This document shows positions 1-55,584 of a stretch of DNA of 55,584 bases, piece by piece. Every line of letters starts with the position of its first letter. Positions within the stretch are counted from its first letter, which is position 1. Where the stretch lies: NCBI GenBank assembly GCA_015065225.1, contig SVQR01000002.1, positions 1 to 55,584 on the forward strand, read 5' to 3'. The position numbers and the translations under genes were made by a program. This DNA comes from Oscillospiraceae bacterium. GTDB taxonomy: Bacteria > Bacillota > Clostridia > Oscillospirales > CAG-382. The notes beneath the pieces were generated by a model, which was not told the DNA's origin, ran no database searches, and saw only the letters and a program-made list of their open reading frames with translations.

Positions 1-33
1 CAAACTTATATAATTTCTGAAAGGGTAATAAAA

Positions 34-1266
34 ATGAAAAAGAACAGAATTTTTGCAGTGGCTCTCGCCGCTCTCCTTTCCGTTTCCGCGTTCACCGCAT
101 GCGGTTCCAAGAAGGAAGAAAAGAAAGACGAAACGGCAAAGCCTCTTACTCCTGAGGAACAGCTTGCTCAGGATATGGCTGAGCTTCCCGAAAAGGAAGA
201 CGAAAACAACGTAGATCCCGCAACCAAGGAAGAAGCAAAGAAGCTCGCAGATGAGATCACAAAAAGAGCAAGAGACGGTGAAGATTTCTACTCTCTCGTT
301 GAAGCATACGGTGAAGATCCCGGAATGTACAACAATCCCGAAGGTTACCTCTTCACATACGGTGCAATGGTTCCGGAATTTGAAGAAGCATCCTTCAAGC
401 TCAAAGTCGGAGAAATAAGCGATCCCGTAGAAACCACATACGGTTATCACATAATAAAGAAGCTTCCCCTCGATCTTGATCCCGCAAGCAAAGAATACCT
501 TGATATCGCTTACATGATAGGCGGTGAAAAGCTCAATGCCGAGCTGGAAGAGTTCCTTAGCACCGTGGAAGTTGTATACACAGATGCATTCAACAGTCTC
601 GGTATCCTTGACATGGGTACTCCCAAGGCGACGGAAGGTGCAGAGGCGGATGCCGCAGCAGTTCCCACCCTCTCCGGTTATGACTGGAAGTATGATGCAT
701 CCGAAGTAATGTTCACCATCGGCACAGCTCCCGTAACTTTCGGTGAATTCCGTTACTACGCAATGGGCAACAAGCCTTATGTTGACGGCGGCGATGACTC
801 CTACTGGACAGAAGAGAACACCGAGACATTTAAAAAGGATATCGTTGAACAGTTCAAGCAGTTTGTCGGTATAAAGCTCCTTGCAACCTCCGAAAAGTAC
901 GGTATCGAGCTTGATGCTACGGATGAAGCAAAGATAAATGACATGGTTACAAGCTACAAGGTACAGTTCGGTGAAGAAGGCCTCGCATCCCTTCTCGATG
1001 AGATGTTCGTTGACGAAGAGATCTTCAGATATATGCTCAGATACGATCAGTACGTTGAAAAGGTACTTCTCGCAAACGCTCCCGAAGCAGAGATCATGGC
1101 CTTTGCCGAAGAGAACTATGTACGCGTTCAGCACGTTCTTGTATCCTTCACACAGGAAGAGGCTGCAGTCGAAGAGGATGTAGCTCACGTTCACGAAGAA
1201 AATGCGGCTGAGCCGGAAACAGCTGAAGCTACAAACGAAGATACTGTTGTGGAAGCAGCCGAATAA
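34..1266 (+). CDS. PrsA-like lipoprotein peptidyl-prolyl cis-trans isomerase (parvulin/PpiC domain)
   Basis: 410-aa ORF. Signal peptide with a lipobox (LLSVSAFTAC). Parvulin-type motif (FEEASFKLKVGEISDPVETTYGYHIIKK). SD-like AAAGGG upstream. Acidic C-terminal tail. Confidence 0.8.
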   Translation: MKKNRIFAVALAALLSVSAFTACGSKKEEKKDETAKPLTPEEQLAQDMAELPEKEDENNVDPATKEEAKKLADEITKRARDGEDFYSLVEAYGEDPGMYNNPEGYLFTYGAMVPEFEEASFKLKVGEISDPVETTYGYHIIKKLPLDLDPASKEYLDIAYMIGGEKLNAELEEFLSTVEVVYTDAFNSLGILDMGTPKATEGAEADAAAVPTLSGYDWKYDASEVMFTIGTAPVTFGEFRYYAMGNKPYVDGGDDSYWTEENTETFKKDIVEQFKQFVGIKLLATSEKYGIELDATDEAKINDMVTSYKVQFGEEGLASLLDEMFVDEEIFRYMLRYDQYVEKVLLANAPEAEIMAFAEENYVRVQHVLVSFTQEEAAVEEDVAHVHEENAAEPETAEATNEDTVVEAAE

Positions 1267-1278
1267 TATCACATCATA

Positions 1279-1307
1279 CGGAGACCTTAACGGGTTTCCG
1301 TTTTTTT
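1279..1307 (+). terminator. Rho-independent terminator after the PrsA-like gene
   Basis: 8-bp stem cggagacc/gggtttccg (one G-U pair), followed by TTTTTTT at 1301-1307. Confidence 0.7.
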
Positions 1308-1361
1308 ATGCCGAAAATTCCGTGTATCGCGGGCTTTATCGTAATTTTAACGAAATATGTA

Positions 1362-1390
1362 TTGAAATTTCCTCCGATATGTTATATAAT
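1362..1390 (+). promoter_or_regulatory. SigA-type promoter for the envelope-acylation cluster
   Basis: TTGAAA (1362-1367), 17-nt spacer, TATAAT (1385-1390). Lies about 45 nt upstream of the ATG at 1436. Confidence 0.6.
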
Positions 1391-1435
1391 AATTTGAATA
1401 TTTATTTTTTCTGAAAGGAAAGGTTACACACAAAA

Positions 1436-3538
1436 ATGAGAAAGCCTCTTCTGTGCACACTTGCCCTGTCTTTATGTCTCGGATGCTGTTCCTGCGGCAG
1501 TGATATGTCGGATGATAAGATATCCGTTATGCTCACCGACGGCGACAATTTTGAGATAACAAGCGAGAATCCCGTAAGGATAAATAGTGGCGAAGATGCG
1601 GTCTTTGACGTTGAGCTTGATAAAAACTATAAATTCCCCTCCGATCTTCCGGATAATATGACATACAAAAAGGGACAGATAATAATCTCCGATGTAAAGT
1701 ATCCGGCGACATATGAGCTTTACGCCATTGATTCAAAGTCTACAAAAAAATATACATTCAGTCTGCAGTCACTCAGCGGTGGCGGATATACACGTTCCTC
1801 GGTAAGCTCGGGAAAATATCCAAATGGAACAAAGATCACGGTTTCGGCAACACCCAAGAAGGACTACGAATTTGTAGGCTGGTCACTTGATAAGACACTT
1901 CAGAACGAAGGAGAGCTCTTGTCATCGAACAGATCCTATTCCTTCATCCTTACAGAAGGCACGACGATACACGCAAACTTTATCAATACCGCTCCTAAGG
2001 TCGAGGATACATCATCAAAGCCTGCGGCTTCACTTAATGAATCGCGCATCATGCTCTATCATCCTAACGGCGGCATTATAAAAGATTCGGAGGATGAATT
2101 CTACACTGCAAAGACATACGATCACTATTTTCTGATGCCCAATACTCTCCCCGGTGCAAATGAGATATTCATCCGTGAAGGCTACAAGCTGGTCGGCTTC
2201 TCGGACAATGCGGACGGAAGCGGTAATTTCTACGGTCTCGGACATACCGCACGGTTTGCGCAAGGCGAAAGAGCTGTCACTTCCCTTTACTGTGTGTGGG
2301 AAAAATATTCCGACATATCTCTGTTTACATATGAAAATTATGAAAACGGACTTATAATTACAAAATACAACGGTAACGAAGAAAAGGTCGTCATTCCGGA
2401 AATAATAGACGGCAAAAAGGTGTTGAGTATCGCCAAAGGTGCGATATCCGGCGACAGAATAAAGACCATCATGCTTCCCTATTGCCTTGTAAGTGCCGAA
2501 TCGGGCGCGGTGTATGATTGTCCCTCTCTTGAAAAGGTACATATGTCCGATGCGATACGTTCTGTGCCGAACGATATGTTTACGGATACGGCAAAGATAA
2601 AGACCATCCATGTGGATGCGGCAATACGGCCGGCATATACATCAAATTACAGAAACTTCTCCCTTAAATATCAATACCTCATCTCGCTTCCGGATGATAG
2701 ACCAAAGGTAGTCGTACTTTCCGGATCAAACACAGACCACGGTGTGGATACGCTTCTCATGGAACAGAGCCTCGGCGGCAAGTACTACTGTGTGAATTTC
2801 GGAACGGATGCCGCTTTCAACATCACTCTCATTCTTGACAGTATCGGAAGCCTTCTCGGTGACGGTGACTACATGATACACAATTTTGAGCAGATGGATT
2901 ACTGCCGCGGTACATTCGAGATAAACGCCCTTTCCTTCCAGGGACTTGAATCCAACTACAACATTCTCTCGCTTGTTGATTTCTCAAAGTACACTAACTT
3001 CTTTGAAGCTCTTTGCGCTTTCAATGAAACGAGAGGAAAAAGCATCGGCGGTGATTACAATTCAAACCCCAATGTCCACAACAAACGCGGTGAAAAGCAC
3101 TCTATACAGGGTAATTACAACACCGATGACTTCTTTGTAGGCTCAAACGGCAGATTTGAATTTTCCGATACGCTCATATCCAAAGAGGAAGCCGCAAATC
3201 TCTGTTCTGTTTATGACAATATAAGAGCAACAGGTGCAACGGTACTTGTCTCCTATCCCTCCTTCAACTACAATGCGGTAATTGAGGAGTACAGGAATAA
3301 AGATGCATATGACGAGTATGACAGCTTCCTTCGGGAGAATCTCAATGCTCCTCTTATTTCAAAGGTTCATGACTATATCTTCCCCGGAAAGTATATGTCC
3401 AACACGGACTATCATCTTAACGAACACGGCAGAAAGATACGTACTGCAAATCTTCTTCGTGACTTCTGCGCTTACACAAAGGATGAATATACCCCCATAG
3501 ATGTTTCGGATGAAGATCTGAGCTTCTGGAACAACTGA
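1436..3538 (+). CDS. Surface lipoprotein with Flg_new/Listeria-Bacteroides-type repeats, a BspA-type leucine-rich repeat and a C-terminal DltD/AlgJ-like SGNH-fold module
   Basis: 700 aa. Lipobox (LCLGCCSC). Repeats KDYEFVGWS and EGYKLVGFSDNADGSG. LRR segment VIPEIIDGKKVLSIAKGAISGDRIKTIMLP. C-terminal motif NTDYHLNEHGRK, shared with the ORF at 5306-6757. Adjacent to an MBOAT gene. Confidence 0.65.
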   Translation: MRKPLLCTLALSLCLGCCSCGSDMSDDKISVMLTDGDNFEITSENPVRINSGEDAVFDVELDKNYKFPSDLPDNMTYKKGQIIISDVKYPATYELYAIDSKSTKKYTFSLQSLSGGGYTRSSVSSGKYPNGTKITVSATPKKDYEFVGWSLDKTLQNEGELLSSNRSYSFILTEGTTIHANFINTAPKVEDTSSKPAASLNESRIMLYHPNGGIIKDSEDEFYTAKTYDHYFLMPNTLPGANEIFIREGYKLVGFSDNADGSGNFYGLGHTARFAQGERAVTSLYCVWEKYSDISLFTYENYENGLIITKYNGNEEKVVIPEIIDGKKVLSIAKGAISGDRIKTIMLPYCLVSAESGAVYDCPSLEKVHMSDAIRSVPNDMFTDTAKIKTIHVDAAIRPAYTSNYRNFSLKYQYLISLPDDRPKVVVLSGSNTDHGVDTLLMEQSLGGKYYCVNFGTDAAFNITLILDSIGSLLGDGDYMIHNFEQMDYCRGTFEINALSFQGLESNYNILSLVDFSKYTNFFEALCAFNETRGKSIGGDYNSNPNVHNKRGEKHSIQGNYNTDDFFVGSNGRFEFSDTLISKEEAANLCSVYDNIRATGATVLVSYPSFNYNAVIEEYRNKDAYDEYDSFLRENLNAPLISKVHDYIFPGKYMSNTDYHLNEHGRKIRTANLLRDFCAYTKDEYTPIDVSDEDLSFWNN

Positions 3539-3571
3539 TACTGCTTCTTGTTTTTGAAAGGTTTTACTGTT

Positions 3572-3829
3572 ATGACTGATCTTATATATTTTGATGTGCC
3601 GATGATGTGGCTGATACCGCTTTTTGCGGCACTTCTCTCGGTGCTGAGTGCTCTCTTGGGCAAGGTGAAGATACTTCCGTGGATCTGTGCCGCACTTCAC
3701 GGTATTGCAATTGCCGCGATAATATATCTTGACGGCGGACTTACCGATATATTCTTAATGCTGATAATATCGCTTATCGCATCCTCTGTATGCACATCAT
3801 TCGTGAATAAAGGAGGAAAGAAGCAATGA
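3572..3829 (+). CDS. Small integral membrane protein of about 85 aa, unknown function, coupled to the MBOAT gene
   Basis: ATG at 3572 with GAAAGG about 10 nt upstream (the track ORF starts at a TTG at 3548). Hydrophobic, about 3 TM segments. Its stop overlaps the MBOAT start (ATGA at 3826-3829). Confidence 0.55.
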   Translation: MTDLIYFDVPMMWLIPLFAALLSVLSALLGKVKILPWICAALHGIAIAAIIYLDGGLTDIFLMLIISLIASSVCTSFVNKGGKKQ

Positions 3830-5289
3830 CATTCAATTCTGTCGCCTTTCTCCTTTTCTTCCCGGTAGTGCTGTTGTTTCACTTCCTTGTACCGACAAAG
3901 TACAGATGTGTTCCGCTTCTTATACTGAGCTACTACTTCTATGCCTGCTGGAACGTGGGACTTATGGGACTTATCATATTTACAACTGCGGTCTCATATG
4001 TTTCCGGCTTACTGCTTGAACGTACAGACAAAAAAAGCACCCGAAGACTTCTTCTTGCGATAACGCTCATCGCTTGTCTCGGTGTACTGTTCTTCTATAA
4101 ATATTTCGACTTCTTCACATCCACGGTAAGCTCGGTGATATCGCTGTTCTCCGGAGCTCCTTTCGCAGGTGTGTCACTTGAACTCATACTTCCCGTAGGT
4201 ATCTCCTTCTATACGTTCCAGACATTGTCCTATGTAATAGATGTATACAGAAAGAACATCCCCGCAGAGAAAAACTTTATTTACTACGCACTTTTCGTGA
4301 CATTCTTCCCTCAGCTTGTTGCAGGACCTATCGAGCGACCGGAAAATCTTCTTCCTCAGCTCAAGGCTCCTCACAGATTTTCAAAGGAAAACTTTGTCAC
4401 AGGCTCTGCAGTAATGCTGATAGGATACTTCAAGAAGATCGCTGTTGCCGATATAATAGCTCCTTACGTTAATTCGGTATTCAACAATGCTTCTTCAGCA
4501 ACGGGACTTGCCGTTATCCTTGCAAGCTGTCTTTTTGCCGTGCAGATATACTGCGACTTCTCCGGCTACACGGATATTGCGATAGGCTGTTCAAGGATAA
4601 TGGGCATAAAGCTCATGCAAAACTTCAACCGTCCTTATATGTCAAAATCCATAAAGGAATTCTGGTCAAGATGGCACATAAGTCTTTCTTCCTGGTTTAA
4701 GGACTACCTTTACATACCTCTCGGCGGCAACAGATGCTCAAAATTGCGCAATATGATCAATATTATGATAGTCTTTACCGTCAGCGGTCTTTGGCACGGT
4801 GCAAACATGACCTTTGTACTCTGGGGTGCACTCCACGGCTTCTATCAGATAATCGGAAGGGTAACTCTTAAAGCAAGAAACGGCTTTATCGGAAAGATCG
4901 GTCTTTCGGAAGAATCGTCTGTCATAAAGGCATGGAGGACATTTTTCACCTTCGTACTTGTAACCTTCGCATGGATATTCTTCAGAGCAAACAGCATATC
5001 CGACCTGGGTATACTTCTCTCAAAGCTCGTATCTCCCGGATCATTTACAGAGTTGGGCAACATCATGGGACTTACCCTCTCGTCATGTGTCGTTATAATA
5101 CTTGCGATAGTGCTTCTCGGCTTCTTCGACAGAAAGATGAACCCCACGGGAAGTTTTGAAGGTCTCAATGACAAGACGATAGCCTTCTCCGTCGGTGAAG
5201 CAATGCTCCTTATATGGACAGTACTTGCGGCATGGTTTATACTTTATTCCAAGGGCGTATCAAGCACGTTCATCTACTTCCGATTCTGA
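3826..5289 (+). CDS. MBOAT-family membrane O-acyltransferase (DltB/AlgI/PatA-like)
   Basis: 487 aa, polytopic. Family motifs FWSRWHISLSSWFKDYLYIPLGGN and SGLWHGAN (conserved His). Confidence 0.9.
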   Translation: MTFNSVAFLLFFPVVLLFHFLVPTKYRCVPLLILSYYFYACWNVGLMGLIIFTTAVSYVSGLLLERTDKKSTRRLLLAITLIACLGVLFFYKYFDFFTSTVSSVISLFSGAPFAGVSLELILPVGISFYTFQTLSYVIDVYRKNIPAEKNFIYYALFVTFFPQLVAGPIERPENLLPQLKAPHRFSKENFVTGSAVMLIGYFKKIAVADIIAPYVNSVFNNASSATGLAVILASCLFAVQIYCDFSGYTDIAIGCSRIMGIKLMQNFNRPYMSKSIKEFWSRWHISLSSWFKDYLYIPLGGNRCSKLRNMINIMIVFTVSGLWHGANMTFVLWGALHGFYQIIGRVTLKARNGFIGKIGLSEESSVIKAWRTFFTFVLVTFAWIFFRANSISDLGILLSKLVSPGSFTELGNIMGLTLSSCVVIILAIVLLGFFDRKMNPTGSFEGLNDKTIAFSVGEAMLLIWTVLAAWFILYSKGVSSTFIYFRF

Positions 5290-5305
5290 GAAAGGAGTGT
5301 TATAA

Positions 5306-6757
5306 ATGAAGATCTTAAAAGCTATACTTACAAAAGTACTTCCCTTTGTCATAATACTCTTTATTCCCTTTGCTCTTATGGCGGCAATGTCAAAGAGCAT
5401 CCCGGATCAGTACGGCAACACATTCCTTGCGGGACTTAAGCCAAAGTATGAAAGACTTTACGGTACGGACAGCCCAAAAGTAATAGTTGTCGGCGGCAGT
5501 AATGTGGCATTCGGTATGGACAGCGAGCTTATGGAAAAACAATTGGGACGTCCCTGTATAAACTTCGGACTTTACGCTGACCTCGGTACAAAAGCGATGC
5601 TTGACCTTTCGGAAGATGCTGTCGGCAAGGGCGATGTTGTGATAATCTGTCCGGAGACGGATGCTCAGACATACTCTCTCCATTTTGATGCGAGAAATAT
5701 GTGGCAGGCAGTTGAATCCGATCCTTCTATGATAACAAGGCTTCCCTCGGATGATATGATGAAAGTCTTAGCTGCATTTCCCGACTACTACAAGGCGAAA
5801 AAGGAATTTTACAAAACAGGCACAACTCCCAACCCGGAGGGCGTATACAGAGCAGATTCCTTCAATGAGCTTGGTGACTTGATATATAAGAGAAAATACA
5901 ACGCCATGCTCTCATTTGTTGACGAAAACAAGCTCGTGAACCTTTCTCCCGACCTTATCACCGATGAATTTGCGGACTATCTCAACAATTATGCCAAAAA
6001 GGCACAGAAAAAAGGTGCGAAGGTATACTTCAGCTTTCCTCCCATAAACAACGAATCCCTCACCGAAGATACAACAGATGAGACTGTCTACGGATTCTAT
6101 AAGGCTCTTGTCGAAAAGCTTGATTTCGAGGTCATAAGCAGCATTGACGATTATATTCTTGACAAAGAGTATTTCTTTGACACAAACTATCATCTCAACG
6201 AAACAGGTGCGGAATACAGAACATCTCTTCTGTCAGCCGATATCCTGCGTGCGGAGGGTAATACTGCGATAAATCTCGATCTTTCATTCCCGATGGCTCC
6301 GATACGTCCGGATGACCTCTTTGGTTTTAATGTCAACGATGATAGGACAGGATTTTTTGAATTCAAGGAAGAAGAAATCGGCGGTCGGAAGGTCGCAATA
6401 CTTACGGGACTTACCGAAAGCGGTGCAAGTGAAGATCTCCTTACAATGCCGGTATCCTATAACGGACTTCCCGTTGTTGCAATAGAGGCGAACGCATTCT
6501 CAAAGAGCACTGTACTTGAGAGAGTGTTCATATCCGATAATTCGAATATCACATCCTTCAGAGACGGTGCGTTTGACAACTGTCCCACTCTCAGAAGTGT
6601 CGAACTGACAGTACCCCCCACACAGATAAAGGCATCTCCGAATGTCTTTGGTGAAACTGCAGAGAATGTAATGTTCTATGTAACAAAGGAGCTTTATTCC
6701 GATTACATGACAGACTATGAGTGGGGATCACACTTTGAGAGAATAACACTTATGTAA
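5306..6757 (+). CDS. Membrane-anchored DltD/AlgJ-like SGNH-fold protein with a C-terminal BspA-type leucine-rich repeat
   Basis: 483 aa. N-terminal TM helix. VVGGSNVAFG, and FDTNYHLNETGAEYR (paralogous to 1436-3538). C-terminal LRR LPVVAIEANAFSKSTVLERVFISDNSNITSFRDGAFDNCPTLRSVEL. SD AAAGGAG. Confidence 0.65.
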   Translation: MKILKAILTKVLPFVIILFIPFALMAAMSKSIPDQYGNTFLAGLKPKYERLYGTDSPKVIVVGGSNVAFGMDSELMEKQLGRPCINFGLYADLGTKAMLDLSEDAVGKGDVVIICPETDAQTYSLHFDARNMWQAVESDPSMITRLPSDDMMKVLAAFPDYYKAKKEFYKTGTTPNPEGVYRADSFNELGDLIYKRKYNAMLSFVDENKLVNLSPDLITDEFADYLNNYAKKAQKKGAKVYFSFPPINNESLTEDTTDETVYGFYKALVEKLDFEVISSIDDYILDKEYFFDTNYHLNETGAEYRTSLLSADILRAEGNTAINLDLSFPMAPIRPDDLFGFNVNDDRTGFFEFKEEEIGGRKVAILTGLTESGASEDLLTMPVSYNGLPVVAIEANAFSKSTVLERVFISDNSNITSFRDGAFDNCPTLRSVELTVPPTQIKASPNVFGETAENVMFYVTKELYSDYMTDYEWGSHFERITLM

Positions 6758-6777
6758 ACTCCGAAAGGAAGATAAAT

Positions 6778-7548
6778 ATGCGAATAGTAATAAAGGTCGG
6801 TACATCGACACTTGCCCACAGTGGCGGAAGAATGAATATAAGACGTATAGAAAAGCTCTGCAAGGTATTGTCGGATCTCAAGAACGCGGGAAATGAAGTT
6901 GTTCTTGTATCATCCGGTGCAATAGGCATGGGCGTAGGCAAGCTGTCCCTCGGTGAAAAGCCTGCGGATATACCCACAAAACAGGCTGCAGCGGCGGTAG
7001 GTCAGTGCGAGCTGATGTATACATACGACAAGCTGTTTACCGAATACAATCATACCGTAGCACAGGTTCTTCTTGTAAAGAGCGATATCGACAACGAACA
7101 CAGACGTCACAACTTCCATAACACAATGTCAAGACTTCTGGAGCTGGGTGCACTTCCCATCATAAACGAGAACGACACCGTATCCACCGAAGAGATCGTA
7201 ATAGGAGACAATGATACACTTTCTGCGATAGTTGCGGTTGAAACAGGCGCGGATCTGCTTGTACTTCTGTCGGATATTGACGGACTGTATACCGCAGACC
7301 CCCACAAAGATCCCGATGCAAAACTTATTGAGGAAGTTCGCGAGATAACACCGGAAATACTCGCTCTTGCGGGCGGTGCGGGATCAAGTCTCGGCACAGG
7401 CGGAATGGAAACAAAGCTCAGAGCTGCACAAATGGCGACACAGGCGGGAACGGATATGATAATCGCCAACGGTGAAAATCCGGATATCCTTTATAATATA
7501 GTTGACGGTATCCCCTTCGGAACAAGATTCTACAGCAGCAAAAAGTGA
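6778..7548 (+). CDS. proB: Glutamate 5-kinase (short form, no PUA domain)
   Basis: 256 aa. MRIVIKVGTSTL..., VSSGAIGMG, INENDTV and GTGGMETKL motifs. Followed by proA. Confidence 0.9.
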   Translation: MRIVIKVGTSTLAHSGGRMNIRRIEKLCKVLSDLKNAGNEVVLVSSGAIGMGVGKLSLGEKPADIPTKQAAAAVGQCELMYTYDKLFTEYNHTVAQVLLVKSDIDNEHRRHNFHNTMSRLLELGALPIINENDTVSTEEIVIGDNDTLSAIVAVETGADLLVLLSDIDGLYTADPHKDPDAKLIEEVREITPEILALAGGAGSSLGTGGMETKLRAAQMATQAGTDMIIANGENPDILYNIVDGIPFGTRFYSSKK

Positions 7549-7555
7549 GGCAGAT

Positions 7556-8812
7556 ATGACAACACAACAGATAATGCAAAACGCAAAGGAAGCGAAAAAA
7601 TCGGCAATCCTTTTAACAGAAGAAAAAAAGAATCAGGCTCTTACCGCAATGGCTTCGGCGCTTGTACTTGATACAGAAACGATACTTTCGGAAAACAAAA
7701 AAGACATCGAAAATGCAAGAGGCAAGATATCCGATGTCATGATAGACAGACTTAGCCTTTCAAGTGACAGGATAAAAGCAATGGCAAACGGTATAATTGC
7801 TGTGGCACAGCTTCCCGATCCATGCTCTGTGGTGCTTTCCGAGTATATAAGAGAAGATGGCCTTGAAATACGCAAAAAGTCCGTTCCCATGGGCGTTGTG
7901 GCGATAATATATGAATCACGTCCCAATGTTACAAGCGATGCGGTGGCACTGTGTCTGAAGTCGGGAAATGTTTGCATCCTTCGCGGAGGCAAGGAAGCAT
8001 ATAACAGCTCGAAGGCAATAGTCAACGCACTTCGCAAGGGGCTTCGTGCTTCGGGACTTTCCGAGGATCTTGTATCACTTGTTGACGATATTACACGTCA
8101 GAGTGCGACAGACCTTATGACAGGTGTCGGATATATAGATCTCCTCATTCCGAGAGGCGGTGCGGGACTTATAAAGGCGTGCACGGAAAATGCAAAGGTT
8201 CCCTGCATAGAAACAGGTACAGGCATATGTCATATATACATTGACAAGGATGCGGACATTGAAAAAGCGGTAAAGATACTGTACAATGCAAAGACATCTC
8301 GCCCTTCGGTATGCAATGCCTGTGAGGTATGTCTTATACATAAGGATATAGCGGAAGAAGTACTGCCGAGAATAAAAAAAGCCCTCGTTGACGAAAGACG
8401 AAATCGAGGCGAGATACCGGTAGAGCTTCGACTTTGCGACAAGGCGGCAAAAGTGATCGACGGCACAAAGAGCAACGATAAAGATTTTGATACGGAATTT
8501 CTCGATTATATTCTTGCGGTCAAGGTGGTTGACAGTCTTGATGAGGCAATAGATCACATCAGCATACACTCCACCCGTCACAGCGAAGCGATAATTACGG
8601 AGAATTCCGATGCCGCAGAGCTTTTTACAAGAAGCATAGACAGCTCGTCTCTGTACATTAATGCATCCACGAGATTTACCGACGGCGGTGAGTTCGGGCT
8701 GGGATGTGAGATGGGAATATCCACTCAGAGACTTCACGCAAGAGGTCCGATGGGACTTCGGGAGCTTACCACTTACAAGTATGTTATTACGGGTGACGGA
8801 CACATCAGATAA
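7556..8812 (+). CDS. proA: Gamma-glutamyl phosphate reductase
   Basis: ATG at 7556, after GTGAGG and just past the proB stop (7546-7548). The track ORF is extended upstream to 7502. Aldehyde-dehydrogenase-type ProA motifs (IYESRPNVT, NASTRFTDGGEFG). Confidence 0.9.
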   Translation: MTTQQIMQNAKEAKKSAILLTEEKKNQALTAMASALVLDTETILSENKKDIENARGKISDVMIDRLSLSSDRIKAMANGIIAVAQLPDPCSVVLSEYIREDGLEIRKKSVPMGVVAIIYESRPNVTSDAVALCLKSGNVCILRGGKEAYNSSKAIVNALRKGLRASGLSEDLVSLVDDITRQSATDLMTGVGYIDLLIPRGGAGLIKACTENAKVPCIETGTGICHIYIDKDADIEKAVKILYNAKTSRPSVCNACEVCLIHKDIAEEVLPRIKKALVDERRNRGEIPVELRLCDKAAKVIDGTKSNDKDFDTEFLDYILAVKVVDSLDEAIDHISIHSTRHSEAIITENSDAAELFTRSIDSSSLYINASTRFTDGGEFGLGCEMGISTQRLHARGPMGLRELTTYKYVITGDGHIR

Positions 8813-8882
8813 GATCGGAATGTTTCCGCCAAAGTATAAAATACATTCGGAATAATGCAGAATTGAACGAATATAACAAGAA

Positions 8883-8916
8883 AACGCCTAACCATGATGG
8901 TCGGGCGTTATTTTTT
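8883..8916. terminator. Bidirectional terminator between convergent proA and the MBL-fold gene
   Basis: Hairpin aacgcct...gggcgtt. A-run upstream, TTTTTT downstream. Confidence 0.6.
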
Positions 8917-8925
8917 GCTTGTTTT

Positions 8926-9681
8926 TCAGATCTCGTATGATCTCCAAAGCTCCGGAGATATAACATCCCCGTCAAAGCTTTCCTTTATTGCGGACACAGA
9001 CCTCTCCACCGCAGTCATCGGCCCATGTACAAGAAACAGCTTCTTTGTTCCGCTTTCAAGTGCTGTCCTTGCGGCATCGTAGGCACAGGAATGGCCGTTT
9101 GCCCAAAAATCATGTTCGGGAGAACCGACTCCCATGGAAAATTCGTGGATGACCGCATCGCATCCCTTGAAGAATTCCGCAATTTCGGGAGTATATCTTG
9201 AATCACCCAATATTCCAAGAGTTTTGTCTCCGATGGTGAATCTGTAACAGAGTCCTTTTATTGCATGAGATGATTCCAAACATTCAACATGAAGGTCATC
9301 TATATCAAAGCTGTCGCCGCCGTAAAGCTCGTGTACCGTCGGCATTGGTGCGCCTTCATAGTATTTATCGAACATACACATCATCTTTGCACGTTCAACG
9401 GTGTCGGCAATATCCTGATGATGACCGTAGATATGTGCTGTAGTCTTCCTTGTCTGCATCTTGTAGAACAGAAACAGAGGAAGTCCCATTATGTGATCGT
9501 GATGACAATGTGTTACAAAAACGTGTTCTATGTCATTCGGATCTATACCGATATCCGCAAGCGTAAGTGCCGATTTATATCCGAGATCCACAAGATACTT
9601 TCTGTCAATTATAAAGCATGGTGTATCCCCATGATGCTCATCCGGGATGCACTTTGATTTTCCGAGAAAGATTATTTCCAT
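8926..9681 (-). CDS. MBL-fold metallo-hydrolase
   Basis: 251 aa. HxHxDH motif (THCHHDH). Confidence 0.8.
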   Translation of the reverse strand: MEIIFLGKSKCIPDEHHGDTPCFIIDRKYLVDLGYKSALTLADIGIDPNDIEHVFVTHCHHDHIMGLPLFLFYKMQTRKTTAHIYGHHQDIADTVERAKMMCMFDKYYEGAPMPTVHELYGGDSFDIDDLHVECLESSHAIKGLCYRFTIGDKTLGILGDSRYTPEIAEFFKGCDAVIHEFSMGVGSPEHDFWANGHSCAYDAARTALESGTKKLFLVHGPMTAVERSVSAIKESFDGDVISPELWRSYEI

Positions 9682-9836
9682 ATATGATTTATCCTTAAGA
9701 ACAATTTTCTCATATTATACACCCGACTTGAAATATTGTCAAGCATCTATCGCAAAATTTCAACATATACTTAATAATATCACATTAATATCAGAAAAGC
9801 GGCAAAAAATCTTAACTCAATCTTTATATCGTGCAA

Positions 9837-9866
9837 TTGACAACACTCGACAAAAAATGCTATAAT
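9837..9866 (+). promoter_or_regulatory. SigA-type promoter upstream of the BCR/HAD-family operon
   Basis: TTGACA (9837-9842), 18-nt spacer, TGcTATAAT (TATAAT at 9861-9866). Confidence 0.55.
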
Positions 9867-9933
9867 ATAATATTATAATGAAAGTTATTATGCCCTGCGA
9901 TATTAAATGAAAGGTGGCAAGTTCAGCTAAAAA

Positions 9934-12897
9934 ATGAAAGATACAGCAAAAACCGACGGACTCCTTCTCGGTATAGATATCGGCTCGACAACAGCTAAGG
10001 TAGTCCTTATCGAAGATGAAAAGATAATATACAGTAAATACGAACGCCACTATTCGAAGGTTCGGGAAAAGACGTCTGAGATGCTTGCCGAAGTAAGACC
10101 TGTTATAGGTGAAAGAAGCTTCAGAGCGGCAATATCCGGCTCTGCGGGTATGGGACTTGCACAGGTAGCGGGTATCCCATTCGCACAGGAGGTGTTTGTC
10201 GTAGGTGAGGTCATAAGACGCAAGGAGCCTGACACTGCTGTCGTTATCGAGCTTGGCGGTGAGGATGCAAAGATAATCTTCTTTGACGGTGCCCCCGATG
10301 AAAGAATGAACGGCTCATGTGCCGGTGGTACAGGTGCATTCATTGACCAGATGGCTACACTTCTCTGTATGACAAACGACGAGATGGATAAAGCAAGTCT
10401 TGAGCATAAAAAGCTGTACCCCATTGCTTCAAGATGCGGAGTTTTCGCAAAGACAGACATCCAGCCTTTACTGAATCAGGGTGCAAGCAAGGCTGATGTT
10501 GCGGCAAGCATATATCAGGCGGTGGTAAATCAGACCATCGGAGGACTCGCACAAGGCAGAAAAATACGCGGCAAAGTAATGTTTCTCGGTGGACCGCTCT
10601 ATTATTGCAAGGGACTTCGCGAAAGATTCGTCGATACTCTCGGACTCACCCCCGAAAACGCAGTATTCCCCGACTATGCCATATATGCGGTCGCGTTGGG
10701 AACAGCTCTTTATGCGTCAAAGATTGGCGAAGATACAACGATAGATACGTTCATTGCCGCAATAGAGAACGCAAAGTCCTACTCCTCGGGAACGGACACA
10801 CTTCCCGCACTTTTTGAAAACGAGGATGAATATAACGAATTTTCCGCACGTCACGCTAAGGCAAATGTTGAAACAAAGGATATATCATCATACTCAGGAA
10901 AGGCATTTCTCGGCATAGACTGCGGAAGCACCACGACAAAGCTTGTCCTTCTTTCGGAGAATAACGAAATTATATACAGCTACTATGCCTCAAACCAAGG
11001 CAATCCTGTGGAGGTCGTACGCTCCGAACTTGAAAAGCTGTATTCTCTCATGGGTGACAGAATAACCATATGCGGAAGTGCTGTCACAGGCTACGGAGAG
11101 GAGCTTATAAAGAACGCTTTCGGCTGTGATATAGGCATTGTAGAAACCATCGCTCATTACACCGCCGCAAAGTACTTCTGCCCTGATGTTGACTTCATAC
11201 TCGACATTGGAGGTCAGGATATCAAATGCTTCAAGATAAAGAACGGTGCTATAGACAGTATAATGCTTAACGAAGCCTGCTCATCGGGATGCGGATCATT
11301 CCTTGAGACATTTGCAAAATCTATGGGATATCCGATAGCGGAATTTGCAAAAAAGGGAATCTACGGTAAGAATCCCGTAAACCTCGGTTCAAGATGCACC
11401 GTATTCATGAATTCCTCGGTAAAGCAGGCACAGAAGGACGGTGCGGGAGTTGAGGATATCTCCGCAGGTCTTTCCATAAGTGTTGTTAAAAACGCAATAT
11501 ACAAGGTCATTCGTGCGGCAAGTGCCGATGAGCTGGGTGAAAACATAGTTGTCCAGGGCGGTACTTTCTATAACGATGCTGTACTGCGTGCATTTGAACG
11601 TGAGCTTGGCAAGAATGTCATCCGTCCCGGTATTGCGGGACTTATGGGTGCATACGGTGCGGCACTATATTCAAAAAGATGCAAAGCCTCCTCCATCATT
11701 ACCCGTGAGGATCTCTCAGGCTTTACACATACATCAAAATCCGCCTCCTGCAAGGGATGCACCAACAACTGTCACCTTACGATAAACACCTTTGCGGATG
11801 GCAGAAAATTCATATCCGGAAACAGATGCGAAAAGGGACTTGGACTTGAAAAGACATCAAAAGATGTCCCCAATCTCTATGAATTCAAACGCAAGGCTCT
11901 GCTGGAAATGCAGGGCGGTGAAGCCAAACGCGGAACGATAGGTCTTCCTCTTGCGCTGGGAATGTATGAGCTTCTTCCTCTCTGGTACGGAATATTCTCA
12001 CATCTCGGATTCAAAGTGATACTTTCCGGAATGTCCTCAAGACGTACATATGAAAAAGGACAGCTCTCCATTCCATCGGATACGGTATGTTATCCCGCAA
12101 AGCTGATGCACGGACATATTGCGGAGCTTCTTGATCATAAGACGGATGCAATCTTCTACCCTTGCCTTTCCTACAATATTGATGAAAAGGCTTCGGACAA
12201 TCACTACAACTGTCCCGTTGTCGCATACTATTCCGAGCTTCTCGACGGCAACATAGAGGAGCTTCGTGATACGGTATTCCTATATCCGTACCTTAACGTA
12301 AACAGCAAAAAAGAGCTTGCAAAGGAGCTTTCCGGGTATATTTCAAAGAAGCTGTGTCCGATATCCGTCAGAGAAATGCGAAAGGCTGTGGACAAAGGCT
12401 TCGAGCTTTACAACAGTTATATGGACAGTGTAAAGCGTGAGGGAGAGAGAGCGATTCAATACGCCAAAGAAAACGGCAAGCGCGTAATGATACTCGCAGG
12501 TCGCCCCTATCATATCGACTCGGAGATATGTCACGGTATAGACGATCTTGCAAAGAGCCTCGGCTTTGTAGTTGTCAGCGAAGACAGCGTATTTCATCTT
12601 GCAGAGCCTGTACAAGTGAATGTCCTTAATCAGTGGACATATCATGCAAGGCTTTACAGGGCGGCGGTATATGCATCCACAAATCCCGATGCAGAGCTTG
12701 TTCAGCTTGTATCCTTCGGTTGCGGTGTTGATGCCATTACAACAGATGAGGTGAGAAGCCTGCTCGAAGAAAGAGGCAAATTCTACACTCAGATAAAGAT
12801 AGACGAGATAACAAATCTCGGTGCGGTAAAGATAAGACTTCGCAGTCTCATAGGTGCAATAGAAGAAAAAAGGGAAAAGGAGGACGCAAAAGCATGA
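9934..12897 (+). CDS. BCR/HAD-family fusion protein: two BcrAD/BadFG-type activase ATPase domains plus a C-terminal dehydratase-related domain. Candidate large subunit of an anaerobic plasmalogen synthase.
   Basis: 987 aa. Duplicated ASKHA ATPase starts (LLGIDIGSTTAKVVLIE, FLGIDCGSTTTKLVLLS). Cys motif CKGCTNNC. Overlaps the next ORF (ATGA at 12894-12897). Confidence 0.6.
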   Translation: MKDTAKTDGLLLGIDIGSTTAKVVLIEDEKIIYSKYERHYSKVREKTSEMLAEVRPVIGERSFRAAISGSAGMGLAQVAGIPFAQEVFVVGEVIRRKEPDTAVVIELGGEDAKIIFFDGAPDERMNGSCAGGTGAFIDQMATLLCMTNDEMDKASLEHKKLYPIASRCGVFAKTDIQPLLNQGASKADVAASIYQAVVNQTIGGLAQGRKIRGKVMFLGGPLYYCKGLRERFVDTLGLTPENAVFPDYAIYAVALGTALYASKIGEDTTIDTFIAAIENAKSYSSGTDTLPALFENEDEYNEFSARHAKANVETKDISSYSGKAFLGIDCGSTTTKLVLLSENNEIIYSYYASNQGNPVEVVRSELEKLYSLMGDRITICGSAVTGYGEELIKNAFGCDIGIVETIAHYTAAKYFCPDVDFILDIGGQDIKCFKIKNGAIDSIMLNEACSSGCGSFLETFAKSMGYPIAEFAKKGIYGKNPVNLGSRCTVFMNSSVKQAQKDGAGVEDISAGLSISVVKNAIYKVIRAASADELGENIVVQGGTFYNDAVLRAFERELGKNVIRPGIAGLMGAYGAALYSKRCKASSIITREDLSGFTHTSKSASCKGCTNNCHLTINTFADGRKFISGNRCEKGLGLEKTSKDVPNLYEFKRKALLEMQGGEAKRGTIGLPLALGMYELLPLWYGIFSHLGFKVILSGMSSRRTYEKGQLSIPSDTVCYPAKLMHGHIAELLDHKTDAIFYPCLSYNIDEKASDNHYNCPVVAYYSELLDGNIEELRDTVFLYPYLNVNSKKELAKELSGYISKKLCPISVREMRKAVDKGFELYNSYMDSVKREGERAIQYAKENGKRVMILAGRPYHIDSEICHGIDDLAKSLGFVVVSEDSVFHLAEPVQVNVLNQWTYHARLYRAAVYASTNPDAELVQLVSFGCGVDAITTDEVRSLLEERGKFYTQIKIDEITNLGAVKIRLRSLIGAIEEKREKEDAKA

Positions 12898-14195
12898 CGG
12901 GAAATTATGTTGAATTCACCGAAGAAATGAAAAAAGAATACACTGTACTTGTCCCGAATATGCTTCCCATGCATTTCAAGATGATAATGCGCGTTCTCAA
13001 AAATTACGGTTATAACATGGAGCTTCTGGAGACGGAAGGCAAGCACATCGCAGAAAAGGGACTCAGATACGTACATAACGACACCTGTTATCCCGCAATA
13101 CTTGTAATAGGTCAGTTTCTGGATGCGATAGAAAGCGGAAAATATGATCCGCACAAGGTGGCACTCATCCTTTTCCAGACAGGAGGCGGTTGCAGGGCAT
13201 CCAACTATGTATCGCTTCTCAGAAAAGCTCTTGCAAAGGCAGGGTACGGATATGTGCCTGTAATTGCGTTCAGCTTCGGCAATATCGAGAAGCACTCCGG
13301 ATGGAATATCACGGTATCATTGTACCTTAAGCTCTTTTGCGCACTTCTGTATGCTGATCTCCTCATGAATCTTCAGAATCAGTGCAAGGTATACGAGAAA
13401 AATCCCGGCGATACAGACCTTGTCTGCGAAAAATGGCTTGCAAAGCTGACATCGGGAAACAAAGCCATGCCCCTTTCCGGAGGCAAAAAAGCAAAGGAGC
13501 TATACAAAACGATCCTCGATGATTTCGCCGCAATTGAGAAGGTACAAAAACCTAAGCTCAAGGTCGGCATAGTCGGTGAGATATTTGTAAAGTATTCACC
13601 TCTCGGAAACAATAACCTCGCAGACTTTCTTGTCAAAAACGGTGCAGAGCCCGTAATTCCGGGGTTCATTGATTTCCTTCTCTACTGCATCTATAACGTA
13701 GTTCTTGACAAAAAGCTGTACGGCTTCAAATCATTCATATACACTGCGTACGGAATGGTATACAATGTCATCCTGAAAAGGCAGAAGGAGCTCATTGAAG
13801 CGATAAACGAGCACGGAGTCTTTGACGCACCGACGCCCTTTGACGAGACTCTCACCCTTGCAAAAGGTATAATCAGCTTCGGAGCAAAGATGGGCGAGGG
13901 ATGGCTTCTCACATCGGAAATGGTGGAGCTTTACCACAGCGGTGCAAAGAACATAGTCTGCACGCAGCCCTTCGGATGCCTTCCCAACCATATCTGCGGC
14001 AAAGGTATGATGAAGCCTCTGAAGGAAAAATATCCGGACATAAACATAGTCGCAATAGACTACGATGCAGGTGCAACGGCGGTGAATCAGGAGAACCGTA
14101 TACGCCTGATGCTTTCCAATGCAAGGCTTGCGCTTGAAGAAGATATAACAAAGACCGCTCCCGCAAAAAAGGATACGGAAACGGTACAAGTATAA
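12894..14195 (+). CDS. 2-hydroxyacyl-CoA dehydratase (HgdB/YjiM-like) family protein, partner of the preceding activase fusion
   Basis: 433 aa. HNDTCYPAILVIGQ, FQTGGGCRASNY and CTQPFGCLPNHICGKG motifs. Translationally coupled to 9934-12897. Confidence 0.6.
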   Translation: MTGNYVEFTEEMKKEYTVLVPNMLPMHFKMIMRVLKNYGYNMELLETEGKHIAEKGLRYVHNDTCYPAILVIGQFLDAIESGKYDPHKVALILFQTGGGCRASNYVSLLRKALAKAGYGYVPVIAFSFGNIEKHSGWNITVSLYLKLFCALLYADLLMNLQNQCKVYEKNPGDTDLVCEKWLAKLTSGNKAMPLSGGKKAKELYKTILDDFAAIEKVQKPKLKVGIVGEIFVKYSPLGNNNLADFLVKNGAEPVIPGFIDFLLYCIYNVVLDKKLYGFKSFIYTAYGMVYNVILKRQKELIEAINEHGVFDAPTPFDETLTLAKGIISFGAKMGEGWLLTSEMVELYHSGAKNIVCTQPFGCLPNHICGKGMMKPLKEKYPDINIVAIDYDAGATAVNQENRIRLMLSNARLALEEDITKTAPAKKDTETVQV

Positions 14196-14203
14196 AAACA
14201 ACT

Positions 14204-14242
14204 CCCTGTCGAAATCGCTTTCGGCAGGGATAATTTGTTGTT
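14204..14242. terminator. Hairpin terminator between the convergent BCR/HAD operon and the glycogen operon
   Basis: 11-bp stem ccctgtcgaaa/tttcggcaggg (one G-U pair), loop tcgc. T-rich tract on both strands. Confidence 0.6.
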
Positions 14243-14252
14243 ATAGACTTTA

Positions 14253-14348
14253 TCAGAATATTGTAGGTGCAATTGTTATAGTAAGTACCGAAAGTATCAT
14301 AAGTGCCGCAAGCACCCAACAGATAATTCTTACTGCCTTCTTATTCAT
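14253..14348 (-). CDS. Possible 31-aa hydrophobic micropeptide (MNKKAVRIICWVLAALMILSVLTITIAPTIF)
   Basis: Below the ORF-track length cutoff; I translated it by hand. The ATG lies 4 nt after the GH13 stop, with AAGGTG 6 nt upstream. Single predicted TM helix. Followed by the terminator at 14204-14242. Confidence 0.35.
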   Translation of the reverse strand: MNKKAVRIICWVLAALMILSVLTITIAPTIF

Positions 14349-14352
14349 ATCT

Positions 14353-16320
14353 TCACCTTCTTCCCTTATTCTTTTTAAGTATCCTTGCCGACATGGGAGA
14401 TATATCAACATTCTTCTTCAACGTCTCCCCCGTTATAATGTCGGTATAATTTCCTGAAAGTTCTCTTGTGACAGCTTGCTTTGAAACATTTACGGTCACA
14501 AGTATTTCGTTATTCTTATCATATCGTTTATAAGAAACAAACCCGTCGGAAACTTCCGTAAATTCAAAGTATCCCTTTGCGAAAACAGGCTCGCTTCGTC
14601 TTATGCCGCCAAGTATTCTGTAATGGGAAAGAAGCTCCTTGTCCTGCTTATGCCATGGATATGGCAATCTGCAAAAGGGATCTCTGTATCCTTCAAGTCC
14701 CGCTTCATCACCGTAAAACAGTGAGGGCGTACCAAACAGCGTATACTGCACAATGCTTGCAGTTTTAAGCATTTGTATTGCTTTTGTTCTCTGTTCGGAA
14801 GTCATCCTCTTGACGGACAACTGCTCATTGGTATATCCTTCCGAATCATCTCCGCCGAGTACGGTAAGAATCCTGTCGGTATCATGCGTGCCGAGGATAT
14901 TCATAAGTACATCCGAGCATTGAGACGGATAGCTCATATAAAGCTCTGTTACGGTATTGTGGAAAAACTCTGTATCACCGTTTTTTATAAGCTCGGTCAC
15001 GGCATTTTTTACAGGGTAATTCATAACGCTGTCAAGCTGAGAGCCTCTGAAGTACTTTCTTCTGCTGCCGTATGCTATCTTGTCGGCGGCATTCTCCCAT
15101 ACTTCGCCTATTATAAGTCCGTCTTTGTTCTTTTCCCTAACCACGGTTCGCAGACCGTCAAGAAAACTTTCCGGAAGCTCATCGGCTACATCAAGTCTTA
15201 TACCGCCGATTCCCATATCCAGATACTTCTCAAGAACACCGTCTTTTCCGAGGAAATAATTTCTGCAATCTTCGTTTTCAAGGTTGAGCTTCGGAAGGAC
15301 CTCTATCCCCCACCAGCTCTTATATTTTCCGTTATCCTCAAAGGTGTACCAGTCACGGTAAGGAGATTCCTCGTTCCCATAAGCACCGATACTGTCGTAT
15401 CGTTCGTATCTGTTAAAGTAAAGGCTGTCGTCGCCGGTATGATTGAAAACACCGTCAAGTATGACCTTTATATCTCTTTTTTTCGCTTCGTCTATGAGTA
15501 AACGCAAAGCATCCTCACCGCCGAACATTTCATCCACCGTCATGTAATCGCCGGTATCATACTTATGGTTGGAGTATGCTTTGAATATGGGGCTTAAATA
15601 GATGCATCCCACGCCGAGGCTCTCAAGATAGTCAAGTTTTTCCGCAACACCGTAAAGCGTGCCGCCGAAAAACACATTATTCTCCACGAATGCTCCCGGA
15701 TATTCACCGTACTGCGGTATTCCGTTCTCCCAATCGGGATTCATAACAGCCGTGTCGGATACGGGAACACTCTTTGAGCCTTTGAAAAATCTGTCCACAA
15801 AAACGTGATACATAACATTCCCTTTAAACCAGTCGGGAGTCTCAAAGCCTTTGTCATAAACAAGAAGTCTCGATCTTCTGTCGCAAAGCTCCTCACACAG
15901 TTCAAAGTCGATATTGTTGATACTGCAGGTATAAAGCATGAAGCTGCCGAAGGAGATCTCAAAGTGATAATAGTAAAGACCGTTTGCAAGGCTCTCCGGA
16001 AGCTCTGTCACGGGAATCTCGCAAAAAAACCTGTCCGTCACAAGATCAGAAGACAACGACAGATCAAAGCCGCGTGTCTCTCCGAAATCCCTTGAAAACC
16101 AAAGTTTGACACTGCAAGCACCCGCACGTCTGGGAAGCTCTAACTCAAATTGCAAAGCATCCTTTTTTGAAGGTACGCATACAGCACCTGTCTTTGAGAT
16201 ATCCTTCCTTCCCAGCTTCTTTTTTATCCGCACGATCGGTGCATCGCCTAAAACAGAGCACCTCTGTACTTTCCCAAGTACACCGATCACGGTCAAATTC
16301 TCTTTCAAACTTTTTTGCAT
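14353..16320 (-). CDS. GH13 alpha-glucan hydrolase (neopullulanase / cyclomaltodextrinase-like)
   Basis: 655 aa. GH13 regions VFNHTGDDS, GIRLDVADELP, GEVWENA and LGTHDTDR. Last large gene of the glg operon. The start codon is less certain because the SD is weak. Confidence 0.8.
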   Translation of the reverse strand: MQKSLKENLTVIGVLGKVQRCSVLGDAPIVRIKKKLGRKDISKTGAVCVPSKKDALQFELELPRRAGACSVKLWFSRDFGETRGFDLSLSSDLVTDRFFCEIPVTELPESLANGLYYYHFEISFGSFMLYTCSINNIDFELCEELCDRRSRLLVYDKGFETPDWFKGNVMYHVFVDRFFKGSKSVPVSDTAVMNPDWENGIPQYGEYPGAFVENNVFFGGTLYGVAEKLDYLESLGVGCIYLSPIFKAYSNHKYDTGDYMTVDEMFGGEDALRLLIDEAKKRDIKVILDGVFNHTGDDSLYFNRYERYDSIGAYGNEESPYRDWYTFEDNGKYKSWWGIEVLPKLNLENEDCRNYFLGKDGVLEKYLDMGIGGIRLDVADELPESFLDGLRTVVREKNKDGLIIGEVWENAADKIAYGSRRKYFRGSQLDSVMNYPVKNAVTELIKNGDTEFFHNTVTELYMSYPSQCSDVLMNILGTHDTDRILTVLGGDDSEGYTNEQLSVKRMTSEQRTKAIQMLKTASIVQYTLFGTPSLFYGDEAGLEGYRDPFCRLPYPWHKQDKELLSHYRILGGIRRSEPVFAKGYFEFTEVSDGFVSYKRYDKNNEILVTVNVSKQAVTRELSGNYTDIITGETLKKNVDISPMSARILKKNKGRR

Positions 16321-16399
16321 AGATTACGATTCCAAAATACAATCGAATGAATATCTCCGCTATCAAAGCAAAGAGCAACATTCCCTATATCCTAAATTC

Positions 16400-18820
16400 T
16401 CAGATTTCCTTCAGCTTCCAGATATTTTCCGCATACTCACGGATGCTTCTGTCAGCTGCAAACTTACCTGCCGCCGCAATATTGATGAGTGACATTCTGT
16501 TCCATTTCTCCGGATTCTTATAAACCGCAAGCGACTTCTCGTGTGCCTGTCTGTAAGACTCGAAGTCCGCAAGACACATATAGGGATCAGCAACACCGTG
16601 TCCCTGAAGCAGATACGAGCTTATATCCCTGAAGCTTTCTCCGGCAAAGCCGATACCGAGAGCATCCACCGCACGTCTGAGTCTTTCGTTGCCTGTATAG
16701 AACATTGTGGACTGATAGCCTGAGAGCCACATCTGCTCAACCTCATTACAGGTAAGACCGAAGATGAACATATTCTCATCGCCTGTCTCGGCAACCATCT
16801 CAACATTTGCACCGTCGTATGTTCCGATGGTAAGAGCACCGTTGATCATCATCTTCATGCATCCCGTACCGCTTGCTTCCTTGCCGGCAAGTGATATCTG
16901 CTCGGAAATCTCTGCCGAGGGAATCAGTGCCTCCGCAAGACTTACATTGTAGTCCTCAAGGAACACAACTCTGAGCTTTTCACGAATTACGGGATCTCTT
17001 TCAATGTCCTTTGAAAGCATACAAATGAGCTTTATTATATTCTTCGCCATTGTATATCCGGGAGCCGCCTTTGCACCGAAAATGAAAGTCTGCGGTTGGA
17101 TATCAAGATTCGGATTCTCGCGAAGATCGTTGTATATCGAGATAATATTGAGTGCATTGAGAAGCTGTCTCTTGTACTCGTGAAGACGCTTTACCTGAAC
17201 GTCATAAAGGGAATCAGGATCAATTTTTACGCCTGCTTTATTAAACAGATAGTTTGAGAATGCAATCTTGTTATTCTTCTTTATATCACCGAGCCTTGAA
17301 AGTACGCTCTTGTCATCGGCAAACTTCTTGAAATCCGCGAGCTTTTCAGGATGCTTTCTGTAATCCACACCGATAGTTTCATCAAGAAGTCCGGCAAGAC
17401 CGGGATTAGAATAACAAAGCCATCTTCTGTGTGCAACACCGTTTGTTACGTTTGTGAACTTTTCGGGATACATTCTGTAGAAGTCCTTGAATACCGTTTC
17501 CTTGAGAATATCCGAATGAAGTGCGGAAACGCCGTTGACGGTATGCGATCCGATAACGGAAAGATTTGCCATTCTAACCTGATTGTAGCCGATAACAGCC
17601 ATGTTGGATATTCTGCTCCAGTTGCCGGGGAATACGTTCCATGCAGCCTTGCAGAATCTTTCGTTTATTTCCTTTACGATAGCGTGTATTCTCGGAAGTT
17701 TGAGTCTGAAAAGATCCTCGTTCCATGTTTCAAGTGCTTCCGGCATAACAGTGTGATTTGTGTAGGAAACTGTCTTTATAACGGTGTTCCAAGCCTTGTC
17801 CCAGTCAAAGAAGTACTCATCAATGAGTATTCTCATAAGTTCGGGAATACAAAGTGCGGGATGTGTATCGTTAATGTGGATCGCTACCTTATCCGAGAAA
17901 TTCTCAAGTGTCTTGTAAACCGCCATATGGTCGCGAACAATGCTCTGAACGGATGCGGAAACAAGGAAGTACTGCTGAGAAAGACGAAGGAGCTTACCCT
18001 CGTTGTGATTGTCGGAAGGATAGAGTACCTTGGATATGATGTCCGCATTTGTGCTCTCCTTCATCGCACTGTAATACTGTCCCTGTGTAAAGAGTCCCAT
18101 ATTGAAGTTCTGGATATCCCTTGCTTTCCAGAGTCTGAGAGTTGAAACAGCCTTGGAGTCGGCACCTGATATCATCATATCATAAGGCACAGCTTCCATC
18201 TCTTCGGCATTTTCGTAATATACCTCACATCTGCCGTTGTCCCATTTTTCCTTTACATGACCGCCGAAGCGCACCTTGAAAGTTCTGTCTGTTCTGGGAA
18301 CAAGCCATACCTCACCACCGGGAAGCCATATATCCGGAAGCTCAACCTGCATACCGTCAACTATCTTCTGCTTGAAAAGACCGTATTCATAGCAGATGGA
18401 AAAGCCTGTTGCGGGATAATCCAGAGATGAGAGTGAGTCCATAAAACAAGCGGCAAGTCTTCCGAGACCTCCGTTACCGAGTCCGGGGTCGGGCTCCATT
18501 TCATAAAGATCGTTAAGATCAAAACCGAGCTCTGCGAGAGCATCTCTGTAATTACCGTCTATTCCGAGATTGCAAAGGCTGTTCTTAAGGCTTCTGCCAA
18601 GCAGAAATTCCATACACATATAGTATACGCGCTTGCCCTGCTTCTCGTTGACTTCATTCTTGTAGTTCTTTCTCTTGTCCGTAAGTATATCCTTGACAGA
18701 GAGAGCTACTGCCTTGTACACCTGCTCCTTTGTAGCCTCGGCAACGGATGCGCCGAAGTATCTTGCAAGCTTTGTTTCAATAAGCTCTTTTACCTGATTC
18801 TTTTCGGGATTGTGATTCAT
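16400..18820 (-). CDS. glgP: Glycogen/maltodextrin phosphorylase (GT35)
   Basis: PLP-lysine region EASGTGCMKMMINGALTIGTYDGANVE. I prefer the ATG at 18820 (GGAG 6 nt upstream) over the track start at 18832, which has no SD. Confidence 0.9.
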   Translation of the reverse strand: MNHNPEKNQVKELIETKLARYFGASVAEATKEQVYKAVALSVKDILTDKRKNYKNEVNEKQGKRVYYMCMEFLLGRSLKNSLCNLGIDGNYRDALAELGFDLNDLYEMEPDPGLGNGGLGRLAACFMDSLSSLDYPATGFSICYEYGLFKQKIVDGMQVELPDIWLPGGEVWLVPRTDRTFKVRFGGHVKEKWDNGRCEVYYENAEEMEAVPYDMMISGADSKAVSTLRLWKARDIQNFNMGLFTQGQYYSAMKESTNADIISKVLYPSDNHNEGKLLRLSQQYFLVSASVQSIVRDHMAVYKTLENFSDKVAIHINDTHPALCIPELMRILIDEYFFDWDKAWNTVIKTVSYTNHTVMPEALETWNEDLFRLKLPRIHAIVKEINERFCKAAWNVFPGNWSRISNMAVIGYNQVRMANLSVIGSHTVNGVSALHSDILKETVFKDFYRMYPEKFTNVTNGVAHRRWLCYSNPGLAGLLDETIGVDYRKHPEKLADFKKFADDKSVLSRLGDIKKNNKIAFSNYLFNKAGVKIDPDSLYDVQVKRLHEYKRQLLNALNIISIYNDLRENPNLDIQPQTFIFGAKAAPGYTMAKNIIKLICMLSKDIERDPVIREKLRVVFLEDYNVSLAEALIPSAEISEQISLAGKEASGTGCMKMMINGALTIGTYDGANVEMVAETGDENMFIFGLTCNEVEQMWLSGYQSTMFYTGNERLRRAVDALGIGFAGESFRDISSYLLQGHGVADPYMCLADFESYRQAHEKSLAVYKNPEKWNRMSLINIAAAGKFAADRSIREYAENIWKLKEI

Positions 18821-18950
18821 ATTTATCTCCATTCTGTTGATTGATTACAAATTAATAAAAGCATATCCGTAAAAAGCGGATGTAAGACCTGACCGTAAAA
18901 AGACTTGTCTCATGAAAGAAAAACCCGAAATATCCGCGCTTCCCTTTCAT

Positions 18951-18999
18951 CAAACAAAGACGGCAAAAACCCAAATAAGAGTCCCGATCCTTGCCGTCC
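18951..18999 (-). terminator. Possible internal terminator or attenuating hairpin between glgA and glgP
   Basis: On the minus strand, an 8-bp stem gacggcaa/ttgccgtc with a large loop, then TTTGTTT. The large loop makes this weak. Confidence 0.3.
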
Positions 19000-19042
19000 T
19001 TGCAATAGTTATTCCAATTATGACAATTAATAATACATTATA

Positions 19043-20482
19043 TCATAAATTGTCGTACATTTCAAGATACTTTTGTGCCGAAATATCCCACGAAAAATCC
19101 GTTTTCATGGCTACTCTGACCAATTTTGCCCACTTGGTTGTATCATGATAAAGCTCATACGCCGCACGAAGTCTGTCAAGAAGCTCATGAGCATTGTAGT
19201 TTGCGAAGGTAAAACCGTTGCCGTATGCCTTCTTTCCGTCCTCCCAGTAAGGCTTTATGGAATCGTATAATCCGCCTGTTTCACGAACTATCGGAACTGT
19301 ACCGTATCTGGATGCAATCATCTGTGCAAGTCCGCAAGGCTCACTCTTGGAGGGCATGATGAACATATCCGCCGAAGCATAGATCCTCTTTGCAAGATCC
19401 CTGTCATAAGTGATGAGCGCACGAACTTTTTCGGGATAAGCCTCCTCAAGTCCGAGGAAGAAGTTTTCATATTCCTTATCGCCCGTTCCGAGTACCACAA
19501 GCTGTGCCTCGGACTCATTCATAAACTCGCCTATTACGTGCTTTACAAGGTCGATTCCCTTGTGCGATGCAAGACGTGTGATTATTGCGTACATCGGAAC
19601 ATCTCCGCTTTCCGGAAGTCCGACTTCTCTCTGAAGTGCCATTTTGTTGGCAGTCTTCTTGCCGAGGCTTCTGTCTGTGAAGTTACACGCAATAGTCGGG
19701 TCTGTTTTGGGATTGTAAAGCTCTGTATCTATGCCGTTGAGAATACCGCGGAGCTTATACTCGTTCTCACGAAGGATATAGTGAAGTCCGTGTGAGAAAT
19801 CCTGAGTCTTTATTTCTTCCGCATATCTGGGGCTTACGGTGGATACCGCATCCGCACACTGTATTGCACCCTTCATAAGGTTTATGCAGTCACCGTATTC
19901 CATTGTGTTCCTGTCGCTCTCCTCCATATCGAAAACATCACCCAGAATGGCAAAATCATACTTGCCCTGGTATTCGATATTGTGGATGGTAAACACTGTC
20001 TTCATATCGCAGTATCCGGGAAGAGACGCAAACTTTCTCTTTGCATAAACGACGGAAAGAGCCGCCTGCCAGTCATGGGCATGGAGTATATCCGGGAAAA
20101 AGTCTATCTGTGACATCATTATAAGCACAGCCTTGCAGAAGTAAGCATACCTTTCACCGTCATCATAGTGACCGTAAAGAGGACCTCTTTTAAAGTAGAA
20201 CTCATTATCAATGAAATAATAAGTCACACCACCAAGCTCCAGCGATTTTACGCCACAGTAAAGATTTCTCCAAGACAGCGGAACGGTAAATGAACAGATG
20301 AACTTCATCTCCTGCTTGAACTTTTCGCCTATCTTATCATAAAGCGGCATAACGACGCGGATATCAACGTCATCTCCCGCCTTATCCTTCAAAGCCTTCG
20401 GGAGCGATCCGAGGACATCTCCGAGACCGCCTGTAGCCGCAAAGGGCAGTGCCTCCGCACCGACAAATAATATTTTTTTCAT
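19043..20482 (-). CDS. glgA: Glycogen synthase (GT5)
   Basis: 479 aa. N-terminal MKKILFVGAEALPFAATGGLGDV. SD GAAAGGA. Confidence 0.92.
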   Translation of the reverse strand: MKKILFVGAEALPFAATGGLGDVLGSLPKALKDKAGDDVDIRVVMPLYDKIGEKFKQEMKFICSFTVPLSWRNLYCGVKSLELGGVTYYFIDNEFYFKRGPLYGHYDDGERYAYFCKAVLIMMSQIDFFPDILHAHDWQAALSVVYAKRKFASLPGYCDMKTVFTIHNIEYQGKYDFAILGDVFDMEESDRNTMEYGDCINLMKGAIQCADAVSTVSPRYAEEIKTQDFSHGLHYILRENEYKLRGILNGIDTELYNPKTDPTIACNFTDRSLGKKTANKMALQREVGLPESGDVPMYAIITRLASHKGIDLVKHVIGEFMNESEAQLVVLGTGDKEYENFFLGLEEAYPEKVRALITYDRDLAKRIYASADMFIMPSKSEPCGLAQMIASRYGTVPIVRETGGLYDSIKPYWEDGKKAYGNGFTFANYNAHELLDRLRAAYELYHDTTKWAKLVRVAMKTDFSWDISAQKYLEMYDNL

Positions 20483-20544
20483 ATACTATCCTTTCAAATT
20501 ACCAAACATTTTCAATCATAGTTAGTTCCGAATCCCGAATCACC

Positions 20545-21678
20545 TTAAACTCTCGCACCCTTTTCAATAAAGAAAGGCATAGTTTCGTGACCTGAAAGAT
20601 TTCTTCCGTCCTTGATAACAACATTCTTATCCGTGATAACACATCCGAGATTGCAGTTCTCACCGATATAGGTGTCCTGAAGAAGAATACAGTTCTTGAC
20701 AACGGTACCCTTGCCTACCTTTACACCTCTGAAAAGAATGGAATCGTGTACTTCACCCTCAATAACGCATCCGTCCGCAACAAGGGAGTTTGAAACAACA
20801 GCATCCTCGGTATACTTTGCGGGAGCGGAGTTACGCACCTTTGTCATGACAGGTCTGTGCTTGATACCGAAAAGACCTGCACGTACTTCGGGACTCAGAA
20901 GCTGCATACTTGTTGAGAAATACCCCGCAAGTGAGTTGATGCAAGCATAGAATCCGTCAAAATTGTAGCATTTTACAAGTTTCTTCTTCGCCATGACGGA
21001 GAGCACATCCAATGTAAAGGACTTATATCCGTGTGCGAGAGATTCGAGTATGATGCTCTGAAGATTTGTTCTCTTTATAACGAAAATATTCGCAGCGATC
21101 GTCTTTATACCCGTGGTGTTGCTGGTGCTGTCATAGATGGACTTTGCATATCCTTCCTCATCCGGCTCGATGATAGTATACTTTCCCGCATCCTCACCTG
21201 TGATGAACATCTTCTTTGTCACCATGGTAAGCTCTGCTCCGCTCTCCTCATGCTCCTTTATAACCTTTGAAAGATTGATGTTACAGATGATATCGCAGTC
21301 GGAAAGGACAACATAGTCCTCGGTGCAACGGTTAATAAAGTTATTGACTCCTATCATCGCCTCAAGCCTTGTGGAATAGAGCTTGTTTGCGATATTGCTG
21401 TCATATGCCGTGATGAACGGAGGAAGTATCTTTATACCTCCCGAACGTCTTGCAAGATCCCAGTCTTTACCGTTTCCGATGTGGTCAAGGAGCGACTGAT
21501 AATTGTAATGTGTTACTATACCTACTTTATCTATTCCCGAATTCACCATATTGGAAAGAGCAAAGTCAATAAGCCTGTATCTGCATCCGAAGGGAACGGA
21601 AGCCATCGTTCTCTTTCGTGTCATCTCGGTGATGTTTCTGTCATGTATGTTTGAAAATATAAGTCCTACGGCTGTCAT
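20545..21678 (-). CDS. glgD: Glucose-1-phosphate adenylyltransferase, GlgD regulatory subunit
   Basis: 377 aa. Nucleotidyltransferase fold plus a left-handed beta-helix. Lacks the GlgC N-terminal GGxGxRL motif. Sits between glgC and glgA. Confidence 0.85.
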   Translation of the reverse strand: MTAVGLIFSNIHDRNITEMTRKRTMASVPFGCRYRLIDFALSNMVNSGIDKVGIVTHYNYQSLLDHIGNGKDWDLARRSGGIKILPPFITAYDSNIANKLYSTRLEAMIGVNNFINRCTEDYVVLSDCDIICNINLSKVIKEHEESGAELTMVTKKMFITGEDAGKYTIIEPDEEGYAKSIYDSTSNTTGIKTIAANIFVIKRTNLQSIILESLAHGYKSFTLDVLSVMAKKKLVKCYNFDGFYACINSLAGYFSTSMQLLSPEVRAGLFGIKHRPVMTKVRNSAPAKYTEDAVVSNSLVADGCVIEGEVHDSILFRGVKVGKGTVVKNCILLQDTYIGENCNLGCVITDKNVVIKDGRNLSGHETMPFFIEKGARV

Positions 21679-21696
21679 GTCTGTTCACCCTCTCTT

Positions 21697-22881
21697 TCAC
21701 ATTTCGGTAATCATCTCATTGTCGCCGATGATCATACCGTCGGGAACAATGCACTTTTCGCCGATAACGGTAATCCCCTGTGCCGATTCCTTGTTTTTAC
21801 CTATCTGTGCGCCCGCACCTACTTTTACATTACTGTCAATGATGCAATAGTTTACGATCGCACCCGCACCTATCTCAACATCCGACATGATGACGGAATC
21901 AATGACGGTAGCTCCCTTTGCAACCTTTACGCCCGAGCCGAGAACGGAATTCTTGACCTCTCCGTATACCTCACAGCCTTCTGTCAAAAGTGAATTGTCA
22001 ACCTTTGCATCAGCACCGAAAAAATGAGGCGGTCTGCTCTCTGTTCTTGAATATATTCTCCAGCCTTCATCGGAAAGATTGAAATTCGCACTCTTGCCGA
22101 TAAGGTCCATATTTGCTTCCCAGAGACTTGATATTGTTCCGACATCCTTCCAGTATCCGGAGAATTCGTATGCCATCATCTTTTCGCCCTTTGCAAGCAT
22201 TTCGGGAATGATGTTCTTACCGAAGTCATTACAGGAGTCGGGATTCTGATTGTCTGCTTTAAGATAGTCAAACAGCTTATCTTTGGAGAAGATATATATA
22301 CCCATGGATGCCTTTGTGCTGTCCGGTTCCTTTGGCTTTTCGGTAAACTTGTAGATAGATCCGTCATCGTTCACGCTCATAATACCGAATCTGGAAGCCT
22401 CCTCAAGCGGAACATCAAGCACTGCGATGGTACACGCCGCATCATTCTCCTTATGATACTCCAGCATCTTGGAATAGTCCATCTTGTATATATGGTCACC
22501 GGAAAGGATAAGTACGTAATCCGGATCGAACTTGTCTATAAACTCAAGGTTCTGGAAGATGGCATTCGCCGTACCCTTGTACCAGTCGGAACGCTCCTTT
22601 CCCTGATACGGGGGAAGAATGGATGCACCGCCGAAATATCTGTCAAGATCCCACGGAAGACCGTTTCCTATATATTCGTTAAGCACAAGCGGCTGATACT
22701 GTGTAAGCACACCCACCGTGTCAACACCAGAGTTGATACAGTTGGAAAGCGGGAAATCTATTATCCTGTACTTTCCGCCGAACTGTACGGCAGGCTTTGC
22801 CACCTTGCTCGTCAAAGCGTAGAGTCTGCTTCCCTGCCCGCCCGCAAGCAGCATCGCCACGCATTCCTTTTTTCTGAACAT
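21697..22881 (-). CDS. glgC: Glucose-1-phosphate adenylyltransferase catalytic subunit
   Basis: 394 aa. [22 protein letters not shown] and [14 protein letters not shown] motifs. SD AGGAG. Confidence 0.92.
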
Positions 22882-22965
22882 TAAACATTACTCCTGTCTT
22901 ATACCTTTTCGGTATTTATTTATATGTTTGACGGAAGACCTTGCTCCCGTGCTTATTGCCAAATA

Positions 22966-24948
22966 TTATTTCGCCTTTCCCGAAGCTCTCGGACGTACAC
23001 TTGTCACGACCTTTTTCTTGGGCTTCTCACTCTGTTTTTTGACCGCTCTCTTCTTGGGTGCAGCAACTCTTTTTGCCTCGAATATCATTCCGGAAAGTCC
23101 CGGAAGATCCACCGTAAGGCTGTATTCCCTGCCGTCATAAGCATCGTTCTCTGTCTTTATCGGAGCGAGCTTCCCTTTTTTACGTCCCGTATATTTCTCA
23201 TCATCCGAATCAAGGATGCAGCTGCACATCGCCTCATAAGGAACTCCTATCTTGAAGCCGGGACGTGCCACGGGAGTGAAATTCACGACGCACAAAAGTC
23301 CGTCTCCGCTCTTGTTGTACCTCATGTAGGCAATAACTCCTGAATCACGGTTGTTTGCCATCATCCAGTCAAAGCCTGCCCAGGAATCGTCCTGCTCCCA
23401 GAGCTCGCATCTTGAAAGGTAGAGATTATTTATATCCGCAGTAAACTGCTGTATCCTTCTGTGATTGTCATATTGCAAAAGGAACCATTCAACACTGTCT
23501 TCGTAATTCCATTCGGTGAACTGTCCTATCTCGTTGCCCATGAAATTAAGCTTTTTGCCCGGATGTGTCATCATATACACCATAAAGGCACGCGTGCCGG
23601 AAAATTTGTCATCATATTCGCCCGGCATTCTGTCAAGCAAAGACTTTTTACCGTGTACAACCTCATCATGGGATATAGGTAGTATGAACCGTTCGGAAAA
23701 AGCATATGTCAGAGAGAATGTCAATTTATTGTGACTGCCCTTTCTGAAAAGCGGATCAAGCTCACAGTAGGAAAGGATATCATTCATCCATCCCATGTTC
23801 CATTTGTAATCAAATCCGAGACCGCCGTTTTCATATCCGGTTATCTGTACCGATGCCGCCGATTCCTCGGCTATCATCATAACATCCGGATACTCCCTTT
23901 TCATATAGTCATTGAGCTTACCGAAGAATGCCGTAGCCTCAAGACATATATTTGTTCCGTATACATTCGGCACCCATTCTCCCGGTCTCTTGTCGTAATC
24001 AAGATAAAGCATTGACGCTACCGCATCCACTCTCAGACCGTCGGCATGATATACCTCTGTCCAGAACGCCGCACTTGATATAAGAAAGCTCTCGACTTCA
24101 TTTCTTCCGAGATCAAAACGTCTTGTCCCCCAGCCTTCATGCTCCATTCTGTCATGTCCCTGATATTCGTAAAGCGGCTTACCGTCAAATTCATAAAGTC
24201 CGTGTGCATCCTTCGGGAAATGGGCAGGCACCCAGTCAAGTATAACGCCAATTCCCGCTTTGTGCATCTCATCGACAAAATACATAAAATCCTTAGGTGT
24301 CCCGAATCGTGATGTGGGTGCGAAGAACCCGGTCACCTGATAACCCCAGGAACCGCCGAAAGGATGCTCCATCACGGGCAGAAGCTCGATATGGGTATAT
24401 CCCATCTGTTTTACATATGGTGCAAGCTCGGACGCAAGCTCTCTGTAGGTATAAGGATCGCCGTTCTCCTTCTTTTTCCAGGATTCAAGGTGCATCTCGT
24501 AGATGTTCATCGGTACGGAATACTTCTTTTCGGAAAACAGCTTCTTTCTGCTGTCCATCCAGTCAGAGTCATGCCATTCATACCCGGACACATCGTAAAC
24601 CTTTGATGCCGTAAGAGGAGGAGTCTCGGTATGGAAAGCATAAGGATCGGCTTTATAAAGCACTCTGCCGCCGTTTACTATCCTGTACTTGTAGCAGTCA
24701 TAAATCTTAACGCCTTCAACAAGAGCTTCCCATATACCTCCGCTGCATCTGCGCATGGGGATACCTTCCTCCCAATCCGCAAAATCTCCGCAGACGGAAA
24801 CGGTATCCGCATTGGGTGCCCACACTCTGAAGACACAGACCTCCTTGCCGTCTGACACATCAAAATGCGATCCGAGATATAAATATGCCTTGAAATTAGT
24901 TCCCTGATTAAAAAGATAGGGCGCAACATCGTTTTTCCTTGAAACCAT
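22966..24948 (-). CDS. glgB: 1,4-alpha-glucan branching enzyme (GH13_9) with a lysine-rich C-terminal tail
   Basis: 660 aa. GH13 motifs DWVPAHF, GLRVDAV, AEESA and SHDEVVHGK. C-terminal tail of about 36 aa rich in K/R. Confidence 0.92.
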   Translation of the reverse strand: MVSRKNDVAPYLFNQGTNFKAYLYLGSHFDVSDGKEVCVFRVWAPNADTVSVCGDFADWEEGIPMRRCSGGIWEALVEGVKIYDCYKYRIVNGGRVLYKADPYAFHTETPPLTASKVYDVSGYEWHDSDWMDSRKKLFSEKKYSVPMNIYEMHLESWKKKENGDPYTYRELASELAPYVKQMGYTHIELLPVMEHPFGGSWGYQVTGFFAPTSRFGTPKDFMYFVDEMHKAGIGVILDWVPAHFPKDAHGLYEFDGKPLYEYQGHDRMEHEGWGTRRFDLGRNEVESFLISSAAFWTEVYHADGLRVDAVASMLYLDYDKRPGEWVPNVYGTNICLEATAFFGKLNDYMKREYPDVMMIAEESAASVQITGYENGGLGFDYKWNMGWMNDILSYCELDPLFRKGSHNKLTFSLTYAFSERFILPISHDEVVHGKKSLLDRMPGEYDDKFSGTRAFMVYMMTHPGKKLNFMGNEIGQFTEWNYEDSVEWFLLQYDNHRRIQQFTADINNLYLSRCELWEQDDSWAGFDWMMANNRDSGVIAYMRYNKSGDGLLCVVNFTPVARPGFKIGVPYEAMCSCILDSDDEKYTGRKKGKLAPIKTENDAYDGREYSLTVDLPGLSGMIFEAKRVAAPKKRAVKKQSEKPKKKVVTSVRPRASGKAK

Positions 24949-25014
24949 AACGATCCTTTCGCATAAAAAACAAGTACAAATTCAATTTTCAATAAATACA
25001 ATTACTCTTTATAT

Positions 25015-25043
25015 ATTATACACCCATTTTAGTTAAAATTCAA
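25015..25043 (-). promoter_or_regulatory. SigA-type promoter of the glycogen operon
   Basis: Minus strand: TTGAAT (25043-25038), 17-nt spacer, TGtTATAAT (TATAAT at 25020-25015). About 60 nt upstream of the glgB ATG. Confidence 0.6.
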
Positions 25044-25159
25044 TAGTAAAAATAGATAAAAATAAGATAATAATGGTAAAAACAAACAATTTTTTGCAAA
25101 CTTTGCCAAAGGTATAACAAATAATATGCACCATCGGCGAAAAATATTCCATAAAGGCA

Positions 25160-25190
25160 TAAAAAAGCGACCCGGAAGTTACCGAGCCGC
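25160..25190 (-). terminator. Rho-independent terminator of pfkA
   Basis: Minus strand: 9-bp stem gcggctcgg/ccgggtcgc (two G-U pairs), followed by TTTTTT. Confidence 0.65.
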
Positions 25191-25208
25191 CGTAAAATAT
25201 TCCGTTTA

Positions 25209-26276
25209 TCAGATGGATATGCTGTTGCCGAGTTCATAAAGCTCAACGAATTTATCTCTCTTGATCTTAGCAAGAGCTACCATTTCTTCATAAACCTTGG
25301 GATCGAGCTTTGCAATTTCCTCAGGCTTAGCCTTGCCCTTGTAAACTCTGTCATACATAAGAGCCCATTCGATATCCTTTTCACTTATAACACCGTCTGT
25401 TTCGGTAACTATAAGGTTGGACTTTCCTTCAAGAAGAAGCTCAACCGCATGGGCACCCATTCTGCTTGCGGCAACTCTGTCGCGAAGAGTGGGACGTCCG
25501 CCTCTCTGAACGTGAGCAAGTCTTGCAAACTTTGTCTCAACACCGGTCTCTGCCTCTATCTTTTTTGCAAGAGCTTCACCGAATTCACCGCCCATACCTT
25601 CGGATACGATAATGATGAAGTTTCTCTTCTTGTATGTCTTTGCGAGCTTTATTTTTTCAAGCACAGCAGCCTCATCAAAGGGGATCTCCTTTACCGCACA
25701 GCCTGTTGCACCTGTGGCGATAGCGGTATTGACCGCAATATAACCCGCATCTCTGCCCATTACCTCAACGACATTGCATCTTGCGTGGGATTCACAGGTA
25801 TCTCTGAGTCTGTCAACCATCTCTATTACCGTGTTCATAGCCGTATCAAAGCCAACCGTATAATCAGATGAGGATACATCATTGTCGATAGTACCGGTAA
25901 CACCGATGCAGGGAAGTCCTCTTCTGGACATATCCTGAGCACCTCTGAAGGTACCGTCGCCACCGATACATACAAGACCGTCTATCTTATTCTCTGCCGC
26001 AACCTTCAGAGCCTTCTGCATTCCGGCTTCTTCCTTGAATTCAAGACATCTGTCGGTATAAAGGAATGTGCCGCCTTCGTTTATTATATTTGAAACGTCA
26101 TGGGGACCGAGAAGCTTCATATCATTTTCTATAAGACCTCTGTAACCGCCCTGGATGCCCATTACCTCAACGCAGTTCTGAAGTGCGGTTCTTACAACGC
26201 TTCTTACCGCCGCATTCATTCCGGGAGCATCGCCGCCGGAGGTAAGTACACCGATTCTCTTAAACTTTCTTTCCAT
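25209..26276 (-). CDS. pfkA: ATP-dependent 6-phosphofructokinase
   Basis: ATG at 26276 with GGAAAGGAAA upstream (the track start at 26294 is a TTG). Motifs GVLTSGGDAPGMNAA, IGGDGT, TIDND and MGR. Confidence 0.92.
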   Translation of the reverse strand: MERKFKRIGVLTSGGDAPGMNAAVRSVVRTALQNCVEVMGIQGGYRGLIENDMKLLGPHDVSNIINEGGTFLYTDRCLEFKEEAGMQKALKVAAENKIDGLVCIGGDGTFRGAQDMSRRGLPCIGVTGTIDNDVSSSDYTVGFDTAMNTVIEMVDRLRDTCESHARCNVVEVMGRDAGYIAVNTAIATGATGCAVKEIPFDEAAVLEKIKLAKTYKKRNFIIIVSEGMGGEFGEALAKKIEAETGVETKFARLAHVQRGGRPTLRDRVAASRMGAHAVELLLEGKSNLIVTETDGVISEKDIEWALMYDRVYKGKAKPEEIAKLDPKVYEEMVALAKIKRDKFVELYELGNSISI

Positions 26277-26359
26277 AGTGTTTCCTTTCCGCAATTGGGA
26301 TTACCATGCTGATATATGATTGAGATTTTTTTAACAATGTTAAAGGATATACTGAAGTT

Positions 26360-26388
26360 ATTGTAATACAATTTCGCAAAAATTTCAA
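26360..26388 (-). promoter_or_regulatory. SigA-type promoter of pfkA
   Basis: Minus strand: TTGAAA (26388-26383), 17-nt spacer, TACAAT (26365-26360). Confidence 0.55.
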
Positions 26389-26648
26389 GTCTTTCCCAAA
26401 GAAAAAGCCGCCATAAGATTTAAACTTTGTGTGAACATTTGCCGTTTGCTGATATATTTCCCTCTTTTTATCATAAAGATACATCCATCGCACCAAAACG
26501 TTCTCCGGGACTTTCGCTTGTCCAAAGCCTTGTCTCACGCTGTTTTGAGCTTTTGTTGCATTTTAACATCAGCAAACATTTATTTGGCATTTTAACCAAA
26601 ATACAAGCTCTACTTTTTGTTATTCTGCAACAACTTGCCATTTTTGTA

Positions 26649-26677
26649 TTGACAATGTGACATTTTAATGGTAAAAT
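26649..26677 (+). promoter_or_regulatory. SigA-type promoter of the DeoR-family regulator gene
   Basis: TTGACA (26649-26654), 17-nt spacer, TGgTAAAAT (TAAAAT at 26672-26677). Leader of about 120 nt. Confidence 0.55.
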
Positions 26678-26799
26678 AGCCATAAACCATCGGTTTTCGG
26701 GAAAACTTTTTCCTATCAACCGTTTTTCAATAAGCATTATTACCGTTTATCTTCTCTGTGTTTCTCTGAAAATTACCTAAAAAGAAAGGATAAAAGATC

Positions 26800-27669
26800 A
26801 TGAAGGCCGCAAGAAGACAGCTGATCGCAGAGCTTATCCAGGCGCAACCCTTTATATCCCTCAAGGAGCTTGAAGAGAGATTCCCCGATGTCACCAGTAT
26901 GACTCTTCGTCGGGATATCGAATATTTTGAAAAACAAGGTGAGCTTATAAAAGTAAGAGGCGGAGCAAGATCCATGAAGTTCATAACCTCCACCTCCGAT
27001 GACGGATACGCCGAACGTGAAAAGGAAAACTACAATTCCAAGGTCGCCATTGCCACAAAGTCGCTGATGTTCATCGAAAAGGGAAAATCCTACTTTATAG
27101 ATTCCGGGACGACAACAATGCGTCTTGCGGAGCTGATTCCCGATGAGCATATGACAATAACCACGCCCGGTCCGAACATCGCCCTTGAGCTTGCAAAAAA
27201 GCAACATCCGATAATTAATCTTGTGGGCGGGATAGTAAATCGTGAGAGCATTTCCGTCACGGGAAGCATGGCAATAGATTTTCTGTCGGACATAAATATA
27301 GATGTCGCATTTATCGCACCTTCCGGTTATTCACAGAACAACGGATTTTCCTGCGGCAATTATGCGGAGAGCGAGCTGAAAAACTTCATTGTCAAAAAGG
27401 CGCGCACCGTTATAATGCTTATGGACACATCCAAGCTTGACAAGAATCTTCCGTATACCTTCTGCCGCCTTTCCGATATAGATATCCTCATTACAGACAA
27501 GAGCATCCCGGTATCCTTCCTTGATACTGCGGCGTATCCGGAGCTTCGCGTTGTGGTGTGTGCGGATAAGGAGAAGATATCCAGGGATATGACAACCAAG
27601 TGCCTTACAAAGGAAGAACTTGAGCTGCTTAAAATGAAGCAGGAAAATACAGCCACAGGTATTCAATGA
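26800..27669 (+). CDS. DeoR-family transcriptional regulator (HTH plus DeoR-C sugar-phosphate sensor domain)
   Basis: 289 aa. N-terminal winged HTH (ISLKELEERFPDVTSMTLRRDIEYFEKQG). DeoR-C-like body. Divergent from pfkA. Confidence 0.8.
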   Translation: MKAARRQLIAELIQAQPFISLKELEERFPDVTSMTLRRDIEYFEKQGELIKVRGGARSMKFITSTSDDGYAEREKENYNSKVAIATKSLMFIEKGKSYFIDSGTTTMRLAELIPDEHMTITTPGPNIALELAKKQHPIINLVGGIVNRESISVTGSMAIDFLSDINIDVAFIAPSGYSQNNGFSCGNYAESELKNFIVKKARTVIMLMDTSKLDKNLPYTFCRLSDIDILITDKSIPVSFLDTAAYPELRVVVCADKEKISRDMTTKCLTKEELELLKMKQENTATGIQ

Positions 27670-27678
27670 CAATTATAT

Positions 27679-27714
27679 GATCTCCGTCGGAATTTATGGC
27701 GGAGGTCTTTTGTT
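27679..27714 (+). terminator. Rho-independent terminator after the DeoR gene (first of two)
   Basis: 10-bp stem gatctccgtc/ggcggaggtc (two G-U pairs), then TTTTGTT. Confidence 0.6.
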
Positions 27715-27728
27715 CATATACGACTACT

Positions 27729-27760
27729 CTCCCGACACATCATCTTCGGGAGTTTTCTTT
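27729..27760 (+). terminator. Second tandem terminator hairpin
   Basis: 7-bp stem ctcccga/tcgggag, then TTTTCTTT. Confidence 0.5.
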
Positions 27761-27852
27761 ATATTTTAACAATTTGTTGATTAATGCGAGAATTACTTGT
27801 GATATAATATATTCTGTATGATTATTTCACTTTTTAAGAAGGAATTCAAAAA

Positions 27853-28605
27853 ATGATATACGGAAATACAATGGCATCCGTCTACGACGCTCTCAATGAC
27901 GGAATAGATACCGGTGCGTGGGCAGACTTTATCTGCTCGGCTCTGGAAAAGTATTCGGATCGCCCGGTTAACAGGATATGCGAGATAGCCTGCGGAACGG
28001 GAAGCATGGCAATAGAGCTGTCAAAGCGAGGCTATGACGTCACAGCTTCCGACCTGTCTGTTGAGATGCTCACCGAGGCGGAGCATAAGGCACGGAATGA
28101 GAACGCAAATGTAAGATTCGTTTCGGCGGATATGCGAAATTTCTCTCTTTATACCAAAGCCGATGCGATACTCTGCCTTCTTGACAGCATGAACTATCTT
28201 ACAAAGCCATCGGACTTCTCGGCGGCACTCAAAAGCGTACATAAGAATCTTGCCGACGGAGGTATATTCCTGTTCGATATAAACTCAAAAAGAAAATTCG
28301 AGAATACCTACGGCGACAATGCGTACGTCATAGAAAACGAGGGTGTACTTTGCGCATGGCAGAATTTCTATAATCCGAAAACAAAGATCTGCGATTTTTA
28401 TCTTTCCATCTTCACGGAGAATGATGACGGAAGCTACGAAAGAACAGACGAGCATCAGCGCGAAAGGATGTATACCGTAAGAAGTGTAAAAAAGATGCTT
28501 GCCGACAACGGTTTTGAGATATGCGGCATCTTCTCGGATTATGATTTCACGGAAAACGATGAGGACAATTGCGAACGTCTCTATATCACAGCAAAAAAGA
28601 TATAA
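27853..28605 (+). CDS. Class I SAM-dependent methyltransferase
   Basis: 250 aa. Motif I ICEIACGTGSMAIEL, followed by DVTASDLS. An extended -10 (TGaTATAAT, ends at 27808) lies upstream. Confidence 0.8.
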   Translation: MIYGNTMASVYDALNDGIDTGAWADFICSALEKYSDRPVNRICEIACGTGSMAIELSKRGYDVTASDLSVEMLTEAEHKARNENANVRFVSADMRNFSLYTKADAILCLLDSMNYLTKPSDFSAALKSVHKNLADGGIFLFDINSKRKFENTYGDNAYVIENEGVLCAWQNFYNPKTKICDFYLSIFTENDDGSYERTDEHQRERMYTVRSVKKMLADNGFEICGIFSDYDFTENDEDNCERLYITAKKI

Positions 28606-28627
28606 CCAACATAAAGGATGATACAAA

Positions 28628-29509
28628 ATGAAACAGAATACCATAACAAGAGCAATGACAAGATGCGGAAACGCAAGAATACTTATAATCAACTCAAAAG
28701 AGATGGTAAACGATGCGATAGACATCCATCACCTCTCCCCCACCTGTGCTGCGGCACTGGGAAGAACACTTACGGCGGCGTCTCTTATAGGCGTAATGCT
28801 CAAAAACAAAGAGGACAGTGCGACACTCACCTTTGACGGTGACGGTGTATGCGGAAAGCTCATCGCCACAAGTGACTACTACGGCAACGTAAAGGGCTGT
28901 GCGGAAAATCCCACAGCGGATCTTCCCGTAAACGCAAAGGGCAAGCTTGATGTTGCAGGTGCTGTAGGACATGGAAATATGTACATTATCCGTGACTGCG
29001 GCGAGGGTGAGCCTTATGTGGGCATGATCCCGATAGTTTCGGGTGAGATTGCGGAGGATATAACCGAGTATTACGCAAAGAGCGAGCAGATACCCACCGT
29101 TTGTGCTCTCGGTGTACTTATCGGCACGGATTACAAGGCAATAAGTGCGGGCGGTGTACTGATACAGCTTCTCCCCGGTGCGGAGGATGAGTTTATTGAC
29201 AGGCTCTCCGAACGTGTTCCGATGCTTTCCAATGTATCCCATATGTTCAGTGAAGGGAAGTCCAATGAAGAGCTGCTCAAAGAGATCATGGGCGATATTG
29301 AAATAGACATATTCGATGAGATCGACTGCTCATATCACTGCGACTGCTCAAGCGAAAGAGTGGAAAAGGCTCTCGTGTCTCTCGGCAAAAAAGAGCTTGA
29401 GGACATCATCAGCGACGGCAAGCCCATTGATGTGGGATGCCAGTTCTGCGGAAAGAAGTATACATTTACAACGGACGATATGAAAGAGCTTTACGAAAAG
29501 GCAAAATGA
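28628..29509 (+). CDS. hslO: Hsp33-family redox-regulated chaperone
   Basis: 293 aa. C-terminal zinc centre (CSYHCDCS ... GCQFCGKKY). Confidence 0.88.
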   Translation: MKQNTITRAMTRCGNARILIINSKEMVNDAIDIHHLSPTCAAALGRTLTAASLIGVMLKNKEDSATLTFDGDGVCGKLIATSDYYGNVKGCAENPTADLPVNAKGKLDVAGAVGHGNMYIIRDCGEGEPYVGMIPIVSGEIAEDITEYYAKSEQIPTVCALGVLIGTDYKAISAGGVLIQLLPGAEDEFIDRLSERVPMLSNVSHMFSEGKSNEELLKEIMGDIEIDIFDEIDCSYHCDCSSERVEKALVSLGKKELEDIISDGKPIDVGCQFCGKKYTFTTDDMKELYEKAK

Positions 29510-29519
29510 TCGGAGCAAT

Positions 29520-30944
29520 ATGAAAAAACATACAGATTTCAACTACAACGATATAAAAGAACAATACGGTCTGTGCGATGAGCTTCGGGAGATGAATGCC
29601 GACAGAGAAAAAGCTCTCGGAAGGAAGCTCAGAGCCTGTGTCGAGACCTTCGGATGCCAGCAGAACGAAGCGGACAGCGAAAGAATACTCGGCTGGGCGA
29701 TAAGGTGCGGCTATGAAAAGTGCGACAGCATAGAGGATGCGGATCTAATCGTATACAACACCTGTGCCGTAAGAGAACACGCAGAGCTTCGTGCCCTTTC
29801 AAAGACGGGACAGCTGAAGCACCTGAAAGAAAAGAATCCGGAGCTTCTTATAGGTCTCTGGGGGTGTATGGTTGCACAGGAGCACAGAAAGAACACCATC
29901 AAGCACAGCTACCCTTATGTTGATTTCGTAGCGGGAACAAATATGCTTCACAGATTCCCGGAAATACTGTACGATGTGGTGACCAACAAGAGAAGACGTT
30001 ACTATGTGGACACAGAGGATTATTCTGTAATAGAAGGCAGTGCGATAGAACGTGACAGCTCTTTCCGTGCATGGGTATCCGTCATGTACGGCTGTAATAA
30101 TTTCTGCACATACTGTGTAGTTCCTTATGTTCGTGGAAGAGAGAGAAGCAGAAGTCCCAAAGCTATCCTTGATGAAGTAAGAGACCTTGCGGAAAAAGGA
30201 TACAAGGAGATAACCCTTCTCGGTCAGAATGTGAATTCCTACGGAAAGAGCCTTCCCGAAGAGGAACGTATCACCTTCGCACAGCTTCTTGAAAAGATCT
30301 GTGAGATACCCGGTGATTTTCTTGTAAGATTCATGACAAGTCACCCGAAGGATGCTTCGGACGAGCTTATAGAAGTCATGGCAAGAAATCCAAAAATAGC
30401 ACGTCACTTCCATCTCCCGATGCAGTCCGGAAGCAGTGAGATACTCAAGGCAATGAACCGTCATTATGACAGAGAAAGATATTTCGAAGTTGCAAGGAAG
30501 ATAAAAGCCGCAATGCCGGATATAACGCTTACGACAGATATAATCGTAGGTTTCCCCGGTGAAACGGAGGAACAATTCGAGGATACACTTTCCGCAATAA
30601 AGGAAGTCGGCTTTGACTCGATATACGCATTCATATTCTCGCCGAGAAACGGTACTCCGGCGGCAGAGATGCCGGATCCCTTCACAAAGGAAGAAAAAAG
30701 TGCGAGATTCTCAAGGCTTTTGGCAATTGAATCGGAAGTCAACGCAGCTTTAGGAAAAAATCTTGTCGGTAAAGAAATGCGTATACTCGTTGACACCCCT
30801 GAGGGTGAGGACGGTTACCGAGCAGGAAGAAATTCCGGCAACAAAATAATAAAATTCAAGTCGGATAAGGATTATTACGGAGAATACATAAACGTAAAGG
30901 TAACTTCAAGCGAAGGTGCAAGCGTTTATGCGGAAATAATATAA
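29520..30944 (+). CDS. miaB: tRNA-i6A37 methylthiotransferase (radical SAM MTTase with TRAM domain)
   Basis: 474 aa. N-terminal MTTase cysteines (FGCQQNEADSE, NTCAVRE, GCM). Radical SAM motif CNNFCTYCVVP. Sits upstream of ymcA-like and mutS-mutL, as in the Bacillus ymcB-ymcA...mutSL arrangement. Confidence 0.85.
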   Translation: MKKHTDFNYNDIKEQYGLCDELREMNADREKALGRKLRACVETFGCQQNEADSERILGWAIRCGYEKCDSIEDADLIVYNTCAVREHAELRALSKTGQLKHLKEKNPELLIGLWGCMVAQEHRKNTIKHSYPYVDFVAGTNMLHRFPEILYDVVTNKRRRYYVDTEDYSVIEGSAIERDSSFRAWVSVMYGCNNFCTYCVVPYVRGRERSRSPKAILDEVRDLAEKGYKEITLLGQNVNSYGKSLPEEERITFAQLLEKICEIPGDFLVRFMTSHPKDASDELIEVMARNPKIARHFHLPMQSGSSEILKAMNRHYDRERYFEVARKIKAAMPDITLTTDIIVGFPGETEEQFEDTLSAIKEVGFDSIYAFIFSPRNGTPAAEMPDPFTKEEKSARFSRLLAIESEVNAALGKNLVGKEMRILVDTPEGEDGYRAGRNSGNKIIKFKSDKDYYGEYINVKVTSSEGASVYAEII

Positions 30945-30975
30945 AACAACAACACCAAACGAAAGGAAACATAAA

Positions 30976-31386
30976 ATGACAGAACTCCAGATAATAGAGC
31001 TTGCAAAGACACTCGGCAAGGAGCTGAAGGCAAGCAAGAAATTCAACGAATACACAGAAGCAAAAAAGGAATTCTTCGCAAACGACGAGCTTAAAACAAA
31101 GCTCTCGGAATTCAAAGTACAGAAGGATCTTCTCGACAAGCAGGCAGAGCTTACAAACGCCGACGAGCAGATAATCGACGCCATCGGTGCAAGAGCAGAG
31201 ACACTCTACCGTGAGATCAACGAGCATCCCGTATATCAGAGATTCCAGACAGCGGAACAGGAATTCAATGTACTTCTCGGCGCCGTAAATTCCACAATAA
31301 GCTCCTTCCTCGCAGACACCGAAGTAACAACAAGCAGCGGATGCAGCGGACATTGCGAATCCTGCAAGAGCAACTGTAAGCATTGA
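30976..31386 (+). CDS. YmcA/YlbF (Com_YlbF) family protein with a Cys-rich C-terminal tail
   Basis: 136 aa, helical. Position after miaB. Tail GCSGHCESCKSNCKH. Confidence 0.7.
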   Translation: MTELQIIELAKTLGKELKASKKFNEYTEAKKEFFANDELKTKLSEFKVQKDLLDKQAELTNADEQIIDAIGARAETLYREINEHPVYQRFQTAEQEFNVLLGAVNSTISSFLADTEVTTSSGCSGHCESCKSNCKH

Positions 31387-31390
31387 GATT

Positions 31391-31594
31391 AAGGATTTAG
31401 GATTTAGGGGATAGGATTTAGGGGATAGGGAAGGTTGGAAGCTTCGCTTCCTTCATTTGATTGAATTATAAAGTATTGATTTGATACTTGGTCTTATCAA
31501 TCAAAGCCCTCATTTATCAATTTTTAAATAAAAATGTAAATTGCGAAGCAATTGTCCTTCCCTAAATCCTAAATCCTATATCCTATATCCTACC
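31391..31594. repeat. Composite inverted-repeat element: G-rich arm, GCGAAGC hairpin, AT-rich core, GCGAAGC hairpin, C-rich arm
   Basis: Left arm 31391-31434 (ggatttagg/ggatagg units). Hairpin ggaagcTTCgcttcc at 31437-31451. Hairpin aattgcGAAgcaatt at 31539-31553. Right arm ccttccctaaatcctaaatcctatatcc... at 31556-31594. The arms are mutually complementary. Confidence 0.75.
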
Positions 31595-31627
31595 ATTCCA
31601 TCTATAACATCAAGAAAGGATACCATC

Positions 31628-34219
31628 ATGCCCTACACTCCCATGATGCTTCAATACTTTGAAGTAAAGGAACAATACAAGGACCACATACTCTTCTACC
31701 GTCTGGGGGACTTTTATGAAATGTTCTTTGACGATGCAAAAACAGCTTCCCGCGAGCTTGAGCTAACTCTTACGGGACGTGACTGCGGTATGGAGGAACG
31801 TGCGCCGATGTGCGGTGTTCCCTATCACAGTGCGGAGAATTATATTGCAAAGCTTGTAAGCAGAGGATATAAGGTCGCAATATGTGAGCAGGTGGAGGAT
31901 CCCGCCACGGCAAAAGGTATAGTTAAAAGAGATGTCGTAAGGATCATTACTCCGGGTACGGTTACCGAGGGAAGCCTGCTTACCGACGGAAAGAACAACT
32001 ACCTTTGTGCAATGTTCATCGAAGGCTCACGTGCAGGCTTTGCGGTGGCGGATATATCTACTGCAGATGTTTACGCGACGGACTTTTCGCAGGGAGATAT
32101 AATATCGAGACTTACCGGTGAGCTTGCAGTATATAATCCCAGCGAGATCATTACAAATATAGATGAAGAAAGCCTTGACGAGCTTACGGAGTATATAAGA
32201 GGCAGACTCGGTGCATTCCTCGGTGCAGGCGATACGGAAAGGTTCTCCAAGGGACTTGATAATCTCGCAAAGCAGTTCGGAGATGACTATTTAAACGAAT
32301 ATGGAATAGATGCGGAATCTCCTGCCCTTGTTGCGTTGTCGGCACTTCTTGATTACCTCACGGAAACACAGAAAAAGGACATATCCAACATCAACAAGCT
32401 CACATACTACAACAACGAGCAGTTCCTTGCGATAGATGTCAACACAAGAAGAAACCTTGAGCTGTGCGAGGCGATGCGTACCCGTGAAAAGAGAGGTACA
32501 CTTCTGTGGGTGCTTGACAAGACAAAAACAGCTATGGGATCGAGACTTCTGAGAAAATGGGTGGAACAGCCGCTTGTTTCCGTCAATATGATAAATACCC
32601 GTCAGGAAGCGGTAAAGGAGCTTTTCGGAAGCTTTATTGCCAAAGAGGAGCTTCAGACGGAGCTTTCCGGCATAAATGACATTGAAAGACTTCTTACAAA
32701 GATAGTCTACGGCACAGCCAACGGCAGAGATCTTACGGCACTTATGTCCACCTGCGAGCATCTTCCGAGAATAAGAGAGCTTCTTGCATCCATGGAATGT
32801 CCGGAGCTTTGCGACCTCTATATGAACATAGATGAGCTGACAGATATCAAGGAGGAGATACACGCCGCAATATGCGACAATCCTCCGTTCTCGGTGCGTG
32901 AGGGCGGATTTATCCGTGACGGCTACAATGCTCAGGTGGATGAGCTTCGGAGCATCATGGGCGAAGGAAAGAGCTGGATAACCCAGATCGAGCAGAAGGA
33001 AAAGGATGCCACAGGCATAAAGAACCTCAAGGTCGGATACAACAGAGTATTCGGATATTACATAGAAGTTACAAAATCAAATATAGACATGGTTCCGGAG
33101 ACTTATATCAGAAAGCAGACACTTACGGGATGCGAAAGATATATCACTCAGGAGCTTAAAGACATGGAAGCAAAGGTGCTTGGAGCACAGGATAAGATAG
33201 TTGCACTTGAGTACGAGCTTTTCGTAAAGCTTTGTTCCTATATCTCGGCAAGCGTCGTAAGGCTTCAGAGAACGGCGGCACTTCTTGCAAGACTTGATGT
33301 TTATGTTTCCCTTGCGGATGTTGCAAGTAAAAATAATTATGTATGTCCCGAAGTGGACTACTCGGATAAGCTCGACATAAAGGGCGGCAGACATCCTATA
33401 GTCGAAAAATATATGTCCGGAAATCAGATGTTCGTTCCCAACGATGCATATCTCGATGAAAACAGACGCATCATGCTGATAACAGGCCCCAACATGGCAG
33501 GTAAATCCACATATATGAGGCAGAACGCACTCATCGTCATAATGGCACAGATTGGCTCGTTCGTTCCCTGCGAAAGTGCAAGGATAGGTATTGTGGACAA
33601 GGTATTTACAAGAGTCGGTGCGAGTGACGACCTTGCTTCCGGTCAATCAACATTCATGCTTGAGATGAACGAGGTAGCATATATCCTCGCAAATGCAACA
33701 AAGAAGAGCTTTATAATCTATGATGAGATAGGCAGAGGCACATCCACCTATGACGGCATGAGCATAGCAAGAGCCATAGCAGAATATACAGCCGGCAAAA
33801 AGATAGGTGCAAAGACGATGTTCGCCACCCACTACCATGAGCTGACGGAGCTTACCGAGACTTTTCCGTGTATAGTCAACTACTCCATCGCGGCAAAGAA
33901 ACGCGGTGACGAGTTGATATTCCTTCGCAAGATAGTGGAAGGTGCGGCAGATGACAGCTACGGTATAGAGGTTGCAAAACTTGCGGGCGTACCGAACGAA
34001 GTAATAAAGAGAGCCAAGGAAGTCCTTGAGAGCCTTGAGAACGGTATAGGTGTACCGCTCGGCAAAGGAGCAAAGAAGAAGGAAGAAGAGCCTACGCTCT
34101 CCTTTGATGATCTTGCAAAGGATAAGATCTACAGCATGATAAAGCATACGGAGCTCGATACGCTGTCTCCTATTGAGGCGTTGCAGAGGCTGTATGAATT
34201 GAAGAAGTATACGTTGTAA
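31628..34219 (+). CDS. mutS: DNA mismatch repair protein MutS
   Basis: ATG at 31628 (MPYTPMMLQYFEVKEQY), after AAGAAAGGA. The track ORF is extended upstream through the repeat. Walker A TGPNMAGKSTYMRQ. Confidence 0.93.
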   Translation: MPYTPMMLQYFEVKEQYKDHILFYRLGDFYEMFFDDAKTASRELELTLTGRDCGMEERAPMCGVPYHSAENYIAKLVSRGYKVAICEQVEDPATAKGIVKRDVVRIITPGTVTEGSLLTDGKNNYLCAMFIEGSRAGFAVADISTADVYATDFSQGDIISRLTGELAVYNPSEIITNIDEESLDELTEYIRGRLGAFLGAGDTERFSKGLDNLAKQFGDDYLNEYGIDAESPALVALSALLDYLTETQKKDISNINKLTYYNNEQFLAIDVNTRRNLELCEAMRTREKRGTLLWVLDKTKTAMGSRLLRKWVEQPLVSVNMINTRQEAVKELFGSFIAKEELQTELSGINDIERLLTKIVYGTANGRDLTALMSTCEHLPRIRELLASMECPELCDLYMNIDELTDIKEEIHAAICDNPPFSVREGGFIRDGYNAQVDELRSIMGEGKSWITQIEQKEKDATGIKNLKVGYNRVFGYYIEVTKSNIDMVPETYIRKQTLTGCERYITQELKDMEAKVLGAQDKIVALEYELFVKLCSYISASVVRLQRTAALLARLDVYVSLADVASKNNYVCPEVDYSDKLDIKGGRHPIVEKYMSGNQMFVPNDAYLDENRRIMLITGPNMAGKSTYMRQNALIVIMAQIGSFVPCESARIGIVDKVFTRVGASDDLASGQSTFMLEMNEVAYILANATKKSFIIYDEIGRGTSTYDGMSIARAIAEYTAGKKIGAKTMFATHYHELTELTETFPCIVNYSIAAKKRGDELIFLRKIVEGAADDSYGIEVAKLAGVPNEVIKRAKEVLESLENGIGVPLGKGAKKKEEEPTLSFDDLAKDKIYSMIKHTELDTLSPIEALQRLYELKKYTL

Positions 34220-34318
34220 GGGTTTAGGAACTAGGAACCAGAATCAAATTTGCACTTCACAATTCAATCAATATGAAGGAAACGAAGTTTCCATCATCCC
34301 CTATCTCCTGTTCCCTAA
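34220..34318. repeat. Third copy of the hairpin-plus-CCCTA-tract repeat module, in the mutS-mutL spacer
   Basis: aattcaatcaatatgaaggaaacGAAgtttcc (hairpin at 34278-34292), then cccctatctcctgttccctaa (34298-34318). Partially complementary G-rich arm gggtttaggaactaggaacc at 34220-34239. Alignable to the reverse complement of 31391-31470. Confidence 0.7.
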
Positions 34319-34344
34319 TTTTCTTTCCCGGAGGTGAATACAAA

Positions 34345-36678
34345 ATGGGCATAATCAACGTCCTGGATAAGCACACAGCAAATCTAATTGCCGCAGGCGA
34401 GGTGGTCGAAAGACCTTCAAGCGCAATAAAAGAGCTTATGGAAAACAGCGCAGATGCGGGAGCAACACAGCTTACCGTTGAGATAAAGAACGGCGGAAGC
34501 ACATATATAAGAGTCAGTGACAACGGTTGCGGTATAGCTGCAGAGGACGTCCCTGTATGTATCCTCCGCCATGCTACAAGTAAGATACGCAACAAGAACG
34601 ATCTTGCCGCCATATCAACCCTCGGCTTCAGAGGAGAAGCTCTTGCGGCGATTGCGGCAGTCACCCGTCTTCGCATAATGACAAAACGCCGTGACGATGA
34701 AACGGGAACATATTTTGCATCCGACTTCGGTGAAAAAAAGGAGATATCCGAAACAGGCTGTCCCGACGGAACTACCATAATCGCAGAGAATCTCTTTGAA
34801 AATGTACCCGCAAGAAGAAAATTCCTGCGTAAAGATGTATCGGAGGCCAAGGCTGTCGGTGCGGCAGTGGAGAAATTCGCACTGTCAAAGCCGCATATCG
34901 CGGTGACATTTATTTCCGACGGCAGCGTTAAGCTCAAGACTCCCGGTGACGGTAACCTCAAAAACTGTATTTATGCGGCACTGGGCAAGGAGTTTACCGA
35001 CAATATGCTCCCTGTTTCATATACATTCAATGATATCTCGATATCCGGCTTTATAGGCAAGCCCCAGCTTGCACGTCCCAACAGAAATCTGCAGAACTTT
35101 TTTATAAACGAAAGATATATAAAATCCGGCACAATGGCGGCGGGACTTGAGGAGGGCTTCAAGAGCTTCTGTCCCATAGGTAAATTCCCCGCCTGCGTAC
35201 TGTTTTTAAAAATAGACTTTGACAAGGTGGATATAAACATACATCCCGCAAAGCTGGAAGTAAAATTCACAGGCGAACGTCAGGTGTTTGAAGCGGTGAT
35301 GTACGGTGTACGTAATGCACTATCAAGAGGTATGGAATCATTCTCACCGCCAAAGGCACAGAGATTTCCGGATGACATTACACATGAAGCACCCAATGCA
35401 ACGGTGAATAATTCCGGAAAAAACACCAACACTTTTACGGATGCCTTTGCAAGACCGGCAGAAATGATAGCCGACAAGGGCGTTATCTCCGTACCAAATC
35501 CGCAAAGCATAAAAACTGTCTACGGTCAAGAAACGGAAAACGGCGTAAATTCTTTGAATTTTGATTACGGAATGCCCGACTACGCAAAAGAACCAAAGCA
35601 TACTCCACCTGTGCAGACGGGTGCTGTAAACGGCAGCTTTGAAACCGAAGCGGAAAAAAATACGGAAACGGCACAGTCCCCCATATTTTCCGACAAACCG
35701 CTTGTATTTGAGGAGGTATCCATTGAGAGCCTCAACTTCGAAGATAAGCCGACAAGATACAAGAATCCGCGCATAGAACAAAAAATACAGCAAATTCTTG
35801 AGGAAAAAAGGCATATGAACGTACAGAATATTCCTTTTTCTCAAGAAGCAACAGACAGTAGTGAAGCTGAAAGCATCGAGAATATCCCTGCGGATAATAT
35901 AGATGATCAAACAGCTGCATATACACCAACAGATGAAGCCGCACTTCCGTCATCGCCCTCGGCTTCAAGCATCGCAGAGGAACAGAATCCCGCACCCGAA
36001 GATATATCGCTGTTCCAATCAATGCCCAAAGAAGCATCACAGGTGCCGGAAGCTCCGTTCAGAGAATCTTCCGACAGGGATACCGCAAACGAGCTTATGC
36101 AAAGAGTCAGCCGCGGAATAACCGTTATCGGAGAAGCATTCAACTCATATATCATAGTACAGCGTGATAACACACTTTATATGATAGACAAGCACGCCGC
36201 ACATGAGAGGATAATATACGAATCGCTGAAAAAAGGCAAAAAAGAAGGCGGAACTCAGCTCCTTCTGTTGCCCATCACGGTAAATGTTGCCGCAGAGGAA
36301 TCAATAGCCATTGCGGAAAACGGCGAATATCTTGAAAATATCGGTTATATCTTTGAGGAATTCGGCACAAACACATATATCCTACGCGGAGTCCCCGCTG
36401 AAATAGACATCGAAAGTGCAAGCGAGACATTTGTATACCTTGCAGGTCAGATAGCCCGTGCGGGAGGTAAAGCGATAGGCGATATATTTGACAGAGCTCT
36501 TTACACAGCCGCCTGCAAAGCCGCAGTAAAAGCGGGAACAAAGACCTCCAAGCTGTCCTCGACCATGATAGCGGATATATTATTCTCGGACGAGGCGGTG
36601 TTGTACTGTCCCCACGGCCGACCGGTCATACTCGAATTTTCGAAATCAAAGCTGGACAAAATGTTCTCACGAACCTAA
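34345..36678 (+). CDS. mutL: DNA mismatch repair protein MutL
   Basis: ATG at 34345 (MGIINVLDKHTANLIAAGEVVERP), after GGAGGTG. GHKL ATPase motifs. Long low-complexity linker. C-terminal dimerisation/endonuclease domain. Confidence 0.92.
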   Translation: MGIINVLDKHTANLIAAGEVVERPSSAIKELMENSADAGATQLTVEIKNGGSTYIRVSDNGCGIAAEDVPVCILRHATSKIRNKNDLAAISTLGFRGEALAAIAAVTRLRIMTKRRDDETGTYFASDFGEKKEISETGCPDGTTIIAENLFENVPARRKFLRKDVSEAKAVGAAVEKFALSKPHIAVTFISDGSVKLKTPGDGNLKNCIYAALGKEFTDNMLPVSYTFNDISISGFIGKPQLARPNRNLQNFFINERYIKSGTMAAGLEEGFKSFCPIGKFPACVLFLKIDFDKVDINIHPAKLEVKFTGERQVFEAVMYGVRNALSRGMESFSPPKAQRFPDDITHEAPNATVNNSGKNTNTFTDAFARPAEMIADKGVISVPNPQSIKTVYGQETENGVNSLNFDYGMPDYAKEPKHTPPVQTGAVNGSFETEAEKNTETAQSPIFSDKPLVFEEVSIESLNFEDKPTRYKNPRIEQKIQQILEEKRHMNVQNIPFSQEATDSSEAESIENIPADNIDDQTAAYTPTDEAALPSSPSASSIAEEQNPAPEDISLFQSMPKEASQVPEAPFRESSDRDTANELMQRVSRGITVIGEAFNSYIIVQRDNTLYMIDKHAAHERIIYESLKKGKKEGGTQLLLLPITVNVAAEESIAIAENGEYLENIGYIFEEFGTNTYILRGVPAEIDIESASETFVYLAGQIARAGGKAIGDIFDRALYTAACKAAVKAGTKTSKLSSTMIADILFSDEAVLYCPHGRPVILEFSKSKLDKMFSRT

Positions 36679-37839
<1,161 letters not shown>

Positions 37840-37888
37840 ATAGGCGCGGAATAATTTGTAAATATTTACTGTTTTTACATCTTAGTTG

Positions 37889-37917
37889 TTGCAAAAAACA
37901 AAAAAGCGTGATATAAT
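37889..37917 (+). promoter_or_regulatory. SigA-type promoter of yajC
   Basis: TTGCAA (37889-37894), 17-nt spacer, TGaTATAAT (TATAAT at 37912-37917). Confidence 0.55.
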
Positions 37918-37961
37918 ATAATTTGTTACGCATAACAATATAATTTCGGAGGTATTTGAAT

Positions 37962-38327
37962 ATGTTACTTACAAACCTTTATACACTTGAAGGAACAACT
38001 CCCGCAGCAGCCCCGGCATCAAGTATGCTCATGCCCCTCATACTCATCGGTGCAATGATCCTCATGTTTTACTTTACAAGCCGTTCCCAGAAAAAGCAGG
38101 CAAAGCGTGAAGAAGAAATGAGAAACAGCATCGGCATCGGTGACGAGATTACAACAATCGGCGGTATCATCGGCAGAGTTGTAAACAAGAGAGAAGACAC
38201 TATTGTCATCGAAACAAGCTCTGACAGAACAAAGATTAAGCTGGAGCTCAGAAGCGTAAGAAGCGTTGACAAGAAGGCAAACGAGAAGAACGAACAGAGA
38301 CCCGTAACCTTCAAGGTAAAGAAATAA
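37962..38327 (+). CDS. yajC: Preprotein translocase subunit YajC
   Basis: ATG at 37962, 8 nt after GGAGGT (the track start at 37956 is a TTG). One TM helix plus the motif IGDEITTIGGIIGRVV. Confidence 0.85.
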   Translation: MLLTNLYTLEGTTPAAAPASSMLMPLILIGAMILMFYFTSRSQKKQAKREEEMRNSIGIGDEITTIGGIIGRVVNKREDTIVIETSSDRTKIKLELRSVRSVDKKANEKNEQRPVTFKVKK

Positions 38328-38337
38328 GCTGTCAAAG

Positions 38338-38366
38338 GGGTGTATCGCGATCGGTACATCCTTTTT
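38338..38366 (+). terminator. Rho-independent terminator after yajC
   Basis: 7-bp stem gggtgta/tacatcc (one G-U pair), then TTTTT. Confidence 0.55.
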
Positions 38367-38463
38367 ATCTGTCTTTTACAGGTCGGTATCTCATCAACCG
38401 AACGAATATCTCCGTTATTTGCCGCATAAACTTTAACAACCAACAAAGCAAAGGAGACATTCG

Positions 38464-38898
38464 ATGACAAACATCACAAATTCAAAAAGCACCGCCACCC
38501 CTACGGGAGCATCATCAATAATCAAGGGCATCATCGGCGGAATATTATCCTTCGCCGTCTGTATACTTCTGATACCGCTTGTCCTTTCAAAAACACAGAC
38601 TCCCGAAAACTACATATCCACCGCAGCGGTAATAACGGTATCTCTTACGGCTTTTGTATCCGCACTTGCGGCAAACTCGGGACGTTACGGCTTTGTCATA
38701 GCGGGTACTCTCACATCTCTTGCAATCATTCTGATACTGGTATGTCTGTCAGTGATTTTCGGAAAAAGCGAGGCGGATAAAAACTTCCTCTTTTCCGCTA
38801 TTCTCTATGCTGCAAGCTTTATCTTTGCAATTTTCGGAGCAAAACTGTCAAGCAGGAAAAAGACATCATCAAAGCACAAACACAAAAAAAGAAGATGA
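38464..38898 (+). CDS. Small polytopic membrane protein, unknown function
   Basis: 144 aa, 4 predicted TM helices, basic C-terminal tail (KKTSSKHKHKKRR). SD AAAGGAG. Confidence 0.6.
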   Translation: MTNITNSKSTATPTGASSIIKGIIGGILSFAVCILLIPLVLSKTQTPENYISTAAVITVSLTAFVSALAANSGRYGFVIAGTLTSLAIILILVCLSVIFGKSEADKNFLFSAILYAASFIFAIFGAKLSSRKKTSSKHKHKKRR

Positions 38899-38914
38899 AA
38901 GAATATGCACAAAA

Positions 38915-38950
38915 AAGGTGTACCCAAATACGGATACACCCTTGTTTTTT
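38915..38950. terminator. Bidirectional terminator between the membrane-protein gene and thpR
   Basis: Hairpin aaggtgta...tacaccctt, flanked by AAAAAA and TTTTTTT. Confidence 0.6.
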
Positions 38951-38966
38951 TATCACTGTCAGCACA

Positions 38967-39503
38967 TTAAAGAAGTGTTTTTGCCTCGTAAAGATCTTTT
39001 GCATATACCTCTGTATACGATATACCTTCCCTTGTTGCCTCGCATTTCATAAGACTTACTCTCTTAACCGGAATCTTCGCGGTGAAATCCGTCTCAGGTA
39101 TCATATCCTTTGCTATCACCGTATCTCTTGACACAGTAAGATGAGGCTTGAATTCGTTCTTTTCCTTCATCACACCCTTGCGTACAAGACTTCTGTAAAG
39201 TATCTTCTGAAGTCTGACAAGCTCGGGACTCTTTTCAATACCTACCCAGTATACCTCTCCGCCGGAACGTCTGAATTTTCCGTTGTCGGAAAGAGCTATC
39301 TCAAACTGCTCCGAATCTATTGCATCCATTGTTTCGACTACCGCACCGATCTGAGTTGTTTCACCGACATAAACAAGCGACAGATGGATATTATCTTTTT
39401 TTGTAAAAGAACCCTTGTCACAGTTTTTTGTCAGAAGCTGCATATGGTCGTACAAAAGATTTTTAGTTTCTTCTTCAAAGTTGACTGATATCAGTAGTTT
39501 CAT
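38967..39503 (-). CDS. thpR: RNA 2',3'-cyclic phosphodiesterase (2H phosphoesterase, LigT/ThpR family)
   Basis: 178 aa. Two HxT/S motifs (HLSLVY, HLTVSR). Confidence 0.8.
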   Translation of the reverse strand: MKLLISVNFEEETKNLLYDHMQLLTKNCDKGSFTKKDNIHLSLVYVGETTQIGAVVETMDAIDSEQFEIALSDNGKFRRSGGEVYWVGIEKSPELVRLQKILYRSLVRKGVMKEKNEFKPHLTVSRDTVIAKDMIPETDFTAKIPVKRVSLMKCEATREGISYTEVYAKDLYEAKTLL

Positions 39504-39900
39504 AAAATACCTGCCTTGGCACTGAAAATAATGTGGTCTTTAGTCAATATAACAGTAAGTAAGCGATACCGACTCGTACTTTTCGTATAATATTGTACCA
39601 CATGATTATGTATGGCGTTTGCGAATAAACTGAACAAATCTCAAACGGTTGTAAACATATTTTTCCATTTAAGTGACCAAACCATGACAAATACCATTAT
39701 CTTGCAGGTAATTATGTATTTTTTGTAAACACTATCATTTTTATCCAAAAATTACAATTTTCCGTATTTTTTTGACATCCGAAAAAAAACAGTGTCAATT
39801 AACCCGGTTGAAAAATGGTAGGTTTTTGTACGAATCCACAATTTCGTTTATTATCTGTCAAATATAGGAATATGGTAAAAATTTCATTATATTGACTTTT

Positions 39901-41892
39901 TTAATCCTTTTCCGTAATGGCTCCGCGGCAGTGAAGTATCCATTTTGCACGGTCGAGAGGATCTACTCCGCGTCTTTTGCAGGTTTTCATGAATCCGTCG
40001 GGACATTCTCTGTAAAAACCGAATGATGAGTGAAGTATTCCCTTTCCGCCGGTGGATGATGCAAGTCTTGTGGGATAATCCATACTGTCCGCAACAGGGA
40101 GATGTGCTTCGACTGTCATCTTCCCGTTTTTCACAACGGGGCTGTCAAACTCGCCTCTCATCATGACGATATCGCCGGTGACCTTTCCGAGATGCTCCTC
40201 CGGTGCTGTTATCCTTACTTTGAGGTACGGCTCAAGAAGTCGGCTTTGTGAATTTGTAAGTCCGCGAAGAAATGCTACCGGCGTTGCTACAAAGAAGTCA
40301 AGCGGATGAGTGTGTATGGTGTGATGCTCCCCTCCGATAAGAGTACATTTGAAGTCTGTTACCTCCCAGCCATATATCCCTTGCTCTATCGTGCTGTAAA
40401 ATGATTGCTTTATATGGGACTGATATCTGTAAAACAGTTGGTTGTTAGGTACATTTCCCATATCAAAAGAAACACCGCTTCCTCGATCTGTCGGCTCAAG
40501 AAGAAGATGCACCACCGCCCAGCAAGGTTTCGGCATGGTATATGCCTCAAAGCCTTTCGCCGCAATCGAAGGAGTCTCCTTATAAATGACAGACGGTGCA
40601 GAGAAGGTTACCGAAAGACCGTATCTCTCCATAAGAAGATTTGCGATTATTTCAAGCTGTATCTTTCCTGTAATGCTGATGACTACCTCACGTTCGCTCT
40701 TTTCCCATCTGTAGTTTATATAGGGCTCTTCACGTGACAGCTCGGAGAGTGCCGCCGCAAGTGCGGTAAGCTTTGACTCATCCGAGGGGATCACCGATAC
40801 CTGCAGGAACGGGTTTACAAGACTGAGCTTTCTCCGGCTTGTTATCTCACCGATATAGTCACCGACTCTTGCCTTTGAAAGTCCGCAAAGTACGGCAATA
40901 TCTCCTTTTTCAACTGTACCTGTATCGTAGAACTTGCCTCCTACCTTCTTTCTTATCTGTGCTATCTTTTCACTTCTTTCACTGTTTTCCTCTTTTTCCG
41001 ATGTGCTCACATCCTCCTTCGGGGACTTCAGAACTACCGTATCTCTTGAAGAAAGGCTTCCGCCGAACATCCTTATGTGTGAAAGGACTCCGAAGGTCTT
41101 ATCGTGTTCTATCTTGTATATTACCCCGGAAAGCCTGTCTGTCCCTATCCTCATACTGTCCGGGAGATATTCGGTTATCGCAGAAAGAAGCTCCTTGATG
41201 CCCACGCCGAACATAGCACTCCCGCATAACACCGGATAAACCTCACCGTTGGCACATTCCCTTGCAAGTGCACTTTTCAACACCGATTCGTCTGTTATCT
41301 CATCGGCGAGATATCTTTCCATTATACCGTCATCGTATTCCGACAATACTTCGCAGGCTTCCGTATAAAAGTCCGGATTATCCGCAACGGAACATTCCTT
41401 GCTGCCCTCGCCCTCAACCTTTGAAAGACATATAAATCTGTTACCGAAAGCATCGCAAAGCTCCGAAAGGACATTCCTGTAATTGCTGCCGGCTCTGTCT
41501 GTTTTATTGATAAAAAAGATACACGGAAGTTTATTTTGTCTTATTGTATGCATTATATTCTCCGTATGAGACTGCAGACCTTCCACAGCAGAAACAACTA
41601 TCAATGCCGCATCAAGAGACATTATGCTTCTTTCGGCTTCACCGGCAAAATCCACATGACCGGGAGTATCTATGAGGTTTACAGTATAATCACCGTAGGT
41701 TATATCCGCGCCGGATGAGAATACGGAGATGCCTCTTTTTTTCTCTATCTCGCTGCTGTCCGTAACGGTATTGCCGCTGTCTACGCTTCCGAGGCTTCTT
41801 GTCTTTCCGCAAAGATACAGAAGATTTTCAGTAACGGTAGTCTTTCCCGCATCAACATGGGCGAGGATGCCGAGATTTATTATTTTTTTCAC
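39901..41892 (-). CDS. Tet(M)/Tet(O)-like ribosomal-protection-type translational GTPase (divergent; resistance function unproven)
   Basis: 663 aa. G1 AHVDAGKTT, DTPGH, NKTD. Domain IV/V region IEQGIYGWEVTDFKC...LLEPYLKVRITAPEE parallels Tet(M) GLYGWNVTDCKI...LLEPYLSFKIYAPQE. GTG start overlaps the AraC stop (GTGA). SD GGAGGTG. Confidence 0.75.
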   Translation of the reverse strand: MKKIINLGILAHVDAGKTTVTENLLYLCGKTRSLGSVDSGNTVTDSSEIEKKRGISVFSSGADITYGDYTVNLIDTPGHVDFAGEAERSIMSLDAALIVVSAVEGLQSHTENIMHTIRQNKLPCIFFINKTDRAGSNYRNVLSELCDAFGNRFICLSKVEGEGSKECSVADNPDFYTEACEVLSEYDDGIMERYLADEITDESVLKSALARECANGEVYPVLCGSAMFGVGIKELLSAITEYLPDSMRIGTDRLSGVIYKIEHDKTFGVLSHIRMFGGSLSSRDTVVLKSPKEDVSTSEKEENSERSEKIAQIRKKVGGKFYDTGTVEKGDIAVLCGLSKARVGDYIGEITSRRKLSLVNPFLQVSVIPSDESKLTALAAALSELSREEPYINYRWEKSEREVVISITGKIQLEIIANLLMERYGLSVTFSAPSVIYKETPSIAAKGFEAYTMPKPCWAVVHLLLEPTDRGSGVSFDMGNVPNNQLFYRYQSHIKQSFYSTIEQGIYGWEVTDFKCTLIGGEHHTIHTHPLDFFVATPVAFLRGLTNSQSRLLEPYLKVRITAPEEHLGKVTGDIVMMRGEFDSPVVKNGKMTVEAHLPVADSMDYPTRLASSTGGKGILHSSFGFYRECPDGFMKTCKRRGVDPLDRAKWILHCRGAITEKD

Positions 41893-42740
41893 TTTGTCAC
41901 CTCCACGGATACCGATGTATTTTTCTTATACATCTTCTTGAATTTAAGCGGCGTTATGCCAAACTGCTTCTTAAATACGGCTATAAAGTTGGAATAATCC
42001 TGAAATCCGCATTTGTCGCAGACCTCTCCGACCGAAGAACATGACGGCAGAAGCTCTGCGGCTCTGGCAAGACGTCTTGACTTTATATAACCTGACGGAG
42101 TTACCTTCAATATCTCAAGGAATCTTCTCTCCAGGGTATTTACACTAACATGGGCAGCCTTTGCCACATCCGATACGGTGAAGACATTGCCGAGATTCTC
42201 ACCTATAAATGCTATAGCTCCGGATATATCCTTCGGAATCGTATCCGAAATATCATCCGAGCTGCCGTCTGCATTTTCAAGTATTGTAATTATCCTCAAA
42301 AAATCCGCTGCCTCACATGCTTTTGAACGTTCTTTGCTTATAATACACCCGAAAAGCTCTTTCACCTTAGACATCTGTTTTTCCGATAGTTCAATAAGAT
42401 TATTCTCGCCCGGCTCTCTGTCATAAAACAAAGGCAACAGCGACTCGTTACCTTTGCCGTCAAAGAGCATCCACAAATGCTCATGATGCTCATTGCTGTG
42501 ATATATACAGTGATGATATTCATACGGTCTTGTGACAATAACACTTCCCGACCTTACGGGATATATCTTATCCTCTACCATAAAGGAAACATCTCCCGTA
42601 ATATTCACATATATCTCGCACTCTTCATGTATATGATGCTCATGTGTATTATCCGGGTCATCCGGCAAAATATCAATATACCTTATTTCCATCCCGAACG
42701 GTGCGACACCGTCAAATCTTACCTTGCGTTCTTCTATCAT
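41889..42740 (-). CDS. AraC-family transcriptional regulator (N-terminal cupin sensor, C-terminal HTH)
   Basis: 283 aa. Cupin-like HHIHEECEIYVNITG. AraC HTH region VSDVAKAAHVSVNTLERRF...YSNFIAVFKKQFGITP. Confidence 0.85.
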   Translation of the reverse strand: MIEERKVRFDGVAPFGMEIRYIDILPDDPDNTHEHHIHEECEIYVNITGDVSFMVEDKIYPVRSGSVIVTRPYEYHHCIYHSNEHHEHLWMLFDGKGNESLLPLFYDREPGENNLIELSEKQMSKVKELFGCIISKERSKACEAADFLRIITILENADGSSDDISDTIPKDISGAIAFIGENLGNVFTVSDVAKAAHVSVNTLERRFLEILKVTPSGYIKSRRLARAAELLPSCSSVGEVCDKCGFQDYSNFIAVFKKQFGITPLKFKKMYKKNTSVSVEVTK

Positions 42741-42897
42741 AACAGCCTCTCAAGCTCTTTATTTTACATTGCATAAAGCATTTGTGGTGATTATACCATG
42801 TTTTTGGGTGAAAAAACAATGGAAATATATAATTTTTTGTTATATAATTGTTACACAATCAAACACAGGGTACTTCCCTTTAAAACGGAGAAAAGAA

Positions 42898-44919
42898 ATG
42901 ATAAGAGACTACAGGAATCCCGCATCGGACATTGCATTTGCAAATATGCTGACCGATCCGTCAACAATTCCCTTTACGATCACCTATGACGGAGAAGAAT
43001 ACGTCGGTTTCGGAAAAGATTTCATACTGACAAGCAAAAAGAGCAAAAACAATGACGGTATCGAAAAAGCGGAGCTTACCTTTGTTTTCAAGAATGTGCT
43101 CACATTCAATGTGACACTCACACACTACTATTCCCACGGTGCAACCGAATGGATGGCAAGAATAAAGAATACATCCCAAACTAAGTGCGGTATCATCGAA
43201 AAGCTCGGCACAAAGATGATATCTGAAGCAGAAACGCCTATACTCAAAGGTATTCTCGGAGACCATGTAAACTATTACAGACCTTACGCAACGGACATAA
43301 CAAAGGAAGATGTCAGCTTTGACTGCGATACGGGCAGAGCAACGCATGAATTCTTCCCCTATTTCAATCTTGAAAAGGAAAACGGCGGTACTATGCTGGC
43401 TCTTGGGTGGTCGGGTACGTGGAAGGCTTCATTCAGGTACAATAATGGAACTGTCACATACGAAGCGTACTCACCGAGAAATCTCAGGACATATTTAAAT
43501 CCGGGTGAGGAGATAAGAACGGGACTTCAGCTTATTGCGGATTACACCGTAAGGGATGAGGATTATGCGACGAACTACTGGAGAAGTCTTTATATGACAC
43601 ATATCATTCCCGATTTTGACGGAGACGGTACGCCTATGAAACCTTTCTCGACCTGTTGTCTTGCTTTTGATACGGGTTATCCCAATTCCGATGGAAGCAT
43701 TTCCGAAAGATATACCACCTGGAAGCCGTCGCTTGAGAAAATGATGGCGGAAGATATAAAAGTCGATTTCAGATGGGTGGATGCAGGATGGTATGCGGCA
43801 CCCGACAGGACAAGTGCAATCCCCTTTGAGAACGGCCACGACTGGCGTGATACGCTTGGGACATGGGAGATGGACTATGAGAAATGGCCGGGTGATACCT
43901 TCAGACAATCTGTTGAATATGCGAGGGATCACGGTATGAGAACGCTTCTCTGGTTTGCAACGGAAAAGGTATGTATGCCGGATGAGCTTGAAAAGAACTA
44001 CGGATATAAAAAGGAATGGGCACTTGCTCCAACGAATCTTTCCGACAATACATTTACAAGCAACCTCGGAGATCCCGAATGTTATAAATGGACAGAGGAT
44101 AGAATAATAAAAGTCCTGCGTGACACCAAAGTGGATATGCTCCGTGAGGACAATGGTTCGAGATGCGAATACTGGACGACAGGTGACAACCTTCAAGGCA
44201 AGGATCGTGACGGCTATACCGAGATAACCTGTCTTGACGGTCACTACAGTCTGTGGCTGAAAGCAATAGAAACCACAAAGAGTACGGGCGGGTGTGCATT
44301 CGTTGACTCCTGCTGCGGAGGTGGCGGAAGAAACGACCTTGAATCAATGCACATATCCGTTCCGCTTCTGCGTTCCGATCACGACAGAACGAGTACGGGC
44401 ATAAGGCTCTCGCAAACATCATCATTTAATAAATGGATACCCTTCTGCGGAAGCTGTACCCGTGAAAAGACAGCAGAACTTTCAGGTAAGGGCAACAGCG
44501 ATATGTATATCTGGCGTGCATCATATCTTCCCTCTCTCAATGTTGACACACAGTTGGTTTACGATCCGACACAAAACTTTGATATCATTCGTGAAGGTCT
44601 GAAGGAATGGCATGAAGTGAAGGATTATCTTCTCAAGGAATTTTATACTCTCACGCCGTGGCATCACGAAAAGGATCTCGCCGGCTTTACCGCTTACACA
44701 TATTTTGATCCCGAAACGGAAAAAGGAATCCTGTTCGTATTCCGTCAAGAGGAATGTGAGGATCGGGATATTGATCTCGAATTCAAGTTTACGCAAGGCA
44801 AGGAGCTTGTTCTTACGGATAAAGATACAAAGAAAGAGCTTGCCACGGAAAATGCAAGGATCACACTCACACTTCCGGAAAAGAGAACAGCGAAGCTTTA
44901 CTTCTACTGTCTTAAATAA
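42898..44919 (+). CDS. GH36-like glycoside hydrolase (putative alpha-galactosidase family)
   Basis: ATG at 42898, after GGAG (the track ORF is extended to 42724). CCGGGGRNDLES resembles the GH36 C-x-S-GGGR-x-D acid/base region. KVDMLREDN is nucleophile-like. Divergent from an AraC regulator. Confidence 0.55.
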   Translation: MIRDYRNPASDIAFANMLTDPSTIPFTITYDGEEYVGFGKDFILTSKKSKNNDGIEKAELTFVFKNVLTFNVTLTHYYSHGATEWMARIKNTSQTKCGIIEKLGTKMISEAETPILKGILGDHVNYYRPYATDITKEDVSFDCDTGRATHEFFPYFNLEKENGGTMLALGWSGTWKASFRYNNGTVTYEAYSPRNLRTYLNPGEEIRTGLQLIADYTVRDEDYATNYWRSLYMTHIIPDFDGDGTPMKPFSTCCLAFDTGYPNSDGSISERYTTWKPSLEKMMAEDIKVDFRWVDAGWYAAPDRTSAIPFENGHDWRDTLGTWEMDYEKWPGDTFRQSVEYARDHGMRTLLWFATEKVCMPDELEKNYGYKKEWALAPTNLSDNTFTSNLGDPECYKWTEDRIIKVLRDTKVDMLREDNGSRCEYWTTGDNLQGKDRDGYTEITCLDGHYSLWLKAIETTKSTGGCAFVDSCCGGGGRNDLESMHISVPLLRSDHDRTSTGIRLSQTSSFNKWIPFCGSCTREKTAELSGKGNSDMYIWRASYLPSLNVDTQLVYDPTQNFDIIREGLKEWHEVKDYLLKEFYTLTPWHHEKDLAGFTAYTYFDPETEKGILFVFRQEECEDRDIDLEFKFTQGKELVLTDKDTKKELATENARITLTLPEKRTAKLYFYCLK

Positions 44920-44936
44920 AGCGAAAGGATACATAA

Positions 44937-45824
44937 ATGCACTACTTACTTATCCTCGGTGCAAACACCCTTCTTGCACTGTGCTTTGTATTCCAGAAAA
45001 AATACCAGAGTATAGCAGGTACAAGTGTGAAAGCGACTCTTACCTTCAACGCTTTTGCAGGCCTTGCGACACTTGTGATATTCACACTTCTCGGACTTTG
45101 CGGCGTTTATACCATGCAGTTCTCTCCCTTCTCACTCGTAATGGCGACAGCGGCAACCGTCATCTGTCTTTCATATATGGTGATAGGCTTCAAGCTCCTT
45201 CGGGCAGGCAATATGCCGCTTTACACCATGTTCCTCATGACCGGCGGTATGCTTATACCGTACATATTCGGGCTTGGTTTTCTTGATGAAGAATTCTCTT
45301 GGCTGAGACTTGGCGGTATCATCCTCATTGTTGCGGCGGTAGTTATCTCCAATACAGGTACGGCAAACGCAACAAAGACACAGATACTTATGTGCGTTGC
45401 TGTTTTCCTTCTAAACGGTCTTATGTCCGTGACCTCAAAGGTACATCAGGCTGACATCAGCACACATTTCTCACCCGTAAATTCCGAGAGTTTTATTCTT
45501 ATAATGTCGATCGTGAAGATTGTATTCTGCTTTCCTGTCGCTTTTATACTGACAAAGAAAGCAAACGAAAGCATGAAGTCATGTGTCAACAAGAACACGC
45601 TTCTTCTCTTTATACTGACAGCAGCATCAGACAGTGGATCCTATTATCTCCAGCTCATCGGTGCAAAGAGCATTGATGCGGGTGTACTGTATCCTCTTGT
45701 TACTGCGGGAAGCATCATATTCTCGGCAGTTGCGGGAATGATCGCATTCCGTGAAAGACCTCCAAGGAATCAATGGATTGCGATGACAGTATGCCTTGCA
45801 GGTACCTGTATGTTTATCCGATAA
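44937..45824 (+). CDS. EamA/DMT-superfamily transporter
   Basis: 295 aa, about 10 TM helices in two repeats. SD GAAAGGA. The last roughly 45 nt belong to the downstream tandem repeat. Confidence 0.75.
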   Translation: MHYLLILGANTLLALCFVFQKKYQSIAGTSVKATLTFNAFAGLATLVIFTLLGLCGVYTMQFSPFSLVMATAATVICLSYMVIGFKLLRAGNMPLYTMFLMTGGMLIPYIFGLGFLDEEFSWLRLGGIILIVAAVVISNTGTANATKTQILMCVAVFLLNGLMSVTSKVHQADISTHFSPVNSESFILIMSIVKIVFCFPVAFILTKKANESMKSCVNKNTLLLFILTAASDSGSYYLQLIGAKSIDAGVLYPLVTAGSIIFSAVAGMIAFRERPPRNQWIAMTVCLAGTCMFIR

Positions 45825-46256
45825 ATTAGTTGACAAAGTGCATCTCTTGTGCTATTTTATATTTCCAATAACAATTCTTTTTATTACTCTTTTTTGCAAA
45901 AGAGTAATGAACAGCAATGATCATATGCCTTGCAGGTACTTGTTTGTTTGTCCGATAAATCAATTGACAAAGTGCATCTCTTGTGCTATTTTATATTTCC
46001 AATAACAATTCTTTTTATTACTCTTTTTTGCAAAAGAGTAATGAACGCAATGATCATATGCCTTGCAGGCACTTATTTGTTTGTCCGATAAATCAATTGA
46101 CAAAGTACATCTCTTGTGCTATTTTGTATTTCCAATAACAATTCTTTTTATTACTCTTTTTTGCAAAAGAGTAATGAACGGTAATGATCATATGCCTTGC
46201 AGGTACTTGTTTGTTTGTCCAATAAATCAATTGACAAAGTGCATCTCTTGTGCTAT
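45780..46256 (+). repeat. Tandem repeat, 3.5 units of about 134 bp (unit starts 45791, 45925, 46058, 46192)
   Basis: Each unit holds a copy of the EamA 3' end (atgccttgcaggtac...ccgataa), a TTGACA-17-TATTTT promoter-like box, and an 11-bp-stem hairpin attactctttt-ttgc-aaaagagtaat (45883-45908, 46017-46042, 46150-46175). Copies differ by a few SNPs and a 1-nt indel. Confidence 0.9.
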
Positions 46257-46259
46257 AAT
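46231..46259 (+). promoter_or_regulatory. Consensus SigA promoter of the CE4 deacetylase gene (last repeat unit)
   Basis: TTGACA (46231-46236), 17-nt spacer, TATAAT (46254-46259). Only this copy has a consensus -10. Confidence 0.7.
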
Positions 46260-46288
46260 TGCATAAACGAGATGTACTTTTTATTTAT
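46236..46288 (+). terminator. Candidate intrinsic terminator for read-through from eamA and the repeat array; the -10 box sits in its apical loop
   Basis: Stem aaagtgcatctc (46236-46247) pairs with gagatgtacttt (46269-46280), with one G-U pair. Inner stem ttgtgc/gcataa. Loop tataatt. Followed by TTATTTAT. Confidence 0.45.
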
Positions 46289-46303
46289 AAAGGAGACAAA
46301 TCA

Positions 46304-47104
46304 ATGAAGATCAAAAACAGACTTTGGAAAGACGGCAAGAAGTGCTGTCTCACATTCAGCTACGATGACGGCAGAGCGCAGGACTACAGACTTGTGGAGA
46401 TATTCAACAAGTACGGCTTAAAGGGTACTTTCAACTTAAATTCCGGCTTTATGCAGGACAACGGCGTTCACGTTATGAAAAAGGATGTAGCATCACTCTA
46501 CGAAAATCACGAGGTTGCTGTACACTCTCATACACATCCCACGCTCCCCGAACTTCCTTCAACCATAATCCTTGAGGAGATAATGAAGGACAAGCAGCTT
46601 CTGGAAGAATGGTGGGGACATACTGTTAGAGGCATGGCATATCCCAACGGACCTTACGATGCGAGAGTTGCTTCTCTCTGCCACGACTGTGGAATGAATT
46701 ATGCGAGAACAATCGTCGCAACAAACAATTTCAGAGTTCCCGAGGACTTCATGGTGTGGAATCCGACCTGTCATCACAACGCTGATATAAACAAGCTGTG
46801 GGAGGATCTTGTAAATATTCCCGACTTCCGTTTGAATATGCCTCTTCTGTACATATGGGGACACTCCTATGAATTTGACAACAAGGGCAACTGGGATCAT
46901 ATCGAGTCCTTCTGCGAAAAAGCCGCAAACCACCCGGATGTATGGTATGCGACAAATATAGAGGTATTCGATTATGTAAGAGCTCAGAGAATGGTTGATT
47001 ACGCTATAGATAAGAACATGGCATATAATCCTTCCGCAATCTCCGTGTGGATAGCTGTTGACGGAAAGCCCGTGGAGCTGAAGCCCGGAGAAAATAAGTT
47101 CTGA
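46304..47104 (+). CDS. Polysaccharide deacetylase (carbohydrate esterase family 4)
   Basis: ATG at 46304, after AAGGAGA. CE4 motifs FSYDDG and HSHTHP. Confidence 0.8.
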   Translation: MKIKNRLWKDGKKCCLTFSYDDGRAQDYRLVEIFNKYGLKGTFNLNSGFMQDNGVHVMKKDVASLYENHEVAVHSHTHPTLPELPSTIILEEIMKDKQLLEEWWGHTVRGMAYPNGPYDARVASLCHDCGMNYARTIVATNNFRVPEDFMVWNPTCHHNADINKLWEDLVNIPDFRLNMPLLYIWGHSYEFDNKGNWDHIESFCEKAANHPDVWYATNIEVFDYVRAQRMVDYAIDKNMAYNPSAISVWIAVDGKPVELKPGENKF

Positions 47105-47127
47105 CAGCTTCAATAAAACAAAAAATT

Positions 47128-47161
47128 ACCGTCCCCGATACAAAACCGAGGGCGGTCTTTT
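47128..47161. terminator. Bidirectional terminator between the CE4 gene and the HPr-like gene
   Basis: Hairpin accgtccccg...cgagggcggt, flanked by AAAAA and CTTTT. Confidence 0.55.
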
Positions 47162-47182
47162 CATGTAAAAAGCAATATAGCC

Positions 47183-47410
47183 TTACGCCATATATTTGTA
47201 TATCCTTTCGGGAAGATCCAGAAGATTCTGCGTATCAACGGAAAGCACCGTCTTACCCTTGAGATCAAGAGTGAAGATGCCTATCAGAGACTTTGCATTC
47301 ACCGTGTCATTTCCCGAGGATATCTGCGCATCAAAGGAATAACCGGAAAGTATGCTGCAGAATTCCTTGACATCGTTCAAAGTCTCAAGCTTAATGTTAA
47401 TATCTATCAT
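47183..47410 (-). CDS. HPr-like domain protein lacking the His15 phosphorylation region
   Basis: 75 aa. VNAKSLIGIFTLDL resembles the HPr region VNLKSIMGVMSLGV. No GIHARPA-type segment. SD AAGGAG. Confidence 0.55.
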   Translation of the reverse strand: MIDINIKLETLNDVKEFCSILSGYSFDAQISSGNDTVNAKSLIGIFTLDLKGKTVLSVDTQNLLDLPERIYKYMA

Positions 47411-47447
47411 ATACTCCTTACCTTTTCGAAATTTTTGGGTCGCTTAT

Positions 47448-47476
47448 ATTATATGATATATCCCCCGTTTTGTCAA
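47448..47476 (-). promoter_or_regulatory. SigA-type promoter of the HPr-like gene
   Basis: Minus strand: TTGACA (47476-47471), 17-nt spacer, TATAAT (47453-47448). Confidence 0.6.
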
Positions 47477-47567
47477 GTATCCGACAAATAAATCTGCATT
47501 ACAGAGTAATTTTGTACTAAGCACAGTGTCGTTTTTTGTAGACTTTCACCATCAAATGTTAGAATCA

Positions 47568-48182
47568 TCACAGAAATTCCTCACACTGTGCGCCAAAACT
47601 CTCGGCTATCATAACAGCCTGCGAAAGGGATATCTTCGCTCCGCGCAGATTGCACACAGTGAGATTTGAGCCATTGAAATCAACTTCGCGTATATCAGTT
47701 TTTTCAAAGGATACATTATTGAAAACAGCTCTCGTAAATCTGCATGAATGGAGATGTGACTCCGCAAATACACAGTCGGAAAGACGTGCCTCTGTGAAAT
47801 TCATGCCGAAAACATCTTTCTTTTTAAAGCGCATCCCGACAACTACCGCATATGAAAGATCGCAATTCTCAAAGCCTGCACCGCCCATATCGCATCCGAC
47901 AAAAGAAGACCCTGTGAGACGACAGCTGTCAAAGGTTGCCGCAAGAATATTTGCGTTGGAAAATGTACAGTTAAGGAATGTACATCCGTAAAATCCCGTA
48001 CCGGTAAAATGAGTCATGGAAAAATCACAGTCATCAAAAATACACTTTCTGAAGGATTTGTCTTCAAGGTCCATCGCACGCATACTGCAGCCCTTGAAGC
48101 TTTTCTTTACAAACTCGTCACCGTCAAAGTATCCGTAATCGGAAAAATCCTTGTTCACATAACTTTCTTCTGTAAGAATCAT
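47568..48182 (-). CDS. Pentapeptide-repeat protein (Qnr/MfpA-like fold)
   Basis: Continuous A(D/N)LXX-type repeats (CIFDDCDFSMTHFTGTGFYGCTFLNCTFSNANILAATFDSCRLTGSSF...). I prefer the ATG at 48182 (GGGGAG 5 nt upstream) over the track start at 48224. Confidence 0.8.
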   Translation of the reverse strand: MILTEESYVNKDFSDYGYFDGDEFVKKSFKGCSMRAMDLEDKSFRKCIFDDCDFSMTHFTGTGFYGCTFLNCTFSNANILAATFDSCRLTGSSFVGCDMGGAGFENCDLSYAVVVGMRFKKKDVFGMNFTEARLSDCVFAESHLHSCRFTRAVFNNVSFEKTDIREVDFNGSNLTVCNLRGAKISLSQAVMIAESFGAQCEEFL

Positions 48183-48269
48183 ATCTACTCCCCGATAAGC
48201 AAATTGCTCCGCGTCCGGTGTCATAGAATGCGAAGCAATAAAACTGAAATTTTTAATGTCAAAAGCAGA

Positions 48270-49166
48270 TCAGCACTTTGCCGCACCGATGATACCGATG
48301 TCATTCTTAAGCTCGGACGTTGCAACGATGACATTTTTGTTGCCCATTTTTTCACGGATGGGATCTGTCATATACTTACCCTCGTTGGAGATAGCACCGC
48401 CGAGAACTATAACATCCGGTCTGAATATCTGATATATGCTCTTGAGTCCTGTCGTGATATACTCAAGATATGTATCAACGACCTTTGCCGCTACGGGACA
48501 TCCCTCACGCATGGAATCAAAGGATGTGCGTCCGGATACTTTGCCTGCCTTTGCGGCATTTTTTGCCATAAGACAATCGGGATTCTGCTCTATCGCTTCC
48601 CTTGTCTGACGGATAAGAGCCGTAACGGAAGCATATGCCTCGAAGCATCCGAGCTCAGTGCAGCCGCATTTAACACCGTCAAAATTGATGATCATGTGAC
48701 CTATTTCCCCCGCATCTCCTCTTGTGCCGAGGTAGGGTTTGCCGTCAATTATGATACCGCCGCCTACTCCTGTTCCGAGAGTTACGAGGATGATATTTTT
48801 ATACTTTCTTCCGTAGCCCGCATAAAGCTCGCCGAGCATAGCACAGTTGGCATCGTTGCCTATCCTTGCCGGAATACCTGTAGCTTCCGTAATCATAGGA
48901 CAGATGGGAGTGTTTTTAAAATTAATATTTGCCGCACCCGTGATAATACCGTTCTCGCTGTCTATTCCTCCGGGAGAGCCTATGCCGATCTTGTCTATAT
49001 CCGGATACTTTGCAAGTATCTTCTTACATTCCGTGATAATATCCGCAACTATCTCATTGCCTTCTCTTTTTGCACCTGTCGGGATATCCGACTTATATAT
49101 TATCTCAAGTCCGTCAACAACACCGAATTTTACGTTTGTACCGCCAATATCTATTCCGAGTTCCAT
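48270..49166 (-). CDS. glcK: ROK-family glucokinase
   Basis: ATG at 49166, after AAGGTG (the track start at 49175 is a GTG). GIDIGGTNVKFG. ROK zinc motif CGCTELGCFEAYAS. Confidence 0.8.
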   Translation of the reverse strand: MELGIDIGGTNVKFGVVDGLEIIYKSDIPTGAKREGNEIVADIITECKKILAKYPDIDKIGIGSPGGIDSENGIITGAANINFKNTPICPMITEATGIPARIGNDANCAMLGELYAGYGRKYKNIILVTLGTGVGGGIIIDGKPYLGTRGDAGEIGHMIINFDGVKCGCTELGCFEAYASVTALIRQTREAIEQNPDCLMAKNAAKAGKVSGRTSFDSMREGCPVAAKVVDTYLEYITTGLKSIYQIFRPDVIVLGGAISNEGKYMTDPIREKMGNKNVIVATSELKNDIGIIGAAKC

Positions 49167-49281
49167 AAATTTCACCTTAATTACACATTTTTATTATATT
49201 TTACCATAAAAATACGATTTCATCAAGGTACTTTCTTTCACATTACTGACACTTTATTGCTGTATTCTGACATATTTTTGC

Positions 49282-49977
49282 TCAATCAGATATTTTCATA
49301 TTCGGTACAACGGGGATCCGCTTCTTTATACCGAGCGAATCCTCCGATACAAAACAGTCAAAAGCACATATCTCGACACCGCTTTCCGAAGCTTTTATAA
49401 GCGACTCGGCAAATTCGTCACCGACAGCTCTGTTGGGCGAGAAAGCAAGCTTATCCTCCGAATCCGCCGCGATGATAAAAAACACTTTTGCAAAATATCC
49501 TTCCTTTACACATTCGCAAAGCTCGCCGAGATGTTTTATGCCCCTTTCTGTCGGAGCATCGGGAAAAAGTGCTCTGCCGTCAAGAAAAAGAGTCACACCC
49601 TTGACCTCGATAAAGCCTTTTTCATCACCGTTCTCCACATAGAAGTCAAACCGAGAATTGCCGAATCTTTGCTCGGCAACGACCTTGCCGTCAGGGTATA
49701 TCTTTTTAAGATACTCCCCTGTCGCAAGATTCGGAGCAAAGCTGTCTATATTGATAATCTTTCCGTCTTTTACGACAGCTATCAGATCGTATTTCGTCTT
49801 TCTTGCGGGATTGTCGCTAACCTCGACATATACTTCAGCACCGGGAACAAGCAGTTCGCGAAGTCTTCCGGTATTCTTGACATGACAGTCCTCTTTTTTG
49901 CCGTCAATGATGATCTCGCATATAAATCTGTTCCTGCGGACAACAAACACCGCTTTTCTTACATTATTGTACTTCAT
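49282..49977 (-). CDS. sfsA: Sugar fermentation stimulation protein SfsA
   Basis: ATG at 49977 (MKYNNVRKAVFVVRRNRFICE...HVKNTGRLRELLVPG). The track ORF is extended into the upstream gene. Confidence 0.8.
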   Translation of the reverse strand: MKYNNVRKAVFVVRRNRFICEIIIDGKKEDCHVKNTGRLRELLVPGAEVYVEVSDNPARKTKYDLIAVVKDGKIINIDSFAPNLATGEYLKKIYPDGKVVAEQRFGNSRFDFYVENGDEKGFIEVKGVTLFLDGRALFPDAPTERGIKHLGELCECVKEGYFAKVFFIIAADSEDKLAFSPNRAVGDEFAESLIKASESGVEICAFDCFVSEDSLGIKKRIPVVPNMKISD

Positions 49978-49984
49978 GATGATC

Positions 49985-50599
49985 TCATTTCTTTTTGCAG
50001 ATATAAATACCGTAAGATATCGCAATTATCGCATAAGGTATCAAGAGGATCAGACAAACTATGGTTGCCATCGGCGGGAAGAACAGACTTACAAGGAAAA
50101 GAATTCCCATTATGACCGTCTCAAACCCGATAAAACGGTTGATTATGCGTGCTTTTTCGGTATTGATATCATAGTTTTTGATATAATCAAATTTTGGCAG
50201 ATAATTACCGATGACTATAAGTATGACACCAACAATCATCGTTACGCAAATACGGATATCAAGCTTCACGCCGAGAGCATAGATATATGTCACCGCACAG
50301 AGCAAAACGGACATGATGGGAATTATCCACTTTGTGGCACGCTCTAACTTCACTCTTTCACCGTGTTTTGCGGCATTTATGTCGTTTATAACACAGCATA
50401 TCGCCTGAAGCACCACCATGAAGATCGGCAGACCGAACACGGCGAACCATTTTGGAGCGAAGTTGTCGGGATTGTTGTACATATCAAAGTGTATCGGTAC
50501 ACTGTCGGGAAGCTTATTCCACAGGATGAGTCCCGCAATTATCGGCAAAAGGCACACTATTGATGTTATAAAGAATATCTTTTTCTTAAAAAATCTCAT
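49985..50599 (-). CDS. SdpI/YhfL-like membrane protein (DUF1648-type N-terminus)
   Basis: ATG at 50599 overlaps the ArsR stop (ATGA), after GGAGGTGG. About 204 aa, 5-6 TM helices. Paired with an ArsR/SdpR-like regulator. Confidence 0.6.
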   Translation of the reverse strand: MRFFKKKIFFITSIVCLLPIIAGLILWNKLPDSVPIHFDMYNNPDNFAPKWFAVFGLPIFMVVLQAICCVINDINAAKHGERVKLERATKWIIPIMSVLLCAVTYIYALGVKLDIRICVTMIVGVILIVIGNYLPKFDYIKNYDINTEKARIINRFIGFETVIMGILFLVSLFFPPMATIVCLILLIPYAIIAISYGIYICKKK

Positions 50600-50865
50600 T
50601 TTGTTCCACCTCCGAAATCGTAGATCCAAGCCAGCAATTCTTCAAACACCGAAGCATTGAGGCTGTAGTATATGTAGTTCTTGTATTTTTCCTCGGCGAT
50701 AAGGTCGGCACTTTTCAGCTTTGCAAGATGATAAGACACCGTTGCGCCCGTGAGGTTAAAGTGTTCGCCTATCTCGCCCGCGCTTTTTCGTCCGCCCCTG
50801 AGCATCTGCAGAATGTCACGTCGGACAGGGTCGGCGAGGGCTTTCATTGTTTCGTTGAGTCCCAT
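50596..50865 (-). CDS. ArsR/SmtB-family (SdpR-like) winged-helix repressor
   Basis: 89 aa. LADPVRRDILQML...SAGEIGEHFNLTGATVSYHLAKLK. SD AAGGAGG. Confidence 0.85.
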   Translation of the reverse strand: MGLNETMKALADPVRRDILQMLRGGRKSAGEIGEHFNLTGATVSYHLAKLKSADLIAEEKYKNYIYYSLNASVFEELLAWIYDFGGGTK

Positions 50866-50889
50866 GTGGGATGCCTCCTTTTCGGTATT

Positions 50890-50963
50890 TAGATAATTAT
50901 CTAATTAGAGTATAGCATATATGTTTTGATTTGTCAAGGGGTATTTAGAAAAAAGTCTAAATA
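50890..50963 (-). promoter_or_regulatory. ArsR-operon promoter flanked by two palindromic operator candidates
   Basis: Minus strand: TTGACA (50937-50932), 17-nt spacer, TATACT (50914-50909). Perfect 14-bp palindrome TAGATAATTATCTA (50890-50903) just downstream. TATTTAGA-N6-TCTAAATA (50942-50963) just upstream. The two share a TTAGA/TCTAA half-site. Confidence 0.6.
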
Positions 50964-51157
50964 GTTTGCATTTGCAATTCTTCCACAGTTCCTACAAAAA
51001 CCGATATGTGCTTAAAAATGTTCAAATCTCAATCAGCAGGCATATCAAAAATCTCAATTTTAGTCGTTTTGTGCTAATAATTCCCCTTTTATCCATTTAC
51101 AAACTCCAAAATATATATTAAAATAATCTCATAACAAAGTGAAAGGACATCAGAAAA

Positions 51158-54100
51158 ATGACCAATACTTTCAAGAATCCGAATCAGATATACAAAGGCA
51201 CCGACTTCTGGATGCTCAACGGCAGAATTGAAGCCAACGAGCTTATAGCACAGATAGACAAAATGTATGAACAGGGCGTGCGCTCATTCATTGAACGTAC
51301 TTATATCGGTCTTCGCTCCGACTATCCCGGCGAGGACTTCCACAGAAAAACAAGGATAATCCTTGAGAGAGCTACAGAGCTCGGCATGACGGTTTTCCTT
51401 CAGGCAGGCTATATGCCGGAGGCGGTGCTTGATCTTCCGAGACACTTTGCTCTTGATTATCTTTATTCAAAGACTCCGGGTAATGTTGCCGAGGGTGAGA
51501 CTCTTATAAAGCATACCGACAGCATTGATATTGTTATGAAAAACTCCGTTACCTTCCTTAATATGTTCAATGAGGATGCGGTAAAGTTCTACATAAAGCA
51601 GAGCTACCAGGATATGTGGCAGGAATTCCGTGAATATTTCGGCAATACCGTTGAATCCATTTGGGTTGACGAGCCCAGCTACAATATGGCATATCTCCCC
51701 TGGTCTGCGGATATGCGTGATATTTTCATAAAGCGTTACGGATATGACCTCTTTGACAGAGCAAATCTTCTGTTTGAAGATGCGGAAGGATATGAAAAGG
51801 TACGTTACGACTACTGGACAATGGTTGAAGACAGACTTGCCGAGTGCTATTTCTCCATGATACGTCAGTGGTGCAACGAGAACGGTCTCAAATTCTCCGG
51901 TCACCTTATGATGGAGGATAATCTCCGTTCACAGATAAGCCGTGCCTGTGCGACAATGCCCTATTACCGTTTCTTTGATATTCCCGGCATTGACAAGCTC
52001 TGCGGTGAGATGAACTGGCGTTATGATGAGCTGAAGATCAACGGTCCTTGCTATAAGCGCATGGACATGGATATCACAACTCCCATACAGTGCTGTTCAG
52101 CTGCACGTCAGAACGGCCAGGAGCATATACTTGCGGAGATGTACGGCGTTACAAGCAACAACTTCAATTTCCGTGATATGAAGCATATGTTTGACCACTA
52201 TGCCGCTTTCGGTATCAATCACAGAAGCGTTCACGGTATATTCTATTCTCTCCACGGCAGAGGAAAGCGCGCTTATCCCGTATCCACAAATTACTATCAG
52301 CCCTATTTTGACAAGTATAACATTATGACGGACTACACGGCACGTGCAAGCTGGTTCATATCTCAGGGCGAGCCTTGCAGAAACATACTTGTCGTGCATC
52401 CGCTTGAAAGTGCATATATGTACTACAAGGGATACAAAGACGGCAAAGCACAGTCCATGCCCGAGCTCAAGCTCCTTGACGACAGATTCTACGATACTCT
52501 CCACAGCTTTACCTTTGATAAGGTTGAATTCGATCTGGGTGATGAGATGTCCATCCGTGACTTTGCAAAGACGGAAAACGGTATTTTCACGCTCGGCAAG
52601 ATGAATTATGATACGGTGGTACTTCCCTATCTTGTAAGCCTCAGAAGCTCTACTGTCACACTTCTTGAAAGATTTGCAAACGAGGGTGGAAAAATAGTTA
52701 TTCTCGGTAAGGCTCCGACACTTATCAACGGCGAAGCAGCGGATATTGCGGAAAGAATAGCATCTCTTCCCGGTGTAATATTCTGCGAAACTCCACAGGA
52801 TGCGGTACAGATATTCGAACGCAATGATTCATATGTACTTGACTTTGACAATGACGGTTCTGCCGTGATAGTAAATCACAGACGCGATGCCGACGGCAAG
52901 GATTGGTTCTTTATTGTCACGGATGAATGTGCGAAAAAGACAAAGTGCAATATCACATTCAAAGATACAAGAAAAATCTCCGTTTATAATGCGGAAAACG
53001 GTGAGATAACAGAAGCCGAGACATCCTTGCGTAATAACGGCACGCTGTTTGAATTCACTCTCCACGAGGGAGCAAGCATAATGCTTACCGCAGAAAAATG
53101 TGAAAGTGCAACGGTATACGGCAAGAATCCCGTACCTTCCGCAAAGAGCATAGTAAGTCTTGACGGCGGAAAATGGGATGTGACAACTCATCAACCCAAC
53201 GCACTGGTACTTGAATATGCACATTATAAAAAAGGCGACGGTGAATATACGAGAGATTATCCCATACTTGCCATCCACGATATACTTGTCGGCGAGGACT
53301 ATCACGGCAAGCTAACTCTTAAATTCGTATTCCGCACAGACAAAGCATTTAAAGGATTATCGCTTGCTCTGGAGGATGCTGATAAGCAGGAAATATTCTT
53401 CAACGGTGTAAAAGCAGACAAATATGACGGCAAGAGCTACTATATGAGCCGCGACTTCCACGTTGTGGATCTTCCGGATGTCTGCCGTGAAGGCGAAAAT
53501 ATAATAGAAGTCACAAGAGATTATGCACCGCTTGCAAAATTCAAGAGCTCTATCACATCCCTTTTCGAGAGTCTCGGAGGTGTGGAGCTTGAGCAGATGT
53601 ATCTTCTCGGAGACTTCGCGGTAAGATCAAAGACCGAATACACAAGAAACGGACTTACACGCTTCTCAAGGAACTTTATCCTCACAGACAGCCAAAAGAC
53701 AGCCTCGGAGGATCTCCTTGTATCGGGACTTCCCTTCTATGCGGGAACTGTCGAGCTTCGTAAAACCGTAAATGTATCCACAGCGGATGCGGACAAAAAA
53801 GCAATTCTCAACGTCGGTGAATTCCACGGCTGTGTTGCGGAAGTATATGCAAACGGCATCTTCTGCGGTAACATAATGTGGTTCCCCTACAGTGCTGACC
53901 TTACGGGAAATCTTCATGAGGGCGAAAATGAGATAGTGATAAAGCTCACCGGTACAATGAGAAATCTTCTCGGACCGTCACACAGACCTTGCGGAGATGT
54001 GGGACAGCTCTGGGCAGGATACTCCAATCCCAACGGTGCATGGCTCGGACACAATCCTGCGGATCCCGACAGAATATGGTATGAGGACAGAGCTTCGGAT

Positions 54101-54172
54101 ACGGATAAATGGTCTGACAGCTACTTCCTTGCAGGATTCGGCATCAATGATGTTACTGTAACATTTGAATAA
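51158..54172 (+). CDS. Large glycoside-hydrolase-like protein (GH106-like: N-terminal barrel plus C-terminal jelly-roll / galactose-binding-like domains); family uncertain
   Basis: 1004 aa with no signal peptide. The N-terminus (GTDFWMLNGRIEANELIAQIDKMYEQGVRSFIERTY) resembles the FW-x-WNG...E-x-GxxGF start of that family, recalled from memory only. SD GAAAGGA. Confidence 0.45.
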   Translation: MTNTFKNPNQIYKGTDFWMLNGRIEANELIAQIDKMYEQGVRSFIERTYIGLRSDYPGEDFHRKTRIILERATELGMTVFLQAGYMPEAVLDLPRHFALDYLYSKTPGNVAEGETLIKHTDSIDIVMKNSVTFLNMFNEDAVKFYIKQSYQDMWQEFREYFGNTVESIWVDEPSYNMAYLPWSADMRDIFIKRYGYDLFDRANLLFEDAEGYEKVRYDYWTMVEDRLAECYFSMIRQWCNENGLKFSGHLMMEDNLRSQISRACATMPYYRFFDIPGIDKLCGEMNWRYDELKINGPCYKRMDMDITTPIQCCSAARQNGQEHILAEMYGVTSNNFNFRDMKHMFDHYAAFGINHRSVHGIFYSLHGRGKRAYPVSTNYYQPYFDKYNIMTDYTARASWFISQGEPCRNILVVHPLESAYMYYKGYKDGKAQSMPELKLLDDRFYDTLHSFTFDKVEFDLGDEMSIRDFAKTENGIFTLGKMNYDTVVLPYLVSLRSSTVTLLERFANEGGKIVILGKAPTLINGEAADIAERIASLPGVIFCETPQDAVQIFERNDSYVLDFDNDGSAVIVNHRRDADGKDWFFIVTDECAKKTKCNITFKDTRKISVYNAENGEITEAETSLRNNGTLFEFTLHEGASIMLTAEKCESATVYGKNPVPSAKSIVSLDGGKWDVTTHQPNALVLEYAHYKKGDGEYTRDYPILAIHDILVGEDYHGKLTLKFVFRTDKAFKGLSLALEDADKQEIFFNGVKADKYDGKSYYMSRDFHVVDLPDVCREGENIIEVTRDYAPLAKFKSSITSLFESLGGVELEQMYLLGDFAVRSKTEYTRNGLTRFSRNFILTDSQKTASEDLLVSGLPFYAGTVELRKTVNVSTADADKKAILNVGEFHGCVAEVYANGIFCGNIMWFPYSADLTGNLHEGENEIVIKLTGTMRNLLGPSHRPCGDVGQLWAGYSNPNGAWLGHNPADPDRIWYEDRASDTDKWSDSYFLAGFGINDVTVTFE

Positions 54173-54180
54173 ACAATCAA

Positions 54181-54208
54181 GAGCTCGGCGGAAAACCGGG
54201 CTCTTTTT
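54181..54208 (+). terminator. Rho-independent terminator of the large GH-like gene
   Basis: 8-bp stem gagctcgg/ccgggctc (one G-U pair), loop cggaaaa, then TTTTT. Confidence 0.75.
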
Positions 54209-54230
54209 GCTGTGTTGATATTTTAAATTT

Positions 54231-54754
54231 GGGTTTGGCGGGGAGGCCCCCGCAGGCGGACTCGCGCACCGAGGTTTGGTTGACGTTCGGGCTTTTGTTC
54301 CCGCGATGTACCCCGTCCGACCGCCATAGGCGCAAGCGGTCGAACTTCTTCGTATATTGGATGCTGTGCAAATGGCAATGGCATTCCGTTGTACGTCGGT
54401 CAACCAACGACCGACGCACAAGGCATGGTGATTGTTGTGCTTCAAATTTATATTTATCGGTGTGATGTAAATTTCAAACAACGTACAAATCTGTAAGGGC
54501 GGGGCTCTACTCCGCCCGTAACCTCGACGATTGATCAACATCGGGAGGAGCAGAGCCCCTCCCCTACAGTTTTTCTGCAAATACGCAGAGGCATTGTCCC
54601 CTACAATGTTGTTTACAACACACCGTCGCCCCCCGAATTTGAAGGAGTTTGCCGCCGTGGGTTGGCGGTAAACGGGGAACATCGCGGGAACTAAAGCCGA
54701 GCGTCAGCCAAACCTCAGTGCGCGAGTCTGCCTGTCGGGGCTTCCCGACAAACA
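54231..54754. mobile_element. 524-bp GC-rich non-coding foldback element: MITE-like, or a large structured RNA (unresolved)
   Basis: Left arm 54231-54316 and right arm 54672-54754 are inverted repeats, roughly 85% matching by eye. TAAATTT flanks both ends (54224-54230, 54755-54761). The interior is packed with GC hairpins. There is no credible ORF. Composition contrasts sharply with the AT-rich flanks. Confidence 0.5.
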
Positions 54755-54784
54755 TAAATTTAAAGAGTAGCTTCCTCGCACACC

Positions 54785-55584
54785 TTACAAATTCTTCGCA
54801 ATTATCTTTGTCAGATTCTCCGCCATCTCCATAACTCCGTCGGGATTGGGATGTACAAGTCCGGAAGAAAGCTTTGCGGGAGTTTTAAGTACCGTCTTAC
54901 CGTTAACGTGAATGACATTCGGAAGTGCAAGCTCATCCGTTACTCTCTTTACTATATCACGGAACATCTCTGCTCTGCCGTCTCCGATTATGTCGCTTCT
55001 GCAATAATAAACATCTATCGCAAATATCTTGGAATCCGGATGTGCTTCCGCTATTGTCTTTACGAAATAACGCACTCTGCTTTCAAAATCATCCGGATCT
55101 ATACCGAGAATGTTTATGCCCATCTCAAGTGTCGCAAAATCAAACTCGCAATTGTGTGCGATATAGTCCGCCATCTCACGTTCAAGGCAGGCAGAGCCGG
55201 CAAAGCCGAAGTTCCATGCGTCCGCACCGAGGTTTGCCGCAACTCTCTCAACATAATTGTAGTACGGGTGAAGCGAAATGCTTCCGTGAGTAATTGACGA
55301 GCCGTAGGAAAGATACTTTTTCTCAGGGCACATATCCGCTGTCGGAAGGCTTATATCACCCTCGACACCCACTATCTGCGGTCTTACACCTCTTACAACA
55401 AGCCTTACCACATCGGGAGAAAATCTGTGACAGTACTCCTTGGCGATCTTTCTCATGTGCTCTATGTTATTACTCGGTATTATTGTAACCTCACATTCTC
55501 CCGCAAGCACCTTTGTGGTCTCCGGCCAATCGGCAACAAATTCACCGTAGTAAACGGTTATCTCACCTCTTACCCCTTCATCAT
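54785..55584 (-). CDS. SGNH/GDSL-family esterase, 5'-partial (N-terminus lies beyond the window)
   Basis: The frame stays open to the window edge (…DEGVRGEITVYYGEFVADWPETTKVLAGECEV…). SGNH block I YGSSITHGS. C-terminal GLVHPNPDG. Confidence 0.7.
   Translation of the reverse strand, partial: DEGVRGEITVYYGEFVADWPETTKVLAGECEVTIIPSNNIEHMRKIAKEYCHRFSPDVVRLVVRGVRPQIVGVEGDISLPTADMCPEKKYLSYGSSITHGSISLHPYYNYVERVAANLGADAWNFGFAGSACLEREMADYIAHNCEFDFATLEMGINILGIDPDDFESRVRYFVKTIAEAHPDSKIFAIDVYYCRSDIIGDGRAEMFRDIVKRVTDELALPNVIHVNGKTVLKTPAKLSSGLVHPNPDGVMEMAENLTKIIAKNL

Follow-up and report, generated by a model that had tools for sequence, protein, structure and literature searches.

A foldback element in an Oscillospiraceae genome consists of two head-to-head structured repeat units, most likely from a low-copy, MITE-like family

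What kind of genetic element is formed by a stable foldback sequence that lies between two genes of an Oscillospiraceae bacterium? The sequence was found in the window, a stretch of 55,584 nucleotides of contig SVQR01000002.1 (assembly GCA_015065225.1). It comprises 524 bp (54231 to 54754), or 524 to 538 bp as a composite, and is located between the terminator of the GH106 gene (54179 to 54205) and the lipase stop codon, which the gene table places at position 54785. The initial annotation had proposed two alternatives, a MITE or foldback transposon with long terminal inverted repeats (TIRs) or a member of the large bacterial non-coding RNAs. The features needed for a decision are listed in Table 1.

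TABLE 1 Coordinates of the foldback element, its units, and neighboring features in the window
Feature	Position	Strand	Basis and remarks
GH106 intrinsic terminator	54179..54205	+	Terminator scan; context only
234-aa ORF	53978..54682	-	Gene callers; 195-nt overlap with the GH106 3′ end on the opposite strand
Left junction TAAATTT	54224..54230	.	AAATTT at 54225-54230; match of the motif regular expression starts at 54225
Left unit	54228..54454	-	Full-length copy of ~227 nt; R1 270.8 bits, model positions 1-227
Left arm	54231..54316	-	3′ module of the left unit; inverted-repeat pairs, consensus structure, pair counts
P1 hairpin of the left unit	54394..54416	-	Alignments with L010 and L011; pair table
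Center of symmetry	54444..54474	.	AAATTT - 19 nt - AAATTT; the units meet here
Right unit	54464..54759	+	Divergent full-length copy; R1 82.6 bits, E ~1e-26, model positions 1-227
Long hairpin	54487-54573	+	32-nt arms, 84% complementary (repeat search)
Hairpin GTTTGCCGCC / GGCGGTAAAC	54647..54673	+	Loop GTGGGTT; directly adjoins the right arm
Right arm	54672..54754	+	3′ module of the right unit; terminal hairpin at ~54733-54750
Right junction TAAATTT	54755..54761	.	AAATTT at 54756-54761; regular expression match on the minus strand, 54761-54745

Inverted-repeat arms, hairpins, and predicted fold

The two inverted-repeat arms claimed before were recovered by repeat search, blastn, and global alignment. 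The repeat search gave the pairs 54241-54290/54697-54746 (50 nt, 86%) and 54290-54316/54672-54698 (27 nt, 93%), plus an outer pair, 54222-54249/54737-54764 (28 nt, 82%). When the element was compared with itself by blastn, 83.5% identity over 103 nt resulted (E = 2e-22), and the global alignment of the arms contained 86 matches, 12 mismatches, and 7 gap columns, which is near the earlier count of about 9 substitutions and 4 to 5 single-nucleotide indels. All six interior hairpins listed in the initial annotation are present in the sequence, but a more accurate description of two of them, gggcgg/ccgccc and gggagg/cctccc, is that of opposite sides of a single long hairpin. A comparison of this long hairpin with Rfam gave sub-threshold matches to miRNA precursors only. 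The characterization of the element as GC-rich holds for the arms, with 61 to 67% GC, whereas the window has 44.5% and the immediate flanks have about 40%, but not for the whole element, the center of which (54420 to 54490) is AT-rich with 31% GC.

The minimum free energy (MFE) was −304 kcal/mol for the plus strand and −292 kcal/mol for the minus strand, with z-scores of −17.6 and −16.9, respectively, versus shuffled sequences; the stability of the fold is far beyond chance. By MFE, the fold of the antisense, G/U-rich strand was slightly better in every case, and the MFE was dropped for this reason as a guide to the functional strand. A bias of the arm mismatches toward G-U pairs on the plus strand was reproduced as a count (5 versus 2 instead of the earlier 5 versus 1) but not in its weight, because the numbers are too small and the arms belong to two separate units.

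Two directional units arranged head-to-head

A covariance model with 227 positions, R1, was built solely from the left unit of the element and from single units at loci in two other genomes, L011 and L010. R1 matched the window twice and in opposite orientations (Table 1), so that the element is a head-to-head pair of a directional unit. The foldback is composed of two related non-coding repeat units of about 230 to 300 nt, and the “TIRs” of about 85 nt correspond to the GC-rich 3′ modules conserved in these two inverted units and not to transposase-binding TIRs. The interpretation of the arms as the TIRs of a transposon had to be given up, since each arm is the 3′ module of one unit and the single units elsewhere possess one arm.

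The left unit and the single unit at L011 5075-5297 share 91.9% identity over 223 nt without a gap (blastn). The arm of the left unit comprises, besides a long-range stem, the inner hairpin CGGG/CCCG and a terminal hairpin at about 54237 to 54254. The P1 hairpin of this unit has kept its loop, GTTGGTT on the minus strand, while its stem displays compensatory changes compared to L010, and 3 pairs in columns 36 to 68 of the pair table, which represent P1, are altered on both sides. The right unit has kept the 5′ leader and the 3′ arm with a middle part that has diverged or contains insertions, and the long hairpin takes the position of P1 in the cmsearch alignment. The loop of the hairpin adjoining the right arm is the same as the P1 loop of L010 and L011, and this region agrees in 17 of 17 positions with L010 3966-3982 (blastn). 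The right arm itself matches the single arm in L010 with 88% identity and the arm in L011 with 92%.

Inverted repeats are also found at the center of symmetry, one of them with 21 nt and 86% identity (repeat search). The plus-strand sequence from 54444 to 54460 (AAATTTATATTTATCGG) is an internal copy of the terminal motif described below and complementary to the right end, as indicated by the regular expression match. The central 19-mer aligns with the sequence that precedes the units in L011 and L010, with about 13/19 and 13/18 identities, respectively, read from the alignment.

Related units at unrelated loci and their terminal motif

A search for copies of the element, which the initial annotation had recommended, yielded related units at two unrelated loci. 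L011, from a conspecific metagenome-assembled genome (MAG; GCA_054264975.1), has one 92% identical unit in the leader of the his operon, and L010, from the Eubacteriales MAG JAZUOO01, bears one unit flanked by the convergent terminators of an ABC-transporter gene and rpmE. These two family members are about 350 to 430 bp long, and the L010 copy bears a tandem array of 4 × 26 nt of one sub-module. This amounts to three flank contexts in three genomes, with one locus per genome region sampled, and to only four distinct units known. Seven contigs of the window lineage carry the element without any difference (100% identity). The Logan contigs L008 and L009, from SRR7031497 and SRR7032251, both break off 77 nt into the left arm, and a 125-kb JGI contig, Ga0224414_10001392, contains the first gene of the window.

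The copy number looks low and not high as in MITEs. A 21-mer of the arm occurred in 1 of 185,579 species-representative genomes and there only once, at L010 (exact-pattern scan), and no further copy was present in the genome of the window within the approximately 75 kb scanned, including 10 kb on each side. Four exact patterns, including the terminal motif, gave nothing in viral contigs beyond a chance match (L013), and a comparison of the element with phage and plasmid collections by blastn produced no match. The exact-pattern scan of metagenome contigs delivered one candidate, L012, that was discarded as a chance match of 26 nt in a coding region with 68% GC.

The elements in the window, L011, and L010 have in common a terminal motif of about 17 to 25 nt, AAATTT plus RKRTTTRKCGG(G), which is located at both outer ends, the two outer copies facing each other as inverted repeats. 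A third copy lies internally in the window element, where AAATTT marks every module junction, and AAATT(T) is found immediately 5′ of every unit. Exact matches to the regular expression of the motif in 225 kb were confined to positions 54225 (+), 54444 (+), and 54761 (−) of the window and 5094 (−) of L011. The other ends of the L011 and L010 elements have weaker copies, those of L010 being degenerate, and no inverted repeat appeared in L010 in a repeat search at seed 6. L011 4960-5094 is a motif-bounded foldback of 135 nt flanked by AAATAT/AAATTT. Matching direct repeats were not found at the outer ends of L010 and L011, and AAATTT is absent in L010 from the outer ends and in L011 from the right one.

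The sequence TAAATTT is indeed present directly outside both ends of the window element, as had been reported. Its assignment as a 7-bp target-site duplication (TSD) is ambiguous, however, because AAATTT is palindromic and recurs at the internal junctions (54444 and 54469) as well as beside internal and terminal copies of the motif in L011, so that a TSD is not separable from the outermost part of the terminal motif.

A mobile repeat as the best explanation

Three observations support the mobile-element half of the original alternative: the absence of the element from orthologous spacers (see below), the units at unrelated loci, and the common terminal motif. Membership in a known family of large RNAs was not supported, and the TIR anatomy did not stand. 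With moderate confidence, the element can be regarded as a lineage-specific non-coding insertion of about 530 bp that belongs to a small undescribed family of structured intergenic repeats from rumen or gut Eubacteriales (Clostridia). It is most likely a low-copy, non-autonomous, MITE-like element.

The family would then be mobile DNA moved in trans by an enzyme that may recognize the terminal motif, the hairpin of this motif, or both, and insertion may occur at AT-rich AAATTT-type sites beside terminators or promoters. The composite in the window could have originated either from two insertions in opposite orientations at the same palindromic target or from a single insertion, the arm of which was then duplicated in inverted orientation. 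Because compensatory and G-U changes keep the hairpins of the units paired on one strand, the element probably acts or moves as a folded single strand, which may be single-stranded DNA (ssDNA) or a transcript. Moreover, it is located between the lipase stop codon and the only recognizable terminator and is for this reason probably co-transcribed on the minus strand within the lipase 3′ untranslated region (UTR), which it probably extends by about 0.5 kb of very stable hairpin.

Evaluation of the MITE-like character needs to consider the properties of these elements. The TIRs of MITEs are about 4 to 30 bp long and common to the family members, and a type I MITE has a related autonomous insertion sequence (IS) with the same termini. 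The inverted motif common to the elements in the window, L011, and L010 corresponds to such TIRs. MITEs are small, typically <500 bp, have no coding capacity, and are usually AT-rich (PMC10969869). The element is also non-coding, and the composite of 524 to 538 bp is slightly above the typical size. The GC-rich arms speak against a MITE-like element, as does the low copy number with one locus per genome sampled. No transposase is encoded in the 55-kb window or beside L010 or L011, and the autonomous partner with the same ends that the initial annotation had suggested looking for was found neither in the window nor in the fetched loci. Covarying internal hairpins (see below) would be unexpected in a DDE-type MITE and point to a function as RNA or ssDNA. 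On present evidence, the element is nevertheless an ordinary if unusual-looking mobile repeat. Its family is undescribed, without a match in Rfam or in the phage and plasmid collections, and comes from a handful of uncultured rumen or gut Eubacteriales MAGs.

Structured RNA as an alternative

Rfam 15 gave no match at gathering thresholds in the window, L010, or L011 and only sub-threshold miRNA or sRNA hairpin matches at E ≤ 10 or E ≤ 5; a tRNA/tmRNA scan had no result. In line with the initial annotation, which had not seen a SigA promoter, no sigma-70-like promoter was predicted on either strand between 54000 and 55000, and a U-tract terminator did not follow the units. At L010, no promoter was located upstream of the unit, with a single weak promoter-like match on the opposite strand, while promoters flank the L011 element on both sides, among them the near-consensus TTGAAA-17-TATAAT upstream of the unit. 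The three loci have no conserved promoter or terminator in common. The assignment to the ROOL, GOLLD, OLE, or HEARO class of RNAs is not supported in view of this missing conservation and of the missing Rfam match.

In the four units, 94% of the cells were paired, and 19 of the 52 pairs were changed on both sides, a result that none of 500 shuffles reached; this count of pairs comes from four sequences in an alignment fitted to the model and fits ssDNA hairpins equally well. Comparison of the left unit with L011 revealed eight substitutions at paired sites, none of which leaves L011 unpaired. Three of these are of the G-U type, leading to an A-C mismatch on the other strand, and four constitute two double compensatory pairs. 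The covarying hairpins suggest that the element folds as a single strand, RNA or ssDNA, and render such a structured form plausible.

These helices with their compensatory and G-U changes on one strand would also be in agreement with a new structured non-coding RNA (ncRNA) gene of about 230 nt. The composite would contain two diverged, convergently arranged copies of this gene, the 105-nt 3′ module would be the functional core, and mobility would be secondary or absent. The conservation of the P1 loop as GUKGGUU, the low copy number, and the position of the L011 unit downstream of a near-consensus promoter are consistent with this gene. Quasi-palindrome correction during replication, however, can generate double compensatory changes without selection, and by MFE, the fold of the antisense strand is no less stable. 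A family match in Rfam and a promoter or terminator common to the three loci are missing, and the L010 unit sits without a promoter between two convergent terminators. Moreover, the loci are not syntenic, the element is absent from the conspecific orthologous site and apparently also from the species-representative genome, and the terminal-motif copies and AAATTT junctions resemble hallmarks of mobile DNA. This renders an ncRNA gene rather unlikely.

It is unlikely, too, that the unit encodes a mobile-element-borne structured RNA of a new class, with the foldback being two such genes head-to-head. In this case, the RNA might be a guide or omega-like RNA of a nuclease or recombinase encoded elsewhere or, alternatively, a self-contained regulatory or catalytic RNA, and the covarying 3′ module of 105 nt would be the functional core. 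Should this module be an RNA that works with a trans-encoded enzyme, a new non-autonomous RNA-bearing element would have been found.

Possible ssDNA transposition as an IS200/IS605-type element

A further interpretation of the unit is a palindrome-associated transposable element (PATE) of the IS200/IS605 type that would move as ssDNA by action of a Y1 HUH transposase in trans and insert 3′ of an AAATT(T) target (TAM); its 3′ module may double as the scaffold of a TnpB-type omega-RNA. The unit is directional: its 5′ end differs from its 3′ end, and one strand forms hairpins close to each of them. Its 3′ end is the most conserved part, AAATT(T) is located directly 5′ of every unit, and the wobble pattern is strand-specific. 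A palindromic target would account for the head-to-head insertion, and gene-less PATEs encoding omega-RNAs have been documented (PMC10055086). On the other hand, neither tnpA nor tnpB was found near any copy, no complementarity between guide and TAM or between guide and TEM was recognized by eye, and the units differ in their 3′ ends. Within a unit, P1 and the terminal hairpin share the same strand, but inverted copies of the motif bound the whole element in all three cases, and this is not a feature of IS200/IS605. Conservation also includes the sequence 19 nt upstream of AAATTT, and this indicates that AAATTT is not simply flanking target DNA. We consider the PATE origin quite improbable.

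The orthologous spacer and a possible local origin

The spacer between the GH106 and lipase genes did not contain the element in any of the six related loci fetched (L014 to L019). L014, which belongs to the same MAG as L011, agrees with the window at 97% identity up to the GH106 stop codon and continues with an unrelated spacer of 213 nt; past the stop codon, the identity is only 71 to 82% for about 4 kb, covering the spacer and a divergent allele of the lipase/SLH region. The spacers of L017 and L018 contain 61 and 48 nt, respectively, with one terminator hairpin, and those of L015, L016, and L019 likewise lack the element. Presence in the window lineage and absence from L014 to L019 constitute a presence/absence polymorphism at the orthologous site, and the element marks a strain-variable junction beside a cassette for cell-surface (SLH) and lipase genes. 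Duplicated fragments of the GH106 3′ end reside in the L014 and L015 spacers and a lipase remnant in that of L016, which indicates recurrent rearrangement at this site in the relatives.

L014 did not provide a clean empty site, as the whole spacer and the lipase gene are replaced. An alignment with L014 across the insertion site is meaningless due to this divergent replacement, and the insertion boundaries and the TSD are putative and not proven, because the spacer and the lipase/SLH segment of L014 are a divergent allele.

The element is positioned exactly where the identity to L014 declines, which together with the gene fragments in the spacers of the relatives might be taken as the scar of a local, non-mobile palindromic rearrangement or recombination at the edge of a hypervariable lipase/SLH cassette. 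Homologous units with common terminal motifs exist at unrelated loci in other genomes, however, meaning that the sequence was not generated locally. A scar is very unlikely and largely refuted by L010 and L011.

Coding potential

The initial annotation had noted no credible ORF. Gene callers predict an ORF for 234 aa across the element in all contigs that carry it, yet this ORF has no match in Pfam, no codon pattern, and no credible homologue beyond L011. Its sole credible relative in protein libraries of 5.8 and 1.8 billion sequences was the L011 element, and an exhaustive search of representative proteins gave no credible further family member. P0123 (E = 1.6e-4, 31% identity, ten stretches in a protein of 1260 aa) was judged spurious. 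Substitutions are distributed over the codon positions as 5/7/6, and 11 of the 16 changed codons are nonsynonymous versus 5 synonymous. A protein-coding function of the ORF was rejected on these grounds. Although the ORF spans the element in every contig, a decayed protein-coding gene has a negligible probability and is refuted for practical purposes by the missing Pfam match and homologues, the even substitution pattern, a 1-nt indel compared to L010 within the arm, and the overlap with GH106 on the opposite strand. Annotation pipelines mis-call this family as hypothetical proteins of 133 to 234 aa.

Comparison with known systems

Large ornate RNAs (ROOL, GOLLD, OLE, HEARO/omega-RNA, raiA) are likewise about 0.5 kb in size, contain many hairpins, occur in Firmicutes or rumen-type organisms, and are overlooked by routine annotation. 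In contrast to these RNAs, no covariance model of their families matches the element, and the “ornate” shape of 0.5 kb is an artifact of two inverted copies; the real unit has about 230 nt and is non-syntenic and patchy, without a conserved promoter or terminator.

The pneumococcal BOX elements (boxA-boxB(n)-boxC) are also modular structured repeats, and the array of 4 × 26-nt sub-modules in L010 resembles the variable number of boxB copies. There is no sequence similarity to BOX elements, the module sizes differ, and BOX elements are high-copy.

IS200/IS605 PATEs with omega-RNA (PMC10055086) share with the element the lack of genes, asymmetric ends, subterminal hairpins, a short motif at the 5′ junction, a structured and conserved 3′ module, and strand-specific folding. 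Different from PATEs are the inverted copies of the terminal motif, the lack of a TnpA or TnpB partner, the lack of a guide/TAM pairing recognizable by eye, and a conservation that extends upstream of the putative TAM.

REPINs and BIMEs, which are doublets of REP sequences mobilized by RAYT, are likewise inverted pairs of a directional hairpin-forming unit that also exists singly, and they are likewise intergenic and often between convergent genes. The doublet architecture is thus present in the window, but not the unit size or RAYT: the unit of about 230 to 300 nt contrasts with 20 to 40 nt for REP units, and REPINs are high-copy while no RAYT gene was seen here.

Prokaryotic MITEs, such as QMITE1/2 of Coxiella, the Correia elements, and type II MITEs, differ by the GC-rich arms (61 to 67%) of the element, its extra internal copy of the terminal motif, the apparently low copy number, and the lack of a parent IS here. 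Covariation of internal hairpins, as seen here, is not required in DDE-type MITEs, and the arm duplex of 85 nt is due to the window copy being a dimer of units. Like the element, MITEs are non-coding sequences of a few hundred base pairs with an inverted terminal motif of about 17 to 25 nt common to the family members; they reside at AT-rich intergenic sites beside terminators or promoters, possess a very stable predicted fold, and vary in their presence among close relatives; direct repeats of 6 to 7 bp may be a further common trait. The case shows that two inverted structured repeats can mimic a large ornate RNA or a MITE with long TIRs.

Architecture of the element

The arms of the element, already described as inverted repeats in the initial annotation, were recovered by a repeat search (50 nt with 86%, 27 nt with 93% and 28 nt with 82% identity, the last of these taking in the flanks), by blastn of the element against itself (83.5% over 103 nt, E = 2e-22) and by a global alignment of both arms (86 matches, 12 mismatches, 7 gap columns). 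TAAATTT adjoins both ends. A promoter scan of the element found no sigma-70-like promoter, in agreement with the earlier reading, and arm mismatches compatible with G-U pairing were again more frequent on the plus strand (5 versus 2). All six hairpins listed before are present, but two of them are opposite sides of a single long hairpin, and the high GC content holds for the arms (61-67% versus 44.5% for the window) but not for the AT-rich centre (31% GC). The whole element folds with -304 kcal/mol on the plus and -292 kcal/mol on the minus strand, with z about -17.

Among 185,579 species-representative genomes, a 21-mer common to both arms was present in just one, the Eubacteriales MAG with locus L010 (JAZUOO01). 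This locus has one arm only, 88% identical to the right arm of the window, and the stretch upstream of this arm shows homology to the left half of the window element read on the minus strand. A protein search with a spurious ORF led to L011, a his operon locus of GCA_054264975.1, with a single unit that is 92% identical, ungapped, to window positions 54463-54241 on the minus strand. The single units in L010 and L011 show that the basic entity is a unit with a direction, about 230 nt long, and that the “arm” is the conserved 3' module of this unit. In L010, the 3' terminus of the unit is repeated four times in tandem with a period of 26 nt, the last copy being degenerate; the repeated piece comprises the 3' strand of the long-range stem and the terminal hairpin.

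Features of the element and its relatives
Feature	Position	Strand	Description
Left arm, window	54231-54316		
Right arm, window	54672-54754		
TAAATTT, window	54224-54230, 54755-54761		outside both ends
Left unit, window	54228-54454	-	covariance model, 270.8 bits
Right unit, window	54464-54759	+	covariance model, 82.6 bits, full model spanned
Junction of unit 5' ends, window	54444-54474		AAATTT - 19 nt - AAATTT
Long hairpin, window	54487-54573		in right unit
Window element, context			between GH106 terminator and lipase stop codon
L010 arm	4070-4155		element between two convergent terminators
L010 tandem 3' termini	4129-4232		
L011 unit	5075-5297		ahead of hisZ, between two promoter-like sites
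L011 promoter-like sites	4887-4915, 5353-5381		TTGAAA-17-TATAAT, TTGACT-17-TAAAAT

The left unit, L011 and L010 (alignment A4) served to build a covariance model with 227 positions and 52 pairs. This model also matched the right unit, in which 5' leader (UAAAUUUCAAACAAC...) and 3' arm are conserved on either side of a diverged middle, with the long hairpin at the position of P1, the hairpin in the 5' part of the unit. The window element is a head-to-head pair of units whose 5' ends meet at the internal junction, and its 85-bp closing duplex thus merely follows from the presence of two inverted copies. This is supported by the terminal hairpins: the differences between GCGGGG-AGG-CCCCGC in the left and GTCGGG-GCTT-CCCGAC in the right arm preserve each local hairpin and weaken the inter-arm duplex.

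Structural constraint and strand

In the four distinct units known, 94% of the cells of the 52 consensus pairs were standard pairs and 19 pairs had changed on both sides, a result to which none of the shuffle and slid controls came near but which is provisional, given the very small sample and an alignment that had been fitted to the model. In a cleaner test, the comparison of the left unit with the 92% identical L011, none of the 8 substitutions at paired positions left L011 unpaired; three were changes of the G-U type, which the opposite strand would carry as A-C mismatches, and four made up two double compensatory pairs within the terminal hairpin. In the comparison with L010, P1 kept its loop GUKGGUU and exchanged three stem pairs. 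This indicates constraint on a folded single strand, the sense strand of the unit, with RNA and single-stranded DNA fitting the pattern. Palindrome correction can mimic part of such a compensatory-change signal. The minimum free energy gives no guide to the strand: the G/U-rich antisense fold comes out slightly more stable in every case.

Coding capacity and known RNA families

Gene callers predicted an ORF of 234 amino acids that runs across the element on the minus strand. It had no Pfam match, and its sole credible relative in protein libraries of 5.8 billion and 1.8 billion entries was the same element translated in another genome. The 18 substitutions between the window and L011 copies were distributed 5/7/6 over the codon positions (11 nonsynonymous and 5 synonymous codon changes), so a protein-coding element was set aside for lack of a Pfam match, of any other credible relative and of a codon pattern. 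Membership in a named large-RNA family, as considered before, was not supported: the window, L010 and L011 were all without a match to Rfam 15 at gathering thresholds, and at permissive E-values the long hairpins matched only sub-threshold miRNA-precursor models. ARAGORN gave no match, and phage and plasmid collections contained no DNA similar to the element.

Insertion site and genomic contexts

The upstream GH106 protein is encoded on 23 contigs, and all seven fetched loci spanning the site (L001 to L007, from rumen-type metagenomes) carried the element at the same place with 100% identity. In two related loci with GH106 proteins 74-76% identical, L017 and L018, the convergent GH106/lipase spacer was 61 and 48 nt long with one terminator hairpin, and the element is likewise missing from the GH106 site of L015, L016 and L019. 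Locus L014 shares 97% identity with the window as far as the GH106 stop codon and returns to this level about 4 kb further downstream (from L001 position 17059); the spacer in between is unalignable, and the lipase/SLH segment there reaches only 71-82% identity. As the L014 spacer is without the element and L011 comes from the same MAG, a conspecific genome lacks the element here and has a unit upstream of the his operon; L014 offers no clean empty site because the flank was replaced. To judge from these comparisons, the window element appears to be an insertion of a family residing in unrelated contexts.

The promoter-like sites bracketing the L011 element are strong, both with an upstream TG, and this insertion may have separated the his operon from an upstream promoter or brought one in.

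The divergent segment of about 4 kb (L001 13017-17058 versus L014 13017-17407; 96-98% identity on both sides) comprises the spacer, a GDSL lipase and an SLH-domain surface protein, starts exactly at the GH106 stop (window 54173 onward) and is a hypervariable or recombined cell-surface cassette. The SLH allele of L002 also differs (1052 versus 784 amino acids). Duplicated GH106 3'-end fragments lie in the spacers of L015 (3357-3413, 88%) and, judged by eye, L014 (about 13062-13115), and L016 has a lipase 3'-end remnant (9199-9284, 85% identical) and no intact lipase gene, which points to repeated rearrangement at this junction. An extra gene for 585 amino acids (no Pfam match) and a 37-amino-acid ORF lie between the HTH regulator and GH106 in L014 (7846-9765) and are absent from the window.

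Terminal motif and AAATTT junctions

Exact matches to AAATTT followed by RKRTTTRKCGG occurred in 225 kb only at window positions 54225(+), 54444(+) and 54761(-) and at L011 5094(-); weaker versions were at L011 4960(+), the right end of L011 and both ends of the L010 element (termini alignment A7). By that reading, all three elements would have inverted motif copies at the outer ends and an internal copy adjoining AAATT(T) and the unit 5' end. Of all these copies, L010 has the weakest, and a repeat search with seed 6 found no inverted repeat there. The left and internal motifs of L011 bound a 135-nt foldback (inverted repeats of 27 nt, 81%, and 18 nt, 100%; flanks AAATAT and AAATTT), and in the window, inverted motif copies (pair I6) and AAATTT enclose 54444-54761 in the same way.

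AAATTT stands at each of the window element's four module junctions and may therefore be a preferred palindromic target, duplicated on insertion, which would account for insertions next to each other and in opposite orientations. It may instead form the outermost stretch of the terminal repeat. The observations fit both readings alike.

Other features of the window

A tandem repeat of a 134-nt unit (45790-46256; 3.5 copies, 95% identity) lies between the EamA-family and polysaccharide deacetylase genes; its copy number appears strain-variable because L001 and L002 differ by exactly 134 nt in the gene coordinates upstream of it. Two shorter repeats are a 14-nt unit (2.3 copies, 31398-31429) just upstream of the mutS start and CCTAAAT (7 nt, 4.6 copies, 31561-31592) just inside the mutS ORF as listed (31541..). 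A metallo-beta-lactamase-fold protein (8926-9681, minus strand) has a precomputed match to PF23023 (Anti-Pycsar Apyc1) in the contig annotation; a Pfam scan at E <= 1e-5 yielded Lactamase_B families only.

Copy number and comparison with known elements

One locus was present in about 75 kb of the window genome scanned, and the L010 MAG had one 21-mer match. Independent Logan contigs L008 (7877-7953, SRR7031497) and L009 (3959-4035, SRR7032251) both stop exactly 77 nt into the left arm. Exact matches between the two arms are too short to have broken an assembly graph at k=31, which hints at a further copy or variant with the same outer arm in these samples. Because the only terminator recognised here lies on the far side of the element from the lipase stop codon, minus-strand transcripts probably carry the element as a passenger of the 3' UTR.

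Lineage-specific insertion, unrelated contexts, the common inverted terminal motif, the AT-rich junction motif, the missing coding capacity and the patchy distribution favour a non-autonomous, MITE-like mobile repeat, of which the window copy would be a two-unit foldback. The MITE option of the initial annotation thus gains from the insertion, motif and contexts, but its 85-bp duplex is accounted for by two inverted units. Compared with MITE features (PMC10969869), the GC-rich arms, the internal third motif copy, the apparently low copy number and the covarying internal hairpins are atypical, and no transposase was found in the window or the fetched loci. These features keep two alternatives to the MITE-like repeat alive: an element yielding an RNA product, and an IS200/IS605-type PATE with an omega-RNA-like 3' module, which is a documented class (PMC10055086).
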